Source: Bacteroidia bacterium
GTDB lineage: Bacteria > Bacteroidota > Bacteroidia > AKYH767-A > OLB10
NCBI GenBank assembly: GCA_038211525.1
Contig: JBBQVM010000001.1
Coordinates: 1-57,236 of the forward strand
Reading direction: 5' to 3'
DNA length: 57,236 nucleotides
The notes under the pieces were generated by a model. The model did no database searches, was not told the DNA's origin, and saw only the letters and a program-made list of their open reading frames with translations. Positions 1-57,236 of the stretch are shown here, piece by piece (position 1 is the first letter of the stretch; every line of letters begins with the position of its first letter). The position numbers and the translations under genes are program-made.

Positions 1-1
1 C

Positions 2-2359
2 ATTAAAGGCATGACGAATTTTCCAATATTTTCGATCTATGAAAATAAAGATCACTCAATTTTATTAGGAAGTAACGATGCCATTTATAAAATTAAAGGA
101 CAAAATTTATTAGAAACCCAATCGATATTTTCAGGCGTTGATTCAAGAATTAGAAATATTTTCATTGATAAATATCAAAATTTATGGTTTAATATTTGGG
201 GAACCAAATCTATATATATGTTCTCTAATGGCATACTTATTAATGTTTCTGAAAATATGGCACTTAAAAATATTGCTATTTCAAGAATATTTTGTGATCG
301 TGATGGTAATATTTGGGTTGGTTCGTTAGGTAAAGGATTATATCTGTTTTCAAATTTATTTTTAACAAATTACATATCAAATAAAGAATCCATCGCATCA
401 GACTTGAAAAGGATAATTAAAACAAAAGATGGGAAATTATTAATTGGAACTAATGACGGCATTGCCTTATTAAATCCTAAAGTAAAAAAAATATGGTTTG
501 GAAAACAAATAAATGAAATTTCCCAATATGTAAGAGATATAATTTCTATTAATAACAATGAATTTGTATTCGCAATTACAGATACTAGACTAAAAAATCA
601 ACTAAAGCAATATTTTATTATACCAAATGAAAATTATAAAATTCGATATATTCATGCCAGTAGTTTATGGTCAGACTCGAGTCAAATTTGGATTGGCGAT
701 TGGGATTATTCGGTTTTCAATTGTCAATTGGGAGATATTCAGTATAACCGTCCAAAAATAAAACGCAATTCGTCTCTTTCGATAGGTCCGCCGCAAAATA
801 AAAGAATAAATTGTTTCTTTAGTGATCGATTCGATCGTATTTGGGTTGGAGGGCAGCAAGATTTGTTTATAAGCAATGTCGAATCCAAAAATTTGAACAT
901 TAACGAATTATGCAAAAATAAAGAAGTCTTCAAAATATCAAACATCGATAACAACAAAATTTTAATTGTCACTAATCAGGGGTTTCTAATAGTAACAGAT
1001 GATGCTGATCCGTCGAAGATAAAACCTGTTAAACAAGTGCAAATAGCCAATACTACCTGCGTTGCTAAAACAGGTGAAAATAGTTTTTTAGTTGGCACAA
1101 AAGCCGGATTAATTATTCTCAACAATGACCATCAAGAACTCCTGACAATAAATGATGGAATCCCTGGTGAAAGTATTAATGACATATATTTTGATGATAG
1201 TTCTCAAACTGCTTGGGTAGGTACTTCTGAAGGGATGATGGAATTTAATCTGGATAAATACAACAACCGATCAGGGATTTATCAAAATATTGACGAAATT
1301 ATTTTAAAACAAGGGAAAGATGTATTTGTGAACCCCAATAAACTGAATTTTAAATATAAACAAAATTCCTTTTCAGTAAATTATAAATCATTTAATTACG
1401 GCAACCCCGGCAGTATCAATTATAGGTATAAATTAGATGACAGCGAATGGATCGATGCTCCATCAACCGAATTACAATTTGCATCATTAAACCCCGGCGA
1501 ACACATAATGCAATTTTCTTCCTCTAATTCAAAGGGAACCTGGGGACCCACTAAAACAGTTGTTGTTGGAATTTCGCCGCCTTTCTACCGAACAATATGG
1601 TTTTATTTCGCCTCCTCATTAGCACTTCTTATTTTGGTCTACAGTATTGTCAAAATTCAAATTAGGAATGTTAAAAGAAAACAAAATGAAAAAGCGCTCC
1701 TCAACCAAAAAATAGTTGAACTGCAACAAAAAGCGCTTTCTAAAAATCTTAACCCCCATTTTATTTTTAATTCTTTAAATTCTATTCAGCATTTTATTAA
1801 TGCTCATAGTATAGCTGAAGCAAACGATTATCTGGCTCAATTCTCCAGGTTAATGAGATTGCAACTCAATATGGCCGATAAAAGCTTTATCCCATTGCAT
1901 GAAGAAGTGAGTAGACTGGAATTTTACCTGAGCCTTGAACAAATGAGGTTTGAAGATAAACTTACCTTCGAAATAAATATCGACCCAAATATCGATCCCT
2001 ATACTTTTGAAATTCCAAATATGATTATTCAACCTTTCGTTGAAAATTCAATATGGCATGGCATTATGCCTGCCAATCGATCCGGACACATTAAACTGAA
2101 TATTAATCTTGAACCTGGTGGTAATCTTATTATTGAAGTGTTTGATAATGGTGTTGGTTTAGATTACGTCAAACATAATAAGGATGATAAACACGTATCT
2201 AAAGGAATCAAATTAATAACGGAAAGGCTACAATTATATGATTCTGAGTCTATTGATGTCCTTACCTATCAAAAATTACAGCCTGGTACCGTTTTTAAAA
2301 TCACTATGACTCCAAAAATGTATCACTTGAATCGACAAATTCATACGATCCCTCAATAA
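2..2359 (+). CDS. Sensor histidine kinase, LytS/YehU type, with N-terminal two-component-regulator beta-propeller repeats and a Y_Y_Y domain; probably 5' partial
   Basis: The 782-aa ORF starts inside propeller-like repeats, and the frame is open back to base 2. It has one TM helix (WFYFASSLALLILVYSIV), the His_kinase motif NPHFIFNSLNSI, and an HATPase region (ENSIWHG, DNGVGL). Confidence 0.85.
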   Translation: MKGMTNFPIFSIYENKDHSILLGSNDAIYKIKGQNLLETQSIFSGVDSRIRNIFIDKYQNLWFNIWGTKSIYMFSNGILINVSENMALKNIAISRIFCDRDGNIWVGSLGKGLYLFSNLFLTNYISNKESIASDLKRIIKTKDGKLLIGTNDGIALLNPKVKKIWFGKQINEISQYVRDIISINNNEFVFAITDTRLKNQLKQYFIIPNENYKIRYIHASSLWSDSSQIWIGDWDYSVFNCQLGDIQYNRPKIKRNSSLSIGPPQNKRINCFFSDRFDRIWVGGQQDLFISNVESKNLNINELCKNKEVFKISNIDNNKILIVTNQGFLIVTDDADPSKIKPVKQVQIANTTCVAKTGENSFLVGTKAGLIILNNDHQELLTINDGIPGESINDIYFDDSSQTAWVGTSEGMMEFNLDKYNNRSGIYQNIDEIILKQGKDVFVNPNKLNFKYKQNSFSVNYKSFNYGNPGSINYRYKLDDSEWIDAPSTELQFASLNPGEHIMQFSSSNSKGTWGPTKTVVVGISPPFYRTIWFYFASSLALLILVYSIVKIQIRNVKRKQNEKALLNQKIVELQQKALSKNLNPHFIFNSLNSIQHFINAHSIAEANDYLAQFSRLMRLQLNMADKSFIPLHEEVSRLEFYLSLEQMRFEDKLTFEINIDPNIDPYTFEIPNMIIQPFVENSIWHGIMPANRSGHIKLNINLEPGGNLIIEVFDNGVGLDYVKHNKDDKHVSKGIKLITERLQLYDSESIDVLTYQKLQPGTVFKITMTPKMYHLNRQIHTIPQ

Positions 2360-2454
2360 ACACCCCCGTTCCCTCAATTAAAATGATAGTTACTACATTC
2401 ACTCTTGTCCGGGCATCCACTATTTTGTTGCTTTGATCGTGCGTGTTAATAGTA

Positions 2455-2492
2455 CCGGTGCTTCATCTTTTCACTCATGGCACCGTTTTTTT
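2455..2492 (+). terminator. Rho-independent terminator candidate downstream of the histidine kinase gene
   Basis: CGGTGC/GCACCG stem extended by CAT/ATG, followed by T7. Confidence 0.5.
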
Positions 2493-2508
2493 CTAACAAA
2501 TGCTTAAA

Positions 2509-2540
2509 AGAGTCAGTTCTACAGAACTGGCTCTTTTTTC
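2509..2540 (+). terminator. Rho-independent terminator (second of a tandem pair)
   Basis: 11-bp stem AGAGTCAGTTC/GAACTGGCTCT (one G-U pair), 4-nt loop, then TTTTT. Confidence 0.7.
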
Positions 2541-2770
2541 TTTTATCCCTTTTCTTCTAAAAATTTCACTTCGATTTTTGAACAGCTCCGATTAAATCGA
2601 AGGCACAAAATTGTCGTTCCCTCATTAAATCTACCCTCTCACTCAAAAATGTAGGTCATTGACTCATTCCTGGTTGGTAACATAAATCAACCTTCGTTTC
2701 TTTGACTTGTTCTTTTCAATTTGAAGCCCGGATGCAGCAAGTGACTTCATACTTTTCGAAAAGCTTTTCA

Positions 2771-2799
2771 ACCGCTCTCGGTATCCCACCGAGGGCGGT
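2771..2799. terminator. 12-bp stem hairpin downstream of rlmN; orientation ambiguous
   Basis: ACCGCTCTCGGT / ACCGAGGGCGGT with a 5-nt loop. The T-rich tail (TTTAGCTTTTT) is on the + strand. The hairpin lies 46 nt past the rlmN stop on the - strand. Confidence 0.5.
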
Positions 2800-2845
2800 T
2801 TAGCTTTTTAGGCTATAATGAAATTGATAGTAATTACAACCTCTT

Positions 2846-3895
2846 TCAACTTGTAACTTTATTCTTATTCGCCAATTGTCCACAGGCCGCGTCAATATCT
2901 TTTCCCCGTGAACGTCGTACATTAACAATAACATTTCGCTTTTCGAGAAACTCCCGAAACGCTTCAATTTTATCGTCTTTTGCATTTACAAAATCACCAC
3001 CTTCAATCGGGTTGTATTCAATTAGGTTTACTTTACAAGGAATTGCTTTGCAAAATTCGGCCAGTTCTCGGGCATCAGTAAGTTCGTCGTTAAAGCCATT
3101 AAAAACAATGTACTCATACGTTACCCGTGTTCCCGTTTTGTCGTAAAAATAACGAAGCGCTTCCTTCAATGCCGCTAGCGAGTTGTGTTCGTTAATGGGC
3201 ATTATTTTATTTCGCTTTTCGTCGTTAGCAGCGTGCAGCGATAATGCGAGATTAAATTTAACATCATCATCCCCTAGTTTCTTAATCATTTTAGCAATTC
3301 CTGCAGTCGACACCGTAATGCGCTTCGCGGCCATGCCCAAACCATCAGGAGATGTAATGCGTTCTATCGACTGAAGTACATTGTTGTAATTAAGCAACGG
3401 TTCGCCCATACCCATATATACGATGTTGCTGAGTGGGATAGAATAATTTTCTTCGGCTTGTTGTTTAATAATTGCAACCTGGTCATATATTTCAGCTGCA
3501 TCCAGATTTCGGATTCGTTCCAATTTTCCCGTTGCACAAAACTTACAGGTCAAACTACATCCAACCTGCGACGATACACATGCGGTCATACGTTCATCGG
3601 TAGGAATTAATACCCCTTCAATTAAAAAACCATCGTGTAACCGGAATCCGCTTTTGATGGTACGGTCCTTACTCACCTGGCTGGTTGCTACAGAAACCGG
3701 ATTCAATAAAAACTGTTGTTTTAATCTTTCCCGAAGTTCCTTCGACAAATTAGTCATTTCATCAAATGAACGTGCCGATTTCTGCCAAAGCCATTCATGC
3801 ACCTGTTTGGCACGAAACGATTTCTCACCCATTTCTTCAAACGAAGTGATTAATTCTGGCAACGAAAGTTTACGGATATCGGCTATGAGTACCAT
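2846..3895 (-). CDS. rlmN: 23S rRNA (adenine2503-C2)-methyltransferase, radical SAM
   Basis: CxxxCxxC cluster (CSLTCKFCATG), FRAKQVHEWLW N-terminus, GMGEPLLN, DIDAACGQL C-terminus. Start moved to the ATG at 3895; the tracked 446-aa ORF has a non-homologous 97-aa extension. Confidence 0.95.
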   Translation of the reverse strand: MVLIADIRKLSLPELITSFEEMGEKSFRAKQVHEWLWQKSARSFDEMTNLSKELRERLKQQFLLNPVSVATSQVSKDRTIKSGFRLHDGFLIEGVLIPTDERMTACVSSQVGCSLTCKFCATGKLERIRNLDAAEIYDQVAIIKQQAEENYSIPLSNIVYMGMGEPLLNYNNVLQSIERITSPDGLGMAAKRITVSTAGIAKMIKKLGDDDVKFNLALSLHAANDEKRNKIMPINEHNSLAALKEALRYFYDKTGTRVTYEYIVFNGFNDELTDARELAEFCKAIPCKVNLIEYNPIEGGDFVNAKDDKIEAFREFLEKRNVIVNVRRSRGKDIDAACGQLANKNKVTS

Positions 3896-3904
3896 TTGAT
3901 AGGG

Positions 3905-3912
3905 CAAAGATA
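3905..3912 (-). promoter_or_regulatory. Bacteroidota -7 box (TATCTTTG) for rlmN
   Basis: Exact TAnnTTTG match, 9 nt upstream of the ATG at 3895. Confidence 0.45.
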
Positions 3913-4022
3913 GCTCTTTTTCTTTATTGAGCTGTATTGTTTTGATAATCTGCCTCTTACAGTTCCAAAATTCTTGGTTTTGAACACATGAACCGTCCTT
4001 TAAAATTTCTGACCTTTGCGAG

Positions 4023-5189
4023 ATGCGTAAACTTACTGCCGATTTTATATTATCCCCCAACGGGGAACTAGTACGAAATAATATGCTGCTGATTTCCGAA
4101 ACGGGTAAAATTCTTGACCTGATAGAAGGCGCAACAGAAGATGTTGAATATTTTCCCGGCATCCTTTCTCCAGGCTTCATAAACACACATTGTCATCTTG
4201 AATTATCACATCTAAAAAATAGAATATCCCGCGGCACCAGGCTCCAGGGTTTTATTGAAGAAATTGTTCGTGTAAGAAGATCTGAAAAATCAGAGCCCTT
4301 TGCTGAAATTGAAGCTGCCGATAAATTCATGTGGGAAAATGGAATTCAAGCAGTCGGTGATATTTGTAACAATAATTTAACTTTTGCAATAAAAGAAAAT
4401 AGTAAAATTCGATATCATAGTTTTATTGAAATTTTTAATATGGCTTCCGCGGAAGCTGAAATAACTTTTAAAAAGGGACTTGATCTTTTGAACGAGGCCC
4501 ATAATGCTAACTTGAATGCATCACTGGTTCCACATGCGCCCTATTCTTCCTCCAATAAACTATTTGAGTTGATTCAACAGTATCATAACCTTAATCCTTC
4601 TTGCTGGAGTATCCATAACCAGGAGAGCTTATATGAATTGGAACTGTTTGAAAGTGGAAATGGAAAACTTTTTGAATTGTTCAGTAAAATGGGAAATGAT
4701 ATGTCCTCGTTTGTTCCAACTGGGTTGAGTTCATTAATATCAATGACGAATTTTTTTCCAAGTACTTCTAATCTATTATTGGTGCACAATACTTATACCG
4801 GCATCAATGATCTTCTCTATTTGAAAAAAAATAATTTTTTTGAACGAGGTTGGTTTAGTATTTGTGGAAAAGCCAATTTATTTATTGAGGAATTGTTACC
4901 AGATTTAAATCTCCTTGTTGAACAAAATTGTAAAATTACAATAGGAACCGATAGTCTTGCTTCTAACGATTCTCTTTCTGTATTAGACGAACTTAAAGTG
5001 ATTCAAAATGCATTTCCAACACTAAAAACCAACGAGCTGTTAACTTTTGCAACGAAAAATGGAGCACAATATTTTAGATGGGAGGATCTTGGTTCATTCA
5101 AAAAAAATACGTCCCCAGGTATTATTCAAATTACTGACGCCGATTCAGAACATTTTGGAGTAGATAGTCACGTTATAAGAATAATTTAA
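4023..5189 (+). CDS. Amidohydrolase family protein (metal-dependent deaminase/chlorohydrolase-like)
   Basis: GFINTHCHLELS HxH metal motif near the N-terminus; length is typical of the family. Confidence 0.8.
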   Translation: MRKLTADFILSPNGELVRNNMLLISETGKILDLIEGATEDVEYFPGILSPGFINTHCHLELSHLKNRISRGTRLQGFIEEIVRVRRSEKSEPFAEIEAADKFMWENGIQAVGDICNNNLTFAIKENSKIRYHSFIEIFNMASAEAEITFKKGLDLLNEAHNANLNASLVPHAPYSSSNKLFELIQQYHNLNPSCWSIHNQESLYELELFESGNGKLFELFSKMGNDMSSFVPTGLSSLISMTNFFPSTSNLLLVHNTYTGINDLLYLKKNNFFERGWFSICGKANLFIEELLPDLNLLVEQNCKITIGTDSLASNDSLSVLDELKVIQNAFPTLKTNELLTFATKNGAQYFRWEDLGSFKKNTSPGIIQITDADSEHFGVDSHVIRII

Positions 5190-5195
5190 CCAGTA

Positions 5196-5594
5196 TTAAA
5201 TTAAAAATCTATCGTTCCATTTTTTTTGGGGAACCATGCACTCGTCACTTTTACCAAAAATTCGGTACCTGTTTTTTGCAACAATTGAATATATCCGATT
5301 ACTAAAAAATGAAGGTACTAATCTAAAAATCATAGCTCCTTTCCATGGGTATTTTAAATGAGCAACAATTTTAAAAATAGCTTCACTTTTCTCAAATAGT
5401 TTGCCATTTTCAATAACTGCCAAACTATTAAATCCATTGTTTGCTAATTCGTATTCTTTTGCCAATTTTTGACCGTTACCGGATTGCAAAGCGCAAAAAT
5501 GTATTTCGCTATCCTTCTCATGTAACAAAATAAAAGTCACCAGCCCATTGCATAAATTACAAACTCCATCAAAAAGTAAAATAGGTTGATTCAT
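5196..5594 (-). CDS. Thiol-disulfide oxidoreductase, DCC family (DUF393)
   Basis: FDGVCNLCNG motif at the N-terminus; about 130 aa. Confidence 0.85.
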   Translation of the reverse strand: MNQPILLFDGVCNLCNGLVTFILLHEKDSEIHFCALQSGNGQKLAKEYELANNGFNSLAVIENGKLFEKSEAIFKIVAHLKYPWKGAMIFRLVPSFFSNRIYSIVAKNRYRIFGKSDECMVPQKKWNDRFLI

Positions 5595-5627
5595 AATAAT
5601 ATGATAAATAACTTGGACTAAATTCGT

Positions 5628-6194
5628 TTACCAATCATCCTTTTTATCTTTAATTATTGTTTTCATATTTTTTTCAAGTGATGCAATAATTTCTTTTATT
5701 TTTAAATCTGTTTCTTGCAGGTAATAAGAATAAGATGGATTAAAAGATGGTGAAGTAGTATCTTTCCAACGCTCAATCGGAAAATAAGATTTTTGTTGCC
5801 AATTTATTTTAGTAATTTCATATTTATATTTTCCATCCTTTAACCCAATAGACAGGCTGTACATTACATCTCCTGCTGCAGTAACGACTCCTTTTTTATC
5901 GGCTTCATTGAAAATTTTAAATCTGGCTTTGATCAAAATATTTCCTGTTTCTGGATTTTTTTCTCTTAGTACATCGGCTGGATTTTTAAAATAAAAGTTT
6001 ACCCAGGCAATAACATTTGAGTATAATTCATCCTTGCTTTTCCCTGCAACTTCCTCTACATTCGTATAAGAATACAAACCGGTTGATGCATCGGTAGGAA
6101 GGTCGGGGAAAGTGATAGGTTGTTTAGTTTTTTGTGCTGCAGAGGGCATAACATAGGAAATACTGCATAGCAGTATAATTAAGAAATTCTTCAT
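5628..6194 (-). CDS. Secreted DUF4468-like protein
   Basis: Signal peptide; overall resemblance to the Bacteroidota DUF4468 family. Recognised from memory only. Confidence 0.55.
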   Translation of the reverse strand: MKNFLIILLCSISYVMPSAAQKTKQPITFPDLPTDASTGLYSYTNVEEVAGKSKDELYSNVIAWVNFYFKNPADVLREKNPETGNILIKARFKIFNEADKKGVVTAAGDVMYSLSIGLKDGKYKYEITKINWQQKSYFPIERWKDTTSPSFNPSYSYYLQETDLKIKEIIASLEKNMKTIIKDKKDDW

Positions 6195-6265
6195 AGGATA
6201 ACGAGTAATTAAAATACTATGTAAAAATAACGGTTTTTAACTAAGAAAAGTGTGAATTCCGATAA

Positions 6266-7864
6266 TCAAACTTTCACCTTAATTTTCAACTTAGTGCCGG
6301 GTTTAAGGCTCTTTGAATTGGAAATATTATTAACTCTTTTTAAGTCTTCCACTGAAATTCCCTGGTAATGTTGTGCAATACTCCATAAAGTATCGCCCGG
6401 TTGAACCACATGAATTACATACTTATTGGGAGATGAAACAGGTGATTTGGAAGCCGCTGCAGGTTTAGTTTTTATGGTGGTTGCTTTTGCGGTTTGCTTA
6501 ACGGTTTGACTTTTTTGAGCAAGTTCTTTTTCTGCAGAATCAGTTATGTTTTCAGATAATTGAACGGCATTATCATCAGCCTCAGGAAGTGTTTCATCCT
6601 CATTATCTAAAACATCAGGATTTTTAACAGCTACTTTTTTCGGAACATTTACATATACGAAAAGGCGTTGCCCTTTATAAATTTTATTCGAATGAAGTTT
6701 ATTCCAATTCTTCACCTGTTGATAGGAAGAACTATATTTTTGAGCTATAGAAGATAAGGTTTCTCCACCTTTAACTGTGTGTGCCCTACGTTGTTTTGTC
6801 CAAACTGTTTTGTAGGTAACATTGCTATCCGCTTCAGCCAAAGCTTCATCTTTAATCGGATCATTAACTATTGATTTCTTTGCAATTGGACCACCTGAAC
6901 TTGGTGTCATTGGACCACAGCCTATTCTTTCATAATAGGAATTCAACATTGAGGCAACAATTTCGTTTCGCAAATAAGGTTGATCAACGCCCAGTACAAT
7001 ACTAATCATGCGGTGTCCCTCTTTTTTAGCTGTTGCTACGAGGCAAAATTTTGCTCTTTTAGTATAGCCTGTCTTTAATCCATCAACATCATTTTCATAA
7101 TCAATGACTAAATGATTGTGGTTTCTGAAAATGCCATTCCTTTTGTCATTACTTACTTCAGCATAACCAATGGATGTTATTTTTAATATCTCTTCATACT
7201 TTATTAATTCCAGTGCAAGTAAAAGCAAATCATGTGGTGATGCGCTGTTGTCGGCCTCCTTCACAGCAGCTGGTAATCCGGAAGGGTTTGAATAAAAAGT
7301 GTTTTTCATGTTTAATGATGCCGCCTTGGCATTCATTCTATTCACGAAAGTAGGAATATCAGGACAAAGGTATTGTGCAATATCTGCACAAGCCTGGTTA
7401 TTGGAAGGAATCATCGCCAGTTGCACTAACGATTCAAGGCTATATGTTTCAGTGGTTTTGTAAACACTGCGGCTCTTCCTGCTTTTCCTGTAAACCCTTT
7501 CCACATGAACTTCGTTCGACCAATCTACCTTACCCGATTTAATATCTTCAATAGCAAGTAAGGCTACCATCATTTTTGTTAATGATGCAATTGGGTAGGC
7601 ATAGTACATGTCTTTTTGCCAAACAATTGCTCCTCGTTCAGCATCATACAATAAACCAGCACGGATTTCATTTTCACGTAATACCAGATCGCCAATAGTA
7701 TCAACAACAAAATCATTCTTATCATTCAATGCTGAATCATGTCCATACTGAATGGCAAGAACCGTGTCTGAAAGTTCCTGTGCAATGGCTCCTCCGCGAT
7801 TACATGTCAGAAACAATATAACCGGGATCACTAAGAAATATTTGACTCTTTTTCCGATCTCCAT
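6266..7864 (-). CDS. D-alanyl-D-alanine carboxypeptidase (peptidase S11) with two C-terminal LysM domains
   Basis: SxxK (ASLTKMM), SNN and KTG motifs; two LysM repeats (GETLSSIAQKY, GDTLWSIAQHY). Start set at the ATG of MEIGKR, which precedes the signal/TM segment. Confidence 0.85.
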   Translation of the reverse strand: MEIGKRVKYFLVIPVILFLTCNRGGAIAQELSDTVLAIQYGHDSALNDKNDFVVDTIGDLVLRENEIRAGLLYDAERGAIVWQKDMYYAYPIASLTKMMVALLAIEDIKSGKVDWSNEVHVERVYRKSRKSRSVYKTTETYSLESLVQLAMIPSNNQACADIAQYLCPDIPTFVNRMNAKAASLNMKNTFYSNPSGLPAAVKEADNSASPHDLLLLALELIKYEEILKITSIGYAEVSNDKRNGIFRNHNHLVIDYENDVDGLKTGYTKRAKFCLVATAKKEGHRMISIVLGVDQPYLRNEIVASMLNSYYERIGCGPMTPSSGGPIAKKSIVNDPIKDEALAEADSNVTYKTVWTKQRRAHTVKGGETLSSIAQKYSSSYQQVKNWNKLHSNKIYKGQRLFVYVNVPKKVAVKNPDVLDNEDETLPEADDNAVQLSENITDSAEKELAQKSQTVKQTAKATTIKTKPAAASKSPVSSPNKYVIHVVQPGDTLWSIAQHYQGISVEDLKRVNNISNSKSLKPGTKLKIKVKV

Positions 7865-8063
7865 TTTCTCCGTCTCAGTGTGCAAGATTAACAAAAGATC
7901 ACTGGTAGTTGTGCAATGAATACCAATGTCTTACTAACATTACAATGTTTAAATCATTCCATGACTTAAACGTTAATCTATTTACGGAATTAAACTGAAA
8001 ACGTTTCCTATACAACAAAAGTACTTAGCCAAGATGAAAAAAGGGTGATATTTCAGTCAAATA

Positions 8064-8732
8064 TTACATTTCACCGGCGCCCATCAGGATTTCAGCAAGT
8101 GAAATATCTTCTTTAAAGGTGATTTTAATATTGCTGATTTCACCCTCAACCAGATTAATTTGACCGCCTTCAAAGTCAATCACCCCTGCATCATCGGTAA
8201 ATTCTTGGCCATCAGTATGTTCATATGCAGTTTTAATGATTTGCAAGTCAAAGCATTGTGGTGTTTGGACGCTAACAAAGTCCTCCCTGTTTACCGAAAT
8301 ACTTCCTTCGCCTATCCTTTGTCGAAGTGAGTCTTTAACAGCAATAGCAGGTATTGCATTGCCTTTTGAAGCTGCTTCATTAAATAATTTTGTAATCAAC
8401 TTTTTTGAAACTAAGGGCCTTACTGCATCATGGATAGCAACTATTCCTGGCTCTGAGATCGATTTCAGCCCGTTATTGACTGATTGGGTTCTTGTTAACC
8501 CTCCTTCCACAAGTTGAATTTTTAAATTAAAATTATGTGATTCACAAAGTTGGTTCCAATAAGTAATGTGTGAACCGGGCAAAACCAGGATAATTTCATC
8601 AACAAGACCTTCAAATTTTAAAATGGTATGAAACAATACCGGGATTCCATGGAGTGGCAAAAATTGTTTTGGAATTCCCGCGCCCATGCGAGCTCCATTT
8701 CCTCCAGCAACAATTACTGCAAATTTTTTCAA
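8064..8732 (-). CDS. ispD: 2-C-methyl-D-erythritol 4-phosphate cytidylyltransferase
   Basis: AVIVAGGNGARMG...PKQFL N-terminal motif; 222 aa. Confidence 0.93.
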   Translation of the reverse strand: MKKFAVIVAGGNGARMGAGIPKQFLPLHGIPVLFHTILKFEGLVDEIILVLPGSHITYWNQLCESHNFNLKIQLVEGGLTRTQSVNNGLKSISEPGIVAIHDAVRPLVSKKLITKLFNEAASKGNAIPAIAVKDSLRQRIGEGSISVNREDFVSVQTPQCFDLQIIKTAYEHTDGQEFTDDAGVIDFEGGQINLVEGEISNIKITFKEDISLAEILMGAGEM

Positions 8733-8782
8733 GATAACTCTGAATGGATAAATCTAAAGATTTACCGAAGGTAAAAAAATGA

Positions 8783-9832
8783 TTATAGAATCAGCATCGC
8801 ATCGCCATAGCTGAAAAATCTGTATTTCTCTTTTATAGCAACTTTATAGGCATGCATAATCAAATCATAACCACCAAATGCTGCCGTCATCATTAATAAG
8901 GTTGATTCCGGCATGTGAAAGTTGGTAATCATACAATTGGCAACGCTAAAATCGTACGGCGGGAAAATAAATTTATTGGTCCAACCTTGAGCAGGCTTTA
9001 ATTCACCTGTTGTTGAAACTGAAGATTCTACTGCACGCATACTGGTAGTTCCTACAGCACAAATTTTCTTTTTCTGTAATCGAGCTTTGTTAACAGTATC
9101 TACAGCATCATTTGAAATTATAAATTGCTCAGAATCCATCTTATGCTTAGTAAGATCTTCCACTTCAACAGGTCGGAATGTACCCAAACCAACGTGCAAA
9201 GTAACTTCTGCCATGTGCACACCTTTTAATTCAAGACGTTTTAAAAGTTCCCGACTAAAATGCAATCCTGCAGTTGGTGCTGCAACAGCTCCCTCGTGTT
9301 TCGCATATACTGTCTGGTAACGTTCTTTATCTGCGGGCTCTGCTTTGCGCTTGATGTATTTTGGTAAAGGAGTATGTCCTAATGTCTCAATAGTTTTGCG
9401 AAACTCTTCTGGGGTGCCATCGAAAAGAAAACGCAAGGTGCGTCCGCGAGATGTAGTATTATCAATCACCTCTGCAACCAGCATATCATTTTCACCAAAA
9501 TAGAGTTTATTTCCTATCCTAATTTTGCGTGCAGGATCAACAAGTACATCCCATAATTTGCTATCGCGATTTAATTCACGAAGTAAAAAAACTTCAATTT
9601 TAGCTCCTGTTTTTTCCTTGTTGCCATATAACCTTGCCGGGAAAACACGGGTGTTGTTCAAAATAAAAACATCATCTTCACCAAAATAGTTAATGATGTC
9701 TTTAAACGTCTTATGTTCTATTTTACCCGTCTTGCGATCCACAATCATTAATCGTGATTCATCCCGGCTGGCAGCAGGGTGAGTGGCAAGCATATTTTCA
9801 CTGATATTGAACTTGAATTGTGAAAGTTTCAT
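8783..9832 (-). CDS. queA: S-adenosylmethionine:tRNA ribosyltransferase-isomerase
   Basis: Full-length QueA-like sequence (PTAGLHF, GTTSMR motifs); 349 aa. Confidence 0.95.
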
Positions 9833-9877
9833 AATGTTAGATTAAAGATAATTTACGGATTTCTTTATATCGGGGTG

Positions 9878-9885
9878 CAAAGATA
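9878..9885 (-). promoter_or_regulatory. -7 box (TATCTTTG) upstream of queA
   Basis: Exact TAnnTTTG match, 46 nt upstream of the ATG. Confidence 0.4.
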
Positions 9886-10002
9886 GTGCATGAATGACCG
9901 ATTTCGACTAAAGACGTCTAATTAATTGACAAAGAGTCCATCTTGTAAGAGAAATTCTACAAGTTATTAGATAAAAAGCATAAGCAATAAAAGGATTGAG
10001 GT

Positions 10003-10698
10003 TTAACCTCCTAATTCATTAATCTTCTGGTCTTCAATCATTTTAATGAATGCACTTAAATCCCATGCCTTACTCAATTCAAACTCCCCAATCCTGGTTC
10101 TTACTAAAGATTCTAAACAGGCTCCTGAGTTAAGCGCTTTCCCAAAATCATGCGCAACAGAACGAATATAGGTTCCTTTACTACAAACTATTCTGAATGA
10201 AACCACCGGAAGTTGAATATTGGTAATTTCAAATTCCTTTATCTCCACCTCTCTTATTTTTACCGCCACTTCTTCTCCTTTGCGCGCTAACTGATAAGCC
10301 CGCTTTCCACCAATTTTCACAGCCGAATGTGGCGGTGGAAATTGGGTGATATTTCCGGTAAATTGTGCGACTGTTTTAAAGATCACTGTTTCATCAATGT
10401 GATCAACCGCAAAAGTAGCATTCACAGGTTGTTCCATATCATAAGAAGCGGTGGTAATTCCTAGTCGAAAAGTGCCGGTATATTCTTTTTCTTTTCCCTG
10501 GTACAAATCAATTTGCTTGGTCATTTTACCGGTGCAAATAATCAATAATCCGGTGGCAAGGGGGTCCAACGTGCCGGCATGCCCCACTTTACTGGCTTTT
10601 ATTAAACCTTTAACTTTTTTTACCAGGTCAAAGGAGGTCCATTTTAACGGTTTGTTGAAAAGCAGCACCTCTCCCTTTTCGAAATCCATATTGATCAA
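10003..10698 (-). CDS. truB: tRNA pseudouridine(55) synthase
   Basis: [14 protein letters not shown] catalytic motif. Overlaps uppP by 4 nt. Confidence 0.95.
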
Positions 10699-11492
10699 TC
10701 TACAATTTTCAAATCTACCCCCATAACCATCAACACAATAATAATTACTCCGATTGCAATTCGATAATACCCATAAACTTTCAATCCATACTTGGTAATC
10801 ACACCAATAAAAGATCGGATAGCCAGAATTGCTACGACAAATGCTATGATATTTCCAACTATTAATAAGGTAATTTGGTTTTGTTCTACCTGCACACCTG
10901 TTTTATAAAATTCGAAAAGTTTGTAAACAGTTGCAGCAAACATAGTAGGCACAGCAAGAAAAAATGAAAATTCTGCAGCTGTTTTTCTAGTCAACCCCTG
11001 AGTAAGTCCACCTACAATAGTAGCTGCCGACCTCGATACTCCGGGAATCATGGCAATTACCTGAAACATTCCTATTTTAAGTGCTTTCAAATAAGTAATT
11101 TCATCAGGTGTGTCATCTGTTTTTGTTTTAATGAGATGATCCATAAATATCAGAAAAATTCCACCCGCCAAAAGCATATATGCCACTACCGCAACATTGC
11201 CTAATAAGGAATCAATAAAATCATTCAAAAGCTTACCAAAAATAACTGCCGGAATAAATGCAACAAATAGTTTATAGTAAAAATCCATCGTCTGAAAAAA
11301 ACGTTTCCAATACAATACGATTACCGAAAGTATAGCACCAAATTGAATTGCAACAGTAAACGTCTTCGTAAAATTATCATCTGCAATACCCATAAGGGAA
11401 GATGCAATAATCATGTGTCCTGTAGAAGAAATAGGCAGGAACTCCGTTATTCCTTCCACCACCCCTAAAATGATTGCCTCAAATAAGGTCAT
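10695..11492 (-). CDS. uppP: Undecaprenyl-diphosphate phosphatase
   Basis: BacA/UppP motifs ([16 protein letters not shown]); polytopic membrane protein of 265 aa. Confidence 0.95.
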
Positions 11493-11501
11493 AGACGGGG
11501 A

Positions 11502-11765
11502 TTAATCTTTTGATTTTTTTACAATTGCATAAATTTCCAGTACAAATCCTGAAAGTACTATCAAGGGAGCTACTGTAATTCTGACAGGACTAAAAATTTC
11601 ATCACTGAATACATTCGGATCTTTGGAACCGCCTCCGGACATTAGAAAAAATCCAAGCAAAATTAAACCAATGCCACTTAACATTAGCATATAGTTGATT
11701 CGTCCGAAGGCGAAATCAGCTGTCTCTTTTTCTTTATTCATTTTTATAGAGTTAATGGTAAACAT
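11502..11765 (-). CDS. DUF3098 small membrane protein
   Basis: Two TM helices; conserved position between ftsX and uppP in Bacteroidota. An alternative start at 11741 (MNKEKE) is possible. Confidence 0.7.
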   Translation of the reverse strand: MFTINSIKMNKEKETADFAFGRINYMLMLSGIGLILLGFFLMSGGGSKDPNVFSDEIFSPVRITVAPLIVLSGFVLEIYAIVKKSKD

Positions 11766-11772
11766 CTCAATA

Positions 11773-12648
11773 TTAATACATTTCCTGAGTACTTCTACGC
11801 AAGTATTTATTTACAGCAAAAAAGGTGCTTAGACCGGCTATTAAAATACCAACAACTACAACACCGCCCATTAGCGTTAGCACCATATTATAATCCTGTA
11901 TTTCAACCAAATCGGGAATTTCTTTTTTTGAAAAATAAAGCAAAACCAACAGCAGAATATTGGCGATAATAGCACCATAAAATCCTTGCATCAAACCTCC
12001 TAAAACAAAAGGTTTTCTGATAAAACCGCGTGTGGCACCAACCAATTTCATGCTTTTTATCAACATCCGTCGTGAATATAACGAAAGTCGGATAGTGTTG
12101 TTAATGAGGGCTGCAGCAATAAAAAACAATAAAGCACTAAACCCTAGAATCACTAGTGTTAATGTTCTCATATTTTGATTAATCTTATCAATTAATGATT
12201 GCTGGTAATCGACTATTTTTACGATTTTAAATGTCGAAATGGTTGATTTTAAGGTATTCACACTTTGCATATCAGCATAATCGGCCTTCAGTTTTACGTC
12301 AATTGAACCTAGCAGCGGATTATAACCCAAAAACCCCACAAAATCTTCCCCAAGTTCTTCTTTTAATTTTTCAGCAGCCTCATCCTTAGTTATATAGGTA
12401 GTAGATTTAACATATTCCGATTTTTCAAGCATTTTAATCAGTTTACCTATGTCGTCCAAATTTGCATCCGGCAATAACATTACTGAAAGTTGGATATTTT
12501 CCTTTACGTAATTCGAAATCTTTCGTGCATGCAGGATCAAAACACCAAGAGTTCCAATCATGAATAGCACCAGAGCGATGCTTATCACGGTGGATATATA
12601 GGAAGTCCGGATAGTTTTCCGGGCCATTTTATTGTTTTCTTGGGTCAT
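11773..12648 (-). CDS. ftsX: Cell division protein FtsX-like permease
   Basis: N-terminal TM, periplasmic domain and a C-terminal FtsX 3-TM bundle; 291 aa. Confidence 0.85.
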   Translation of the reverse strand: MTQENNKMARKTIRTSYISTVISIALVLFMIGTLGVLILHARKISNYVKENIQLSVMLLPDANLDDIGKLIKMLEKSEYVKSTTYITKDEAAEKLKEELGEDFVGFLGYNPLLGSIDVKLKADYADMQSVNTLKSTISTFKIVKIVDYQQSLIDKINQNMRTLTLVILGFSALLFFIAAALINNTIRLSLYSRRMLIKSMKLVGATRGFIRKPFVLGGLMQGFYGAIIANILLLVLLYFSKKEIPDLVEIQDYNMVLTLMGGVVVVGILIAGLSTFFAVNKYLRRSTQEMY

Positions 12649-12665
12649 TTCTGTTTTGAAAACGA

Positions 12666-12673
12666 CAAAAGTA
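12666..12673 (-). promoter_or_regulatory. -7 box (TACTTTTG) upstream of ftsX
   Basis: Exact TAnnTTTG match, 17 nt upstream of the ATG at 12648. Confidence 0.4.
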
Positions 12674-12879
12674 ATGTTTTTCGCCCTTATAGCAACAGCC
12701 TCTAACGTGGATTTTAAGCGATTATTAACAGGAGATTCGTTGGGAAAGGGTCTATTTTACTATCTTCGTGACCTCATTTTTCCTTACGCAGGAAACTCCA
12801 CCTTTATTGTTATTTTAACATAATTGATCGCTATCATCAGAGGTTGTTTTCCGGGTGAGTTAAGGATGAAGTTTAAAAT

Positions 12880-15654
12880 ATGGAATACAATTTCAATAGC
12901 ATAGAACAACACTGGCAACAGTATTGGAAAAAAAACGAAACGTACAAAGTGTCGATTGATTTAACGCGACCAAAATATTACGTTCTCGATATGTTTCCTT
13001 ATCCTTCAGGAGCCGGATTGCATGTGGGTCACCCGCTTGGTTATATTGCTTCTGATATTTTTTCCCGATTCAAAAAAATGAAAGGCTTCAATGTGTTGCA
13101 TCCTATGGGTTACGATGCTTTTGGGCTTCCCGCCGAACAATATGCAATTCAAACCGGTCAACATCCTGCCATCACCACTGCTAAAAATATTGAAAGATAT
13201 CGTGAACAGTTGGATCGCATGGGATTTTCTTTCGACTGGAGTCGCGAAGTAAGAACCAGTGATCCGGAATATTATAAGTGGACGCAGTGGATATTCCTTA
13301 AACTTTTTCATTCTTGGTTTAATAACAAATCCAATAAAACCGAACCTATTGAATTGCTGGTTGCGGAATTTAATAAAAATGGTAACTTAGAAGTAGCTGC
13401 TGCTTGTAGCGAAACAGAAAGTTTCTCTGCATTGGAATGGAAAAATTTTAATGAAGTAGAACAACAGGCGCGCTTATTAAAATACAGGTTAGCCTATCTT
13501 AGTGATTCCATGGTGAACTGGTGCCCTACATTAGGAACCGTTCTTGCCAATGAAGAAGTGAAAGATGGACTTTCTGAAAGAGGAGGATACCCCGTAGAGA
13601 AAAAATTAATGAGTCAATGGAGTCTACGAATTAGTGCTTTTGCAGAGCGGTTATTGCAAGGTTTGGAAACAATTGATTGGAGTGACGCATTAAAAGAATC
13701 ACAAAAGTATTGGATTGGGAAGTCAGAAGGAGCATTGCTAAATTTCGAAATTGCCAATACATCAGCTGTTCAAAGCCAAGGCAATATTGAGGTATTCACT
13801 ACCCGCCCTGATACTATTTTTGGTGTTACCTTTATAACCCTTGCGCCGGAACACGATTTAGTAAACTCTATAACTACCTCCGAGTATACGAAAAAAGTTG
13901 AAGAATATATTTCCTATTCAAAAAATCGTTCTGAAAGGGAGCGAATGGCTGATGTAAAAAAAATAACAGGTCAATTTACAGGCGCTTATGTTATTCACCC
14001 TTTCACTAAAAAAAATATTCCAATTTGGATCGGCGATTATGTTTTGGCAGGATATGGAACCGGAGCAGTAATGGCTGTTCCCGGTCATGATAGTCGTGAC
14101 TATGCTTTTGCAAAACATTTTGGACTCGATATTACTGAAGTGGTTAGTGGCGGCGATATATCCAAAGAAGCTTACGAATCTAAATCAGGAGTTTTAGTAA
14201 ACAGTGATTTTCTTGATGGCCTCACAGCAGATAAGGCAATTAAAAAAGCAATTGAAGAAATTGTGAAGCAGGGATTTGGAGAGAGTAAAGTAAATTATCG
14301 CTTGCGCGACGCTATTTTTGGTCGCCAACGCTATTGGGGGGAACCTATTCCGGTGTATTACAAAAACAATACACCCTATACAATTCTTGAAAGTGAATTG
14401 CCTTTGGTGCTCCCTGAAATAGATAAATTTCTTCCAACTGAAAGTGGTGAACCACCTTTAGCTCGCGCAAAAGACTGGCAGTACAAAGGAGAGTACGATT
14501 ATGAACCTACTACTATGCCCGGTTGGGCGGGTTCTTCCTGGTATTATTTAAGGTACATGGATGCTAAAAATTCGAATGTTTTCGCTTCCGCAGAAGCGTT
14601 AAACTATTGGCGCGATGTTGATCTTTACTTAGGTGGGTCGGAACATGCAACAGGCCATCTGTTGTATGTACGCTTCTGGACTAAAGTATTGTTCGATCTT
14701 GGTTATGTTCCTGTTGATGAGCCGGCGAAAAAACTCATTAACCAGGGAATGATTCAAGGCACCTCTTGTTTCATTTATAGAGTTACCGGTACTAATAAAT
14801 TTGTATCGAATGGCTTGAAAAATAATTACGATACCACCCCTTTGCATGTTGATGTAAATATTGTTTCTAATAATGTTTTAGATATTGATGCATTTAAAAA
14901 CTGGAGAAGCGAATTTGCCAACTCAGAATTTATTACTGAAGATGGAAAATATATTTGCGGCAATGAAGTAGAAAAAATGTCAAAATCAAAATGGAACGTA
15001 GTAAGTCCCGACTCAATAATTGAACAATATGGTGCCGACTGTTTACGTATGTATGAGATGTTTCTTGGACCGATTGAACAGAGTAAGCCATGGAATACAA
15101 ACGGTATCAGTGGCGTCTCCAATTTCCTCAAACGGTTCTGGCGCCTCTTTTTTGTGAACGGTGAATTTCAATTGAGCCAAGTTCCTGCTTCAAAACAAGA
15201 GTTGAAATCGTTACACAAAACCATTAAGAAAGTTACTGACGACATTGAAAAATTCTCATTTAATACTTCAGTTAGTTCGTTTATGATTTGCGTTAATGAA
15301 CTAATGGATTTAAAATGCAACAAAAGAGAAATCCTAGAACCACTTACAATTCTTATCGCGCCATTTGCTCCCCATATTGCAGAGGAATTATGGAACTTGA
15401 TGGGACATCAAGAGAGTATTACAAAAACAATTTTCCCTATTCATGATAAAAATTATCTGGTTGAAGATGAGTTTGAATATCCTGTTTCTGTAAATGGAAA
15501 AACCAGGTTCAAATTAATACTTCCTCTCAGCTTAACCAAAGATCAGATTGAAGCAGAAGTAACTCAATCGGCAGAATTTATTAAACATTTGAATGGATCT
15601 TCGCCTAAAAAAATTATTATTGTCCCCGGACGAATTGTTAACATCGTAATTTAA
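12880..15654 (+). CDS. leuS: Leucine--tRNA ligase
   Basis: HVGH (HIGH) and KMSKS motifs; 924 aa. Confidence 0.97.
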
Positions 15655-15675
15655 AACTATCAGTCTTTACATAAA

Positions 15676-16497
15676 ATGAAATTACTTACGCAACACATCG
15701 AAGCACTCATTTTTACTTCGGAACAAGCCACTACTGCCGATGAAATTATTACCTGCCTTAAAACCGTTTATGGCTGGGATTTGAAAAAAGAGGAGTTGAG
15801 TGATGCTATTGAGGAAATTAAACAAAAATTTAGCGATGAAAATTTTTCGTTTGAATTAAATGAAATTGCCGGAGGCTACCAGTTCCTGAGCAAAAAGGAA
15901 TACCACAATGCAATTCATGTGATGCTCCAACTCAAGGAAAAAAAGCGTTTATCTACTGCTGCGCTCGAAACCCTGGCTATCATTGCTTACAAACAACCCA
16001 TCTCGAAACCGGAACTGGAACACATAAGAGGGGTAAGTTGTGATTATTCCATTCAAAAACTGCTTGAAAAGGAGCTTGTTGTAATTGCAGGTAAAAGCGA
16101 CGGGCCGGGAAAGCCACTCCTCTATGCTACAAGAAAAAATTTCATGGACCATTTTGGTTTGCGCTCTGTTAAAGACCTTCCCAAACTAAAAGATATTCAA
16201 TCTGTAGATGTTAATGAAATTGGTATGCCATCAGAATTGTCTGATGAGATACCACTTGACTTGCCCCCTTCTGATGAAATTGTTGGCACCGAACATAGTG
16301 AGGTAGAGCGAATCATTGATAACGAAAATACTGAAACAGAGGGATCGATCACAGAGGATAACTTTTCGGAAGGCAAGATTAATCCGGAAGCAGTAGTTGA
16401 AATTATAGATGATACTGAGCAGGAACCATCCATTAATGAGGATTATATTTCTGATGATGAGGAACTTCCGGAAAAAGATCAGGAGCAAAACAATTGA
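15676..16497 (+). CDS. scpB: Segregation and condensation protein B with an acidic C-terminal extension
   Basis: ScpB winged-helix core (GGYQF, RGVSCDYSIQKLLEKELV), followed by an acidic tail of about 100 aa. Confidence 0.9.
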   Translation: MKLLTQHIEALIFTSEQATTADEIITCLKTVYGWDLKKEELSDAIEEIKQKFSDENFSFELNEIAGGYQFLSKKEYHNAIHVMLQLKEKKRLSTAALETLAIIAYKQPISKPELEHIRGVSCDYSIQKLLEKELVVIAGKSDGPGKPLLYATRKNFMDHFGLRSVKDLPKLKDIQSVDVNEIGMPSELSDEIPLDLPPSDEIVGTEHSEVERIIDNENTETEGSITEDNFSEGKINPEAVVEIIDDTEQEPSINEDYISDDEELPEKDQEQNN

Positions 16498-16543
16498 TGC
16501 TTAAGTGTTTTTTTTGGAACACCATTTGTAATATTGGGTTGGT

Positions 16544-17326
16544 ATGATAAAACATGGGATTGGCTTATTGCTATTTGGGTTGCTTGCATTTAATGTAATC
16601 GGGCAACCTAACTTTCGTAGTATCAACAACCAGGCATTTAAAACAGGAGAGATCATTGAATATCGAATTCATTATGGTTTTATTGATGCCGGGATAGCGC
16701 GATTAGAGGTAAAAGAGGACCTAAAGCAGGTTGGAACCCGTAAATGTTACCACGTGGTTGGAACAGGTGAAACTAGAGGAACCTTCGATTGGTTTTTTAA
16801 AGTCCGCGATCGTTACGAAAGCTATATTGATATTGAAGCTATTATGCCGTGGTTATTTATCCGTCGTGTTGATGAGGGAGGATATGTAATTAATCAGAAT
16901 GTCTCTTTTAATCAGGCGGCACTATCAGCAACTTCCGAAAAGGTAACCATCCCTACCCCAGTGTATGTGCAGGATCTTGTGTCGGCTTTTTACTATGCAC
17001 GAAATATTGACTTCACCAATGTTGCAACGGGCACCCTTTTCCCAATAAGTACTTATCTTGATGATGAGGTTTTCCCTTTAAACATCCGTTTCATCGGAAG
17101 AGAGGTTATCAAAACTAAATTCGGAAATGTGAAATGTATAAAATTTCGCCCGGTCTTACTTCAGGGACGTGTATTTAAAGATGAAGAAGATATGACTGTA
17201 TGGGTGAGCGACGATAAAAATAAAATTGTTGTAAGAGCTGAAGCTAACGTTCTGGTAGGCTCTATTAAAATGGATTTGAAAGGTTATTCAGGTTTGGCAA
17301 ATTCATTTACCTCTAAAAATAAATAA
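16544..17326 (+). CDS. DUF3108 domain protein (secreted)
   Basis: Signal peptide; GEIIEYRIHYGFIDAGIARLEV is typical of DUF3108. Confidence 0.7.
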   Translation: MIKHGIGLLLFGLLAFNVIGQPNFRSINNQAFKTGEIIEYRIHYGFIDAGIARLEVKEDLKQVGTRKCYHVVGTGETRGTFDWFFKVRDRYESYIDIEAIMPWLFIRRVDEGGYVINQNVSFNQAALSATSEKVTIPTPVYVQDLVSAFYYARNIDFTNVATGTLFPISTYLDDEVFPLNIRFIGREVIKTKFGNVKCIKFRPVLLQGRVFKDEEDMTVWVSDDKNKIVVRAEANVLVGSIKMDLKGYSGLANSFTSKNK

Positions 17327-17332
17327 TGTTTT

Positions 17333-18130
17333 TCATTTAGGTTTAGCTTTCACTTCAATCACCAACTCTTCCTTCACCAAATTCTGAATTTCTTCCTCAC
17401 TGAAAATTAAATGCATTTTCTTTTTCCTGAAAGTGTAGATTATTCCCAATACAATTCCAATCAAACCATAACACATTCCTGACAAAAATGATAAATGATA
17501 GTTTGTTATCAATCCTGAAACGGCAAACGCTATTGAAAGCAAAGCAATCGACATCATTGCAATATTTCCATAGATGCTAGTTTTAGTATTATATATTTCT
17601 ATATTGTTTAATCGTATTTCCGCTTTTTTGGAAAGTGCATGGTGATGTAGCAATAAAAATATTCCGTAAATCACCATGAATCCTATTCCATAAATCAACA
17701 TCAACTGATCTACTTCGCTGTTGGATGTTAATTTCTCGAATCTAGTGCCATCAGGATGCACCACTGTATTGCCTTGAGTAATTAATGAAAATACAAATTT
17801 TAATGGGTAAACATACAAGAGGACGACGAAGAGCAAGACACTATTGAGAAAAATTGTTTTCACATCCTGCAATCCATATTTTCTGAAAAACATATACTGT
17901 TCAAACCAAATGAGCATAATGATAAGAAAGCATGCTGCAAAACCCATGAATCCACTTAAACTATACATCAATTCCTTGAATGTTTCTGGAACCTGAAGAG
18001 AAACTACGATTAAAGTAACAGCAAAAGCGAAAACAGAATCCGTAAAGCTTTCAATACGTGTGGCGGAATGTTGTCGCCAACGAACTGTTTTGGGGCCAAT
18101 TTTAGCTGATATCAATTTATTTCTAAACAT
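17333..18130 (-). CDS. TMEM175-family (DUF1211) potassium channel
   Basis: RIESFTDSVFAFAVTLIV signature in the first TM helix; six predicted TM helices. Confidence 0.8.
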   Translation of the reverse strand: MFRNKLISAKIGPKTVRWRQHSATRIESFTDSVFAFAVTLIVVSLQVPETFKELMYSLSGFMGFAACFLIIMLIWFEQYMFFRKYGLQDVKTIFLNSVLLFVVLLYVYPLKFVFSLITQGNTVVHPDGTRFEKLTSNSEVDQLMLIYGIGFMVIYGIFLLLHHHALSKKAEIRLNNIEIYNTKTSIYGNIAMMSIALLSIAFAVSGLITNYHLSFLSGMCYGLIGIVLGIIYTFRKKKMHLIFSEEEIQNLVKEELVIEVKAKPK

Positions 18131-18156
18131 GTTTCAGTCTCTTTATAATATTGATT

Positions 18157-19152
18157 TCAGGAACCAATTAGTCCTTTTGTGGTAAGGTATTCTGCAATTT
18201 GAACAGCATTAGTTGCAGCACCTTTTCTAAGGTTATCGGCAACAATCCACAAATTTAAAGTTTTCGGCTGACTCTCGTCTCTTCTCACCCTTCCAACAAA
18301 TACCTCATCCTTTCCCTCCGAATAGAGCGGCATAGGATAGATGTTATTTTGGGGATCATCGTACAACTCCACTCCCGGACTGTTTTTCAGAATCTGAATA
18401 ACATCTTTTATATCGAACTCATCTTCAAACTCCACATTTACTGCCTCCGAGTGACCTCCTTTAACGGGCACTCTCACCGTAGTGGCAGTTACCATGATGG
18501 ATTCATTTCGAAGAATTTTTCTGGTTTCATTCACCATCTTCATCTCTTCTTTTGTGTATCCATTTTCAGTGAAAACATCACAATGAGGAATTACATTTTT
18601 ATGGATCGGAAAATTATAAACCATATCGGGAACAATGCCTGCAAATTCATCTTCCAACTGGCGGAGGGCCTTAGCTCCGGTACCTGTTACCGACTGATAG
18701 GTAGAAACCACAATTCTTTTTATCTTATATTTTAGGTCTAGAGGCGCAAGAGCCATTACCATTTGGATAGTGGAACAATTTGGATTAGCAATTATTTTAT
18801 CATTTGACTCAATCACATCAGCATTTATTTCAGGAACCACCAGTTTAATATTTTTTTCCATTCTCCATGCTGAAGAATTATCTATTACCACTGTTCCAAT
18901 TTCTGCAAACCTGGGTGCCCATTCCAAAGATGTATTTCCTCCGGCCGAAAAAAGGGCAACATCCGGCTTCATGGCAATGGCTTCATTCATTGATACTACT
19001 CGATAAGATTTTCCACCAAATTTAATTTCTTTGCCAACGGAACGTTCGGTAGCGACCGGAATTAGTTGCGTAACAGGAAATTTCCGTTCTTCCAAAACTT
19101 TCAACATGACTGTCCCCACTAAACCTGTGGCTCCTACAACGGCAACTCTCAT
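18157..19152 (-). CDS. asd: Aspartate-semialdehyde dehydrogenase
   Basis: MRVAVVGATGLVG Rossmann N-terminus; active-site NPNCSTI. Confidence 0.95.
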   Translation of the reverse strand: MRVAVVGATGLVGTVMLKVLEERKFPVTQLIPVATERSVGKEIKFGGKSYRVVSMNEAIAMKPDVALFSAGGNTSLEWAPRFAEIGTVVIDNSSAWRMEKNIKLVVPEINADVIESNDKIIANPNCSTIQMVMALAPLDLKYKIKRIVVSTYQSVTGTGAKALRQLEDEFAGIVPDMVYNFPIHKNVIPHCDVFTENGYTKEEMKMVNETRKILRNESIMVTATTVRVPVKGGHSEAVNVEFEDEFDIKDVIQILKNSPGVELYDDPQNNIYPMPLYSEGKDEVFVGRVRRDESQPKTLNLWIVADNLRKGAATNAVQIAEYLTTKGLIGS

Positions 19153-19183
19153 TTTCTATAAATTATTTTTATCCGGTTTGATC

Positions 19184-20059
19184 TTATTCATCCAACTTTT
19201 GTTTTATTTTCTCTTTTACAGAAACTTCCATTTGAGGAAACGGTAAAGAAATTCCATTTTCTGTAAATTTTTTATACACTGCCATATTCATTCTGCTACG
19301 CATCATCCCTTGTCGTTGCATTAATTTAGAGGTCCATATTACCAATTCAAAGGTGATACTGCTTGGCGCAAATTCTTTTAATCGAATGGTGGCTTTCGGT
19401 TCAACCGCAACGTTGACATCCTCTTTAGCAACCTCCAGAAGTAATTTCACTATCACATCTTGATCGGTACCATAAGGAACCGGAACCGGAATTTTAAATC
19501 TAACCATTTTCCCGGCAAGGCTCCAATTGGTCACTCTGGTAGAAATTAATTCTGAATTAGGAATAATCACGCTTATGCCATCATTGGTCACCACTGTGGT
19601 GGCTCTTGCTGAAATGCTAATAACTTCACCTGTTGTTCCACTCACTTCTATGCGATCACCTATTTTTACGGGCCGCTCAAGAAGAATAACAATTCCACTA
19701 ACGAAATTATTTGTAATATTCTGTAAACCGAAACCTATTCCCACACCCAGCGCTCCACCAATCAATGCCAATCCGCTCAAATCAATTCCACTTGCATGAA
19801 TTACAACAAACATCCCCATCACAAAAAAGATATAGCGCACAATGGTTCCCATTGCCTGTCTTACTCCAATATCTTCATTGTACTTAAGCAGTACCCGATG
19901 TACTAAAAAATTCTTTAATAGTTTGGAGACCCATCCCAGGAAAACGATGGCGATTACCAATTTTAATATGTACCATATACTGAATTCCGTTTTACCGAAG
20001 AGGAAAAGCGGGTAATGCAGAAACTGCAACATTTTTTCAAATACTTCCGACTCTAACAT
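19184..20059 (-). CDS. Mechanosensitive ion channel, MscS family
   Basis: TM3 plus beta-domain signature (NFVSGIVILLERPVKIGDRIEV). Confidence 0.9.
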   Translation of the reverse strand: MLESEVFEKMLQFLHYPLFLFGKTEFSIWYILKLVIAIVFLGWVSKLLKNFLVHRVLLKYNEDIGVRQAMGTIVRYIFFVMGMFVVIHASGIDLSGLALIGGALGVGIGFGLQNITNNFVSGIVILLERPVKIGDRIEVSGTTGEVISISARATTVVTNDGISVIIPNSELISTRVTNWSLAGKMVRFKIPVPVPYGTDQDVIVKLLLEVAKEDVNVAVEPKATIRLKEFAPSSITFELVIWTSKLMQRQGMMRSRMNMAVYKKFTENGISLPFPQMEVSVKEKIKQKLDE

Positions 20060-20087
20060 AATTAGTATTTTAAACAGGCAGAATGGA

Positions 20088-20095
20088 CAAAGATA
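20088..20095 (-). promoter_or_regulatory. -7 box (TATCTTTG) upstream of the MscS gene
   Basis: Exact TAnnTTTG match, 28 nt upstream of the ATG. Confidence 0.4.
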
Positions 20096-20189
20096 AATAA
20101 ATGATCGAAATAGACTTAATTGAAACTATTCAATCTCAATTTATAACATTTTTAATTAGAATTTCATTTTGATTTCATGAAATAATTCC

Positions 20190-20197
20190 TATTTTTG
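20190..20197 (+). promoter_or_regulatory. -7 box (TATTTTTG) upstream of the lamin-tail-domain gene
   Basis: Exact TAnnTTTG match, 41 nt upstream of the ATG at 20239. Confidence 0.4.
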
Positions 20198-20238
20198 ACC
20201 AACAATTTTTCAAATTTAAACTTTTTAATTCTTTTCAA

Positions 20239-21969
20239 ATGAAACAGCTATTTTTTTACACCGCATTAATTTTACCTTTTTCCCTTTCAGCTCAGGAGCC
20301 TCTATTACCTTCAATTAGTGGCACCAGTGCCATTCAATACAGTGTTCTCATCACCGAAATCATGGCGGATCCCGACCCTTCCAACGGATTGCCTTTGACC
20401 GAATTCGTAGAACTTTACAATAACAGTCCGGATACGATAAACCTGGCAGGATGGATCCTCTTTGAAGGAAGCAGTAGGGTGTTACCTGCCGTTAACCTGA
20501 ATCCCGGAGCATATATCATTGTTTGTCCTTTGGCAGATACCGGCAACTTTACACTTTATGGAAATTGTGCAGGTATCAGTTCCATGTCCCTTACAAATGG
20601 GGGTGAAAAAATTGCCATTCGCGATCCTTCCGGATTTCCGGTTGATTCGGTGATCTATAGCGATTCCTGGTATGGCTCGGGCTACAAAAAAGATGGAGGC
20701 TGGTCGCTGGAAAGAGTAGATGTTAATTACACTTGTCCAACCGCCTTGAACTGGAAGCCTTCAATAAATCCTTACGGCGGTACTCCCGGACAAACCAACA
20801 GTGTTGCCGGACCCATCATTGATCATACTCCTCCGGTGCTTTTAAGGGCATTTTGTATTGATAGTACTACTATAGTGTTAATTTTTAACGAGCCGATTGA
20901 TCCATCCACTGTCACAATTTTAACTAATTACCATTCACCGGAATTATTGGGAATATCAGGAGCAACTTTGACAGGATTAAATAATGAAAAAATAATAGTT
21001 CATTTATCATCAATAATAGCACCTTCCACAATTTATCATCTCATCGCCGAAGGAATTTCAGATTGCTCAGGCAATACTATTTCTGCAGGAAGCGCCATTA
21101 GGTTTGGACTACCTGATACTATTCAACAACATAATATTATCTTTAATGAAATACTGTTTGATCCTTTTGCAGGTAGTTATGACTTTGTAGAATTGTACAA
21201 TAACGGAACTCTTGTTTACGATTTAGCATCATTAAAAATTAGCAATATTGATGCAGCTACAAAAGAACCGATTTCACTGAAATTAATTTCAGATGAATCG
21301 TATTTAATTTTTCCGGGTGATTATGTGGTGTTGACAGAAAATCCTGTTTCTGTTGCTGATTTTTATAAATCACCTTACCCTTTTCAATTTATTGCTGTTG
21401 CTAATTTTCCCTCTATGAATATTGATGCAGGGTACATTGGTATTTTTTCCAATGGCAATAGCATTGATGAGTTTCAATATACTGATGATTTCCACTTTAA
21501 ATTATTAAATGACACAAAAGGAATTTCTTTAGAGAAAATAAATCCTGGTTTCAATGCTATGAGTCGTTCATCATGGCATTCCTCATCCACCGTTGATGGC
21601 TTTGCAACTCCCGGCTATCGCAATTCACAGTACACTGAAATGGTTGCATCTGATAAAAGTGTAACGGTTACCCCGGAAATATTTTCTCCCGATAATGATG
21701 GATATGATGATTACGTTACTTTTTCGGTTAAAGCAGGAACACCGGGATACCTGTCTAACTTTTGGATTTATAACGCTTATGGACAAGTGGTATTTGATAA
21801 CTCCATCAACAATTTAACAGGAACTTCTGAAATTTTCAGGTGGGATGGAATTGATGCAACAGGGAACCGAGCTCCAGTGGGTATTTATGTTGCTGTGATA
21901 GAATTATTCAACCTTACTGGAACTATTAAAAAATATAAATTGCCCCTTGTATTAGCAACAAAAAATTAG
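20239..21969 (+). CDS. Secreted protein with two lamin tail domains and a C-terminal FSPDNDGYDD-type sorting-like domain
   Basis: ITEIMADPDP...FVELYNNS and FNEILFDP...FVELYNNG LTD signatures; signal peptide; C-terminal FSPDNDGYDDYVTF block. Confidence 0.8.
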   Translation: MKQLFFYTALILPFSLSAQEPLLPSISGTSAIQYSVLITEIMADPDPSNGLPLTEFVELYNNSPDTINLAGWILFEGSSRVLPAVNLNPGAYIIVCPLADTGNFTLYGNCAGISSMSLTNGGEKIAIRDPSGFPVDSVIYSDSWYGSGYKKDGGWSLERVDVNYTCPTALNWKPSINPYGGTPGQTNSVAGPIIDHTPPVLLRAFCIDSTTIVLIFNEPIDPSTVTILTNYHSPELLGISGATLTGLNNEKIIVHLSSIIAPSTIYHLIAEGISDCSGNTISAGSAIRFGLPDTIQQHNIIFNEILFDPFAGSYDFVELYNNGTLVYDLASLKISNIDAATKEPISLKLISDESYLIFPGDYVVLTENPVSVADFYKSPYPFQFIAVANFPSMNIDAGYIGIFSNGNSIDEFQYTDDFHFKLLNDTKGISLEKINPGFNAMSRSSWHSSSTVDGFATPGYRNSQYTEMVASDKSVTVTPEIFSPDNDGYDDYVTFSVKAGTPGYLSNFWIYNAYGQVVFDNSINNLTGTSEIFRWDGIDATGNRAPVGIYVAVIELFNLTGTIKKYKLPLVLATKN

Positions 21970-21980
21970 TTGTTCAAAAA

Positions 21981-22640
21981 TTATTTTACCAGCACCAGGA
22001 TATTTTGAGCAACCGTTTTACTTATTGAAAATTCTTTCCCTTGGTTAATTGAAATCCGGTGTAACTGATCATAAGGTTCAACAGAATGGATGGTGATCTT
22101 ATCGCCTAAGGCAACTCCTATTTTGTCAAGATACTGCAGAAACGTTGCATTGTTTTCACTCACTCCGGAAACAATAGCTGTCGACTTGGATTTCATATCA
22201 GATAGTGGAATCGCGCGTGATTTACCGAATACTCCATTTTTATCAGGAATAGGATCGCCATGAGGATCAGATTTGGGAAAATCGAGAATTTCGTCTAGTC
22301 GGTTAGTTAGTTCATCTGATTGAATGTGTTCCAATTGTTCTGCAATTTCATGCACCTCATCCCATTTAAACTTCAACTTTTGCACCAAAAACAATTCCCA
22401 CAAACGGTGTTTCCTTATAATTTTGACCCCTATTGATCTGCCCTTCTCCGTGAGGTACAACCCTTTATATTTTTCGTATCGAATCAGTTTTTTGATCGCT
22501 AATTTCTTTAACATATCGGTAACTGTTGCTGAACGAATGTTAAGCATATTAGCGATATCAGTGGTAGCCACTAATTCGTTTTTCTCAGAAAGCTTAAAGA
22601 TTGCTTTCAAATAATTCTCCTCAGTAAAAGAGTTTTTCAT
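21981..22640 (-). CDS. Metal-dependent transcriptional regulator, DtxR/MntR family, with a C-terminal FeoA-like domain
   Basis: N-terminal wHTH (TTDIANMLNIRSATVTDMLKKL), a dimerisation/metal domain (HRLWELFL, HEIAEQLEH), and an SH3-like C-terminus. Confidence 0.85.
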   Translation of the reverse strand: MKNSFTEENYLKAIFKLSEKNELVATTDIANMLNIRSATVTDMLKKLAIKKLIRYEKYKGLYLTEKGRSIGVKIIRKHRLWELFLVQKLKFKWDEVHEIAEQLEHIQSDELTNRLDEILDFPKSDPHGDPIPDKNGVFGKSRAIPLSDMKSKSTAIVSGVSENNATFLQYLDKIGVALGDKITIHSVEPYDQLHRISINQGKEFSISKTVAQNILVLVK

Positions 22641-22648
22641 ACTTCTTA

Positions 22649-22656
22649 CAAAAGTA
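22649..22656 (-). promoter_or_regulatory. -7 box (TACTTTTG) for the DtxR/MntR-family gene
   Basis: Exact TAnnTTTG match, 8 nt upstream of the ATG at 22640. Confidence 0.45.
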
Positions 22657-22665
22657 AAAAATACC

Positions 22666-22685
22666 TGAATCTAAAGTTAGATTCA
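22666..22685. promoter_or_regulatory. 20-bp palindrome TGAATCTAA-AG-TTAGATTCA, candidate operator
   Basis: Perfect 9-bp arms with a 2-bp centre, lying 10-29 nt upstream of the -7 box of the metalloregulator gene. Confidence 0.35.
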
Positions 22686-23052
22686 TCTAAAATTTATTAG
22701 TCGAATGGTTCTCAATTACAAGGATTAGAAATAACAACCTCTTGAAATTGAAAATTCATCAACCATCAAAATTCGCTTAATTTCCAGTAATCTTTGCTTT
22801 GAAAAGCGCTCTTTATTGACTGAAAAAATTGATTCCTCAAAATATTTCACCCAAAACATGATAAAAAGTCTGATTTGACTCGCAATCAATTGAATTATGT
22901 TAACAATTGATTATCAAATACTTTCAATATTTGAGGCTAAAATTTCCGGATGAACATAACGAGTCGGTTTTTCTTTACGGTATTTTGCGTTCCGTTTACC
23001 CTGCAAAATGGGTCGTTTGTCAAAATAATAAATTTCGCCCTAAATACCGTTA

Positions 23053-23060
23053 TACATTTG
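23053..23060 (+). promoter_or_regulatory. -7 box (TACATTTG) for a 36-codon small ORF
   Basis: Exact TAnnTTTG match, 10 nt upstream of the ATG at 23071. Confidence 0.35.
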
Positions 23061-23070
23061 TGTCATAATA

Positions 23071-23181
23071 ATGAATCAAATGTTACTCCTCATTCTTCCT
23101 ATCACATTAATTACAGTTGCCGTATTACTTTATCAAAAGAGGGTTTCGGAAACGAACCAGATTTTAAAAGTTAAAGAATAA
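23071..23181 (+). CDS. Candidate 36-aa single-TM small protein (MNQMLLLILPITLITVAVLLYQKRVSETNQILKVKE)
   Basis: Below the ORF-track cutoff. Supported by a hydrophobic helix, a promoter box directly upstream, and a terminator-like hairpin about 55 nt downstream. Confidence 0.3.
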   Translation: MNQMLLLILPITLITVAVLLYQKRVSETNQILKVKE

Positions 23182-23236
23182 GGCTCAAGATACTATCCCC
23201 CATTCCCGGGCGATCGTTTTAAAGTTTGTTTTTGGA

Positions 23237-23260
23237 CCACGTAGCAATACGGGGTTTTTT
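23237..23260 (+). terminator. Terminator-like hairpin plus T6
   Basis: CCACGTA gcaa TACGGGG (one mismatch) followed by TTTTTT. Confidence 0.4.
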
Positions 23261-23367
23261 CATTTTTAAAAGCCACTAAATAAAGAGTTAATAGCCACTA
23301 AAGGCTAGATTGAAGATGTGACCATCCCAAGCTTTAAAAGAAAAATTGCTACGCAACTAATTGTTTT

Positions 23368-23547
23368 TCAATGACTATGTTTAGAAGAATGGAGAGTTAA
23401 GTAATAAAAAACCCCAACACCTATTAAAGTCAACAAGAAAGATAGCATCATCATCAAATCTGGTTGATTACTAGATAAAAAAGCTCTTCTGAATGGAAAA
23501 ACAATCACCAATAAGGCTACAACTGCGGCTAATATTTTCTTTGTCAT
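23368..23547 (-). CDS. Candidate 59-aa two-TM small membrane protein (MTKKILAAVVALLVIVFPF...LSFLLTLIGVGVFYYL...)
   Basis: One codon below the ORF-track cutoff. ATG start, two hydrophobic helices, and a TAATTTTG -7 box at 23585-23592. Confidence 0.35.
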   Translation of the reverse strand: MTKKILAAVVALLVIVFPFRRAFLSSNQPDLMMMLSFLLTLIGVGVFYYLTLHSSKHSH

Positions 23548-23803
23548 AGTTTTAAGTATTAAATTTTACACTTATTAATTATAACAAAATTAGTTTGGTG
23601 CACTACCCAAATAAAATGATGGCGGTCATGGTATAAACATGACTCTTATCATGTTTGGCTTTTTAAAGGATAACGTGCCTCTTTTATCTACTTACACTGA
23701 TTTGCTTTGCACCCTCAAAAATGAGCCATTGACCAAAATAGCCCGCTGATTTGAAAATACCGGGGGTATTTTAGTTCTAACAAATTAAAAAAAACAGCTT
23801 ACT

Positions 23804-24064
23804 ATGACAAATCATGTTACAATATCTGAATTCAACGAACTTAACATAGATGAGAAAGCCTGGTATCTATGGCATGGGGCAACTTTTCTTCATGTTTACC
23901 AAAAAGAGAAACACCGCATTAATCTCTTTTACCTGAACGATTATTATATTGAGTTATGGTATCACATCGATAATAACAAAGTAGAAAATATTCGGGCATT
24001 TAAATCGACAACCTTATTAGAACCTTTTTTGCAAAATATCGACATCGATTGTGTGATGAGGTGA
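23804..24064 (+). CDS. Hypothetical 86-aa protein, remote paralog of 24917..25177
   Basis: ORF with ATG start. Shares the pattern L..G.F(9-12)LY.L..YyvEv...(5)VE.I..F with the other 86-aa ORF. Confidence 0.55.
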   Translation: MTNHVTISEFNELNIDEKAWYLWHGATFLHVYQKEKHRINLFYLNDYYIELWYHIDNNKVENIRAFKSTTLLEPFLQNIDIDCVMR

Positions 24065-24120
24065 GTTAAAAATTATTAAAGAATAGCACAGCATGCTTTT
24101 TTTGCTTTGGCAGGAAGCAA

Positions 24121-24128
24121 TACTTTTG
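24121..24128 (+). promoter_or_regulatory. -7 box (TACTTTTG) upstream of the DUF4476 gene
   Basis: Exact TAnnTTTG match, 56 nt upstream of the ATG at 24185. Confidence 0.4.
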
Positions 24129-24184
24129 GCACGGCAGTTGGATAGAGTGCTTTCATCTAACTTAAAAAATGGAGGACAAAAATC

Positions 24185-24871
24185 ATGAAACGTGTACTAC
24201 TTATTACCGCACTACTCATCGCCTCCGTGCAGCTAAGAGCATCGCACCTGGCGTCAGAACTTAACTTAAGAATTGCAGATCAGTCGTGGTTCACTGTAAC
24301 ACTCGACGATCAATTTTTTGGAACACCGGTTAACAGGTTTAGCATTACCGAACTTCATCCGGGAACACATTTTCTAAGAGTAACCCGTCTCGAAAATAAT
24401 CTTTACAGCCCATACGCTCAACCGGTAGTTATATATAATGGGTACATCAACATTCCGGCACAATCGCAAATAAATGCTATGATTGATCGTCACTACCAAT
24501 TTCGCATCAACAAAATAATTCCTTTGATTCCGGTTTATCAACCCAATGTTTGTGCACCGGTTCCTCACCATGAACCTATGTATTACGGGATGAGCGAATA
24601 TGACTTCGATCAGTTGAGAGGTACTATTGACAGATTGAGTTTTGAAAGCAGTAAAATGCAGGTAGTTCGACAAGCACTGGGATCAAATTACTTTACTACC
24701 CGACAAGTTGCTGAACTAATTCGATTGATGACTTTTGAATCTACTAAATTGGAATTGGCTAAGGCGGCATATCCTAAAACCATCGACAGACAAAATTACT
24801 TCCTGATTAATGACACTTTCACTTTCGAAAGCAGTATCAGAGAACTAAGTGAATATATTACAAGAAGCTAA
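24185..24871 (+). CDS. DUF4476 domain protein (secreted)
   Basis: Signal peptide; C-terminal tandem FESSK...FESTKLELAKAAYPKTIDRQNYF...FTFESS repeats typical of DUF4476. Confidence 0.75.
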   Translation: MKRVLLITALLIASVQLRASHLASELNLRIADQSWFTVTLDDQFFGTPVNRFSITELHPGTHFLRVTRLENNLYSPYAQPVVIYNGYINIPAQSQINAMIDRHYQFRINKIIPLIPVYQPNVCAPVPHHEPMYYGMSEYDFDQLRGTIDRLSFESSKMQVVRQALGSNYFTTRQVAELIRLMTFESTKLELAKAAYPKTIDRQNYFLINDTFTFESSIRELSEYITRS

Positions 24872-24893
24872 ACCTCTTTGCCACAAAGTACCT

Positions 24894-24918
24894 GCGGACC
24901 CGTAAGTCCGCTTTTTTT
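24894..24918. terminator. Intrinsic terminator between convergent genes
   Basis: GCGGAC ccgtaa GTCCGC followed by T7 on the + strand. It overlaps the stop codon of the - strand 86-aa ORF. Confidence 0.75.
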
Positions 24919-25177
24919 ATGCAAAAAACCAGCGAAGCTCCCTCTTTTTAACATAAAGGGCCAAGCGGTTGGTATCATTTAAAAAATCAATATCCTCCAC
25001 TTCTTTACTTTTGACCACCACTTCAACATAGCGGCCGTATAGTTCGTAAAGGGCACAGGTTTTACCTTTATCCTTACGCAAAGCCATGAATCGTCCGGCT
25101 TCCAGCAGCACACTGGCACGGGTTTCAAGGTCTTCCATTAAGAAACGCATCTTTTTCATTCGATCCTTATACTTCAA
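24917..25177 (-). CDS. Hypothetical 86-aa protein, remote paralog of 23804..24064
   Basis: See 23804..24064. Confidence 0.5.
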   Translation of the reverse strand: MKYKDRMKKMRFLMEDLETRASVLLEAGRFMALRKDKGKTCALYELYGRYVEVVVKSKEVEDIDFLNDTNRLALYVKKRELRWFFA

Positions 25178-25237
25178 TTATTCTGAGCGGTTTCGGTAAA
25201 AATTAGGGGAAATATTACATTGCATCGTTCAAAACAT

Positions 25238-25245
25238 TAAATTTG
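25238..25245 (+). promoter_or_regulatory. -7 box (TAAATTTG) upstream of the 25300 gene pair
   Basis: Exact TAnnTTTG match, 54 nt upstream of the ATG. Confidence 0.4.
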
Positions 25246-25299
25246 TATGGCTGAGGCTGTAAACACCTTGCACCAACTGCATTTTCAAACTAAACACTT

Positions 25300-25830
25300 A
25301 TGAAACCTCTGAAAACGATCCTTTACCTGAACCTTTTGTTATTGCTTTTTCCAATTCTTATTCAGGCCCAACAAGCCAACAAACCACCCGATAGAATGAA
25401 AATGCTGACTGCCTTTAACGGGGAATGGAAAGGTGAAATGGTAACTGTAGTTGCTAAAAAGAAAATAAAATACAAGTTGAGCCATACTTCTGAAAAAATT
25501 GCAGGCGGTTGGGGTGTTCAACTGAGTGAAGTCGCTATGATTCCCGAAAAAGGGAAATACCAGGCTGCGAGAATTTTTAGTTATAGCCCTACCAATGATA
25601 CTACTTTCATGTACACGATAGATAACTATGGTGATACCTGGTTTTTTAAAGGTGTGTGGGAAACAAATAAAAAATTATTGTTGAAAGCAACCATGGATAA
25701 AAGCGGAAAACAAACTAATAAAACAATTAGTTACAGTTTTATTAGTCCAAAGGAATATGATTTCAAAAGTGTGACGCAGGCGGATAGCATCCCTGATGAA
25801 ATTGTTGAAATGAAAATGTTAAGACAATAA
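25300..25830 (+). CDS. Secreted hypothetical protein (possibly DUF1579-like beta-barrel)
   Basis: Signal peptide; FNGEWKGEM motif. Sits 7 nt upstream of the next gene on the same strand. Confidence 0.55.
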   Translation: MKPLKTILYLNLLLLLFPILIQAQQANKPPDRMKMLTAFNGEWKGEMVTVVAKKKIKYKLSHTSEKIAGGWGVQLSEVAMIPEKGKYQAARIFSYSPTNDTTFMYTIDNYGDTWFFKGVWETNKKLLLKATMDKSGKQTNKTISYSFISPKEYDFKSVTQADSIPDEIVEMKMLRQ

Positions 25831-25837
25831 TATCTTA

Positions 25838-27412
25838 ATGATTACTAAAATGAATTATATTTTTAAATTTAGTTATGTATTTCTATTGTTGTTTTTACCT
25901 TTTGCAGGATGGAGTCAACATCAAAACATATTAATAAGTACAAACAATTTTCCCAACGAACCGTCTATTGCGATAAATCCAAAAAACACGAACGAACTAG
26001 TTGCTGGTTCCAATATTGATAATTATTATTATTCTACCGATGGGGGTTTTACCTGGAACGAAAATATACTGACTTCAACTTATGGTGTATGGGGTGATCC
26101 TGCAATTGTTTGTGATACTACAGGAAGCTTTTATTTTTTCCATCTTAGTAATCCTCAATCAGGCAATTGGATTGATCGAATAGTAAGTCAGCGAACCGCT
26201 ACTCCAGGCGGTACGTGGACCAACGGCGGCTTTACAGGTCTCAACGGCACAAAAGCACAAGATAAGCATTGGGTTACCATTGACCGGAAAACGAACGTGA
26301 TTTATATGACGTGGACAGAGTTTGATGATTATGGAAGTGCTTTACCGACAGATAGCTCCCGAATTTTATTTTCGAAATCTGCAGATCAGGGACAGACGTG
26401 GACACCTGCGCTTAAAATAAATCAAGTTTCTGGCGATTGTCTTGATGAAGACAATACCGTTGAAGGAGCGGTGCCTGCATTAGGTCCTAACGGTGAGGTA
26501 TATGTGTCGTGGGCCGGACCACTCGGCATTGTGTTCGACCGAAGCACCGATGGAGGTGCTACCTGGTTGGCACAGGATATCCCTGTGACTACAATTCCCG
26601 GAGGATGGGACTTTGCTATTCCAGGGATTTATCGGGCTAATGGGTTACCAATTACAAGTTGTGATACTAGTGGAGGGCCGAATAATGGTGCTATTTATAT
26701 TAACTGGAGTGATCAACGAAATGGGATTAATAATACCGATGTGTGGCTGGTGAAATCTACTGATGGAGGCAACACCTGGACACAACCTACCAAAGTGAAT
26801 GATGATGCCACCCAACGCCAGCAATTCTTTACTTGGATGACCATTGATCAGACGAATGGGAATTTATGGTTTGTTTTTTATGATAGAAGAAATTATAATG
26901 ATAATCGCACCGATGTATACATGGCTCGTTCCATTGACGGAGGAAATAGCTTTGAGAATTTTAAGATAAGCAATGCTCCTTTCACTCCTGATCCGGGAGT
27001 ATTTTTTGGAGATTATACCAACATAACTGCACACAATAACATTATCAGACCAATATGGACTAACTTAGATAACTCTCAATTGTCGCTCTTGACAGCAATT
27101 ATTGATACAACTTTAGTCGGTGTTTCTGAAAATGGTTCCCAACTAAATGAATTCTCTTTGCTGGAACAAAATTATCCAAACCCGTTTTCTAATCGAACTT
27201 TTTTTAGTTTTAAATTGCACAAAACCGAAACCATATCCTTAAAAATTTATGACTGGATAGGAAGAGTTGTTGCCACACCAATAGAAAACGAAACACTTGG
27301 ATACGGAAAGCACGTAATTAATTTTGATAAAAAACTTTCATCAGGAACTTACTTTTATGAGCTAAAAACTAACGAAAAGTTGATGCGGAGGAAAATGATG
27401 GTGGTGGAATAA
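25838..27412 (+). CDS. BNR-repeat sialidase-like beta-propeller protein with a T9SS type A C-terminal sorting domain
   Basis: Five SxDxGxTW-type BNR motifs (STDGGFTW, SADQGQTW, STDGGATW, STDGGNTW, SIDGGNSF); C-terminal NYPNPFSNRTFF...Y.YEL T9SS signal. Confidence 0.85.
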   Translation: MITKMNYIFKFSYVFLLLFLPFAGWSQHQNILISTNNFPNEPSIAINPKNTNELVAGSNIDNYYYSTDGGFTWNENILTSTYGVWGDPAIVCDTTGSFYFFHLSNPQSGNWIDRIVSQRTATPGGTWTNGGFTGLNGTKAQDKHWVTIDRKTNVIYMTWTEFDDYGSALPTDSSRILFSKSADQGQTWTPALKINQVSGDCLDEDNTVEGAVPALGPNGEVYVSWAGPLGIVFDRSTDGGATWLAQDIPVTTIPGGWDFAIPGIYRANGLPITSCDTSGGPNNGAIYINWSDQRNGINNTDVWLVKSTDGGNTWTQPTKVNDDATQRQQFFTWMTIDQTNGNLWFVFYDRRNYNDNRTDVYMARSIDGGNSFENFKISNAPFTPDPGVFFGDYTNITAHNNIIRPIWTNLDNSQLSLLTAIIDTTLVGVSENGSQLNEFSLLEQNYPNPFSNRTFFSFKLHKTETISLKIYDWIGRVVATPIENETLGYGKHVINFDKKLSSGTYFYELKTNEKLMRRKMMVVE

Positions 27413-27453
27413 GAGATTTTTGTTTTTTCGACAATAAATTAGTCTCTGTTAAC

Positions 27454-27487
27454 TACGAATTACAAATTGTTACGAATATACAAATGG
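27454..27487 (+). repeat. Solitary diverged copy of the 33-bp ACGGATT-type core found at 55038-56028
   Basis: TACGAATTACAAATTGTTACGAATATACAAATGG versus TACGGATTACGGATTTTTACGGATTACGGATGG: 26/33 matches plus one indel. Six of the seven substitutions are G to A. Confidence 0.7.
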
Positions 27488-27560
27488 TTTGGTTGCCTAG
27501 CAATCACACAGTCGGCCACAGGCAAGAGCCGGTGACTGATTGTTTTTAACAATAAAACAC

Positions 27561-29270
27561 CTAACTCATCCATGCTTTCACATCGTCGATGCCGGGCATT
27601 GTGGCTTCGATTTTAAGTTTTTTACGCATCCCGCCAAGGTCGTTGAAGAGTTTATTGGGATTAAGGCTTTTTAATTGCTCCTTCGTTGTAATGCCCATTT
27701 TAGTAAGCACTTCATCCCATGGTGCAGGGATACCACTGATGGAATCTTCCATATGTAAACCTCCCACATTTGCTTCGGGTCGCATTTGAGGAAAGAATAA
27801 TACATCTTGAATAGATGGAGAATTGGTCATGATCATGGATAAACGATCGATGCCAATTCCAAGTCCTGCAGTAGGAGGCATGCCATACTCAATTGAACGA
27901 AGGAAATCTTCATCAAGCTGCATGGCTTCTTCGTCGCCACGTTTACCCAACTCCAATTGTTCTTCAAAACGTTTACGCTGATCGATTGGATCATTCAATT
28001 CACTAAATGCATTACAGATTTCTTTCCCATTACAGATAGCCTCAAAACGTTCTACTAAGCCCGGTTTACTACGATGTTTTTTTGCTAATGGCGACATCTC
28101 CACCGGGTAATCGGTAATAAAGGTTGGTTGTATGAGTTGGTGTTCGCATGTTTCACCAAACAGTTCATCAATAAGTTTACCGCGACCCATTGTTGTATCT
28201 GTTTTGATATTTAGTTTCGAAGCAACTTCTCTCATTCCGCTTTCATCCATTTCAGAAATATCGTAACCGGTAAAATGTTGAATTGCCTCGTACATGCTAA
28301 ATCGTTTCCACGGACGTTTAAAGTCGATGGTGTGTTCGCCTACTTTCACCGCTGTTTTTCCATGCAGACTAATTGCAATACGCTCCACCATTTCCTCAAC
28401 GAGGTCCATCATCCAGGCGTAATCTTTATAAGCTACATACAACTCCATCTGTGTAAACTCCGGATTATGAAAACGACTCATTCCCTCATTCCTGAAATCT
28501 TTTGAAAATTCATATACTCCGTCAAACCCGCCAACGATCAATCTTTTAAGGTATAACTCATTGGCTATACGAAGATACAGGGTCATATCGAGTGTGTTGT
28601 GATGGGTTTTAAACGGACGAGCAGCAGCACCACCATACAATGGTTGTAAAATGGGAGTTTCTACTTCCAAATAACCGCGCTCATTCAAATAGTTTCGCAT
28701 GGTGTTTACCAATTGCGTGCGTTTCACAAATGTTTCGCGTACGTGAGGATTCACAATGAGATCGACATAACGTTGGCGATATCTTATTTCAGGATCCGCA
28801 AAAGCGTCAAAGATAACTCCGTCTTTTTCTTTTACAATTGGAAGTGGACGCAAAGATTTTGTTAGGATGCGTAACTCTGTAACATGGATACTAATTTCTC
28901 CCATTTGTGTTTTAAAAGCATAACCTTTCACGCCGATGATGTCACCAATATCGAGTAGTTTTTTAAAAACGATATTGTAAAGTGTTTTATCCTCACCCGT
29001 ACAAAGATCATCACGTTTGAAGTATAATTGTATTCTTCCTTTAGCATCCTGCAACTCAGCAAAGGAGGCATTCCCCATTATTCGTCGGCTCATAATTCGT
29101 CCGGCAATACTTAGGTTAACCATTTCCGATCCTTTCGTTTCAAAATTATCGAGGATAAAAGTGGAGTTGGTATTTATCTCAAAAAGCTCAGCGGGATAAG
29201 GATTTATTCCTAAAGAATATAGTTCCTGTAATGCGTTGCGGCGTAGTTGCTCCTGTTCGTTGTGTTCCAT
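27561..29270 (-). CDS. lysS: Lysine--tRNA ligase (class II), long Bacteroidota form with a C-terminal extension
   Basis: Class II motifs ([14 protein letters not shown]). Start set at the ATG at 29270 (MEHNEQ); the tracked start at 29276 is a GTG. Confidence 0.96.
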
Positions 29271-29275
29271 GAGCA

Positions 29276-29283
29276 CAAAGATA
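29276..29283 (-). promoter_or_regulatory. -7 box (TATCTTTG) for lysS
   Basis: Exact TAnnTTTG match, only 5 nt upstream of the ATG at 29270. Confidence 0.45.
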
Positions 29284-29384
29284 GAAAATGTATGTAAATT
29301 TAGAAAAGAGTTGAATATTATAAATGAAGAAGGATCGGTTATTCAGAGGGAGAAGGAGAGCGGGAAGGATATTAATTGAAAAAA

Positions 29385-29404
29385 GTCGGGGAACCACCCC
29401 CGAC
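29385..29404 (-). terminator. Rho-independent terminator of the GIN/beta-barrel gene
   Basis: GTCGGGG / CCCCGAC stem followed by TTTTTT on the - strand. Confidence 0.7.
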
Positions 29405-29451
29405 CTCTGACCTCAATGAACCGACACCTATGCTATTGCCGGGTACTATTT

Positions 29452-30849
29452 TTACCAACCGACCAGTTTTATGCCGGCAGTGAAAGGAACCACATCGGGT
29501 CCACGATTGTCTTTGAACATATTTAATAAGCCATAACTTGCGAAAAGGGTAAAATCCCCATAACCCAATCTCACCGTAGCATCACAACGAAATGGGTTTA
29601 GGTTGAAATCGTCGTACATTTTAATTTTAGATTCATCACCATTAGTAGAAGATACTAATTTAACTCGGGATGCAACACGAAAGCCACCTATTACACCGGT
29701 TGCAAAATGGAAAGTATGCTTTGAATTTTGGCTGGTATTAAATTCAAGCAGCAGCGGCACATTAATATATTCGGCAACCAATTTGTTTTTCTTCAAGGTT
29801 ACAGTAGGATCACTAATTACAACCATTGAATCGGTTCCTGGAGCTAGATAAGCATCCGATTTAAATCGGTAATTGTTGATTGAAAAACCAAAACCGGTAA
29901 CGAGCATGATATTTCTGCGATAGAGTTTAAATTCAGCATCTACTAAGTTAAAATTAAGGGCGATCGACTTTTCGATGCGAGGTTTTAGAAATTCATAACC
30001 AGCAGGTGGAGTCGTTGAGAAATTTTGATCTACGAGTGTATTTATTCCCATCTCAAATCCTGCCCAATGACTTTTTACTTTTTGTGCACTAGTATTGACA
30101 GTATCTTTAAAACCGATACGAACGCTTTTTCCATCTCCATCAATAATCAGAATTTTCTTTTTACCAAAAGTGATTCGAGTAGTGTCTTTCATGGCAACAT
30201 CGGCATCCGATACCCGTCCTACGCCGGAGATATTATTATTTAGAGTAGTAGGTTTTGTAATATAGTAAACACTTCCGCTTCCGCTGATGTTGGAAGTTAA
30301 TTCATCCGTAACATCTACCAAACATTTACCACTACCGCTAATATTGGCAGTACATTTATTTACTTTAAAATGCTCTGCATCAATTTTACCGGAACCGCTT
30401 ATTTCAACATTCATTTCCTGAGCCGATCCTGCTAACTCCATTTTACCAGAACCACTAATTACACATTTTACATTTTGTGCATCCAGTTTCATTTCAATTT
30501 TGCCCGCACCGGTTACATACAAATCAATTGCATCAGTTTTAAATAAGTCTTCACTCTCCAGTTTCCCTGAACCACTGATATCTATTTTTGTAAGTTGTTT
30601 GGCAGTGACAATAATATCATCATCAGAACCAGTTATAACCAACCAGCCATCAGATGTTGTGCTAGCAATATTGCGAATGCTTTGATTGGAGTTTTCCATT
30701 GTAATACCGGTAGCATCTCCTTGTTTTAAAGTTACTTTTGCAGGACCTGAAACACGAATTTTGTCGAATGCCATGTCTGTTTGTGCTTTCATTGTGAGGG
30801 ATGACAAAACGCATGCGGTCATCAATCCGAGTGTTTTTATAGTTTTCAT
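29452..30849 (-). CDS. Fusion of a DUF2807 (GIN, putative adhesin head) beta-helix and a C-terminal outer-membrane beta-barrel domain
   Basis: Signal peptide; six (I/V)SGSGK repeats; C-terminal half has alternating beta-strand hydrophobicity and ends in ...KLVGW. Confidence 0.75.
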   Translation of the reverse strand: MKTIKTLGLMTACVLSSLTMKAQTDMAFDKIRVSGPAKVTLKQGDATGITMENSNQSIRNIASTTSDGWLVITGSDDDIIVTAKQLTKIDISGSGKLESEDLFKTDAIDLYVTGAGKIEMKLDAQNVKCVISGSGKMELAGSAQEMNVEISGSGKIDAEHFKVNKCTANISGSGKCLVDVTDELTSNISGSGSVYYITKPTTLNNNISGVGRVSDADVAMKDTTRITFGKKKILIIDGDGKSVRIGFKDTVNTSAQKVKSHWAGFEMGINTLVDQNFSTTPPAGYEFLKPRIEKSIALNFNLVDAEFKLYRRNIMLVTGFGFSINNYRFKSDAYLAPGTDSMVVISDPTVTLKKNKLVAEYINVPLLLEFNTSQNSKHTFHFATGVIGGFRVASRVKLVSSTNGDESKIKMYDDFNLNPFRCDATVRLGYGDFTLFASYGLLNMFKDNRGPDVVPFTAGIKLVGW

Positions 30850-30963
30850 AAATTAAATTTTATCGTTGTTTGTGAGTAGGACGGTTGAAGGAATCGGAAA
30901 GTTACAGCCGTTAGAAATAAGTTAAAAGTTAAGTTTGAATATTTATTGTGAGGGGAATAAGCA

Positions 30964-32106
30964 TTATTTAGCTATATCCTTTTCAATTTTAAATTTCCCT
31001 ATTGAAAAACTGAAACGGGATCTATCGGAATCGGTAGTGTTATCGGAGGTAATAGCAACTTTGTCGTTGGAAACTTTTTCAATACCTCTTTCAAGCAGAT
31101 CACTTACACGTGTGCGAGGTGATGTGGATTCATCGGCAAGAGCCAAAGCATTGTCATCACCGGAAGTAACTTTTTGCAAGGTGCGATCTGATGCCTGGAG
31201 GAGCGCTTCTATAACAGTTAAATATTTTTCTTCTTTAACAGGAAGTGATTTACGATTAAGAGCAACCGGGTTGTCAGTTTTTACCTGCTGAATTTCTTTT
31301 GTAACCGGCAATTCATTCAAAATAATTGGATCAATCGTTGCAACCGGAGTAGGTTCAATAACTAATTTATCGTTGGGAAATGATTCTTTTTTATTTGGGT
31401 TAGAGTTATGATTTCTTGCCGGTGGAGCAACTTTATTTTGATGTGCCAATTGAAAATCTTCATTTTTTAATGAAGGAGTATTTGTAGGAACAGAGGCCGG
31501 TTTTTTATTATTTGCCGAATCTATTTCAGTGCTGCTACTATTTTGTTGCTGGTTGTTTTTCTCATTAACCTGCTTAGGTGATTCAGCAAATTCGACAGCC
31601 GTCTTCTCTGTGTTGCGGGTAAATAAATAATAGGTTCCGCCAATGAGCGAAAGAATAAGCATGGCAGCAATTGCATAGCTTATAGTATTGTTGAAATTAA
31701 AAGCAAATGGAACGATTTTCTTTAATTCCCTTTTACCGGGAAAAATTTCGTTGCCTGGAATTAGTTTGGTTGACTTGAAAATTTTTAAATCATTTTCACG
31801 AGATGGATTTAATTTCAAATAGGAGTCTAAACTACTTTGTTCATCAGCAGTTAAATCACCTTCCACGAAAGCAATCATGTACTGAGAAACATTTTCATCA
31901 TTCACCACTCCCCTTTTCAACTCATTCTTAAATGGAAACTCAATTTGTGATGACTCCAAAGTAACAGCATGGAAATTCTCAAATTCATTTTTTAGCTCGG
32001 GATTTGATTCCAGGAAAAGAAACAGGTCAGCAACCCGTTCAGCAGAAAGTTTTCCATCAAAGTAATCGATGAAAGCTTCTTCGTAATTATTCCTGTTAAT
32101 ATTCAT
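30964..32106 (-). CDS. Putative anti-sigma factor (single-pass membrane protein)
   Basis: Lies immediately downstream of the ECF sigma gene. Short cytoplasmic N-domain, one TM helix (ISYAIAAMLILSLIGGTYYLF), and a low-complexity periplasmic region. Confidence 0.5.
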   Translation of the reverse strand: MNINRNNYEEAFIDYFDGKLSAERVADLFLFLESNPELKNEFENFHAVTLESSQIEFPFKNELKRGVVNDENVSQYMIAFVEGDLTADEQSSLDSYLKLNPSRENDLKIFKSTKLIPGNEIFPGKRELKKIVPFAFNFNNTISYAIAAMLILSLIGGTYYLFTRNTEKTAVEFAESPKQVNEKNNQQQNSSSTEIDSANNKKPASVPTNTPSLKNEDFQLAHQNKVAPPARNHNSNPNKKESFPNDKLVIEPTPVATIDPIILNELPVTKEIQQVKTDNPVALNRKSLPVKEEKYLTVIEALLQASDRTLQKVTSGDDNALALADESTSPRTRVSDLLERGIEKVSNDKVAITSDNTTDSDRSRFSFSIGKFKIEKDIAK

Positions 32107-32188
32107 TTTATTTATTGTTCAATTATACTTAACTTCTCACTTTCCTTTACCAGACTATTACTCACTCGAGCCGTCATCTTCCACTTCA

Positions 32189-32674
32189 TTAAATTACATT
32201 CTGAATAGTACCAATATAATCTTTCAAGAAATTCCTAGCCCGGTAGATATACACTTTTACTTGTGATTCATTCAGACCTGTAATGTTACCAATTTCATCG
32301 TAGCTGTATCCTTCGTAATCGCGCAACATGATCACTGATTTTTGCACTTCGGGAAGTTTTGCAACTGCTTCATTCAATATTTGTTTTACGTCGGAATATT
32401 GATTTTCACTGCTTAGTGTGTTCAGATTCGCCTCTTCCATTTTAGCAGATTTTTTACTTCTTCTTATTTTATCTACCATCGTACGATAGGCGGTTGTGAA
32501 GATGTAGGATTTCGCTTTTTCGAAATTGACATTCATGTAGTTCATCCATAACTTTTCGAAAGTGTCCTGTACGATGTCCTTAGCGTCATCTTTATCCTTG
32601 ATATTATGCAAGATAAAACGATAAACTCCATCGGAGAATTGGTCTACACACTTATTATATTCCGAAACGGTCAT
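32189..32674 (-). CDS. RNA polymerase sigma factor, ECF (sigma-70 family)
   Basis: Region 2 (DIVQDTFEKLW) and region 4 (SYDEIGNITGLNESQVKVYIYRAR) signatures; 161 aa. Confidence 0.9.
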   Translation of the reverse strand: MTVSEYNKCVDQFSDGVYRFILHNIKDKDDAKDIVQDTFEKLWMNYMNVNFEKAKSYIFTTAYRTMVDKIRRSKKSAKMEEANLNTLSSENQYSDVKQILNEAVAKLPEVQKSVIMLRDYEGYSYDEIGNITGLNESQVKVYIYRARNFLKDYIGTIQNVI

Positions 32675-32695
32675 AAACGCAATGAGGTCGATTTA

Positions 32696-32703
32696 CAAAT
32701 TTA
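32696..32703 (-). promoter_or_regulatory. -7 box (TAAATTTG) upstream of the ECF sigma gene
   Basis: Exact TAnnTTTG match, 21 nt upstream of the ATG at 32674. Confidence 0.4.
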
Positions 32704-32723
32704 CTGGTTTCCTGAAAATGAGA

Positions 32724-32756
32724 CGGGCACCTGTAAGGATAAGTTACAGGTGCCCG
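32724..32756 (-). terminator. Terminator hairpin downstream of infB
   Basis: Perfect 13-bp stem CGGGCACCTGTAA/TTACAGGTGCCCG with a 7-nt loop, 40 nt past the infB stop. Confidence 0.7.
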
Positions 32757-32795
32757 CTAAAAAATTTGTTTATTTGTAAATAGCTGAATATCAGT

Positions 32796-35700
32796 CTATG
32801 CCAATGTTCTCTTTACGGCTACCTGCTCGTATCCTTCAACAATATCACCAATTTGAATATCGTTAAAATTATTGATACTCAATCCGCATTCGTAACCGGT
32901 AGCTACTTCTTTAACATCATCTTTGAATCGTTTCAACGAAGATAGGTCACCGGAGTGGGCAACGATTCCATCGCGAATGATACGAACTTTGGTGTTACGA
33001 GTAATTTTTCCGTCGAGCACCATACATCCTGCAATAGTTCCTGCTTTAGGTATTTTGAATACTTCACGCACTTCCAGGTTACATATAATTTTTTCTTGGA
33101 ATTCAGGTGCAAGCATTCCTTCCATGGCATCCTTAACTTCATTAATAGCATCATAGATGATAGAATAGAGACGGATATCAATTTGTTCCTGCTCAGCAAG
33201 TTTACGAGCACTCAAAGCAGGTCGGACCTGGAAGCCAATAATAATTGCATTAGATGCAGAAGCCAGCAATACATCCGACTCGGTAATAGCACCAACAGAT
33301 TTATGAATTACATTCACTTGAATTTCGGCAGTAGAAAGTTTAAGTAAGGAATCGGCAAGAGCTTCCACAGATCCATCCACATCACCTTTAACAATAACAT
33401 TCAATTCCTTAAAGTTTCCAATTGCCAAACGACGACCAATTTCATCGAGTGTAATATGTTTATGAGTACGAATACCCTGCTCACGTTGTAACTGCAAACG
33501 TTTATTTGCAATGTCACGAGCTTCTCTATCATCATCCATTATGTTGAACTGATCACCTGCTTGCACAGCACCGGCCATACCGAGCATAATAACCGGTTGG
33601 GCCGGACCTGCTTCATCCATTCGATTACCACGTTCGTTAAACAACGCTTTTACACGGCCTGAATAGCATCCGGCAAGCATAATATCACCTACTTTAAGGG
33701 TGCCATTTAAAACCAGAACGGTAGTTACATATCCTCTTCCTTTATCAAGTGAAGATTCAATTACGGTACCAACAGCATTTTTATTAGGATTTGCTTTTAA
33801 ATCTAAAATTTCAGCTTCCAGCAACACTTTTTCAAGCAGTGTATCAATATTCAAACCTTGCTTTGCAGAAATTTCCTGACATTGATATTTACCTCCCCAT
33901 TCTTCAACGAGAATATTCATTTTTGAAAGTTGCTCTTTGATTCTGTCAGGGCTCGCTCCGGGTTTATCGATTTTATTAATTGCAAAAACGATTGGAACAT
34001 TAGCTGCCTGAGCGTGGTTAATTGCTTCAATTGTTTGAGGCATCACGCTATCATCAGCAGCGATCACAATAATAGCAATATCGGTAACTTTAGCACCTCT
34101 GGCACGCATGGCGGTAAAGGCTTCGTGACCGGGAGTATCGAGGAACGTAATTTTACGTCCATCGTCAAGTTTCACTTCATAAGCACCAATGTGCTGTGTG
34201 ATACCACCTGCTTCACCGGCGATAACATTAGCTTTTCGTATATAGTCAAGCAGGGAGGTTTTACCATGATCAACGTGACCCATTACAGTAACGATAGGGG
34301 CACGTGGTTTCAGATCGGCGGGATCATCTGCTTTTTCCTGAATTGCTTCCTGAACATCAACAGAAACGAACTCCACTTTATAACCAAATTCATCGGCCAC
34401 AACTGTAAGTGTTTCCGCATCGAGACGTTGATTGATAGAAACGATGATACCAAGACTCATACATGTTGCGATGATATCGGTAACAGGAACGCCAATTAAT
34501 TTTGCCAATTCATTTGCAGAAACGAATTCGGTTACCTTAATTGTTTTAGATTGTGTTGCTTCTTCAGCGGCTACTTCTTCGGCTTTGTGATAAGCTTCAC
34601 GTTTTTCTTTACGGTGTTTAGAAGATTTCGATTTACCGGCACCACTCAACCGAGCGAGCGTAGCTTTAATCTGATCTTGAATTTCTTTTTCAGTAGGTTC
34701 TACTTTTGCTGGAGGCGTATATTTTTTTCCTTTAGCACCACCGCCGGCATTTCCACCGCCACCACCGGGAGGTCCACCCGGACGTTTCCATGGTTCGGTT
34801 CTAATTTCGGTATGAGGACGCGGGGTTGCAGTATTATCGGAAGCGTTGACTTTTTTCTCGGTCCGTTTTCTTTTTTTCTTACGTTTATCATCATCGATAG
34901 TGGAAGAAGAGGCAACCGGTTTCTTTTTAGGAGGATCAACCGGCAACACAATTTTTCCAAGAATAGTAGGCCCGGTCAATTTATCACGATCCATTCGGAA
35001 AGGAACATCTTTCACATCGGCGGCCGGAGCTACAACATCGGGTTCAACTATCGGTGGTTGTTCAGCAACTATTTCTTCTTTTACAACTTCAGGTGCTTTA
35101 GTTTCAGGTATGGGAGTTTCTTCTACTTTTACTTCAGCAACTTCAATTTCCTTTTCTTTCGATTTAACAGGAGCCTTTTCTTTTTCTTTTTCCTTAGCTT
35201 TTACGGGTTCAACTTCCTTCTCTTTAGTTTTTTTCTTTTCGGTTTCTTTTTTCTTCTCGGCTTGTTTTACTTCTTCTGCAGCTTTTGATTCAGCAGCTTC
35301 AGCAAGGTCGTCGGCAGCTTTCTTTTTCGCACTTTTTTTCTTCGGAGTATCTAAGGCGTCGAGATCAATTTTATCAATTACTTTTGGCTGAGTTTTTTCA
35401 ATTTTAGCTTTAATAACTGCCGGCTCCTGAATTTTCTCCTCGGTTGCTTTTGATTTTTTAGGCGTAAGAGACGGCTTTTCTTTATCAGCGGCATCTTGTT
35501 TTATTTGAGCAAGATCGCGAGACAAATTGTCTTCTGTTTCAACTTCTTGTTCTTTAACTGTTTCAGAAGAGGTTTTTGCTTCAATAACAACATTATCTTT
35601 TTTAAACTTCTGATTAGTAATTTCCTCAGCCGTTTTCTTAATTTGTTTATCGGTTTGAAATTCCTTTTGCAGGAGTTCATAGGCCTCAACAGTAATTTTA

Positions 35701-35819
35701 GAATTCGGATTTTTCTCCACGCTGAATCCCTTTTTATCGAGGAAATCAAGAGCATGGTCGATTCCGATGCTAAATTCCTTAAGCACCTTACTGAGTCTTA
35801 TTGTTGAAGTTTCTGACAT
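32796..35819 (-). CDS. infB: Translation initiation factor IF-2
   Basis: GTPase motifs ([18 protein letters not shown]); long K/E/P/A-rich N-terminal region; 1007 aa. Confidence 0.97.
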
Positions 35820-35876
35820 TCTTAAATATTAATTTTCTACTTATTCATAACGAAGATGAGGAGGGTTCGGGTCAGG

Positions 35877-37112
35877 TTATTCAAATTCTGAACGAAGTAT
35901 TCTCATCACTTCCTTAATGGTTTCTTCTTCAAGATCGGTACGCTTCACCAGGTCCTCAACACCCAGATCAAGTACACTTTTAGCGGTATCGCAACCAATG
36001 CCTTTTAGTTCATCAATGATCCAGCTTTCAATTTCGTCTGAGAATTCATCCAGATCCACATCTTCTTCAGCTTCATCGGAATCGCGATACACATCAATTT
36101 CAAATCCGGTAAGTTTTCCTGCAAGGCGAATATTATGGCCACCTTTACCTATAGCTAAGGAAACCTGATCAGGTTTCATATAAACGGATGCACGTTTGGT
36201 ATCGTCGTCTAATTTAATAGAAGATATTTTAGCAGGAGAAAGTGCTCTAGTAATGTATAAAGAAATATTATTTGTATAATTGATAACATCAATATTTTCA
36301 TTTTTCAATTCACGTACGATACCATGAATTCTGGAACCTTTCATTCCTACGCAAGCACCAACGGGATCGATCCGATCATCATAAGATTCAACTGCTACTT
36401 TAGCTCTTTCACCGGGTTCACGAACAATATTTTTGATAGTAATTAAGCCATCAAAAACTTCCGGCACTTCCTGTTCAAATAATCTTTCAAGGAAAACCGG
36501 AGAGGTACGGGAGAGAATAATTTTAGGAGTACCATTCACCATTTCAACGCGCAACACCACAGACCGAACGGAGTCACCTTTGCGGAAAAAATCGGATGGT
36601 ATTTGTTCTATTTTAGGAAGTATTAGTTCATTGCCTTCATCATCAAGCACGAGTGCTTCCTTTTTCCAGACCTGATAAATTTCGCCGGCAATAATTTCAC
36701 CAACACGATCTTTGTATTTTTTATAGATAGAATCTTTTTCCAGCTCCATTACACGAGCCTGAAGATTCTGACGAGCTGCAAGTACGGCACGACGACCGAA
36801 TGCTTCCAATTTAACGGGCTCAGTTACTTCTTCACCAATTTCAAAATCAGGTTCAATTTTTACAGCTTCAGAGTAAGGAATCTGCAGATTTTCATCTTCA
36901 ACCATTCCATCTTCCACGATAGTACGGTTGCGCCAAACTTCCAGGTCACCTTTATCAATGTTAATGATTACGTCAAGATTATCGGCACTGCCGTATTTTT
37001 TACGTAACATATTCTTAAATACATCTTCAAGAATACTCATCATCGTAGCACGATCAATGCTCTTAAATTCCTTGAATTCCGAGAAGGATTCTATCAGTAC
37101 TGAGTGATCCAT
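35877..37112 (-). CDS. nusA: Transcription termination/antitermination factor NusA
   Basis: S1 and KH domains (GACVGMKGSRI, AIGKGGHNIRLA); 411 aa. Confidence 0.97.
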   Translation of the reverse strand: MDHSVLIESFSEFKEFKSIDRATMMSILEDVFKNMLRKKYGSADNLDVIINIDKGDLEVWRNRTIVEDGMVEDENLQIPYSEAVKIEPDFEIGEEVTEPVKLEAFGRRAVLAARQNLQARVMELEKDSIYKKYKDRVGEIIAGEIYQVWKKEALVLDDEGNELILPKIEQIPSDFFRKGDSVRSVVLRVEMVNGTPKIILSRTSPVFLERLFEQEVPEVFDGLITIKNIVREPGERAKVAVESYDDRIDPVGACVGMKGSRIHGIVRELKNENIDVINYTNNISLYITRALSPAKISSIKLDDDTKRASVYMKPDQVSLAIGKGGHNIRLAGKLTGFEIDVYRDSDEAEEDVDLDEFSDEIESWIIDELKGIGCDTAKSVLDLGVEDLVKRTDLEEETIKEVMRILRSEFE

Positions 37113-37117
37113 TACTG

Positions 37118-37585
37118 TTAATTTTTAAATGATAATATTAATTTAGTTTCTTTAATGTTTTCGTAATTCAATTGGCGCATTACTTCCGTAACCACCTTTT
37201 TTTTATTTTCCTTACGGGTAATGATTTCAAGCACTTCAATTCCTTTTGAATCGGCAACTTTTAATGTTCCTTTAATCTCTTCTCCAACATTAGTTACAAT
37301 TCTAACGTCACGGCCTATACGTCGAAGATATTGCTGATATACTTTCAATGGTTGATCCATTCCCGGAGAAGATACTTCCAGTTCATGGTTTTCCCAAACG
37401 TTTTCGGGTTCAAGGGCATCAAATATAAATCGGTTCAAACTACTACACTCTGCCAGAGTTACTCCTGCCGGTTTATCGATGAAAACCGTGACCTTTGAGG
37501 GGGCTGATTTCACCTCAACCAAGAAGCACTCTGAGGAGTCAATCCATTGATTTACAATATTTTCTATGTTCTCTTTCGCGATCAT
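37118..37585 (-). CDS. rimP: Ribosome maturation factor RimP
   Basis: Conserved position upstream of nusA; LEVSSPGMDQPL motif. Confidence 0.93.
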   Translation of the reverse strand: MIAKENIENIVNQWIDSSECFLVEVKSAPSKVTVFIDKPAGVTLAECSSLNRFIFDALEPENVWENHELEVSSPGMDQPLKVYQQYLRRIGRDVRIVTNVGEEIKGTLKVADSKGIEVLEIITRKENKKKVVTEVMRQLNYENIKETKLILSFKN

Positions 37586-37591
37586 ATTTAT

Positions 37592-37616
37592 TAAAAAAGG
37601 GGACTATTGTCCCCTC
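37592..37616 (-). terminator. Intrinsic-terminator-like hairpin 12 nt upstream of the rimP ATG (ridA terminator and/or leader attenuator)
   Basis: On the - strand: AGGGGAC aata GTCCCCT followed by TTTTT, then AATAAAT ATG. Confidence 0.6.
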
Positions 37617-37635
37617 TTTCTATCAATTACAGCTG

Positions 37636-37643
37636 CAAATATA
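37636..37643 (-). promoter_or_regulatory. -7 box (TATATTTG) upstream of rimP-nusA-infB
   Basis: Exact TAnnTTTG match. It lies upstream, in the direction of transcription, of the hairpin at 37592-37616. Confidence 0.4.
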
Positions 37644-37755
37644 GTAAAAATAGTATAAAAGTTAGTTGGAAAGTAGAAATTTTAGCGGGAGAGCAGGGAA
37701 TTCAGAGCGAGAGAGAGGATGAGAATGAGAACGAGGAAAATGAAGAGGAAAATGG

Positions 37756-38178
37756 TTAGATGGTAGCGATGACTTTGAGTTCGATGGCTATTGGAGTAGG
37801 TAAGCAGTTAATTTCTACCGTGGTACGACAAGGTTGGGCGTCTTTGAAATATTCAGCATAGAGGCGGTTGTAAGTGGCAAAATCGTCTTTCATATTGGTA
37901 AGAAAAACTGTTACATCAACCATCTTATCCCATGAGGTACCGGCTTCTTCCAGAATGGCTCTAACGTTTCTAAAAACTGAATGGCACTGTTTTTCAATAT
38001 CGTAGGAAATAATTTTACCATTTTCGTCTACTTCTACGCCAGGAATTTGCTTAGTCCCCCGCTCCCGTGGACCAACCCCCGATAAAAATAACAGATTTCC
38101 CACCCTACGGGCATGCGGGTAGGAGCCGACGGGTTCCGGCGCCTTTGATGAGTTGATGGAGGGGTTTTCGTTGTTCAT
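37756..38178 (-). CDS. ridA: RidA/YjgF family reactive-intermediate deaminase
   Basis: YjgF/RidA family sequence (GNLLFLSGVGP, RTTVEI). Start set at the ATG at 38178; the tracked start is a TTG. A TACTTTTG -7 box lies at 38199-38206. Confidence 0.85.
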   Translation of the reverse strand: MNNENPSINSSKAPEPVGSYPHARRVGNLLFLSGVGPRERGTKQIPGVEVDENGKIISYDIEKQCHSVFRNVRAILEEAGTSWDKMVDVTVFLTNMKDDFATYNRLYAEYFKDAQPCRTTVEINCLPTPIAIELKVIATI

Positions 38179-38235
38179 GTTGACGATTTTTTGCAAGACA
38201 AAAGTAGGGAAAAACGGCTGCGGATGGAAGGGTGT

Positions 38236-38616
38236 TTAGGTTTTGAGGAGTTCTCTAACTATAGGGATGTCGGCTGCGGCCCAATCGAGGGTGATTAATT
38301 CATCCGGCGAAAGCCAAACAAACTTCATATGTTCCCTGAGCGTTATAGTGCCTTTTTTAATAGTTGCTTTGAAAGGAATTAGTTGGATGGTGAAATCGGG
38401 ATAGTGATGAAAAACACTTTTTAGTGAGCCTATGATTTCAATTTGCAGGTTGAGTTCTTCCTGGATTTCACGCAGGATACAATTATGAGGATCCTCCTCT
38501 GCTTCGACTTTGCCACCGGGGAACTCCCACTTAAAAGGCATTTTCATAAGTGGTCCGCGCTGTGTTACCAGGATTTTATTTTGGTGTAGAATAATTGCGC
38601 ACGCTACTTTTATCAT
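38236..38616 (-). CDS. NUDIX hydrolase (MutT-like nucleoside triphosphate pyrophosphohydrolase)
   Basis: Nudix box GGKVEAEEDPHNCILREIQEELNL. Confidence 0.85.
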   Translation of the reverse strand: MIKVACAIILHQNKILVTQRGPLMKMPFKWEFPGGKVEAEEDPHNCILREIQEELNLQIEIIGSLKSVFHHYPDFTIQLIPFKATIKKGTITLREHMKFVWLSPDELITLDWAAADIPIVRELLKT

Positions 38617-38638
38617 GCAAAATCAAATGATAATTTTT

Positions 38639-40243
38639 TCAACGAAACCATTCTATTTCTACTTCCCAATTGGCTCGTACCGTTATGGTTTCCTTATTAT
38701 ATTGAACCGGCTCCGGCTGCAATTTATTTCGAAAATCTCCCATGTCCCACTTACCATTATTATTAACGTCATCAATAATTCTTAATTTATAAACGCCGGG
38801 ATCTACTTGTTCGAAAACACCATTAGACTTACCATCATTTAATCGTTGCCGCAGTACTTCATCCTTATCATTCACCAATTGTAAAATGAAATTTCCTTTT
38901 TCGTAAGTATTCAGTTTGTAAGAAATACTTCCCACAGTTCTTTCATCCGGAACAGAAAATGGAATTCTGATGGTATCATTCACGCGACCATACATATCGG
39001 TAATAGCATTTGGTAAAACGGTTAAGAGGTATTTACCTGTTGAATAGTTTCCTTCAGCCACCTGGTTCGTTTGCAGTGAATCGGTAAAATAAACTTTCAC
39101 AGGAAAAAATAGCGAATCGCGTGTTACCATAAAAAGTGAGGTATCGTAACTAACAATTGGCGCTGACCACTTAAGAACCGGATTTGTTTCTGCCTTTAAG
39201 GTACTTCCTGCAGTTGGATAGGCAATGTAGGAGATAGGTCTAATTTTTTCATTCGCTTTAATGATAATTGAATGTGATTTTTTATAAAATATAGTATCAA
39301 AAGGAACCTTGTTTTCATACCATACAATTTTTAGCGAATCAACATTGGGTGGCAGACAATAAAATGTTATGGTATCTTTTTCAGCAGCGTATTCCGTTTT
39401 CACACTGGCGGGAACGTTAGTTAAAAATCGGTAATCAGGGTTTTGAAGTGGGCGAGCAAAAACTGTAATAAATTTAGCGGGCTCTTCCGCCATATTACTT
39501 TTAACAGCTTGTTTCACCAGCGGCTGTTTGGAAACAGCAATTTGAAAGTTAAGAGAATCTTTCAAATCAACCGGGTCTTGTACAAATCCAACACTTTCAT
39601 CTTTAAGATCAAAAATAAAATTTAAATTTTTATCGGTTAAAGCGAAGACACGGTAATTTCCTGCTCTAACATTCCTAATTACGAAGCTACCATCATCAGT
39701 ACTTCGTGCAAAATAATCAGGAACCACTTTCATTAAAACGGAATCGGGAACCGAAGAATAGTACAACATGGCAATGGCATCTTTTTCGGGTTTACGCGTT
39801 TCAGCATTCACTATAATCCCGCTCACTGTTAAAGAATCAATAAGTGGTCCCGTTGAAAACACATATCTGAATCCGGGAAGTATGTTTCCTTCGTTATTAT
39901 CGACTATGGCATTGCCAAAACTAATTGTATAAGTAGTGTTGGGCGCAAGTGAATCGGGCAATTCAATAACAATACTTTTTTTACGGATATTAATTTGAGG
40001 AGCAGGAGAGATGACAGGGGAAATAATAAGTTGTTTAGCGATTTCTTTAAATTGCACATATTCATCAAAAGTAATTACAATATTTCCGGAAGTAATGTTT
40101 GTTGTTTCTTGCGGTGGTTCAACCGACAATACAACGGGAGGAAGAATATCTTTTGGTCCTCCAAGTGGGATCACTTTATTGGCACAACCTGAGATGAGCA
40201 GTGAAGCGAAAAAAATAAAAATTAAATTCCTAACAGCTTTCAA
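38639..40243 (-). CDS. Ig-like domain lipoprotein
   Basis: Lipobox LISGC; N-terminal GGPKDILPPVVLSVEPP Ig-like (SbsA/Big_5 type) region. Confidence 0.65.
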   Translation of the reverse strand: MKAVRNLIFIFFASLLISGCANKVIPLGGPKDILPPVVLSVEPPQETTNITSGNIVITFDEYVQFKEIAKQLIISPVISPAPQINIRKKSIVIELPDSLAPNTTYTISFGNAIVDNNEGNILPGFRYVFSTGPLIDSLTVSGIIVNAETRKPEKDAIAMLYYSSVPDSVLMKVVPDYFARSTDDGSFVIRNVRAGNYRVFALTDKNLNFIFDLKDESVGFVQDPVDLKDSLNFQIAVSKQPLVKQAVKSNMAEEPAKFITVFARPLQNPDYRFLTNVPASVKTEYAAEKDTITFYCLPPNVDSLKIVWYENKVPFDTIFYKKSHSIIIKANEKIRPISYIAYPTAGSTLKAETNPVLKWSAPIVSYDTSLFMVTRDSLFFPVKVYFTDSLQTNQVAEGNYSTGKYLLTVLPNAITDMYGRVNDTIRIPFSVPDERTVGSISYKLNTYEKGNFILQLVNDKDEVLRQRLNDGKSNGVFEQVDPGVYKLRIIDDVNNNGKWDMGDFRNKLQPEPVQYNKETITVRANWEVEIEWFR

Positions 40244-40722
40244 AGTTGCTCCATGATTTTAACTATGTCACCAAGATATTCAACATCCACTTCATCAAAA
40301 AAAGCGAGTTGATCACTGTCGACATCAAAGATAAACTGAACCTCCTTATTTTTATAGACGGGCAATACAATTTCCGATTTCGATAATGAACTGCAGGCAA
40401 TATGACCGGGAAAAGCATCTACATCATCAACCACAATCACTCTTTTTTCATTCCATGCAGTTCCGCAAACACCTTTACCTTTAAAGATTCGGGTACATGC
40501 AACAGGTCCCTGAAAGGGTCCTAAAACAAGTTCATTACCAACAACGCGGTAAATTCCAACCCATAAAAAGTTCATAGATTCCTTGAGTGCGGCCATTAAA
40601 TTAGCCACATTAGCAATAAAATCGGGCTCCCCCTGAACGAGTGCTTTCAATTGGGGAAGGAGCGCGCGATAACGGTCTTCTTTTTCCGTCAATGAAGCAG
40701 GTATGTGAATATTTTCGGTCAT
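40240..40722 (-). CDS. GAF domain protein (free methionine-R-sulfoxide reductase-like)
   Basis: Resembles the YebR/MsrC family (WVGIYRV...L.LGPFQG..ACTRI..GKGVCG). Start set at the ATG at 40722; the tracked start is a TTG. Confidence 0.8.
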   Translation of the reverse strand: MTENIHIPASLTEKEDRYRALLPQLKALVQGEPDFIANVANLMAALKESMNFLWVGIYRVVGNELVLGPFQGPVACTRIFKGKGVCGTAWNEKRVIVVDDVDAFPGHIACSSLSKSEIVLPVYKNKEVQFIFDVDSDQLAFFDEVDVEYLGDIVKIMEQL

Positions 40723-40751
40723 AATAATAGGATCGGACAAAAATACATTTT

Positions 40752-41444
40752 TTATAGCCTTGCGTAAGCAATTGTAGCAATACTCACCTTCGCTCCCGGT
40801 ATTTCGAGTAGTGTTTCAGCGCAGGAGGTTAATGTTGAACCGGTAGTGATTACATCATCCACCAAAAGAAAATGATGAGGATGAGCCGGGTAATCAGGGT
40901 TAAGTACAAAAACCTTATCCACATTTTCGAACCTCGAGAAGCGGTTCTTCCTGGTTTGAGTTGCGGTTGCCTTCCGGCGAATTAAAAAATTGGCACAAGC
41001 TATAGTTTTCATGGATTCGGCTAAACCGGCTGCAAGAAAGTCGCTTTGATTAAATCCTCTGATTCTTAACTTACTGGAATGTAATGGAACAGGGACAATC
41101 ATATCTACGGTGGAGAAACTATCCGAAGATTTAAGATCTTGCCCAAGTATCCTTCCCGCCATGGCGCCTACCTCCTTTTCGCCCTTGTATTTAAGGCGGT
41201 GAATAAGGTGTTGCACCCGTTCCCCTTTATTAAAATAGTACAAGGCTGTTGCTGAATGAACAGGTACTTTCCCCCAGAATTGCTTTTCGACCGGATTCCC
41301 CGGCTGGAGGTGAAAATTAGTTTTTGGCAGATGATAATGGCATTGGGTACAAAGGGTTAATTCGCCTCGAAACAATGCATTATTACAAGCGGCGCATACT
41401 TCAGGAAAGAAGAGATTGATTAAATCGGAAATCCAGGAAACCAT
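40752..41444 (-). CDS. comF: ComF family phosphoribosyltransferase-domain protein
   Basis: N-terminal CxxC...CxxC zinc finger; C-terminal PRTase motif LLVDDVITTGSTL. Confidence 0.85.
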   Translation of the reverse strand: MVSWISDLINLFFPEVCAACNNALFRGELTLCTQCHYHLPKTNFHLQPGNPVEKQFWGKVPVHSATALYYFNKGERVQHLIHRLKYKGEKEVGAMAGRILGQDLKSSDSFSTVDMIVPVPLHSSKLRIRGFNQSDFLAAGLAESMKTIACANFLIRRKATATQTRKNRFSRFENVDKVFVLNPDYPAHPHHFLLVDDVITTGSTLTSCAETLLEIPGAKVSIATIAYARL

Positions 41445-41618
41445 GAAAAATCATTTTAGGTGAATAAAAAGTTTAAAAAGATAGGTAAAAGTAGTGATTT
41501 AGGCCTAAAATAGGGCTGATGAATAAAAAGGAATTGACTGGCGTACTTTAAAATGTTAACTTCGTAGCCTGTTTCAAAAAAAGTAAAACTACCCACACAG
41601 AAGATCTCTTGCCCCCCT

Positions 41619-42554
41619 ATGGAAGATAACTCAATGCAAACCAATGAATTCGACAAGAAAGAACAAGACTCTAAAAAGGTTATTGTTATAGTTGTTATAT
41701 CTATTTTGCTTGGTGTAAACGGGTTGCTTTTATGGCAATTCTTTGATAAAAAGACGCATCTGGAGGAGGTGAACATGACCCTGGAAAGTACGCTTTCGGA
41801 GAAGGAATCGCTTTCGGCGGAACTGCAAAGAATGAAAGTGGAGTATGAGAAAATAAATCAAGAGAACTCATCATTACAAACTCAGTTGTCGGGGAAAGAT
41901 GAGGAGATTAAATCTAAGATTGCCGAAATTCAGAAGTTAATTAATAGCGGCGATGCTGCACAATTGCGCAGGGCAAAAACAGAATTAGCTTCTTTAAAAT
42001 TAATGAATCAAAATTATATTGCGCAAATAGATTCTTTAAGAATTGTGAATGAGGAGTTGAATGCACAGAATAGTAATTTGAATACGAGTCTTGTTTCTGA
42101 ACGAGGGAAGGTTCAGAATCTGACACAAGAGAATACTATGCTCGCCAATAAAGTTGCAATTGGTTCCATTTTAAAAACTACTGATGTAAAAGCAACAGGG
42201 GTTAAATATCGCTCCAGCGGAAAAGAATCAGAAACAACGCGAGCGTCATCGGTTGATAAAATAAGAACCTGTTTTACTGTTTTGGAAAACCTCATTGTTG
42301 ATAGAGGAACGAAGGACGCATACCTGCGAGTGCTCAGTCCGGACGGAGCAGTAATGTCGACCAGTTCGGAAACATTTTTTTACAACAACCAGGCTACACT
42401 TTACACCACGAAAGAATCGTTTGAGTACGATAATAAAGAGACTGAACTTTGTTTGTACTGGACGAAAGGATCGCAATATACCAAAGGAAAATACACCATT
42501 GAAGTTTATGTTGATGGCAGTTTAATTGGCTCTACGGGATTAACATTGAAGTAA
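41619..42554 (+). CDS. Membrane-anchored coiled-coil protein with a C-terminal beta-rich domain (hypothetical)
   Basis: One N-terminal TM helix, about 130 aa of heptad-like Q/E/L/N-rich sequence, and a beta-rich C-terminus. Confidence 0.6.
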   Translation: MEDNSMQTNEFDKKEQDSKKVIVIVVISILLGVNGLLLWQFFDKKTHLEEVNMTLESTLSEKESLSAELQRMKVEYEKINQENSSLQTQLSGKDEEIKSKIAEIQKLINSGDAAQLRRAKTELASLKLMNQNYIAQIDSLRIVNEELNAQNSNLNTSLVSERGKVQNLTQENTMLANKVAIGSILKTTDVKATGVKYRSSGKESETTRASSVDKIRTCFTVLENLIVDRGTKDAYLRVLSPDGAVMSTSSETFFYNNQATLYTTKESFEYDNKETELCLYWTKGSQYTKGKYTIEVYVDGSLIGSTGLTLK

Positions 42555-42560
42555 TTTATT

Positions 42561-45500
42561 TTAGAAAAATGCCCGGGCTTGCACGCCTCCGGTATGGATT
42601 ACTTTAGTTCCGGTTGGTTTTCTACCCTCATAATTCAGGTTGACCTGAATGCTATTCGATAATGTTTTTTGCAACGACAGTCCCCAGGTATAATTTCGTC
42701 CGGGCTTTAACCCTTCCAACATTTCATAGGCGATAGCGGTATTTTCGGAGGCATTATAAGCAATTTGAATCAGGTTAAACTTAGCAGTAAATACGCCCTG
42801 TTTTACACTACTATATTTTAACTCAACACCAAAAGTATTTTGTTCCGTTTTTTCATTTTGTTCACTAAGAATATTGGTTTTAATCACATATTTATAAATG
42901 AAGGTGCTGCGAAAGGAGATCCCGGGTTGAATGCTAAACTTGGGTTCAACCGAATTAAATTGAATTTTATAATCACGAGATGAAGAAAATTCAGAGCGAT
43001 TCGATTTAAATCCATTTTCGCTATTTGCCGTGATGCTATATACCCTTGTAATGTTCCAGCGTATATTATTTACCAAGCTTTGAAGAATTCTACTTTCAAA
43101 TCCATTAGTTAGAATTGCTTTGTTGCGATTATCTTGCCAGGTAACATCTAAACCAAAGACGGTACTGCTGCGATTAAATGAAAGTGTATTTCGGAATGCA
43201 GCATTGGTAGTAATCAAAATACTATCAGCAATATTATTTTGAAAAGGATTAAGTGCTTTTAAAAGATCTTTTTCCAATAATTTATTATCCACTCGATAGG
43301 AAGTTTGGTTGGAGAATTTACCAATCATTTTTTGCCATCCTTCTTGTTTCTGAAAATAGGCAGCAGGATTAATGGTAAGCACTTGGTTAAACTGATTGGT
43401 TCTAGTTTTCACATATTCATTGGTTGGCAAAAAGATTTTAATAAAATTAGCCTGATCCTGAAAAGCGGCAATTTCAAATTCATCAATATCTTTCACTCCA
43501 TTGCCATTATAATCGCCGGCGTAGGTGTACACACCTGTTCCGGGTGCAACTTCCAAAAATGCATATTCCCGTTTAAGTTCTTGCCCGGTGCCAGCTTCAT
43601 AAAAAGTATTAGATGAAATAAATCCCTTTAGAATTACGGCGGTATATTCTATTCTATTCAATAGGGACTCTTCGGGTTTTTGTGAAGATAAAACGGTGTC
43701 GGCAATTACCAAATTTCTATAATTTGCAGAAAGTGACAATCGGCTTTTTGGATTTCCCAAAAAATCAATTCTTCCTGAAGCCTCATCGGCAGCGGTAGTT
43801 TTTCTGAAGTAATTGTAAGTGGCAAGGTAATCAAAGCGGCGCGATACATCAAACCTGAATCTTATTTTAGAGGTATCCGACGAGGTTACATAAAATTTCC
43901 CGGCATCAAAGGAATAACTATTTGGCGAAAGTGAATCTGTTAATGCATTTATAAAACGGTTTCGTTCCTGATCATAATGAGCTCCTAGAATAAAATTACC
44001 GAGAGGACGGGACAGATCTGAAGAGGAGCGTAAAAAATTGGTTCTTACTGTTGGTCCGGTACTATATAAATAACTACCATCAACCGCCACCACAAATTTA
44101 TGAACCACCACTCTTGAATTCAACGCATTCATGATACCCGTATAATCGTTTCCTTTCAGAAATGTTTTGAACTGATAACCTATTTTTTGTCCCGGTTTTA
44201 AAAAAGCGAGTGCAAGGCCGGCAGCATTTTCATCAGAAGGTGTTAAATTCTGACTAAGATTCCAATCCCGGCTAAATTCAGTGGTCCAATAATTTTCAAT
44301 AGGTCTAAATTGCTTATCTACATGTTCTAATCGCAAGGTTGATGTTAACCTCCAGCCATTTAAAGAATCGCGTGAGATTTTATATTTTTTTTCTATTCCT
44401 CCTGCCAGGGCATAGCCGGGGTCGTTAGCCTTATCTTTTTTAGAAAAAAGATTGACATCGTATTTGGAATAGGCTGCTTCAAAAAACACTTTTCCGGTTT
44501 CCGACAATTTATATTCGGCACCCAGGGTATAGAGTTGTTGCTTTTTAGGTGTTACCAGTAGTACAACGGGTTCATAGGATCCTTGCGGGATGCCATTGAT
44601 AGGCAGCACCCATTGAAACACACGCCCATTAGCACTTGCAGCTACCGGTACATAATTCCCCTTATTAACTCCCACAAAACTAAAACCAAGACGGTAAAAA
44701 GCGACAGTTGAATCGGTTGAATAAATGTAAATTGGAAAACCTACAGAATCCATTTTTGCATACAAAACTTCAGTAGAATTAAACGCAACACTATCGATGT
44801 TGGGATAAAGAGCATTTTGCAAACTATCACCTACAGATGCGAGCAGAATTTTTTGAGATTCATTCAGGTCCTGCAGGAGTGGTTGATTTTTTGCATCCTG
44901 TTCAGAAAAAATATTAAGTTTCACTTTTAACCGCGGGTCTTCATATTCTTGGTTAAGATAGAGGAAGGTACGACTGTAATTTTTATCGGAATACTGAAAT
45001 TCAACAACGATACGTTTATCTTTAGTGATTGGTCGTTTGGTAGTGAATTTTACTTCAGCGGTATTGTAATCGATGGTATAATCAAATTGTTCGCCACGCG
45101 TCATAGGCATTCCATCGATATACACTTTTTCCGTTCCCGAAAGAACAACAATAAAGGATTCATTTTCGGAGCCGATAAGCTTATAGGGACCTTGATTTGC
45201 TTCGAGACCATCGAAAACATTGCGGGCATATTTTCCTTTTGAGATGGCGCCACTCACAGTAGTTCGCATCACCTGATCTTTACGTGTTCCAGGAAGGTAT
45301 TCCGTGGAAAAAACTCCTCCTTGGCCTTTCTTAAAAAAATTCATGAAATAACTTTCTGGTCGTTTCAATTCGAAATCACCTACGAGTAATTTATTTTTAT
45401 TTTTCGATAGTTGAATAAATACTTTGTCGAAATCCTGAATTTGTTGGGTATTACCTTCCGGTTGCACCGGGATATTATTATCAGTAATAGCTGCAAGAAT

Positions 45501-46037
45501 TTCAACATCATCATTCAATTTACCGGAGAGCTGCAAATTAAAACTGGAGTTCACTACTACATCCTGATTATTTCCAAAACTTACTCCACGAGAAATATTT
45601 CCGTTACGTTGTAATCCCTCCAACTTAAAAATATTATTATCGCCATCCTGATCTTCATAAGAAAATGGGTTGTACAATCCGGAATAAGTCTTTTCAATAA
45701 CACCTCTATCGCGTTTACGATATGTTTTAGAAAGTAAAAGAGGAAACACTTTGTAGACCATTATCAGCGAATCGGGTAAGGGCGGATTTTGAGTATGCAA
45801 AATAATCAACCGACCTGCTGCTTCATTCACCAACAGTGATTGATTAATAGGGAAAGGCGAGCCTGAAGGCAGAAAAAAAGAGACGGAGCCGGGAATAAGG
45901 CTCAGGGTATCCACCTGAATGGTATCGTTAGCAGTTGAAATTAACCTTTGACGGGCATTACCTTCTACTTGCGCCCATGCCGGGAGGGCGATGAAAACAG
46001 CAAAAACGAGGGACAGTATGTAAGTTTTGAGAATCAA
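42561..46037 (-). CDS. Large (1158 aa) secreted protein, probable outer-membrane beta-barrel; function unknown
   Basis: Signal peptide ending AWAQ; pervasive alternating hydrophobic/polar beta-strand pattern; C-terminal ...RAFF aromatic residue. The only in-frame start is a TTG at 46037. Confidence 0.7.
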   Translation of the reverse strand: MILKTYILSLVFAVFIALPAWAQVEGNARQRLISTANDTIQVDTLSLIPGSVSFFLPSGSPFPINQSLLVNEAAGRLIILHTQNPPLPDSLIMVYKVFPLLLSKTYRKRDRGVIEKTYSGLYNPFSYEDQDGDNNIFKLEGLQRNGNISRGVSFGNNQDVVVNSSFNLQLSGKLNDDVEILAAITDNNIPVQPEGNTQQIQDFDKVFIQLSKNKNKLLVGDFELKRPESYFMNFFKKGQGGVFSTEYLPGTRKDQVMRTTVSGAISKGKYARNVFDGLEANQGPYKLIGSENESFIVVLSGTEKVYIDGMPMTRGEQFDYTIDYNTAEVKFTTKRPITKDKRIVVEFQYSDKNYSRTFLYLNQEYEDPRLKVKLNIFSEQDAKNQPLLQDLNESQKILLASVGDSLQNALYPNIDSVAFNSTEVLYAKMDSVGFPIYIYSTDSTVAFYRLGFSFVGVNKGNYVPVAASANGRVFQWVLPINGIPQGSYEPVVLLVTPKKQQLYTLGAEYKLSETGKVFFEAAYSKYDVNLFSKKDKANDPGYALAGGIEKKYKISRDSLNGWRLTSTLRLEHVDKQFRPIENYWTTEFSRDWNLSQNLTPSDENAAGLALAFLKPGQKIGYQFKTFLKGNDYTGIMNALNSRVVVHKFVVAVDGSYLYSTGPTVRTNFLRSSSDLSRPLGNFILGAHYDQERNRFINALTDSLSPNSYSFDAGKFYVTSSDTSKIRFRFDVSRRFDYLATYNYFRKTTAADEASGRIDFLGNPKSRLSLSANYRNLVIADTVLSSQKPEESLLNRIEYTAVILKGFISSNTFYEAGTGQELKREYAFLEVAPGTGVYTYAGDYNGNGVKDIDEFEIAAFQDQANFIKIFLPTNEYVKTRTNQFNQVLTINPAAYFQKQEGWQKMIGKFSNQTSYRVDNKLLEKDLLKALNPFQNNIADSILITTNAAFRNTLSFNRSSTVFGLDVTWQDNRNKAILTNGFESRILQSLVNNIRWNITRVYSITANSENGFKSNRSEFSSSRDYKIQFNSVEPKFSIQPGISFRSTFIYKYVIKTNILSEQNEKTEQNTFGVELKYSSVKQGVFTAKFNLIQIAYNASENTAIAYEMLEGLKPGRNYTWGLSLQKTLSNSIQVNLNYEGRKPTGTKVIHTGGVQARAFF

Positions 46038-46183
46038 ACCGGAAAGTAAACTTTTTGCAACGAATATATAACCCTTTCAGGTGCCCGAAATTATTTAAAG
46101 GATGTGAAAATAAGGAAAAAGAAGGATTTGAAAGGACTAAAGTGGGTCCAATGCTAAAAAGCATCACCGAAAGGTTAACGTTT

Positions 46184-46906
46184 TTAATTAGAACTTTGCG
46201 AAGCCACGTATTTTACTAAAGTACGTTTAGCCAGTGGCAGAAGGGTTTCCTGTAAAGGAACTTGCAAATCGGATTCAATAATATAAGTGGCAGGATTGGG
46301 CAATTTGCGATGATAACGAATAAGCTCTAACTTAATATTTTCGAAAGTGTTGTGAATAGATTGGGAATACGAGCAGAGATATTGGGTAGAGATTCCACGG
46401 TATTTTTCACCCGGGCTTTCAAAAATCGTAATCTGGTATTCGTAAACAAGGGTATTCCCTTCGGGAGCGTATTTGAGTAATAGGTATCCCTCATCAGCAT
46501 GCAAAGGGAGAATACCTACCGGAGCGATACTCATTTTTGATTCGATAAAATCGTAGATAGCACGGCCTTCAGCAATATATTTCTCAAATTGCGGGATAGA
46601 AAATTCCAGAATACTTTCAATTTCCTGCATGACCTGGTCGTCACTAAGCATTTTTTGGTAGATCATTTTAAATCCAGACAAATCGGCACCGGTGAGACGT
46701 TCGGGAAAACTCTCGTAAAGGTTCTTTTTATTATCTCTCAACGCCACTACATTTCGATAATGGCTCACTAATTCGCCAAGAGAGGGATAGAGTTTAGATT
46801 CGGTAAAGTTTTCACTTACTTTTTGGAGATAGCCTAACAAAAGGTACTTTTTGTATTCAAAATCAATATGTTTCTCGGTTATCCAATTGACACTCAGAAG
46901 ATTCAT
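46184..46906 (-). CDS. Conserved-looking hypothetical cytoplasmic protein (240 aa)
   Basis: Clean ORF with ATG start; no recognisable motif. Confidence 0.6.
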   Translation of the reverse strand: MNLLSVNWITEKHIDFEYKKYLLLGYLQKVSENFTESKLYPSLGELVSHYRNVVALRDNKKNLYESFPERLTGADLSGFKMIYQKMLSDDQVMQEIESILEFSIPQFEKYIAEGRAIYDFIESKMSIAPVGILPLHADEGYLLLKYAPEGNTLVYEYQITIFESPGEKYRGISTQYLCSYSQSIHNTFENIKLELIRYHRKLPNPATYIIESDLQVPLQETLLPLAKRTLVKYVASQSSN

Positions 46907-47068
46907 AGACTATGGAATTAAGGTGCGACGACTACTAAATTCAAACCTCTTTAACGTTAAAAAACCCAATTTCGTTTCCAAAAGGGATGAATTTTGAATT
47001 TAACCATAAATATACTGAATCTTATTTCATAAATGCATAAAAATGCACTCCAAATTACTCCCGGCAAT

Positions 47069-48169
47069 TCATTTATATTTAAGAAGCTTTTTAAGGTTAT
47101 CAGCTAATATTCCAGTATAAACTTTAGCACCTTTTTCATTTAGGTGGGTCTCATCAAAAGAGTTAGCTGCCAAATACAACTCAGGGTACTTTCTGGAATC
47201 CGACATTTCAATTCGGTGATCGGGATAGATGTGGTAGAAGAGCGGAATAATTTCGGTGTACTGATTACCATCGACGCGAGGTGACATTATGAAAATCAGG
47301 TAGATTCCTTTTGATTTAGCATCATCAATCATTTTATTCAAATAGGATGCATAATATTTGTTGTATTTATTCAGCAACTCAGGATTTTTTTCAAACCTTG
47401 TAAATTGCTTTTCACTAATTTTTTTTCGTTTAGTAACAACGGAAGTATCACTTAAAAATTTGCGATTTCTTTGGGGTGCATTTTCTTCAGGATCGGGATT
47501 TTGAAATGTCGGTTCGGCAATCAAGGTAACGAATCCACTTTTTAATGGCCCCAAATCGGGCAAAGAAGTATATTTATAGATATTGGCGTTAAAATTAAAC
47601 GCCTCCGTTACGTATCCAAGATTAATTAATTTGTCGATATAACTCATAAAATGACCAAGAAAAACGGCAATTTTTTCATGAATGGCAAAGTTAGATCCCG
47701 CAATAGCGGCAGTAGCAAATTTAAAATAGTTAAAGGTATTCCAGTATTTTAATCTTGTAGTATGCAAATTTTCATAATCGGTGGAACGTATTTTAGAGAG
47801 TTCCATAATAACGTACTTCATTTTTGGTTGCTCTTGCTGAACCACATGATCATAAACATAAAATGATTCAGGCGCGAAAAGCCAGTTAGTTCCAAAATTA
47901 AATGATTTGATTCCGGATTCATTACCCATTAGAGAATCGAGCAAGACGGGATCAATTTGCCGATATACCCGACTCGATCCAATGATCACATTATTATAAA
48001 GGGAACCGGTTTGTTGAAGTCTAATTTTCTTTTGATCAATAACTTCAGATCCCCACGACCAGGGCGTTAAATGCAAGGTGGGGTAAATGGCAAAATGAAG
48101 TATCAGGCTCAGGCAGAATACTAATGCTGTGATACAAGTTGCTCTGATAATAAATTTTTTTATTTCCAT
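47069..48169 (-). CDS. Membrane-anchored DltD/AlgX-like SGNH-fold protein, partner of the MBOAT acyltransferase
   Basis: N-terminal TM anchor; IIGSSRVY (candidate nucleophile Ser) and C-terminal FDETHLN (DxxH). The start lies 6 nt after the MBOAT stop. Confidence 0.6.
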   Translation of the reverse strand: MEIKKFIIRATCITALVFCLSLILHFAIYPTLHLTPWSWGSEVIDQKKIRLQQTGSLYNNVIIGSSRVYRQIDPVLLDSLMGNESGIKSFNFGTNWLFAPESFYVYDHVVQQEQPKMKYVIMELSKIRSTDYENLHTTRLKYWNTFNYFKFATAAIAGSNFAIHEKIAVFLGHFMSYIDKLINLGYVTEAFNFNANIYKYTSLPDLGPLKSGFVTLIAEPTFQNPDPEENAPQRNRKFLSDTSVVTKRKKISEKQFTRFEKNPELLNKYNKYYASYLNKMIDDAKSKGIYLIFIMSPRVDGNQYTEIIPLFYHIYPDHRIEMSDSRKYPELYLAANSFDETHLNEKGAKVYTGILADNLKKLLKYK

Positions 48170-48175
48170 TTATAT

Positions 48176-49618
48176 TTAAAATTGAAAATAAATAAAATTG
48201 TTCCCACCAAAAACGCCAAAATTTATAATCATTAATATTAATATACAATACAAACTCCAGCGAACATAAAAAGGTTTAGTAGTAATAAATTCTCTCATTT
48301 GCCTTCCTCGTTTGGTCCATTCAATTACGAGCAAAGCTACAATCAGAAACATCCCCATAAACAACTCATAGTGGTTGTCTCCTAAAATATTAATATTAAA
48401 CTGAGAGAAATTTATGACCGTTGAATTTACAATTAGTGTGTAAGCGTCGTGAATATTAGCGGCTCTAAAAAATATCCAAGCAAAGCAAACCAATACGAAT
48501 ACCAGGAACGATTGAGTCCATTTATAGATCGCCAAATTTTTGGTGAGGCCAATAGATTTGTTAAAATTTTCTCTGAAGTTTCGAGTCACAATGGCAAAAA
48601 CCAGGTATCCCCCGTGAAGGGCACCCCAAATAATGAATGTCCAATTGGCACCATGCCACAATCCACTGATCATAAATGTGATGAAAAGATTAAAGTACCA
48701 ACGCGATTTTGCTACTTTATTTCCGCCTAGCGGGATGTAGAGGTAATCTTTAAACCAGGTGGAAAGGGAGATGTGCCATCTTTTCCAAAATTCTGAAATC
48801 GTTTTTGAAAAATAGGGGCGATTAAAGTTGGTCATTAACTTAAATCCCATCACTTGCGCAGATCCAATAGCCATGTCGGAATAGCCTGAAAAATCGCAAT
48901 AAATCTGGAAAGCAAAAAACACGGTAGCAAGAATTACTGCAATTCCATAATGATTGGAAGGATCGCTATAAACGGTGTCTACCATGAGTGAAAGGCGGTC
49001 GGCAATTACCGCTTTTTTAAAGAGACCCCAGGCCATTAATTTCAAGCCATTGGCAACTCTGTTGTATTCAAAATAGTGTTTGGTCCGAAATTGTTGCAAG
49101 AGGTTTTGAGGTCGTTCAATAGGCCCTGCAACTAATTGTGGATAGAACATCACATACAAGGAATAAATTCCAAAATGTCGCTCAGCAGCCTGATTGCCTC
49201 GATAAACTTCAATAGTATAACTCATTGCTTGAAAAGTGTGAAAAGAGAGTCCTATTGGCAAAATTATATTCAGGTAGGGAATTGGATTAGTTGTTCCCAT
49301 CCATGAAAACATTTCAGTAAAATTAGTATTCAAAAAATTATAATATTTAAATATTGCCAATACACCAACATTAGCAATCAGGCTCATCCAAAGGAACTGT
49401 TTTCGACGCAGTCCTTGGGCATTTTCAATGAGTATTCCTGCTATATAATCGATGATGATGGTAAAGAAGAGTATAAAAATATACACCGGAATAAAGAACA
49501 TATAAAAAATGCAGCTTGCAGCTAGCAATAGCGCCCATCTGTAATTATGAGGTATCACAAAATAAAGTGAGGTAACTAAAATAAAAAAAATAAGAAATTC
49601 AAATGAATTAAATAGCAT
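48176..49618 (-). CDS. MBOAT family O-acyltransferase (AlgI/DltB-like)
   Basis: Polytopic membrane protein; WHISLSTWFKDYLYIPLGG with the conserved His; 480 aa. Confidence 0.92.
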   Translation of the reverse strand: MLFNSFEFLIFFILVTSLYFVIPHNYRWALLLAASCIFYMFFIPVYIFILFFTIIIDYIAGILIENAQGLRRKQFLWMSLIANVGVLAIFKYYNFLNTNFTEMFSWMGTTNPIPYLNIILPIGLSFHTFQAMSYTIEVYRGNQAAERHFGIYSLYVMFYPQLVAGPIERPQNLLQQFRTKHYFEYNRVANGLKLMAWGLFKKAVIADRLSLMVDTVYSDPSNHYGIAVILATVFFAFQIYCDFSGYSDMAIGSAQVMGFKLMTNFNRPYFSKTISEFWKRWHISLSTWFKDYLYIPLGGNKVAKSRWYFNLFITFMISGLWHGANWTFIIWGALHGGYLVFAIVTRNFRENFNKSIGLTKNLAIYKWTQSFLVFVLVCFAWIFFRAANIHDAYTLIVNSTVINFSQFNINILGDNHYELFMGMFLIVALLVIEWTKRGRQMREFITTKPFYVRWSLYCILILMIINFGVFGGNNFIYFQF

Positions 49619-49722
49619 AAAATTCTTTAAAGTTACTGTAGATTGGTGATAAATTTCCTACCTTGGACGATAAATGCAGCTTAATTTATACATTAAAGGT
49701 CTGTTTTTATTATCCGGAAGCC

Positions 49723-49730
49723 CAAAAGTA
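49723..49730 (-). promoter_or_regulatory. -7 box (TACTTTTG) upstream of the MBOAT operon
   Basis: Exact TAnnTTTG match, about 105 nt upstream of the ATG at 49618. Confidence 0.3.
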
Positions 49731-49883
49731 TAAAATCCATGAAATTTCCCTCTATTTTAATTAAAGTTTTACCACTTTTGCAGGATGAAAAACCTCTTGT
49801 TGAAGGTTCAGTTCAACTTTAAGCAGGTTCTAAACCGCATTATTTCATTAAAACAATTTATATCAGTGAAACTAAATACAGCT

Positions 49884-50870
49884 ATGAAACTATTCAATAA
49901 ACTTTCCGGCATCCTGCTATTAACGGGAATGCTGGCTACTTCATGTGTTCCATCACGAATGTTTGATGAGACTAAAACTGCAAAGCTAAAATGTGAAGAA
50001 GAAAACGCTCGCATAAAAACAGAGCAATTGGCCATGCAAACGCAATTAGAAGAAAATGCTATTAAGAAAACGGAGATGGAACGCGAAATGACTTATTTGC
50101 GGACAGATACATCGACCTTGGGAACAGGCAACAGGAGACTTACGCAACTTTACAATGAATTAACTTCTTCGTACGATAAGTTAGTTGCAAATAATGATAA
50201 ATTATTGGCATCCAACCAAGGTGAAACAAAAAAGATAATTAATCAACTTCAAATGACTCAGGAGGAACTTTTGAGAAAGGAAGATTCACTGAAGGTGCGT
50301 GAAAAATATCTTGCTGAGTTAAATGACAAGCTCAAATTGAGAGAAGCCAAAGTGGACGAACTTCAACAAATATTAACAAATAAGGATAACGAAGTTAAAT
50401 TGTTAAAAGAAAATGTTACAAACGCCTTAATGGGGTTCAATAATAAGGGATTAACTATTGAACAACGTAATGGCAAAGTATATGTATCGCTGGAAGAGCA
50501 ATTATTGTTTGCATCCGGAAGTATTATAGTTGACCCAAAAGGTGCTGAAGCGTTGAGTCAATTATCGAATGTTTTGGCCAAAAATGTAGATATTAATGTA
50601 CTTATTGAGGGACACACCGATAACGTACCCATTAAAGGGGGAGCTATAAAAGATAATTGGGATTTGAGTGTTTTAAGAGCCACTTCTGTAGTAAGAATTC
50701 TTACTAAGTCATCGAACATCGATCCAAAGAGATTGACTCCGGCCGGGAGAGGGGAATACGTTCCTATTGATACTGCCAACACGCCAGCAGCAAGAAAGAA
50801 AAACAGAAGAATAGAAGTAATTTTGTCGCCCAATTTAGATGAACTAATTGATGTTCTGAAAAAAGATTAA
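49884..50870 (+). CDS. OmpA-family lipoprotein with an N-terminal coiled coil
   Basis: Lipobox MLATSC after the ATG at 49884; C-terminal OmpA/MotB peptidoglycan-binding domain (GHTDNVP...NWDLSVLRA...NRRIEV). Confidence 0.85.
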   Translation: MKLFNKLSGILLLTGMLATSCVPSRMFDETKTAKLKCEEENARIKTEQLAMQTQLEENAIKKTEMEREMTYLRTDTSTLGTGNRRLTQLYNELTSSYDKLVANNDKLLASNQGETKKIINQLQMTQEELLRKEDSLKVREKYLAELNDKLKLREAKVDELQQILTNKDNEVKLLKENVTNALMGFNNKGLTIEQRNGKVYVSLEEQLLFASGSIIVDPKGAEALSQLSNVLAKNVDINVLIEGHTDNVPIKGGAIKDNWDLSVLRATSVVRILTKSSNIDPKRLTPAGRGEYVPIDTANTPAARKKNRRIEVILSPNLDELIDVLKKD

Positions 50871-50903
50871 TTAATAAAGTGAATTAGATTTACTCACTAA
50901 AAA

Positions 50904-50949
50904 AATGCGCTGAAAGAAAAGATCTAAATTCATTTTCTTTCAGCGCATT
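50904..50949. terminator. Bidirectional intrinsic terminator
   Basis: Perfect 17-bp stem AATGCGCTGAAAGAAAA/TTTTCTTTCAGCGCATT with a 12-nt loop, an A-run upstream and a T-run downstream. It lies between convergent genes. Confidence 0.85.
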
Positions 50950-50953
50950 CTTT

Positions 50954-51679
50954 TTACATTTTCATTACTGAACCCGATCCTGAAATAAGTTTTTTAACTT
51001 CAGGATTACCTAAGTATCTCACTTTTCCTGAGCCGGAAACTGCCACCTTAAGAGTATTTGCAGCGGCTACTTCAGCGTTTCCTGAACCGGAAATATCTAT
51101 ATCATAATTTTCAGCGTTCAGCGTTGATGCCGAAAATTTTCCGCTTCCGGAAATGTCCAGATCAACATCTTTAGAACTTCCTGATAAAGTAAAACTACCG
51201 GATCCACTAATGCTAACATTTAGTTTATCGGCCGAGAGATTCAGGTTTACTTTTGAGGCCCCACCCGACTCCAATTCAAATTTGGTAAACTTCAATTTTC
51301 CTTGTGACGATAAATCGGAACTTCCTGAACAATCCAAAGAATTTAAATCGATAAAGTTGATAGTAACCACGATAGTTTCATGAGAGCTGTACTTTTCATC
51401 ATAATAAATCTTCAAAGTTTGCCCCTCCACTTTAGTCACAACATGCTTCATGGTTTCAGTTTCCGTTTCCAATTTCACACCTTCAGTAGTTCCCTGGACC
51501 AAAATAATTGTGAAGGAACCTCCAATTTCAATTTCATGAAACCCCTTGACAGATCTTTGCTCGGTAAAGGTGGCAGAATTTGCATTTCCAAATTGTGGAA
51601 AAAAAGCCATCGAAAAAAACATTAGAAATGAAATAAATAATTTAGTTTTGAGTCGATTGTTAAATTTTAAAGTTTTCAT
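50954..51679 (-). CDS. DUF2807 (GIN domain, putative adhesin head) protein
   Basis: Signal peptide; repeated SGSG(K/N/S) beta-helix rungs. It is a paralog of the N-terminal half of 29452..30849. Confidence 0.8.
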   Translation of the reverse strand: MKTLKFNNRLKTKLFISFLMFFSMAFFPQFGNANSATFTEQRSVKGFHEIEIGGSFTIILVQGTTEGVKLETETETMKHVVTKVEGQTLKIYYDEKYSSHETIVVTINFIDLNSLDCSGSSDLSSQGKLKFTKFELESGGASKVNLNLSADKLNVSISGSGSFTLSGSSKDVDLDISGSGKFSASTLNAENYDIDISGSGNAEVAAANTLKVAVSGSGKVRYLGNPEVKKLISGSGSVMKM

Positions 51680-51820
51680 AGTTGAGTGAGTTTAGGATAC
51701 CTAACTAAGATGATTAAGATTGTCAAAAAGTTACACCCTTAAATTCAACTCAAAAAAGAAAAGACCCACATTTTAATGTAGCAAGTTGCATTTCAACGAT
51801 TTAGCTGAACTATATTCCAT

Positions 51821-51828
51821 TAGATTTG
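51821..51828 (+). promoter_or_regulatory. -7 box (TAGATTTG) upstream of the CBM9/DUF5916 gene
   Basis: Exact TAnnTTTG match, 16 nt upstream of the ATG at 51845. Confidence 0.4.
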
Positions 51829-51844
51829 TAAAAAGATTTTATAG

Positions 51845-54322
51845 ATGAATCATATCAAGTTCCTTTCTTACCTTTTCGGAGCACTTTTGATAGTATTGAC
51901 TTTTGAAGCAAGAAGTCAGGATAGCCTAAAAACCTACACTACTTTACGGGCTGAATCGGCTATTAAGATAGATGGGATTCTTGACGAACCTTCGTGGCAA
52001 CTTGCGCCTATGATGAACGATTTTTTTCAATATTTACCTAACGAAGGTACTTCACCTGATCACCCTGCTGAAGTTAGGATACTATTTAATGATGATGCCA
52101 TTTATGTAGGAGCAATTTTGTACGATTCGAGTCCTGATTCGATTTTAAAGGAACTTGGTGCCCGGGATGCGGAAGATATTAATGCCGATTATTTCAGAAT
52201 CTGTTTGGATCCCTATAACACCCGCCAGGATGCATACTTTTTTGGTGTTTTTGCTTCCGGAGTGCAATTTGATCACAAGGTATCTGATTACACCTATGAT
52301 GCCGTTTGGGAGAGTGAAGTAAAAATTACTGACAAGGGGTGGGTAGTAGAAATGAAAATCCCCTATTCAGCGATCAGATTTCCTAAAAAAAGCGAGCAAC
52401 TGTGGGCATTCCAGGTGAACAGATATGTGCGTCGCACTCGTGAATTTACACAATGGGCGAAGACTCCCAGTAAAACAAACAATTCACAGATTTATTGGGG
52501 GACTTTGAAGGGAATAAATAATGTTACTGCGCCTTTACGACTTTCATTCACCCCCTACTTATCATCTTATTTAGAATCGTCGCCGGTAATCGATAACGAT
52601 GGACATACCAATTACAGTAATTCATTTTCTTATAACGCTGGCGCGGATGTGAAATATGGTATTGATGAACGATTCACCATTGACATGACACTTCTTCCCG
52701 ATTTCGGGCAGGTACAATCAGATGACAAGGTAAAAAATTTAAGTTACAGAGAAGTAACATACGATGAAAACAGAGCTTTCTTTAAAGAGAGTGTAGAGTT
52801 ATTTGATAAGCATCAATTATTTTATTCGAGACGTATTGGAAAGTTACCTACTGGTTTTTATGATGTAGATTCACAATTGAATTCAGGTGAATATATTAAA
52901 GATAATCCATCAAAAGCAAAACTATTGAACGCAATAAAGTTATCGGGCAGAACGGATCACGGTATGGGCGTAGGAATTTTTAACGCTATAACTGATAACA
53001 CTTATGCAATAGTTAGCGATTCAGCAGGAAATTCCCGCAAAATACTTACAGAACCAACTACCAACTACAATGTATTTGTTGTGGATCAACAGATGAAAAA
53101 CAATAGCAATTTTTATGTTATAAATACAAATGTAATTCGTAATAAACAATATAACGATGCCAACGTAACCGGTTCCGGATTCAGTTTAAGTAATAAAAAG
53201 AACACCTTTGCTTTTGAGGGACAGGGTGCATTAAGCCAGCAATTTAATAGAGTAGCAGGAGCCCCAAACGGGGAATATACTAATACGCTGGGTTATAATT
53301 ATGGATTAGGTTTAAAGAAACTTGGTGGCACCTTTGAATATGGAGGAGCTCGCTCTGTTTATGATAATAATTATTACACCAGTGATTTAGGTTATCAAGT
53401 GATCAATAACAAAATTGTTTACGAATTTTATGTGAAACATAATTTAAATCAACCCTGGAAATTTCTAAGAAATTCATACAATAACTTTAATTACACTTAT
53501 GCTACTCATTTCCAAACGGGAAAACCTGTAATAAATGAAGTAAACTTAAATTTTTTCGGGACATTTTTAAATTATAACAGTTTATTTTTCGGGGGAGGCT
53601 TTACTCCCGATTATACTTACGATTATTTCGAACCACGTATTGAGGGCAGGTATAGTATTTCACCCAAGTATTATTACAGCTTTATTGGAATCAGCAGTGA
53701 TTACAGGAAAGCGGTTGCTTTAGATTTAAATTTAAACATGAGTAATTTTATTGATCAGTTTGTTTCGGAGGGCTATAATATAAATGCTACTTTACGATAT
53801 CGCATCAGTGATAAGTTAACAGTTAAATTAATTTCCTATTTCGGAATTGATCCTTATAATTTAGGCTGGGTGGATATTATTAATAATGATGAAGTGATTT
53901 ATGGTTTACGTAAGCTCAATACATATACTAATGAAATAAATGCTATTTATCTTTTCAAAAATGATATGTTTATCAGCGTAAATGCACGGCATTACTGGGT
54001 TACCGGGAGGTATCGTAAATACCTGGATTTACAGCAGGATGGAGGTTTTGAAGATAACTACATCTATGCTACTAATAACGATTTTAATTATAATGCCTTT
54101 AATATTGATTTTGTTTATTCGTGGCAATTTGCTCCGGGAAGTAATTTATCTATTGTTTATAAGAATGCAATTGAGAGTGATGAAGCACAAATAACAAAAA
54201 CTCCTACGTACAATGAAAATTTCAAGAAAGTAATAAACGATCCGCAATCAAATAGTATTTCCATAAAACTATTATATTATCTCGATTATCAAAATGTAAA
54301 AAAACATTTTACCAAAAATTAA
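51845..54322 (+). CDS. Carbohydrate-binding family 9-like / DUF5916 outer-membrane protein
   Basis: Signal peptide; IDGILDEPSW N-terminal CBM9-like motif; long Y/N-rich beta-barrel-like C-terminal part; 825 aa. Confidence 0.75.
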   Translation: MNHIKFLSYLFGALLIVLTFEARSQDSLKTYTTLRAESAIKIDGILDEPSWQLAPMMNDFFQYLPNEGTSPDHPAEVRILFNDDAIYVGAILYDSSPDSILKELGARDAEDINADYFRICLDPYNTRQDAYFFGVFASGVQFDHKVSDYTYDAVWESEVKITDKGWVVEMKIPYSAIRFPKKSEQLWAFQVNRYVRRTREFTQWAKTPSKTNNSQIYWGTLKGINNVTAPLRLSFTPYLSSYLESSPVIDNDGHTNYSNSFSYNAGADVKYGIDERFTIDMTLLPDFGQVQSDDKVKNLSYREVTYDENRAFFKESVELFDKHQLFYSRRIGKLPTGFYDVDSQLNSGEYIKDNPSKAKLLNAIKLSGRTDHGMGVGIFNAITDNTYAIVSDSAGNSRKILTEPTTNYNVFVVDQQMKNNSNFYVINTNVIRNKQYNDANVTGSGFSLSNKKNTFAFEGQGALSQQFNRVAGAPNGEYTNTLGYNYGLGLKKLGGTFEYGGARSVYDNNYYTSDLGYQVINNKIVYEFYVKHNLNQPWKFLRNSYNNFNYTYATHFQTGKPVINEVNLNFFGTFLNYNSLFFGGGFTPDYTYDYFEPRIEGRYSISPKYYYSFIGISSDYRKAVALDLNLNMSNFIDQFVSEGYNINATLRYRISDKLTVKLISYFGIDPYNLGWVDIINNDEVIYGLRKLNTYTNEINAIYLFKNDMFISVNARHYWVTGRYRKYLDLQQDGGFEDNYIYATNNDFNYNAFNIDFVYSWQFAPGSNLSIVYKNAIESDEAQITKTPTYNENFKKVINDPQSNSISIKLLYYLDYQNVKKHFTKN

Positions 54323-54325
54323 TAT

Positions 54326-55036
54326 TTATTTTATTTTTAAAATGTTTTCTCTGCGTATAATTTCTTTGCCTTTCATTCGCAAATAAACATTGGTCAATGC
54401 CTCCACATCTTTTTCGCAATAGGTTACAATTCGGTTAAGGTCGTTGTCTTTCCAATAAACCGACCAAACCATACTTCCATCAATATCATCTTTAGGAGAA
54501 GGGATGCCAAGACTGTAAGCGAGCAAAGTCAGAGGAGTATAGCTTTTAAAATCGCCAAATTTCCACATCTCCATTGTATCCAGGTGATTCACTTCCCAAG
54601 GCTTTTTACCGGCAGTATCGAGTAATACAGGAAGTTGCACTTTATTAATAACCATACGACGTGCAATGTAAGGGAAATCAAATTCGCGACCATTGTGAGC
54701 ACATAATTTGCAATCGGATGTTGCAAAGGATTTATTGAGTAAATCACTAAATTTAGTAAGTACTATTTTTTCATCATGTCCGAAAAAGGATTTTACCCGA
54801 AGTTCATTCACTCCATTGTTAGTAGAAATAAATCCGGTGGAGATACATATAATTCTTCCGAACTCAGCGTAGATGCCCGCCCGAGAATAAATATCACCGG
54901 CGGTTTCGGTTTCGGCCTTTTTAAGATGAAGCGCCTTGTGTTCCCATAATGCCTTCAACTCATCGGGACAATCATTATAGGTTGGAAATTGTGGAACGGT
55001 TTCGATGTCGAGAAAAAGGATTTGTGGTAGATTCAT
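54326..55036 (-). CDS. 3'-5' exonuclease, RNase H-like fold (PolB-exonuclease-related)
   Basis: Exo motifs FLDIET, HNGREFDFPY and YCEKDV; 236 aa. Confidence 0.8.
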   Translation of the reverse strand: MNLPQILFLDIETVPQFPTYNDCPDELKALWEHKALHLKKAETETAGDIYSRAGIYAEFGRIICISTGFISTNNGVNELRVKSFFGHDEKIVLTKFSDLLNKSFATSDCKLCAHNGREFDFPYIARRMVINKVQLPVLLDTAGKKPWEVNHLDTMEMWKFGDFKSYTPLTLLAYSLGIPSPKDDIDGSMVWSVYWKDNDLNRIVTYCEKDVEALTNVYLRMKGKEIIRRENILKIK

Positions 55037-55037
55037 G

Positions 55038-55460
55038 GGATTGAGTTTTTGATTTGCGATTGGAATTTCGTTGTGTTGATACGGATTACGGATGGGGTTT
55101 TACGAAGAGATTTCAGTTAATAAGATACGGATTACGGATTTTTACGGATTACGGATTGAGTTTTTGATTTGCGATTGGAATTTCGTTGTGTTGATACGGA
55201 TTACGGATGGGGTTTTACGAAGAGATTTCTGTTAATAAGATACGGATTACGGATTTTTACGGATTACGGATTGAGTTTTTGATTTGCGATGGGAATTTCG
55301 TTTATAAGATACGGATTACGGATTTTTACGGATTACGGATTGAGTTTTTGATTTGCGATGGGAATTCAGGTAATAAGATACGGATTACGGATTTTTACGG
55401 ATTACGGATGGGGATTTTCTATTTGCAATGGGGTTCCAGTTTATAAGATACGGATTACGG
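55038..55460. repeat. Nested tandem repeat array: 2 x 115 bp plus 3 x about 69 bp, rich in the heptamer ACGGATT
   Basis: Units start at 55038, 55153, 55268, 55337 and 55406. The two 115-bp units differ at 1 position. ACGGAT occurs 21 times. Confidence 0.95.
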
Positions 55461-55466
55461 AGGGGG

Positions 55467-55847
55467 TTAGTAAATATTTAAGACTCTTTTGTGGGTAAGT
55501 TGGTAAATGCCGAAATGCAAAAGAAGGCCTAATTGTTTATCTAAACTGATGAGGTATTTTTTTGTTTGTGCATAGTCGGCCGGTATAATTTTAAAAGTGC
55601 TTTTTAACTCAACTATCACTAAATCTTCTATGATAAAATCTGAAAAATTGCGTTGGATAGTCTTGCCGTGATATGAAATTTTTGAGAACATTTGTTCCTT
55701 AAATATCAATTTTTGAGATAAAAACTCAATCGCAAGTGCTTTTTGATAGATTCTTTCCGGCAACCCACCTCCCAATTCATTATGAACATTAAAGGCACAT
55801 TTGATAATTTGATGCGTGAGATCAGGAAATAAAATTGAGGATTTCAT
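55467..55847 (-). CDS. GxxExxY protein (PD-(D/E)XK nuclease fold, PDDEXK_3-like)
   Basis: GLPERIY matches GxxExxY; D...ELK nuclease-like motif (DFIIEDLVIVELK). The 126-aa product from the ATG at 55847 fits the family length. Confidence 0.85.
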   Translation of the reverse strand: MKSSILFPDLTHQIIKCAFNVHNELGGGLPERIYQKALAIEFLSQKLIFKEQMFSKISYHGKTIQRNFSDFIIEDLVIVELKSTFKIIPADYAQTKKYLISLDKQLGLLLHFGIYQLTHKRVLNIY

Positions 55848-55883
55848 AAAAATGAAAAATGTTAAAAAGTGAATAATTTGATA

Positions 55884-55891
55884 CAAAAATA
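55884..55891 (-). promoter_or_regulatory. -7 box (TATTTTTG) upstream of the GxxExxY gene
   Basis: Exact TAnnTTTG match, 36 nt upstream of the ATG at 55847. It lies inside the longer tracked ORF, which supports the shorter start. Confidence 0.4.
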
Positions 55892-55995
55892 AATAAATAT
55901 TTTAATAAAAAAAATTATTCCAGAAATAAAATATCTAAAAATCTTCAGCTATCAAACAATGTTTTAAAAACAAGCCCTTATCCTAAATCAGATCT

Positions 55996-56028
55996 ATCCG
56001 TAATCCGTAAAAATCCGAAATCCGTATC
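55996..56028. repeat. Inverted copy of the 33-bp repeat core
   Basis: The reverse complement is GATACGGATTTCGGATTTTTACGGATTACGGAT, 32/33 identical to the core of the array at 55038-55460. Confidence 0.85.
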
Positions 56029-56057
56029 AATTTAAACGAAAGTTATTATGAAAAACA

Positions 56058-56474
56058 TTACTTTATCATAACCCCAGTCTTGTTTAAAACCGGTATGTGG
56101 GAAAAATTATCCACCATGATGCTTTCGGGGAGGAAGAGGTATTTTTTATCGTAGATAGTTTTGCCGACGTAAAAGCTTACCCAGAATTCGTTATTGAGTC
56201 CGAATACCTGGCTGTCGATAGGCTCCACCAGGGCTGCGCTCATGGGCTCCACTTCTTCAATAAAATGACGAAGAGTGGCAGTCTTTACTTCTTCACCCTG
56301 AATAGAACCATAGCCGGTAGAGCTCACCAATACCTGATGAATGGGTTGTTTTTTCAGATTGATCAAAAACACATCCCACACGGTAAATTCATTTGGTTCG
56401 GGATCTTCACCCAAATCGGGAACTATAGCGAGGGCGATATCTTCAACACGTAACTCGGGAATATCTTTTAACAT
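56058..56474 (-). CDS. Hypothetical protein (138 aa)
   Basis: Clean ORF with ATG start; no recognisable motif. Confidence 0.6.
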   Translation of the reverse strand: MLKDIPELRVEDIALAIVPDLGEDPEPNEFTVWDVFLINLKKQPIHQVLVSSTGYGSIQGEEVKTATLRHFIEEVEPMSAALVEPIDSQVFGLNNEFWVSFYVGKTIYDKKYLFLPESIMVDNFSHIPVLNKTGVMIK

Positions 56475-56533
56475 GTGTATTTAGCTTTAAATATAATACG
56501 TAATAGGATCCAATTTGTTTTATAAAACGCTCC

Positions 56534-57236
56534 TTAATTTCCATACATTTTAACAACCTGCTCTAAATAGACCGGCACATCCAATAATTCACCTGAAGTA
56601 TCCTTCTCCCCTCGTTCATGTCCCAGTCTCACAAAAATAATATTTAGATCGGGAATCACAAAAATATATTGTCCGAGGATACCTCTGGCATAAAATATTT
56701 TCTTTCCTTGATATTCAGTAAGCCACCATTGATACCCGTAAATGGAATTGGGATGTCCGTTGTCGGAGAGGGCTGCAGGTGTGATGGCTGCATTTACATA
56801 ATCTTCAGAAACAATTTGTTTACCATTCCATTTTCCCTTTTGCAAAAACAATTTTCCGATACGGGCAAAATCGCGGGCGTTAGAATAAAAGCAGCAGTAA
56901 GCCTTTTCGTTTCCATCTTTATGGTCGAGACTCCATTGGGCGTTGTTTTCAGCCTGGATCGGTATCCATAATTTTTGAGAAGCATACTCACTAACGGTTG
57001 TGCATGTGGCTTTTTGTAAAATAAATGCTAACAGCTGTGTATTAGCACTCATATAATTCCAATCTTTACCGGGCTCATTAACTACTTTAAGCGCCAGCAT
57101 CTGTTTACGGAGGTCGGTGCCATAGTAGGCGCGGGTCACTTCGCCGAACAAACTGGCGTACCCTTCATCCCAATTCAAGCCGGAACTCATTGTAAGTAAA
57201 TTTCGAATCGTTAACTTTTCGTTTTCTTTAGTACAA
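56534..57236 (-). CDS. Serine hydrolase, beta-lactamase family; C-terminal part, with the 5' end outside the window
   Basis: The frame stays open upstream of the tracked Met to the window edge (..LTIRNLLTMSSGL, a typical family block). The SxxK motif is expected beyond the window. Confidence 0.8.
   Translation of the reverse strand, partial: CTKENEKLTIRNLLTMSSGLNWDEGYASLFGEVTRAYYGTDLRKQMLALKVVNEPGKDWNYMSANTQLLAFILQKATCTTVSEYASQKLWIPIQAENNAQWSLDHKDGNEKAYCCFYSNARDFARIGKLFLQKGKWNGKQIVSEDYVNAAITPAALSDNGHPNSIYGYQWWLTEYQGKKIFYARGILGQYIFVIPDLNIIFVRLGHERGEKDTSGELLDVPVYLEQVVKMYGN

Follow-up and report, generated by a model that had tools for sequence, protein, structure and literature searches.

An ORF-bearing repeat cassette in an operon spacer, with a possible kinship to 23S rRNA intervening sequences

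Within the window, that is the whole stretch of 57,236 nucleotides analysed here, a GxxExxY gene lies between inverted arms of the ACGGATT type, and this cassette occupies the spacer between a 138-aa gene and an exonuclease gene. Compared with more distant relatives, the cassette is an insertion, and a clade of related genomes keeps it at its site with an intact ORF. Its arms remain complementary while their sequence changes, and they recombine at the DNA level, as illustrated by one inversion variant and by the tandem amplification of the downstream arm. Our preferred reading, to which we give about an even chance (roughly 0.5), is that the locus is a selfish cassette of the type of the 23S rRNA intervening sequences (IVSs), lodged in an operon spacer, whose arms pair as an RNase III-type processing site and also recombine as DNA. 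The features are:

56058..56474, minus strand: 138-aa gene without Pfam or NCBIfam match (ORF list and family scans); upstream operon partner, with the cassette directly 3′ of it.
55993..56054, no strand assigned: upstream (gene-proximal 5′) inverted-repeat arm, from the inverted-repeat search; its 33-nt core, 55996-56028, reads GATACGGATTTCGGATTTTTACGGATTACGGAT on the minus strand.
55884..55891, minus strand: TATTTTTG, a match to TAnnTTTG (Bacteroidota -7 consensus) from a pattern search; in the cassette, 36 nt 5′ of the ATG.
55467..55847, minus strand: GxxExxY / PDDEXK_3 gene, 126 aa (PF13366, TIGR04256).
55038..55466, no strand assigned: amplified downstream arm (Tandem Repeats Finder, repeat finder and direct unit reading).
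54326..55036, minus strand: PolB-like 3′-5′ exonuclease gene (PF10108, from Pfam); downstream operon partner.
27452..27485, plus strand: solo member of the arm family, CTACGAATTACAAATTGTTACGAATATACAAAT, located in a spacer flanked by two convergent genes; it lacks an inverted partner.

The period of the downstream arm was recovered by Tandem Repeats Finder at 55038-55323 (period 115, 2.5 copies, 96% matches) and at 55231-55461 (period 69, 3.3 copies). Direct reading resolved two 115-bp units (55038-55152 and 55153-55267, one mismatch between the two), two 69-bp units (55268-55336 and 55337-55405) and a degenerate unit (55406-55466), which together reproduce the nested 115/69-bp array placed at 55038-55460 by the first-pass annotation. 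Its description of the 115-bp unit as a 69-bp unit plus a 46-bp insert with a half core was likewise confirmed by direct reading, and its count of 21 ACGGAT was obtained again in the array, which comes to within 1 nt of the exonuclease start codon. The full cores of the array occupy 55124-55156, 55239-55271, 55308-55340 and 55377-55409, and its half cores 55076-55093, 55191-55208 and 55447-55461. Allowing at most one mismatch, ACGGATTACGGAT has 13 matches in the window, all within 55081-56025, against 0.09 expected by chance. TACGGAT forms period-7 rows in the window, the arms being made of ACGGATT units.

On the other side of the gene, the inverted core announced at 55996-56028 is present, with 97% complementarity to the core 55377-55409. 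The 33 bp initially given to the inverted repeat stand for the core but not for the whole length, since 55993-56054 matches the 115-bp units over 62 nt with 79% complementarity; similarly, the distance of about 535 bp between inverted copies is true from the array end, whereas the nearest full core lies 586 nt from the upstream arm. The flanks of the cassette reach an inverted-repeat score of 28-40, compared with a null distribution whose median is 8 and whose 99th percentile is 14. When the 1031-nt sense RNA is folded in silico, the upstream arm forms a stem with one of the downstream cores in both the minimum-energy and the centroid structures, and this stem encloses the ORF. The arm family is not confined to the cassette: the solo copy at 27452-27485 is close to the arm CTACGAATTACAAATTTTTACGGATATACGGAT of the related contig L001, with agreement at about 28 of 33 positions by reading. 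A cluster of CG[GA]AT at 20366-20645 was set aside, as it falls within coding sequence and is apparently fortuitous.

Since 33-nt repeats separated by 36-nt spacers yield a 69-bp period, and both lengths fall in the CRISPR range, a degenerate CRISPR array was considered. However, the 36-nt ‘spacers’ are near-identical to one another, which rules out a CRISPR and identifies the array as tandem duplications. Moreover, the repeat recurs inverted beyond the gene, no cas family is encoded among the ORFs of 41.6-57.2 kb, and Rfam gave no match, rRNA included, over the whole window at gathering thresholds, so that the probability left to this explanation is negligible. A permissive Rfam scan of 54900-56200 returned a single chance-level match only.

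The history of the site could be followed in relatives, for which 80 loci of exonuclease orthologues were fetched. Four related metagenomic contigs (L001, L002, L225 and L226) carry the cassette at the same site; in L001, L002 and L225, the 138-aa gene comes first, then an arm, the 126-aa GxxExxY gene (56-63% identity), the second arm and the exonuclease gene. L226 carries the cassette in inverted orientation, the breakpoints falling within the arms, which may be a real inversion or an assembly chimera. In eight more distant relatives, the exonuclease gene comes immediately after the 138-aa gene, at a distance of 9-192 bp, without cassette or GxxExxY gene, and no heptamer hairpin was seen at these eight sites. 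The initial proposal of a cassette inserted between the 138-aa and exonuclease genes is borne out by these empty relatives, the site being polymorphic (eight times empty, once inverted), and its core recurs both in the arms of the four contigs and in the solo copy of the window.

The arms differ between genomes and are complementary within each of them. Across four sequences only, 96.4% of the cells in 35 arm pairs are paired and 8 of the 35 changed on both sides; eight double changes were reached in 1 of 500 shuffles, and slid registers gave 28-40% pairing. Mismatches in 14 arm pairs comprise 16 G:U and 13 A:C, with no excess of the former, hence the sense RNA does not stand out as the molecule under selection, and concerted evolution at the DNA level could by itself maintain the match between the arms.

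Terminal inverted repeats of 33-62 nt, together with presence/absence polymorphism between relatives, are also what a MITE or IS-type element mobilised in trans by a transposase would display. Yet arms that differ between orthologous loci while matching within each are not expected of passive terminal repeats. In addition, the outer ends of the arms show no evident target-site duplication, the window holds no second full copy of the cassette, and no transposase family is present in 41.6-57.2 kb; the statement that no transposase, integrase or RT lies nearby was indeed confirmed among the ORFs of this segment. We thus consider a mobilised element of this kind very unlikely.

As already recognised from its translation, the 126-aa ORF is a GxxExxY protein of the PD-(D/E)XK type, with matches to PF13366 PDDEXK_3 (8e-30; 104 bits, cut-off 22) and TIGR04256 (1e-30; 106.5 bits, cut-off 35), both cut-offs being passed. 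When 115 homologues are aligned, no variation is seen at G28, E31, Y34, D70, E80 and K82; of these residues, E31, D70, E80 and K82 are of catalytic type. The best PDB structural match of its AlphaFold2 model (pLDDT 89.7, pTM 0.83) is the nuclease core of Cas4 SSO0001 (E = 9e-4, TM 0.57), and further matches are lambda-exonuclease-like enzymes and tRNA splicing endonucleases. On the basis of this model, the protein has the PD-(D/E)XK alpha/beta nuclease core fold and is a predicted nuclease. Searches of PADLOC, PHROGs and PDB sequences with the nuclease gave a weak Cas4 match only (E = 0.004).

The same architecture is found at other loci, around genes of two families. The six four-helix-bundle genes first found (family TIGR02436; 2e-28 for L194) are all bracketed by inverted 7-8-nt arrays, the units of which are specific to each locus, and the genes of L194 and L197 are directly upstream of exonuclease orthologues; for a seventh (L229), no inverted repeat scored with its called start. 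About half of the independent GxxExxY loci lie between inverted arrays, and other GxxExxY genes are inserted co-oriented in conserved operons (wzm/wzt, nuoH/nuoB-like genes, epimerase pairs). Candidate cultured carriers are Carboxylicivirga marina, with the order wzm-GxxExxY-wzt (L227/L228), and Labilibacter marinus (L238). Inverted-repeat scores exceed the null 99th percentile for 4 of the 7 four-helix-bundle genes and, on the GxxExxY side, for the window clade, L229, L231 and L234. The expectation that other GxxExxY genes would be flanked in this way holds for L227, L229, L231, L233, L234, L237 and L238, but not universally. No flanking inverted repeats are present in L009, L232, L235, L236 or the viral-contig homologues, and the 23 viral-contig PDDEXK_3 homologues have flank scores at the null level, as does L009, so that inverted flanks as a universal attribute of PDDEXK_3 are rejected. 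The literature on GxxExxY / PF13366 / TIGR04256 and on TIGR02436 / PF05635 provided incidental mentions only, in which flanking arrays are not described.

With respect to repeat sequence, the CG[GA]AT motif was defined from the window and then tested on other loci only. At least four copies are present in the flanks of 8 of 12 independent GxxExxY loci, belonging to several phyla, against a background of 10.9% (p = 6.6e-6), whereas four-helix-bundle loci have 0-3 copies and no enrichment. A REP/RAYT-like system acting at the DNA level would account for this association: the GxxExxY protein would be a sequence-specific nuclease with ACG(G/A)AT(T) as cognate site, cutting or binding the repeats or cruciforms and thereby promoting homing, inversion, flank amplification and the spread of solo repeats and of units that combine gene and repeat. 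The enrichment is in its favor, tempered by the origin of the motif in the window itself and by the other repeat units of L229, L232 and L234. The invariance of E31, D70, E80 and K82 would also suit a nuclease, yet four-helix-bundle cassettes exhibit the same architecture without any nuclease gene. The L226 breakpoints inside the arms and the repeated amplification of the downstream flank at GxxExxY loci (window, L231, L239, L238 and L227) are further points in its favor, as is the solo arm of the window, which the Labilibacter arms (CTACGAATTACACAAATT...) resemble; on the other hand, neither target-site duplications nor identical multi-copy elements were seen. Finally, some genomes contain many ACGGATT arrays among the matches listed, but only one of the 119 listed loci has a GxxExxY gene (L009, about 4 kb away) and none has a GxxExxY ORF within 350 bp. 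Taking these points together, we hold such a nuclease-repeat system to be possible but doubtful.

ACGGATT tandem arrays and hairpins occur at no fewer than 119 loci in many phyla, the hairpins also without enclosed gene. No protein family recurs beside the 119 listed arrays, and the lack of any GxxExxY ORF near them indicates that the heptamer on its own is generic; ACGGATT arrays as markers of GxxExxY genes were consequently rejected. One may then ask whether arms and gene have any functional link at all. The arrays could be generic intergenic hairpins (REP-like mRNA stabilisers, terminators or slippage-prone repeats), with a horizontally acquired gene placed in the loop by chance and the array produced by ordinary unequal recombination. 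Besides the hairpins devoid of gene, ‘empty’ inverted arrays just upstream of exonuclease orthologues (L154, L155, L158, L167), the many intergenic spacers of L231 with 7-9-nt arrays of differing units, and tandem duplications of 228-320 bp in L227 and L231 are in line with this view. Heptamer arrays of no known function have also been described, among them 70-75 inverted pairs in Xanthomonas (PMC4692102). However, such arrays are almost absent elsewhere in the 57-kb window, none of the eight empty sites at the cassette position has a heptamer hairpin, both gene families include loci scoring above the null 99th percentile, and the CG[GA]AT enrichment is specific to GxxExxY flanks. A purely fortuitous association is in our opinion unlikely.

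According to the IVS-type reading, the loop of a long hairpin would hold the small gene, and the two arms of this hairpin would be inverted heptamer-type arrays. Read-through transcripts from the 138-aa gene would contain the two arms, which could pair into a 33-60-bp duplex enclosing the ORF. In the experimentally characterised Coxiella 23S IVS, tandem GACAGAT heptamers of variable copy number adjoin the S23p ORF, and RNase III cuts an inverted-repeat stem at the first repeat, which excises the IVS (PMC4990558). By analogy, we infer that the arms pair in RNA and that the duplex is a substrate of RNase III, whose cleavage would excise the cassette from the operon transcript and so allow the host to tolerate the insertion. 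The arms would be kept matched by template switching or gene conversion and, because short tandem units can pair in several registers, slippage would leave the stem intact. A promoter-like element within the arms might also drive expression of the gene: the -7 box initially attributed to the ORF was found as the TAnnTTTG match at 55884-55891 (minus strand), a consensus match only, to which cassette orthologues show near-matches only. This position counts against the IVS-type reading, since the cassette's own transcript would lack the 5′ arm. A sigma-70 promoter scan gave no match above shuffled expectation, and an intrinsic terminator scan found none.

The 23S rRNA IVSs were described around 1990, and their origin, mobility and function have been unclear since (PMC4990558), as has the function of two very large families of small proteins linked to them, the four-helix-bundle (S23p) and GxxExxY families. 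Ordinary operon spacers are shown here to harbor the cassette build, inverted heptamer arrays around a small ORF; among relatives, the site exists in filled, empty and inverted form; and the repeat motif of the GxxExxY family is conserved across phyla. The question thereby becomes testable with a cultured organism and the purified 126-aa protein. There are also practical consequences: the arrays can be mistaken for CRISPRs, they break assemblies, as attested by the N gap in L239, and inserted cassette genes have been mis-annotated as operon subunits. A bolder proposal, which we put forward as a rather improbable one, is that GxxExxY proteins are sequence-specific PD-(D/E)XK nucleases for ACG(G/A)AT(T), in DNA or RNA, and that gene and inverted arrays form an unrecognised REP/RAYT-like selfish system in operon spacers of at least five phyla, being, along with the four-helix-bundle cassettes, the free-living form of 23S IVSs. 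If true, it would explain where IVSs originate and how they move.

RAYTs are HUH Y1 transposases, and REPs are single palindromes existing in hundreds of near-identical copies. The REP/RAYT analogy drawn in the first-pass annotation holds as geometry only, there being no HUH transposase here. As in REP/RAYT (REPIN) loci, a nuclease-type gene is flanked by an inverted short repeat also present elsewhere, at 27452-27485. Unlike a RAYT, the window gene matches only PF13366, with a predicted PD-(D/E)XK fold, and unlike REPs, its arms consist of heptamer arrays whose sequence varies from genome to genome. The 57-kb contig holds one solo copy of the arm family.

The window shares tandem 7-nt spacer units in an inverted pair with the intergenic heptamer repeats of other bacteria (cyanobacterial STRR, Xanthomonas GGGAATC, Beggiatoaceae TAACTGA). 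These repeats, of no known function, often form convergent pairs and vary in length between relatives (PMC4692102, PMC4679880); in the passages searched, neither an enclosed gene nor a link with GxxExxY or four-helix-bundle genes is mentioned. By contrast, the arrays of the window enclose a gene and belong to a larger unit that has been amplified. The non-rRNA four-helix-bundle genes (TIGR02436 / PF05635 23S_rRNA_IVP) of the loci fetched have the same cassette build and are co-oriented between unrelated genes; they differ in fold and family and in their units (GGTGAGT, GTAGACG, GACTTTT and others), without CG[GA]AT enrichment.

Of the two analogies originally proposed, that with 23S rRNA IVSs holds best, in view of the four-helix-bundle genes and of the Coxiella heptamers (PMC4990558). 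Unlike these IVSs, which reside in helix 25 or 45 of 23S rRNA, the window cassette sits in an mRNA spacer between two protein genes; its ORF is a GxxExxY PD-(D/E)XK protein and not a four-helix-bundle S23p, and one of its arms is amplified into a 423-bp nested array. Like the ORF-bearing IVSs of Coxiella burnetii, Leptospira and others, it consists of an ORF of about 120-130 aa in an inverted-repeat stem loop, with tandem heptamers beside the ORF as in Coxiella, here ACGGATT units. It likewise possesses terminal inverted repeats (33-62 nt, 79-97% complementary) with a predicted stem enclosing the element, and shows a sporadic distribution, being present or absent between relatives.

The contig, most likely of Bacteroidota origin judging by its 37% G+C and its genes for a T9SS-sorted protein (Por_Secre_tail) and a DUF5916/CBM9 protein, carries the cassette among three minus-strand genes within 3.2 kb:

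54326-55036, minus strand: PolB-like 3'-5' exonuclease, 236 aa (PF10108)
55467-55847, minus strand: GxxExxY ORF, 126 aa from its ATG (PF13366 PDDEXK_3, 8e-30; TIGR04256 GxxExxY, 1e-30)
56058-56474, minus strand: 138-aa ORF, no family match

A TTG start 13 codons upstream of the GxxExxY ATG would give 139 aa instead. The amplified arm (55038-55461) fills the gap that separates the GxxExxY stop codon from the start codon of the exonuclease, and Tandem Repeats Finder resolves it into periods of 115 (2.5 copies, 96% matches) and 69 (3.3 copies). The first-pass annotation had described two 115-bp units followed by three of about 69 bp, the last degenerate, and direct reading agrees, with two 115-bp units (one mismatch), two 69-bp units and one degenerate. 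The duplication is nested as proposed, the 115-bp unit being the 69-bp unit plus 46 bp with a half core, and the 21 reported ACGGAT were all counted again in the array. With at most one mismatch, ACGGATTACGGAT matches 13 times in the window, always within 55081-56025, against 0.09 expected. The inverted core placed upstream of the gene was also recovered: 55996-56028 is 97% complementary to 55377-55409, and inverted complementarity with the 115-bp units reaches 62 nt at 79% (55993-56054). Transposase, integrase and RT families, said to be missing nearby, have no member among the ORFs of 41.6-57.2 kb. The locus observation is real and an artefact is excluded. CRISPR and MITE/IS readings both fail on defining features.

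The arm family also has a solo copy, CTACGAATTACAAATTGTTACGAATATACAAAT, at 27452-27485 (plus strand). This copy occupies the 148-nt spacer where the genes for a T9SS-sorted BNR-repeat protein and a class II aminoacyl-tRNA synthetase converge, lacks an inverted partner and is unpaired in the predicted fold.

The earlier claim of an insertion between the exonuclease and 138-aa genes is borne out by eight empty sites in relatives. Scanning metagenome contigs with the exonuclease protein gave 80 orthologous loci, of which 8 keep the 138-aa gene as upstream neighbour at a spacing of 9-192 bp, and in those 8 neither a GxxExxY gene nor a heptamer hairpin separates the two genes. Spacings of 9-10 bp at empty sites suggest an operon of these two genes. 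For the 138-aa protein, Pfam, NCBIfam, PADLOC and PHROGs give no match, and we regard it as an uncharacterised, predicted partner of the PolB-like 3'-5' exonuclease. It is conserved (39-59% identity), with the exonuclease gene tightly linked in several lineages.

Orthologues of the 126-aa protein, 56-63% identical, occur on four related metagenomic contigs. Three of them (L001, L002 and L225) share the window order of 138-aa gene end, arm, GxxExxY, arm and exonuclease, and L225 has the beta-lactamase-like and DUF5916 neighbours as well. Because their arms are single-copy, the array is specific to the window's lineage. The arms are clearly homologous, namely GATACGGATT(T/A)CGGATTTTTACGGATTACGGAT in the window, GACTACGAATTACAAATTTTTACGGATATACGGAT in L001, GGCTACAAATTACAAATTTTTACGGATATACGGAT in L225 (40 bp, perfect complementarity) and GGCTACTAATTACGAATTTAAACGAATATACTAAT in L002, and they differ at many positions, each matched by its own partner. 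Across the four aligned sequences 96.4% of cells are paired, and both sides have changed in 8 of 35 pairs, a number of double changes reached in 1 of 500 shuffles; slid registers pair at 28-40%. Flank inverted-repeat scores at these loci are 28-40 (null: median 8, 99th percentile 14). The cause is either selection for pairing or homogenisation of the arms, through gene conversion or through template switching at quasi-palindromes (an established mutational process). A wobble test does not separate the two: among 14 arm pairs G:U-type mismatches are no commoner than A:C-type ones (16 vs 13).

On the fourth contig (L226 1-992, JGI Ga0455924_0054979) the cassette has the opposite orientation with respect to the 138-aa gene, and its breakpoints fall within the arms. 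The arm beside the 138-aa gene combines an outer flank of the upstream type, TATAGAGACTAC, as in L001, with an inner flank of the downstream type, GATTTTGAGCA, as in L225, which is the expected product of arm-arm recombination. This single 992-bp contig could reflect a natural inversion between the inverted repeats or else a chimeric assembly. In Labilibacter (L238), ATTCGTG units lie upstream (1909-1937) and CACGAAT units downstream (2375-2403), the reverse of the usual polarity, and this arrangement is consistent with occasional gene inversion between arms.

Arrays of this kind also exist apart from the gene. When one genome per species was scanned for TACGGATTACGGAT-N(1-10)-ACGGAT, at least 119 stretches came up. 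The matches listed span Chloroflexota, Bacteroidota, Planctomycetota, CPR bacteria, Vibrio, Shewanella and others, and consist of (ACGGATT)n arrays, many of them laid out as hairpins whose loops measure 10-170 nt. In none of these matches does a GxxExxY ORF lie within 350 bp of the array, and their neighbouring genes show no recurrent protein family. Two papers describe intergenic heptameric repeats without known function (PMC4692102, PMC4679880), and one of them counts 70-75 such pairs, convergently oriented, in Xanthomonas (PMC4692102). At L154 (2895-2975), L155, L158 and L167 (2810-2985), inverted arrays built from other units stand 'empty' immediately before the exonuclease orthologue, on its upstream side, as gene-free hairpins with heptamer or octamer arms and loops of 27-150 nt, the arms being duplicated in L158. 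The ACGGATT heptamer by itself is generic. A passive reading, with a gene hitch-hiking in a generic hairpin, seems to us unlikely. At one other GxxExxY locus, L231, many intergenic spacers of the whole 20 kb hold a 7-9-nt tandem array whose unit differs, and tandem duplications of 228-320 bp occupy large gene-free gaps there and in L227 (2964-3419, 4613-5369).

The AlphaFold2 model of the GxxExxY protein, a confident one (pLDDT 89.7, pTM 0.83), best matches the nuclease core of Cas4 SSO0001 in the PDB (E = 9e-4, TM 0.57), followed by lambda-exonuclease-like enzymes and other Cas4 and, more weakly, by tRNA splicing endonucleases and Hjc. Because the catalytic residues E31, D70, E80 and K82 are invariant in 115 homologues and the 126-aa ORF is intact in 5/5 clade orthologues, the gene is under constraint and its product is probably an active nuclease. 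We derived the motif CG[GA]AT, which forms the core of both ACGGATT and ACGAATT, from the window and tested it on other loci only. At least four copies in the two 200-nt flanks were found at 8/12 GxxExxY loci, whereas control window pairs taken from those loci reach this number in 10.9% of cases (binomial p = 6.6e-6); the enriched loci belong to Bacteroidota, Spirochaetota, Gemmatimonadota and Cloacimonadota, and four-helix-bundle loci carry 0-3 copies. The enrichment suggests that this motif is particular to GxxExxY genes as a family. In Labilibacter the arm (CTACGAATTACACAAATT...) is similar to the solo arm at 27452-27485. Amplification of the downstream flank recurs in L231 (45 bp, 2.6 copies) and L239 (109 bp, at least 2.2 copies), where a run of N at 2455-2550 inside the array indicates that such arrays break short-read assemblies; L238 and L227 have spaced duplicate arms. 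Both the enrichment and the intact catalytic residues speak for the main rival, a REP/RAYT-like system whose nuclease would act on its own ACGRATT repeats. We hold it to be rather unlikely; four-helix-bundle cassettes, which have the same build without a nuclease, speak against it.

A search for long-range inverted repeats across the collected loci found such a cassette in L194 (2547-2991), a 131-aa four-helix-bundle gene (TIGR02436, 2e-28) between (GGTGAGT)n and (ACTCACC)n. This one and that of L197 (2278-2956) sit immediately before, on the upstream side, an orthologue of the exonuclease gene in the window, so a different cassette family has reached a site of this type independently. Inverted 7-8-nt arrays with locus-specific units surround 6/6 first-found four-helix-bundle genes (L194, L197, L018, L082, L104 and L120); at a seventh, in L229, no inverted repeat scored from the called start. 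Among 12 independent non-viral GxxExxY loci, the gene is mostly co-oriented inside a conserved operon, with insertion sites such as wzm/wzt (Carboxylicivirga), epimerase pairs and IspD-like/xanthine dehydrogenase. In a Cloacimonadota MAG (L237, 1005-2923) it is co-oriented between NADHdh (NuoH-like) and Oxidored_q6 (NuoB-like) in a respiratory-complex operon, flanked by CACGAAT/CACTAAT units and their inverse. The idea that other GxxExxY genes have inverted flanks held in part: L227, L229, L231, L233, L234, L237 and L238 carry inverted arrays, or else short inverted repeats, at their flanks, but L235 has a downstream heptamer hairpin only, L236 and L232 have direct repeats, and L009 and the viral-contig homologues have no flanking repeats and no flanking inverted repeats, respectively. 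Together, some 20 loci are suggestive of a cassette architecture general to both families.

In L229 (8123-10410) a four-helix-bundle gene shares its operon with a GxxExxY gene located 1.4 kb further downstream. The arms of the latter (CACAAGAT units) abut its ORF, with the ATG falling inside the upstream arm. In Carboxylicivirga marina (L227/L228, ~9900-10000) a remnant of 17-36 codons resembling the GxxExxY N-terminus, MVEGILLKDEAYESLGR*, lies between two direct upstream-arm copies just before the intact gene.

We give a probability of about one half to the window cassette being a selfish element of the IVS type in an operon spacer, a reading compatible with the REP/RAYT-like one and not exclusive of it. 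Folding predictions for the 1031-nt sense RNA, minimum-energy and centroid alike, pair the upstream arm with one of the downstream cores, so that the entire ORF is enclosed. Read-through transcripts would form a long arm duplex, presumably processed by RNase III, and at the DNA level the arms also recombine, giving inversion and amplification, as comparison between loci shows.

The IVS of Coxiella burnetii, 428 nt in helix 45 of 23S rRNA, combines a stem of inverted repeats with an ORF for S23p (four-helix-bundle), with tandem GACAGAT heptamers of strain-dependent copy number immediately upstream of the ORF; it is excised by RNase III, with the cut at the start of the first repeat, and the origin and function of IVSs are called unclear (PMC4990558). 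Every structural element of this build is also present in the window cassette, which differs in host site and ORF family. While the IVS type itself was already known, what is new here is an IVS-like element outside rRNA, with a nuclease gene as cargo.
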